Assembly: GCA_049515895.1 (NCBI GenBank)
Contig: JBEKTQ010000035.1
Location: forward strand, 1-15,876
Origin: Candidatus Bathyarchaeia archaeon
GTDB lineage: Archaea; Thermoproteota; Bathyarchaeia; Bathyarchaeales; Bathycorpusculaceae
Reading direction: 5' to 3'
Length of the DNA stretch: 15,876 nt
In this document: one piece after another, positions 1 through 15,876 of the stretch
Layout of the letters: each line of letters starts with the position of its first letter
Position numbering within the stretch: position 1 is the stretch's first letter
Program-made: the position numbers and the translations under genes
Notes under the pieces: model-generated
Databases searched by the model: none
What the model saw: only the letters and a program-made list of their open reading frames with translations
Told to the model about the DNA's origin: nothing

Positions 1-70
1 TGCAACCAATAGAAAGAGTCAGAAAGCAGTAATTCTCATAGGAATAGCTTTATTTACCGAAATAAGACCG

Positions 71-203
71 TGGCGGGCGGGGAGGGATTTGAACCCTCGA
101 CCCCCAACTTAGGAGGCTGGTGCTCTATCCGGGAAGATATCAAAACAAAGCGGGAACCCCCCTTTTGTAGAGAACTCTTCAATCCGTACTGAGCTACTCG
201 CCC
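71..203 (-). tRNA. tRNA-Arg(CCU), CCA encoded, with 55-nt non-canonical D-loop intron (127-181); 3' part host-derived, 5' part element-derived
   Basis: Minus strand reads GGGCGAG-TA-GCTC-AGTACGGAT[intron]A-GAGC-A-CCAGC-CT-CCT-AA-GTTGG-GGGTC-GAGGG-TTCAAAT-CCCTC-CCCGCCC-G-CCA, a 78-nt cloverleaf after splicing. Relaxed BHB: ACGG-ATT-GAAGA...TCTTC-CCGG-ATA; cutting after the second bulge nucleotides restores the D-loop AGTACGGATA. Confidence 0.93.
114..131 (+). repeat. attL core AGGCTGGTGCTCTATCCG
   Basis: Identical to 8417-8434; covers the tRNA from the D-loop-like CGGAT to U33. Confidence 0.95.
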
Positions 204-1168
204 ACAAAAACTTAGTAAACGAAATACCCATAGATAAACTTCTCAAAATCGAGAAAGTAGCAATCTATTTAGAAGGAAAAGGAAAACAACCAAACACCAT
301 AGATTCTTTCCGCAGACACATAAACGTCTTAGCCAGACGAACAAACTTAGACAACCCCAAAGAAGTAGAATTAGCAATAGCAAGATACAAACTGACAAAT
401 CCTTTCACAAAAGAAATTACAAATAAACCAGCATCAAACACCTACAAAGCCAAACTATGTTTCACATACCAACACTATGTCAAATTCTACAAATTAGATT
501 GGGAAGTACCAAAGTATGTTGAAGAAACACGAAGCATACAGCCACCATCAGACGCGCAATGCCAGATGCTAATAGCATCAGCTAGAGGCGCATTGTCACT
601 AAGAATAGACATAAGCATCCAGACAGGCTTAAGACCCATAGAAGTACAAGGATACAAGGGATTAAGAGTAAAAGACATACACTCAGACCAAAGAACAATC
701 ACAGCCTTAAGCACAAAAGGATGCAACCCAAGACCGCCAATGCAAATAAGCGAAGAACTAACAGCCAAACTAAGAACATACATCACAAAACACAACCTTC
801 AAGCCGAAGATTATCTTTTCAAAGGAGACGCAAAGAGATACGGCGAACACTACCGCCGAATGAGAAACAGATTAGCTGCAAAACTCAAAGACCCATCAAT
901 CAAAGCAATCCGACTCTATGACCTAAGACACTATTACATAACAAAACAACTTAGAAAGATACAAAATACTGAATTTGTCCGACAAATAGTGGGTCACAAA
1001 AACCTGAATACAACCCAAAAATATTTCCACCTACTTGCAAACACAAACGGAGAATGGATAGTCGAAGGCACAACAGACAAAGAACGAGCAAAACAACTAC
1101 TCGCAGCGGACTTCACATACCAGCTAACAACGCCAGATGGAACAATGCTGTTCAAGAAAGCAAAATGA
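116..1168 (+). CDS. int: Tyrosine recombinase/integrase, C-terminal fragment (intC) of a split gene
   Basis: The frame of ORF 566..1168 stays open upstream to the TAG at 110-112 with no ATG before 566 (AGALSGKISKQSGNPPFVENSSIRTELLAHK...). Catalytic motifs: TGLR, LYDLRH (YxxR variant of HxxR), VGHKNLNTTQKY. Confidence 0.92.
   Translation, partial: AGALSGKISKQSGNPPFVENSSIRTELLAHKNLVNEIPIDKLLKIEKVAIYLEGKGKQPNTIDSFRRHINVLARRTNLDNPKEVELAIARYKLTNPFTKEITNKPASNTYKAKLCFTYQHYVKFYKLDWEVPKYVEETRSIQPPSDAQCQMLIASARGALSLRIDISIQTGLRPIEVQGYKGLRVKDIHSDQRTITALSTKGCNPRPPMQISEELTAKLRTYITKHNLQAEDYLFKGDAKRYGEHYRRMRNRLAAKLKDPSIKAIRLYDLRHYYITKQLRKIQNTEFVRQIVGHKNLNTTQKYFHLLANTNGEWIVEGTTDKERAKQLLAADFTYQLTTPDGTMLFKKAK
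231..244 (-). promoter_or_regulatory. Candidate BRE/TATA promoter for the restored tRNA-Arg, embedded antisense in int
   Basis: Minus strand GAGAAG-TTTATCTA ends 28 nt upstream of tRNA G1 (203). Confidence 0.55.
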
Positions 1169-1332
1169 TGAGCTCGATTCTAATTTCCATATTCTTACTG
1201 CTTGCTCACGCGCGCGCTTGCTAATTGAGAAAGGCATTATCATGGAAGAGGAATACGAAATAGAAATCAAACAGAAAGTCAAGGTCAAATAATCAAAGAT
1301 GTTAAATCTGAAAACATACCACTAATACCATA

Positions 1333-2715
1333 ATGTCAGTACGTGACTACTTTAACACTAATACGATCTATTGTGGTGACTGCCAAGATGTTTTAAGGAA
1401 ATTTCCTGCTGAATGCGTCGATATGATATATGCTGACCCACCCTTTTTTTCAGAAGAAGGATATGAAATTCTTTGGCATGATGGATTTGAAATAAGAGCC
1501 TTTGAGGACAGATGGAAAGGCGGTATCAATAATTATGTAACATGGATGGAACCTAAACTAATGGAGTGCTACAGAGTTTTGAAGAATAACGGTTCCATGT
1601 ATCTCCATTGTGATTTCCATGCAGACGCTCACCTTAGAGTTTTAATGGATAGAATCTTTACCAGTAGAAGCTTCAAAAACGAGATTGTATGGCAGAGAAC
1701 TAATGCTCATCCAAACGCTGGTAAAAGTTACGGAAGATTACACGATGTTATCCTATTTTACACGAAATCAGATGAGTACACTTGGAACATCCAATATGTC
1801 CCTTATACTGACAGTCACGTTTCTTCTTCTTACCGATACAAAGAACCGAAAACTGGAAGACTTTACGCATCTAGAGACTTGACAGCTTCTGTTTATCACG
1901 CATCGTCTGGGCAAGTATACACGTGGAAGGGAAAGAAACCACCCGCGAGCCGTGTTTGGGCGCATTCAAAAGAGGAAATGGAAAAACTTGACAAGCAAGG
2001 CAAGATTGTATACAGCAAAAATGGTTACCCCAGATTGAAACTGTATCTAGACGAAAGCCCAGGTGTTCCTCTTCAGGATATTTGGACAGATATACGACCT
2101 GTTCAGAGTCAAGCAGATGAAAGGTTAGGTTATCCTACTCAAAAACCCGAATTATTGTTGGAGAGAATAATTAAGACTTCTTCCAATCCTATGGACATAG
2201 TGCTTGATCCCTTCTGTGGTTGTGGGACTGCGATAGTTGTGGCACATAAGTTAGGGCGTAGATGGGTTGGAATCGACATTTCTCCGACAGCATGTAATTT
2301 AATGGAAAGTAGAATGAGAAGGTTGCACATTTCCCCTAATGTTATGGGTATGCCTTTAACAGAAGAGGACTTGGCGAAACTTCCACCTTTCGAGTTTCAA
2401 AATTGGGTTGTTCAAAGATTATTTGGGAGAGTATCACCACGCAAAAGCTCAGACATGGGTATTGATGGTTACAGTTTTGAGGGGCATCCTATTCAAGTTA
2501 AACAATCGCATGATATTGGAAGAAACGTAGTTGATAATTTTGAAACTGCAATGCGAAGAAGAAAAGTAAGAAAAGGAATAATTGTAGCTTTCAGTTTTGG
2601 AAAAGGAGCCTACGAAGAAGCAGCAAGGGCAAAATTGGAAGATGGCCTTGAAATAGAAGACATAACCATCAAACAACTTATCGAAGGAAAAACAGACCAG
2701 AAAACTCTGTCTTAG
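1333..2715 (+). CDS. Beta-class N6A/N4C DNA methyltransferase fused to a C-terminal Mrr-like PD-(D/E)XK endonuclease domain
   Basis: Motif IV YADPPF precedes YPTQKP and motif I VLDPFCGCGT; C-terminal FEFQNWV...DMGIDG...IQVKQ matches the Mrr_cat pattern. Confidence 0.88.
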   Translation: MSVRDYFNTNTIYCGDCQDVLRKFPAECVDMIYADPPFFSEEGYEILWHDGFEIRAFEDRWKGGINNYVTWMEPKLMECYRVLKNNGSMYLHCDFHADAHLRVLMDRIFTSRSFKNEIVWQRTNAHPNAGKSYGRLHDVILFYTKSDEYTWNIQYVPYTDSHVSSSYRYKEPKTGRLYASRDLTASVYHASSGQVYTWKGKKPPASRVWAHSKEEMEKLDKQGKIVYSKNGYPRLKLYLDESPGVPLQDIWTDIRPVQSQADERLGYPTQKPELLLERIIKTSSNPMDIVLDPFCGCGTAIVVAHKLGRRWVGIDISPTACNLMESRMRRLHISPNVMGMPLTEEDLAKLPPFEFQNWVVQRLFGRVSPRKSSDMGIDGYSFEGHPIQVKQSHDIGRNVVDNFETAMRRRKVRKGIIVAFSFGKGAYEEAARAKLEDGLEIEDITIKQLIEGKTDQKTLS

Positions 2716-2771
2716 TATATGCAAAGTCTTAAGAGGAAAAAGCAAGGAATAGATTTCGGTGCTATAATTCA

Positions 2772-2978
2772 ATGAATTGCCCTTACTGTAAAACAGAACT
2801 TCCGAATAAACCAAAAAAAGAATGGAAATACAGTTTCTATCAAGTAAAACTGTTCACTTGCCCCAAATGTAAAAAAACAACAAAAGCTTACTACCAAAAC
2901 GGCGCTCTTAACCACACAATTCCCAAGGCAAAAAATCTTAAAATTTTGTTAGGCAAAAAAGCACCACAACAAACTTAA
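2772..2978 (+). CDS. Small zinc-ribbon protein
   Basis: CPYC and CPKC pairs in a 68-aa basic ORF co-oriented with its neighbours. Confidence 0.6.
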   Translation: MNCPYCKTELPNKPKKEWKYSFYQVKLFTCPKCKKTTKAYYQNGALNHTIPKAKNLKILLGKKAPQQT

Positions 2979-3048
2979 CAGCGTCGAGTTCTGTTAAAGT
3001 TTAATTCTGGGAAGATGAATATCGTTCAATCATGGGGAGTAATATCTG

Positions 3049-3435
3049 ATGGTACCTGAAAAAGTTGAGTTTAAGCGAGTTGGACCGCCTATGGTCACCG
3101 CAAAAATTGGAGATGACTATTTCGTTGTTGAAATAACGCTCGATGGAACCCCTGACTCTACTTGGATAGACTGCTTTAAGCATCCCACAAATTACAAGTC
3201 TAATGAAGCGCATCCAAGTAGAACTACTGTTAGTCTAGGCAAAATCACGTTTTCGTCATCTAAGTCTAATATTGAGACAAATGTCGAGTGGATGGATAAA
3301 TACATTCATCAAGCAAACGATTGTTATGAGAAGAAAATGTCAGAGCAAATAGCTTTCCAAAATAGGGTTTTGGATCAAGCAAAAAAACAGCAAGAAGAAA
3401 TTGATAAAATAAACCAAAGCCTCAAAGACCTATAG
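3049..3435 (+). CDS. Hypothetical protein with C-terminal coiled coil
   Basis: 128-aa ORF with GGGGAG RBS-like motif upstream; helical Q/E/K-rich tail. Confidence 0.75.
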   Translation: MVPEKVEFKRVGPPMVTAKIGDDYFVVEITLDGTPDSTWIDCFKHPTNYKSNEAHPSRTTVSLGKITFSSSKSNIETNVEWMDKYIHQANDCYEKKMSEQIAFQNRVLDQAKKQQEEIDKINQSLKDL

Positions 3436-3483
3436 CTTTCATTTTTCGTTGGGTAACTTAACAGTATCCCCGAACACTATAAT

Positions 3484-4344
3484 ATGTTGGTAAGATTGTC
3501 ATCTTCGCTAATTCCTTGGGAAATCAGACTTGGCGCTATGGGAGAAGCTCAAATAAAAGGCAAATTGTTATACTTTTCAATCCCTCAAAAAACCGAAATT
3601 GACCTTGGAATCGATTTTTATTGCGAGTTATTAGTGAACGACAATCCAGAGATGCCATTTTATGTTCAAGCCAAAGGAACAGAACACTTTGACAAAAGCT
3701 TCAGTGTATCTATAAAGAAGACAACAATACGATACTGGCTTAGTCGCCCTTTTCCAGTTTTCTTAATAGTCTACGATGGAAAGAACGACGAATGCTATTG
3801 GATGGCAATTGAAGACTATCGTTATAGGCTGCAGGAGAAATTGCAACTAGACAACTCTGAGACTATCAGTTTTACACTAGATAGATCGCGTAGACTAGAA
3901 AAAGGAAAAGGAGCCAATCTGGAATTCAAAGCGAAAATAGCAGAAGGTCACATTTCGATTCAGCAATTCCACGGTCATCCGCAATTTGAAGGAGATGGAT
4001 ATGTCAAGAAAGTGCCGAAGCCGCCGAGGTCAGAGATTGAATTGGCGAGGACTATAGAGAGCATCAGAATTTCCATGTACTCTCTTGTAGTTCATTATTG
4101 GTTACAGGCGAAAAACCTGAATGAAGCATATTTTTACTGTAATTTTTTAACCGAGCTTGACCAAGCCCACTATAATCATTTTGTTTGGTTTGGCTTAATT
4201 AACAAGGAATTGGGAAACAGAACAGCTGCAAGGGATAATCTGGAAAAGGCATTGACAATTTGCAGAGGAGACAAAAACTGGCCTAAAGAATCAATGGAAC
4301 AGATTATTGATTATATCAAAAGTGAAATAGACAAATTAGGATGA
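3484..4344 (+). CDS. DUF4365-like PD-(D/E)XK nuclease with C-terminal TPR-like helices
   Basis: GEAQ...EIDLGIDFYCEL...FYVQAKGT...YW...PVFLIVYD pattern; C-terminal GLINKELGNRTAARDNLEKAL resembles a TPR. Confidence 0.78.
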   Translation: MLVRLSSSLIPWEIRLGAMGEAQIKGKLLYFSIPQKTEIDLGIDFYCELLVNDNPEMPFYVQAKGTEHFDKSFSVSIKKTTIRYWLSRPFPVFLIVYDGKNDECYWMAIEDYRYRLQEKLQLDNSETISFTLDRSRRLEKGKGANLEFKAKIAEGHISIQQFHGHPQFEGDGYVKKVPKPPRSEIELARTIESIRISMYSLVVHYWLQAKNLNEAYFYCNFLTELDQAHYNHFVWFGLINKELGNRTAARDNLEKALTICRGDKNWPKESMEQIIDYIKSEIDKLG

Positions 4345-4560
4345 GCGTCAAGTAGGAGTCATCAGAGAACGAATGTAAGTTTCAGGATAATCATGCAAGG
4401 TCTCGGCGTCGCTTGCGCTTGCGCGCTCGCTCCGCTTGCTATGCCGTACGGAAACGCGAAAGCCAAACGTCATACGAGAATCCTTTCACCGTGAATGCAC
4501 TTTTTCCATTTAAAGCTCAAATATGACCTGCAACCTAATTAATGAATTGAGGTAAGTACT

Positions 4561-4845
4561 ATGAAGCTCCGAAAATCGCCAGAATTCAGAAGTGTTTATG
4601 CTTCTGGTGTGTGGATTGCGGGAAGCCCAACAGAATTTAGGTTGCTTTTTTTCAACAATGAACCAATAGAAGTTGAAGCCGACCCGAAAGATGCGATGAA
4701 GAGCATTCAAGAAGAACCTTATTTCCAAGCTGAGGTCATAGTAACTCGTCCTCTTGCGGAGTGGATAAAGAATTCCTTGGACGCATTTCTCAAACAGACG
4801 GAGGTCAAACCGACAGATGCTAAAACTGAGGTTAAGACTCAATGA
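4561..4845 (+). CDS. DUF3467-like small protein
   Basis: VYASGVWIAGSPTEFRLLF...AEVIVT pattern recalled for DUF3467; RBS GAGGTAA; ATGA overlap with the next gene. Confidence 0.7.
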   Translation: MKLRKSPEFRSVYASGVWIAGSPTEFRLLFFNNEPIEVEADPKDAMKSIQEEPYFQAEVIVTRPLAEWIKNSLDAFLKQTEVKPTDAKTEVKTQ

Positions 4846-5261
4846 GTCATTATCTTCTGGAACCTGAAGAATGCAACGGTTTTTTTGAACCGAAACCACT
4901 CCCTGACACAATAGGCATCAAGGATATTGTAGATAGAAGATTCACTAGCCAGTTCTCAATACCAAATCCTCTTGTTGTGGCATATAGTCCCTCGACCAAA
5001 TCTCCTTCTGCCTCTGAACGGATTTTCAATGAAAACAAAGAAGTCTTCATTAAGCTGAAAGACGGTTTGGTTCAAAAGCCAGAATTTGAAAACAAGTTCA
5101 TTGCCATTAAAGATGGCAAGATGGTTGATTCAGATTATGACAGAAGCATATTAGTTGAAAGACTCTACACGAAGTATGGCTACGTCCCTCTTTTCATAGG
5201 AAAAGTGGTCAAACAAGAAAAATACAAAGAGTTACCCTCACCTGAGAAGGCGAAAGCATAA
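4842..5261 (+). CDS. DUF5678-like protein with an N-terminal extension
   Basis: C-terminal ENKFIAIKDGKMVDSDYDRSILVERLYTKYGYVPLFIGKV pattern; 4-nt overlaps with both neighbours. Confidence 0.72.
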   Translation: MSHYLLEPEECNGFFEPKPLPDTIGIKDIVDRRFTSQFSIPNPLVVAYSPSTKSPSASERIFNENKEVFIKLKDGLVQKPEFENKFIAIKDGKMVDSDYDRSILVERLYTKYGYVPLFIGKVVKQEKYKELPSPEKAKA

Positions 5262-5653
5262 GTCCGCAAAATTATCCGTATGATACAATAAATTTTGACC
5301 CCGCAGCTCTGATTTTAGAAGTTGAAATTGTCCATCCAAACCCTCAAGATAAAAGAAGTGTTACAAAGAAAGCCAAGATAGATACTGGTGCTGACTTTTC
5401 TGTTATTCCCTCAGAATTAAGGGATGATTGGAACCTAATCCAAACTGGCGAAATAAATACTCTTGACTTCAAGAGAGAACCTAAGGTTATACCAACATAT
5501 AATGTTAGAATAGTCATAAATGGACTCGTTAGCAAAATTGTAGAGGTTGCCGCAACAAATCGACCAGATTTGCTTTTAGGACGAGACATTTTGAACGAAA
5601 TGAAAATGCACGCAGATGGTAAGTCTCAGGTTTTCACGCTTGAAGACCCATAA
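5258..5653 (+). CDS. Retropepsin-like (clan AA) aspartic protease, putative ATA start; absent from the ORF track
   Basis: Manual translation: (M)SPQNYPYDTINFDPAALILEVEIVHP...KAKIDTGADFSVIP...DLLLGRDILNEMKMHADGKSQVFTLEDP*, 131 aa with DTG and LLGRD motifs. In-frame TGA at 5243 limits upstream extension; ATA overlaps the upstream TAA. Confidence 0.85.
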   Translation: MSPQNYPYDTINFDPAALILEVEIVHPNPQDKRSVTKKAKIDTGADFSVIPSELRDDWNLIQTGEINTLDFKREPKVIPTYNVRIVINGLVSKIVEVAATNRPDLLLGRDILNEMKMHADGKSQVFTLEDP

Positions 5654-5722
5654 AACATCTGTGAATCGTATAAATCTGACTATTTATCCCCAAAGTAAAT
5701 GATGAAAAGTCCTCACGAGCAA

Positions 5723-6013
5723 CTACTCATATTCTCGCATATACCGTTCGCCTTTCTCCGTGAGTAAATCGCAAATCTGCCCGTCACGCTTACACTTGCC
5801 TTCAGCATTAGCATCGAAACTCTCACATGGGCTTCCCAAAGATTGCATATGACGACAAGTGCTTGCCCGAATAAATTTATCCATTTCATTAGCAAAAGCA
5901 AATTTTTGAGCTGGAGGAACTTCCCCGAACATTTCTGCCCCATATGAGTTTTCCATTTTTTGACGCTCCCGTATCGAGAGTTTTTTCGGAGATTTCTTTT
6001 TCAATTTTCCCAT
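5723..6013 (-). CDS. Hypothetical protein with four Cys, coupled to rep
   Basis: TGATG stop/start overlap with rep; RBS GGGGGTGA; basic N-terminus. Confidence 0.72.
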   Translation of the reverse strand: MGKLKKKSPKKLSIRERQKMENSYGAEMFGEVPPAQKFAFANEMDKFIRASTCRHMQSLGSPCESFDANAEGKCKRDGQICDLLTEKGERYMREYE

Positions 6014-7083
6014 CAGTAATCACCCCCTTGATGATAGTAAGCAGAGCTTCCGCTATCGCATTCGCCCTTTTCTTCCCAAATTGGAAGCCCGTCATCGTCA
6101 ATTGCGCGTTCCTCAAATTCCTTAATCCAGAACTCTTTCTCAATGCGAACTCTATCATACCCCAAATAGCGCAAGGGGACACACTGAGAACCGCAGATTG
6201 GGCATAAATCAGGTTTCTCTTTAAACTCTGACCTTTTCAGCTTTAATGCTCGAATTCCACAGACTCCGAACCAAGTTAACGAATGGAAACGCCTCCTCGA
6301 TGGAATTATGGTTGAGTGATTAAGCTGATAGTAGAAGGTTCCTAAGATAGTTTTACGCTTTTCAGCAACCTTAACAATCCAGCCATCCACATCATAGGCT
6401 CGCCTTGTTCTTCCCTCAAACCCATTTCTGCACTTGCGACAAAAATCACGGTCACTTTCGTGATTGTGTGCACAATTGCGACATATGCTATAACCATCCT
6501 TTAGGAAGCCTACAGTATGCCAGTGCAAACTCCAATACCACCCGAACGGGACACTTTTCTGACGCGATTCTCGTGCATCTGCAAAACGAAAACCGTGAAA
6601 TATGAGCCCTCCTCCAATTGTTCCTCTATTACCTAGTATCTTTTGCACCCTGCCTCTTCCCTCCAAATACCCCTCGTATCCTTTGTCAAACATGCTATAC
6701 TCAATTTTCGGAACGCTTGCAATCACATGTTCCGCCTTTCCATACTTCCGAGAAGCTTTCTCTATTCGCCAAGCTGCCAATTTCGCCTCGCGAACAGCCC
6801 ACGACTTGTAACATTCAGGGCAACGAGGATTGAAACAGCGACGAATTCTTTTCTTAATGTAAGCATTATCCCTGTGATTAACGCCATCAAGAGTGGTCTT
6901 ATCATGAAAGTGAACCTTTGCGCAACCAATAAAGCCGTACATCTTGCCACACCTTTTCGGAGAGTTCGGATTGCTGTCAGTGACTTTGCCGTTTCCAACA
7001 ACTTGATAAATGCCATGAGTAGCCCACCTTTCTATTTTCAATTGTTCAGTTTCATTTACTTGCATGCTCAAGAGGTATTTCAC
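6013..7083 (-). CDS. rep: HUH-superfamily rolling-circle replication initiator (Rep) with zinc-binding motifs
   Basis: CFNPRCPEC (IS91/SNJ1-type Zn motif), motif I-like HVIASVP, HUH motif SLHWHTVG, motif III-like FYYQLNH, extra CxxC pairs. The start may instead be TTG at 7071, downstream of AGGTGA. Confidence 0.8.
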   Translation of the reverse strand: MKYLLSMQVNETEQLKIERWATHGIYQVVGNGKVTDSNPNSPKRCGKMYGFIGCAKVHFHDKTTLDGVNHRDNAYIKKRIRRCFNPRCPECYKSWAVREAKLAAWRIEKASRKYGKAEHVIASVPKIEYSMFDKGYEGYLEGRGRVQKILGNRGTIGGGLIFHGFRFADARESRQKSVPFGWYWSLHWHTVGFLKDGYSICRNCAHNHESDRDFCRKCRNGFEGRTRRAYDVDGWIVKVAEKRKTILGTFYYQLNHSTIIPSRRRFHSLTWFGVCGIRALKLKRSEFKEKPDLCPICGSQCVPLRYLGYDRVRIEKEFWIKEFEERAIDDDGLPIWEEKGECDSGSSAYYHQGGDY

Positions 7084-7106
7084 CTACAAACCATTAGTCA
7101 AAAGAG

Positions 7107-7158
7107 TTATAAAGGAAATATGGCACCTTTTACATATAAAAATGGCACCATTTAACAT
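7107..7158. promoter_or_regulatory. Divergent promoter region with ATGGCACC direct repeats
   Basis: TTATAAA at 7107-7113; ATGGCACC at 7120 and 7142 (22-bp spacing), each followed by a T-run and ACAT. Confidence 0.55.
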
Positions 7159-8059
7159 GAAAAAAGATGATGATAATAATTCGATAGCGAGCATTAATAG
7201 CATAACAGCAAGCTGCAAGCCCAGAGAAAGAGCCTTCTTCACTATAATGAGGCAAGCAGGACTTACACCCAGTCTCATTAAGAAACTAAGGATGAAAGAC
7301 CTTGAGACAACTATTCAAATACCGCTCAAAATCAACGTTCCATCAGCAGAACCTAAACCGCCAGTCTTTATTGGAGGGGAAGGAATCAAATATATTGGAC
7401 AATATTTAGCGACTAGAACGGAAGAATTGAAACCCGAAAGTCTGCTATTCGTAAATCATCAAAACATAAACAAAGAAATTAATACAAAGGATGTTAGCAG
7501 AGCATTCAGACTCGCGGCTAGGAAAGAAACGAAAGGAGATGCAAAGCTACGACTTTTCAGCCTCGTAAAGTTTTATCGAATCAACGCCAAGCATTATTTG
7601 AAAGAGTTAAGAAATCAACCATATGTAGATGATGAGACATTAAGGGCTCTTTACAGACGACATGCATTATCATGCTTGGAAATCGAGAGACAAATAGTCG
7701 TTCAAAGACACACTCCGAAAAAATGGTTCAATCAAAAGATTGAAAGTCAACAAAATCAAATTAAGGACATGGAGCACAAAGTTGCTTTAAGCAACGCCTA
7801 CCTTAGCTCTATTTTGTCACTAATCTACGACAACAAAGGAGATTGGGAAACAGGAGAAAATGTGAAGTTAGGCGATAACTTCATCAAGCTCTGGCAAAAA
7901 ACTTTAGATAAACAATTAATAAATGGTGAAGAGTTTCTTAACGGTCAAAGCAGCTACGTGCCTCCAGTTGACATTTTAGAAGAGCTGACAAATACACTGC
8001 AAAAAATATTAAAACGATACAAAGAAGCAAAGAAAGTACAGAAACCAAATAATCAATGA
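7142..8059 (+). CDS. Tyrosine-recombinase catalytic-fold-like protein with degenerate active site and coiled-coil C-terminus
   Basis: PRERAFFTIMRQAGLTPSLIKKLRMKDL (box I, catalytic R replaced by T), ESLLFVN, LRLFSLVKFY (HxxR replaced by FxxV). Likely start is ATG 7142 or 7157, not 7064, which overlaps rep. Confidence 0.68.
   Translation: MAPFNMKKDDDNNSIASINSITASCKPRERAFFTIMRQAGLTPSLIKKLRMKDLETTIQIPLKINVPSAEPKPPVFIGGEGIKYIGQYLATRTEELKPESLLFVNHQNINKEINTKDVSRAFRLAARKETKGDAKLRLFSLVKFYRINAKHYLKELRNQPYVDDETLRALYRRHALSCLEIERQIVVQRHTPKKWFNQKIESQQNQIKDMEHKVALSNAYLSSILSLIYDNKGDWETGENVKLGDNFIKLWQKTLDKQLINGEEFLNGQSSYVPPVDILEELTNTLQKILKRYKEAKKVQKPNNQ

Positions 8060-15876: not shown

Follow-up and report, generated by a model that had tools for sequence, protein, structure and literature searches.

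An 8.3-kb mobile element occupies the tRNA-Arg(CCU) gene of an archaeon that we took to be Bathyarchaeia-like, and the element with its junctions lies within positions 1 to 8434 of the window (the whole 15,876-nt stretch analyzed). The element has supplied the tRNA gene with a new 5′ exon and a 55-nt D-loop intron, and both lie antisense within the reading frame of its tyrosine integrase. Taken together, we consider it probable that this is an integrated element whose integrase is split by integration and which brings with it an antisense, intron-bearing tRNA front end. The coordinates of the features are given in Table 1.

Table 1. Features of the element, its junctions, and the interrupted tRNA gene (positions refer to the window)
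Feature	Position	Strand	Remarks
Host flank 3′ of the tRNA gene	1-70		Contig begins here; homologous to the flank of the uninterrupted tRNA-Arg(CCU) gene in L016 and four other loci of the genus
tRNA 3′ exon	71-126	-	3′ strand of D-stem, anticodon arm with CCU, variable loop, T arm, 3′ strand of acceptor stem, CCA
int(C), tyrosine integrase	113-1168	+	351 open codons and stop; PF00589, PHROG integrase families
att core, left copy	114-131		AGGCTGGTGCTCTATCCG on the + strand; 18-bp exact direct repeat, identity ending exactly at both edges
D-loop intron, element-borne	127-181	-	55 nt; last 5 nt inside the att core; + strand reads as integrase codons GKISKQSGNPPFVENSS
Integrated element body	132-8416		From repeat positions
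tRNA 5′ exon, element-borne	182-203	-	22 nt; 5′ strand of acceptor stem, 5′ strand of D-stem, most of D-loop
Putative TATA box and BRE-like purines	231-244	-	TTTATCTA (238 to 231) and GAGAAG (244 to 239); inferred only
int(N)	8290-8416	+	ATG and 42 further codons; in frame into the right core copy (...SLLRPK, then AGALS)
att core, right copy	8417-8434		Exact match to 114-131
Displaced 5′ fragment of the former tRNA-Arg(CCU) gene	8435-8477	-	With a core copy; from sequence comparison
Older integrase remnant, final 31 codons	8653-8745	+	Same family; 55% identity to residues 321-351, E value 0.0115, weak

In silico excision of the element yields a circle of 8,303 bp with one copy of the core. The 18-bp repeat was absent from the 20 repeat families listed in a general repeat search of the window, and a 21-mer search for a second att copy returned one copy only (up to 3 mismatches; likewise with 2 mismatches in five genomes). 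The right junction retains 13 of the 21 bases of that 21-mer and was matched (8417 to 8562) when the window was compared by BLAST with the other loci. Here, the displaced fragment starts with a 9-nt exon (8477 to 8469), continues with a 26-nt intron between nucleotides 9 and 10 of the tRNA (8468 to 8443), and ends in the 5′ part of the D-arm with one base changed. This 9/10 intron class and the flank upstream of it recur in intact tRNA genes at five loci (L036, L042, L043, L047, and L058). The displaced allele had a 9/10 intron and no D-loop intron.

Read on the minus strand, positions 71 to 203 form a tRNA-Arg(CCU) gene whose D-loop is interrupted by 55 nt. The host-derived portion of the 3′ exon covers 71 to 113, and many genomes of the genus have this exon at 100% identity. 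The 22-nt 5′ exon, which on the plus strand encodes integrase residues IRTELLA, is identical to that of the uninterrupted tRNA-Arg(CCU) gene at the syntenic locus L016 and of other uninterrupted alleles; this identity, together with the pairing and frame constraints across relatives, takes the tRNA reading beyond chance. With the intron removed computationally, the sequence folds into acceptor, D, anticodon-region, and T helices (−31.7 kcal/mol), and the standard cloverleaf (−26.4 kcal/mol) has the anticodon CCU and a single mismatch, A6·C67, which is also present in uninterrupted alleles. The D-loop is the same as in the tRNA-Arg(UCU) gene on contig C4. Among 83 junctions, position 6 of exon 1 and position 67 of the host portion combined as G-C in 31, A-U in 8, and U-A in 5, and acceptor pairing averaged 6.52 of 7 positions, compared with 6.37 (maximum, 6.45) when partners were permuted.

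Default ARAGORN reported 0 tRNAs in the window, and Rfam gave no match at the gathering score, with a partial tRNA match below it (82 to 139; 24.9 bits); as both overlook the gene, the genome appears to be without tRNA-Arg(CCU). When introns were allowed, ARAGORN proposed Arg(acg) with an intron in the anticodon loop, which we rejected after inspecting it and comparing it with uninterrupted alleles. A second full-length tRNA-Arg(CCU) gene was not found in this 100%-complete genome, where degenerate fragments occur on C1 and C27. The genome also carries two PF01974 (tRNA_int_endo) matches above the cutoff, on C31 and C3; two such genes would imply a splicing endonuclease of the broad-specificity heterotetramer type.

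Relatives were collected from Bathyarchaeia metagenome-assembled genomes (MAGs) and metagenome contigs, and the integrase family comprised 678 proteins at an E value of ≤1e−3. A preliminary description of this DNA had proposed that the intron is element arm sequence, and the comparisons bore this out: the 5′ exon, the intron, and the region upstream are element DNA, and the fragment that they displaced lies 8.3 kb away (8417 to 8477). Sequence comparison thus assigns the 5′ exon and intron to the element and not to the host. Among the best 29 loci of the genus, the tRNA gene was uninterrupted in 12, carried D-loop introns of differing sequence in 11, and carried the 9/10 intron in 5, with 1 unclassified. 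At L016, 3.85 kb from the uninterrupted gene, a truncated exon 1 with intron and core copy adjoins a frameshifted integrase gene. An antisense exon adjoined the integrase gene at 73 of 80 metagenome loci of the family, and the intron sequence class tracks the integrase class. In keeping with an attP that bears an intron, we found intron-free target alleles, a repeat of the 5′ fragment at the far end of the element, and an integrase gene at 113 to 1168.

Archaeal bulge-helix-bulge motifs consist of two 3-nt bulges that contain the splice sites, with a 4-bp helix between them. The ends of the window intron are predicted to adopt a relaxed form of this fold. Pairing between GAAGA and TCTTC, singled out in the preliminary description, was present in the unconstrained minimum-energy fold of 71 to 203 on the minus strand (−54.5 kcal/mol; z = −2.72 against 200 shuffles), which places a 3-nt bulge, a CGG/CCG helix, and a GAAGA/UCUUC helix at the intron ends. 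The central helix has three Watson-Crick pairs and an A·G, and the 3′ splice site falls in a 4-by-4 internal loop of the minimum-energy fold and not in a clean 3-nt bulge.

The suggestion that the intron had been shaped into such a fold gained support from 69 distinct introns of 29 to 99 nt, which keep it by compensatory changes in the flanking helix. Loci in which the sequence ended before the exon, and two subgroups not at tRNA-Arg(CCU) (L017/L018/L076/L077 and L117/L132/L139), were excluded from these counts. All 69 introns had the 5′ splice site in a 3-nt bulge (AU|N). Within the central helix, C18-G and G19-C/U were paired in 69 of 69, the third position in 35, and the fourth in 5, so that the helix was reduced to two pairs in 34. 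Of the six initial positions in the intron helix, 5.54 were paired on average, compared with 2.0 to 2.8 in registers slid by 1 to 3 and with 3.14 (maximum, 3.57; 500 permutations) when arms were exchanged between introns, although the relatives are kin and their independence is overstated in all of these counts. Up to six standard pair types were found at a position, the register stayed fixed relative to the exon ends despite the range of intron lengths, and G·U pairs on the tRNA strand numbered 97, compared with 5 A·C (483 cells). These patterns point to selection at the RNA level on the intron ends.

On the opposite strand the same DNA is coding. An open integrase frame was indeed found to run on the plus strand opposite the minus-strand core, intron, 5′ exon, and promoter-like motifs, as had been described, and deletion of the 55-nt intron in silico gave the predicted codon series ending in ACT TAG. 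The CGGAT at the intron end proved to belong to the 18-bp att repeat; the same pentamer also follows GTA in the 5′ exon. In 52 introns beside intact integrase genes, the integrase frame was stop-free in 48, compared with 13 and 21 for the other two frames; with one intron per 70%-identity cluster, the counts were 25 of 28 compared with 10 and 11. Clustering was greedy, at 70% and 80%, since single linkage at 60% merged almost all introns into one cluster. The intron is accordingly constrained on both strands, by helix formation in the tRNA-sense RNA and by the need for an unbroken integrase frame opposite. The expectation that homologues would retain both the frame and an intron length of 3n + 1 held in part: frame continuity and pairing were kept, but the length was 3n + 1 in 17 of the 28 clusters beside intact integrase genes, 3n in 9, and 3n + 2 in 2. 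Continuity was maintained by matching the length to either of two open readings of the exon, IRTELL accompanying 3n + 1 and SVLSY accompanying 3n. Where the sixth intron nucleotide, counted from the 3′ end, is an A, it helps to create an antisense GTG start but costs the central helix a pair. The further idea that integrase coding prevents loss of the intron is not required, as D-loop introns persist in four genomes (G393, G370, G320, and G175) in which no close integrase (E value, ≤1e−60) was found.

Frame 2 of the plus strand has a TAG at 110 to 112 and no further stop until 1166 to 1168, with the first ATG, GTG, or TTG at 566 and 151 codons open before the first ATG. PF00589 matched int(C) residues 165 to 308 (E value, 1.3e−12), and R174, K202, H273, R290, H295, and Y304 were invariant in 20 aligned family members; going by the family consensus, these six are probably the catalytic residues of a tyrosine recombinase. 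No match to PF16795 (Phage_integr_3) was obtained at an E value of ≤10, a threshold to be read with the HMMER filters in mind, which drop most weak matches.

A start within the intron, or a pseudogene, was our first reading of this gene and was dropped once the open reading frame (ORF) at 8290 came to light. The ATG there opens a frame that runs into the second core copy in the frame of int(C), on which ground integration appears to split the integrase gene, an arrangement known from SSV-type ("suicidal") integrases. The absence of ATG, GTG, and TTG from 113 to 565 is then explained by the start lying at 8290, at the other end of the element and across the att core, and not downstream of 203, the location that would have told against the preliminary description. 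Neither of the other two frames reaches the core, as they end 3 codons and 1 codon short of it. Excision in silico produces an ORF of 393 codons with no stop. The core makes up codons 44 to 49 of this ORF, which lies antisense to the att core, intron, 5′ exon, and putative promoter of the tRNA gene. A short, low-complexity peptide is encoded by int(N), and it could equally well begin at a second ATG, at 8359. Of 12 sites resembling the right junction (junction B; window included), chosen by eye among 65 pattern matches, 9 had an ATG ORF in the core frame (the window, L016, L019, L020, L106, L113, L115, L133, and L140), encoding peptides of 14 to 43 residues with a common motif beside the core (..LL.PK or ..IL..). 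Among the 52 intact relatives (window included), a canonical start was absent until at least 214 nt past the core in 11, a GTG or ATG lay 4 nt from the core in 17, and a start lay elsewhere in the intron in 14; at L024, the first ATG is 12 nt past the exon. A search of int(N) against longer proteins found none in which it was fused to the rest of the integrase, which is weak evidence either way.

The left junction could alternatively be no more than an att scar, in which the chimeric gene is unexpressed or unspliced, AGG is read by tRNA-Arg(UCU), and the helix serves another role, for example as an inverted repeat bound by the integrase in attP. A gene for tRNA-Arg(UCU) is present in the genome, and an inverted copy of the core lies mid-intron in 23 of the 69 introns (at least 8 of 10 positions matching, against 3.6 introns expected by shuffling), in line with DNA that is bound by a protein; the relaxed motif, the acceptor mismatch, and the want of a spliced joint among the RNA contigs (contigs only) favor a scar as well. 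The mismatch, however, is shared with uninterrupted alleles, and the excess of G·U over A·C is strand-specific for tRNA-sense RNA, which neither a DNA palindrome nor structure in the integrase mRNA would allow. Since the helix register is also tied to the exon ends, D-loop introns are kept in genomes that yielded no close integrase (E value, ≤1e−60), and the complete genome offers no other tRNA-Arg(CCU), a scar seems to us unlikely. A native host intron of tRNA-Arg(CCU), with the integrase a mere neighbor and its open frame accidental, would accord with the introns that tRNA genes of this lineage carry, including Ser(GGA) in the window and several in the genome (ARAGORN, introns allowed). It is very hard to reconcile with an element bounded by a displaced 5′ fragment and an 18-bp repeat, with uninterrupted alleles in the same genus and at a syntenic site, with intron classes that track integrase classes, and with stop avoidance confined to the integrase frame, and we give it almost no weight.

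The integrase could also be unsplit, either as a start-less pseudogene or with a noncanonical start in or after the intron, the ORF at 8290 being aligned by chance. Starts within the intron are common in relatives, L024 has its ATG shortly after the exon, int(N) found no partner among longer proteins, and the int(N) peptides vary widely in length. Chance alignment, on the other hand, sits poorly with 9 of 12 junction-B ORFs being in the int(C) core frame with a common motif while other frames close within a few codons, and an unsplit gene sits poorly with the 11 intact frames that are start-less until deep in the conserved protein and with the 151 codons open ahead of the first ATG in the window; we doubt this reading and retain that of an integrase split by integration.

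Under the account preferred here, the free circle would carry the whole 393-codon integrase gene, with a core of 18 bp identical to the part of the tRNA from D-loop to anticodon stem. Past the core, the opposite strand would carry a 50-nt insert (the 55-nt intron when the core is included), the 22-nt 5′ exon, and an A/T-rich promoter-like box. Recombination at the core would cut the resident tRNA gene midway. Its old 5′ part and promoter would end up at a distance of 8.3 kb, joined there to int(N), the first 43 codons of the integrase, while the host 3′ part (71 to 113) would be joined to the core, intron, 5′ exon, and promoter of the element. A single full-length tRNA-Arg(CCU) gene would then remain, the transcript of which must shed the D-loop intron, and the relaxed bulge-helix-bulge at the intron ends would be of the type cut by archaeal splicing endonuclease. 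Because int(C) lacks a start codon once integrated, an intact integrase would have to come from another source for the element to excise.

Transcription from the element promoter, splicing, a functional chimeric tRNA, and an active integrase are all presumed in this scheme. The promoter would be used from a start site at 205 to 212, as proposed in the preliminary description, and EndA would remove the intron. The promoter-like motifs, which on the plus strand form integrase codons P-I-D-K-L-L, place the TATA-like box 6 to 9 nt nearer to the gene than in 35 other tRNA genes of the genome. Two metatranscriptome runs (X1 and X2) were found with the window at small shares (0.06 and 0.05) and are labeled wetland metagenomes. 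One RNA contig of 132 nt covers 63 to 194 gap-free and unspliced with 11 differences, and would represent a relative or DNA. Other RNA contigs diverge at 125 to 131, one of them resembling an intron type of the relatives, and one covers 182 to 252. A spliced joint was seen in no X1 or X2 contig, which, being strandless contigs only, cannot show its absence.

Noncanonical bulge-helix-bulge introns in tRNAs of Thermoproteota, and their transposition, have reportedly been described by Marck and Grosjean and by Fujishima et al. The window intron resembles these in lying away from 37/38, in its relaxed motif, and in a host with two endonuclease-domain genes; it differs in that its source is identified (an attP arm) and in that the opposite strand is protein-coding.

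Suicidal integrases of SSV1, pTN3, and pT26-2 have the core within the ORF, a tRNA target, a gene split into int(N) and int(C), and a start-less integrated copy (PMC8371274; Badel et al., 2020, PMC7253208), and the window matches them in a core within the integrase ORF, int(N) and int(C) at opposite element ends, a tRNA target, and a start-less copy. PF16795 is given there as a mark of the suicidal clade, which is described in hyperthermophiles (PMC8371274). In contrast, the window integrase matches PF00589 and not PF16795, and it occurs in MAGs of Bathyarchaeia-like archaea, with wetland metagenomes as the label of both transcriptome runs that turned up the window. Unlike in SSV-type systems, moreover, the core is mid-tRNA and the element replaces the 5′ half instead of the 3′ end; the ORF also overlaps an antisense intron, exon, and promoter-like box; and many family members retain an internal start beside the core. 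In this last respect they resemble pNOB8-type integrases as outlined in PMC8371274 and PMC3293823, the gene staying intact after integration in 17 of 52 with a GTG or ATG right after the core; unlike in that type, the window copy is without such a start, and those 17 members still overlap the tRNA 5′ exon and intron.

The closest precedent is the tRNA-Thr(GGU) gene of Caldiarchaeum subterraneum, for which Sugahara et al. (2012; PMC3293823) describe an element with a recombinase, a repeat of the 5′ tRNA fragment, and an intron gained at 24/25 that was proposed to derive from attP. The window likewise has a 5′ fragment repeat and a reconstituted tRNA with a gained intron in the D-arm region. Caldiarchaeum, however, offers one locus, whereas the family has 678 proteins (E value, ≤1e−3) and 69 distinct introns; the Caldiarchaeum recombinase gene lies on the same strand without tRNA overlap, whereas the intron, exon, and promoter region here lie antisense within the integrase ORF; and the family, unlike that case, comes with covariation and frame statistics for constraint at the RNA and protein levels. 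In literature outside subscription journals, no published antisense overlap of a tRNA intron and an integrase, or family of such overlaps, was found, the nearest being Sugahara et al. (2012) and a 2021 review.

How noncanonical archaeal tRNA introns originate is an old question, for which our searches yielded a single published mechanistic proposal, that of Sugahara et al. (2012; repeated in the 2021 review), made at one locus. The family adds dozens of independent-looking cases with both junctions, and intermediate states are represented by uninterrupted alleles, by introns at two positions, by tandem arrays, and by introns for which no close integrase (E value, ≤1e−60) was found. The proposal of an intron-bearing attP thereby becomes testable. 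An element-borne antisense intron shows one route by which odd tRNA introns can arise, and a single stretch of DNA, selected for RNA structure on one strand and for protein coding on the opposite strand, makes the trade-off visible. The self-splitting arrangement would also be extended to a PF00589-type family in Bathyarchaeia. We lean, by a little, toward a wider claim, namely that the family is a vector that creates, replaces, and leaves behind noncanonical tRNA introns: each element would carry an antisense promoter, 5′ exon, and spliceable intron in the 5′ end of its integrase gene, each integration would swap the front half of tRNA-Arg(CCU), and the intron could outlast the element, with the self-splitting ("suicidal") integrases having an independent origin here, outside the PF16795 clade and hyperthermophiles.

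Searches with Pfam and PHROGs found no virus hallmark genes in the element. Scans of viral contigs with the integrase protein and with the alignment gave no close relative (three loci only, 28 to 40% identity), so the element has no evident free viral form and is not evidenced as a virus; no free circular form was found in database scans. Among its cargo are a DNA methylase with a fused Mrr-like nuclease domain (1333 to 2715) and a DUF4365 protein (3484 to 4344), both recognized with Pfam and PHROGs. Beyond the right junction, the integrase remnant at 8653 to 8745 suggests that an earlier element had entered the same tRNA gene.

A tRNA-Arg(CCU) gene could be read on the minus strand from position 203 down to 71 of the window, which is the complete 15,876-bp contig C35 of a 3.18-Mb genome in 53 contigs. 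The length of its D-loop insert agreed with the preliminary description, and deleting the insert in silico from the overlying integrase frame returned the codon series written there, with TAG at the end. The gene was missed by default ARAGORN and by Rfam at the gathering score; a partial Rfam match (82-139) appeared once the E-value threshold was relaxed. The plus-strand frame encodes a tyrosine integrase domain (PF00589, residues 165 to 308). As its first ATG, GTG, or TTG is at 566, this left-end part of the integrase, int(C), is not a normal gene as it stands.

Features of the window
Feature	Position	Strand	Remarks
tRNA-Arg(CCU) 3' part	126->71	-	56 nt, CCA at its end
D-loop insert (intron)	181->127	-	55 nt, separates the tRNA parts
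tRNA-Arg(CCU) 5' part (exon 1)	203->182	-	22 nt
TTTATCTA	238->231	-	putative promoter box
int(C) frame	between 110-112 and 1166-1168	+	open from TAG to stop
Core (att repeat) copies	114-131; 8417-8434		exact 18-bp repeat bounding the element
Methylase fusion	1333-2715	+	DNA methylase (N6_N4_Mtase) fused to Mrr-like restriction-endonuclease domain
DUF4365 protein	3484-4344	+
ORF	7064-8059		331 residues, weak PF00589 match (E value, 0.0033)
int(N)	from 8290	+	43 codons, ATG immediately after TAA
Displaced tRNA 5' fragment	8477->8417	-	second junction
9/10 intron	8443-8468	-	26 nt, between nt 9 and 10
Older integrase remnant	8653-8745	+	last 31 codons, same family, 55% identity (E value, 0.0115)
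Host genes	from about 10025		Fe-ADH_2 family gene, FKBP gene, tRNA-Ser, peroxidase-family gene
tRNA-Ser(GGA)	12678-12792	+	26-nt intron
Two small ORFs	12936-13157; 13163-13432
Degenerate tRNA-Ser(GGA) 3'-end repeat	about 13505-13540		about 740 bp downstream
G+C-rich end	14001-15876		G+C 0.56-0.60; peroxidase-family gene (-)

BLAST comparison of the window with loci of relatives identified 8417-8562 as similar to the sequence directly upstream of tRNA-Arg(CCU) in other genomes. The displaced 5' fragment at this junction consists of a 9-nt exon, an intron different from that in the D loop, the D-arm, and sequence that remains similar to the tRNA as far as AGCCT. The right-end ORF, int(N), enters the right-hand core in the frame in which int(C) reads the left-hand copy; the other two frames close 3 and 1 codons short of it. 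Joined in silico through a single core copy, int(N) and int(C) gave 393 codons with no stop. The integrase gene thus appears to be split by integration, as are the SSV-type or "suicidal" integrases (PMC8371274). In the free 8303-bp circle, one ORF would run through the core and then antisense through the intron, the 5' exon, and the DNA upstream of that exon.

Further right-hand junctions were sought in all fetched loci, and 12 of 65 pattern hits were kept by eye, each showing the core followed by antisense D-loop/exon or by intron. At nine (the window, L016, L019, L020, L106, L113, L115, L133, and L140) an ATG ORF of 14 to 43 or more codons occupied the same core frame, and all nine shared a motif beside the core. 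The exceptions were L056 and L084, open stubs without a start, and L015, in another frame. Among 52 distinct loci with intact integrases, 11 (window included) lacked a canonical start in at least the first 214 nt past the core, as expected if the genes are split. In others, a GTG or ATG lay 4 nt from the core (17 loci) or a start lay elsewhere within the intron (14 loci), so part of the family retains a usable gene after integration. Only one intact-integrase locus, L024, had its first start codon just past the exon; its 68-nt intron holds a duplicate of the tRNA anticodon-loop-to-T-arm segment. In the tandem array of L113 (about 3627-3790), the int(N) of one element directly adjoins, in frame, the intron and exon of an older element, creating a hybrid ORF.

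A protein search with the integrase returned 678 matches. Many homologues begin M-x-S-IRTELLAH, in which the tRNA 5' exon, read antisense, gives IRTELLA, and a second group reads the exon one base over, as SVLSYSP. Among sampled genomes, integrases of this family occurred in 10 of the 103 that belong to the same taxonomic family and in none of the 297 drawn from the class's other families; they were also present in 167 metagenome stretches, and in 73 of the 80 loci kept from the latter the antisense exon adjoined the integrase gene. One metagenome contig (L065, 16.5 kb, integrase 100% identical) reaches about 1.2 kb further left than the window. Two subgroups (L017/L018/L076/L077 and L117/L132/L139) were placed elsewhere than tRNA-Arg(CCU): one adjoins a short element that lacks a tRNA body but has an acceptor-like stem of 7 perfect base pairs ending in GCCA, the other a protein-coding gene.

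Comparison of loci indicates that exon 1 and the intron are element sequence. L016, whose downstream flank is shared with the window, has an uninterrupted tRNA-Arg(CCU); 3.85 kb away lies a copy of exon 1, a 55-nt intron, and the core, broken off after AAGTT and adjoined by a frameshifted integrase. This tandem array (L016, 6075-14400) comprises the uninterrupted gene, the 3.85-kb insert, and the truncated intron-bearing copy with its integrase, with a third core copy at 14368. The tRNA region was matched in 58 of 60 genomes of the genus. The 29 best loci, a nonrandom sample, included 12 uninterrupted genes, 11 with D-loop introns (29 to 71 nt, sequences unrelated), 5 with the 9/10 intron, and 1 unclassified. 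Upstream flank classes went with intron class, uninterrupted genes included, so the front half and promoter of the gene have evidently been replaced repeatedly, as judged from these flanks. Near a homologue of the window gene at 10025-11107, L053 has an uninterrupted gene (about 280 bp away) and L031 a gene interrupted by a 66-nt intron (about 330 bp away, no integrase between). Four genomes (G393, G370, G320, and G175) carried D-loop introns yet no integrase match at an E value of ≤1e−60, which suggests that introns outlast the elements.

The preliminary description had proposed testing for compensatory changes in GAAGA/TCTTC and for an intron length kept at 3n+1; compensatory changes were observed among relatives, and the length varied. 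Across 69 distinct D-loop introns pooled from all loci, the intron ends fit one scheme. Exon nt 18 and 19 pair with intron positions −4 and −5 in all 69, nt 20 with −6 in 35, and nt 17 with −3 in 5; the 5' splice site lies in a 3-nt bulge (A-U/C-N), the 3' splice site in A-N-A, and the intron helix joins positions 2 onward with −7 backward. Its first six positions had a mean of 5.54 paired, compared with 2.0 to 2.8 when the register was slid by 1 to 3 and 3.14 (maximum, 3.57; 500 permutations) when arms came from different introns, and a single position could show up to six standard pair types. Such pairing might reflect a DNA palindrome or the integrase mRNA. However, the 483 helix cells included 341 Watson-Crick pairs; on the tRNA strand, G·U occurred in 97 cells and A·C, which would be G·U on the other strand, in only 5. 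This argues for selection on RNA of tRNA polarity. Folded without constraint, the window precursor gave the D-stem, a 4x4 loop, CGG/CCG, an AUU bulge, and GAAGA/UCUUC, a predicted relaxed bulge-helix-bulge. The genome carries two endonuclease-domain genes, which we take to be the makeup of this lineage's broad-specificity enzyme. An inverted core copy (at least 8 of 10 matches to GGCTGGTGCT) was found mid-intron in 23 of the 69 (e.g., L019, L023, L081, and L083), against 3.6 expected from shuffles and 8 with the motif read backwards; the window intron has 6 of 10 matches only. It could serve to bind the integrase or, at the RNA level, to pair with exon 2.

On the opposite strand, introns beside intact integrases were stop-free in the integrase frame in 48 of 52 cases, versus 13 and 21 in the other frames; when each 70%-identity cluster was represented by a single intron, 25 of 28 were stop-free versus 10 and 11. 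The proposed reading-frame constraint was therefore upheld, whereas a fixed 3n+1 length was not: 17 of the 28 clusters were 3n+1 with the exon read IRTELL, 5 were 3n with the exon read SVLSY, 4 were 3n with IRTELL and the core in another frame, and 2 were 3n+2. Read in its third frame, the exon contains TGA. The rule is "keep the ORF open" rather than "3n+1." The two strands also trade off: A at intron −6 helps to form an antisense GTG start beside the core at the cost of the pair with nt 20. With C at this position, the window has a better helix and no internal start.

With the insert removed, the chimeric sequence folds as a tRNA with a single A6·C67 mismatch, which also occurs in uninterrupted alleles of the genus. 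Across 83 left junctions, exon position 6 and host position 67 were G-C in 31, A-U in 8, U-A in 5, and A·C in 33, and acceptor pairing was slightly but consistently better than for permuted partners (6.52 versus 6.37; maximum, 6.45). The putative promoter box, TTTATCTA, is preceded by GAGAAG and resembles the boxes in front of 35 other tRNA genes in this genome, although it lies 6 to 9 nt nearer the gene; it overlies the codons for the conserved integrase residues I-D-K. Searches of the genome, which is rated 100% complete, turned up no second full-length tRNA-Arg(CCU) gene. Degenerate middle and 3' pieces (G000:C1:25026-25065 and G000:C27:49558-49586) are likely old att remnants. Many genomes of the genus had clusters of partial 3'-end copies near tRNA-Arg(CCU), which suggests use of its 3' end by other families of elements.

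Self-splitting integrases (PMC8371274) and the proposal that an intron-bearing attP donates its intron to a tRNA gene (Sugahara 2012, PMC3293823) are already known. In the latter study, the recombinase lies on the tRNA strand without overlap, whereas here the integrase ORF is antisense over tRNA parts. The window's integrase had no match to PF16795. Literature searches did not return this Bathyarchaeia integrase family, a PF00589-type integrase with the split arrangement, mid-tRNA targeting with replacement of the 5' half, or an integrase ORF lying antisense over intron, exon, and promoter region.

The 9/10 intron of the displaced fragment belongs to a class found in intact genes of five loci of the genus (L036, L042, L043, L047, and L058). 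In tRNA-Arg(CCU), this class is 26 to 30 nt long with its own conserved upstream flank and is probably a legacy of another element type. About 175 nt beyond the fragment lies the older integrase remnant. Together, these suggest that an earlier element had already supplied the front half of the gene that the present element entered.

The methylase fusion and DUF4365 protein in the cargo may be defense-type genes. Right of the element, tRNA-Ser(GGA) was found only by ARAGORN with introns allowed, and its region may represent a small cassette integrated at a second tRNA; the two small ORFs between the gene and its degenerate repeat are, at a guess, a candidate toxin-antitoxin pair. The G+C-rich end of the window (0.35-0.50 in the remainder) could be a transferred gene or bin contamination; comparable G+C is found in a few small contigs elsewhere in the assembly.
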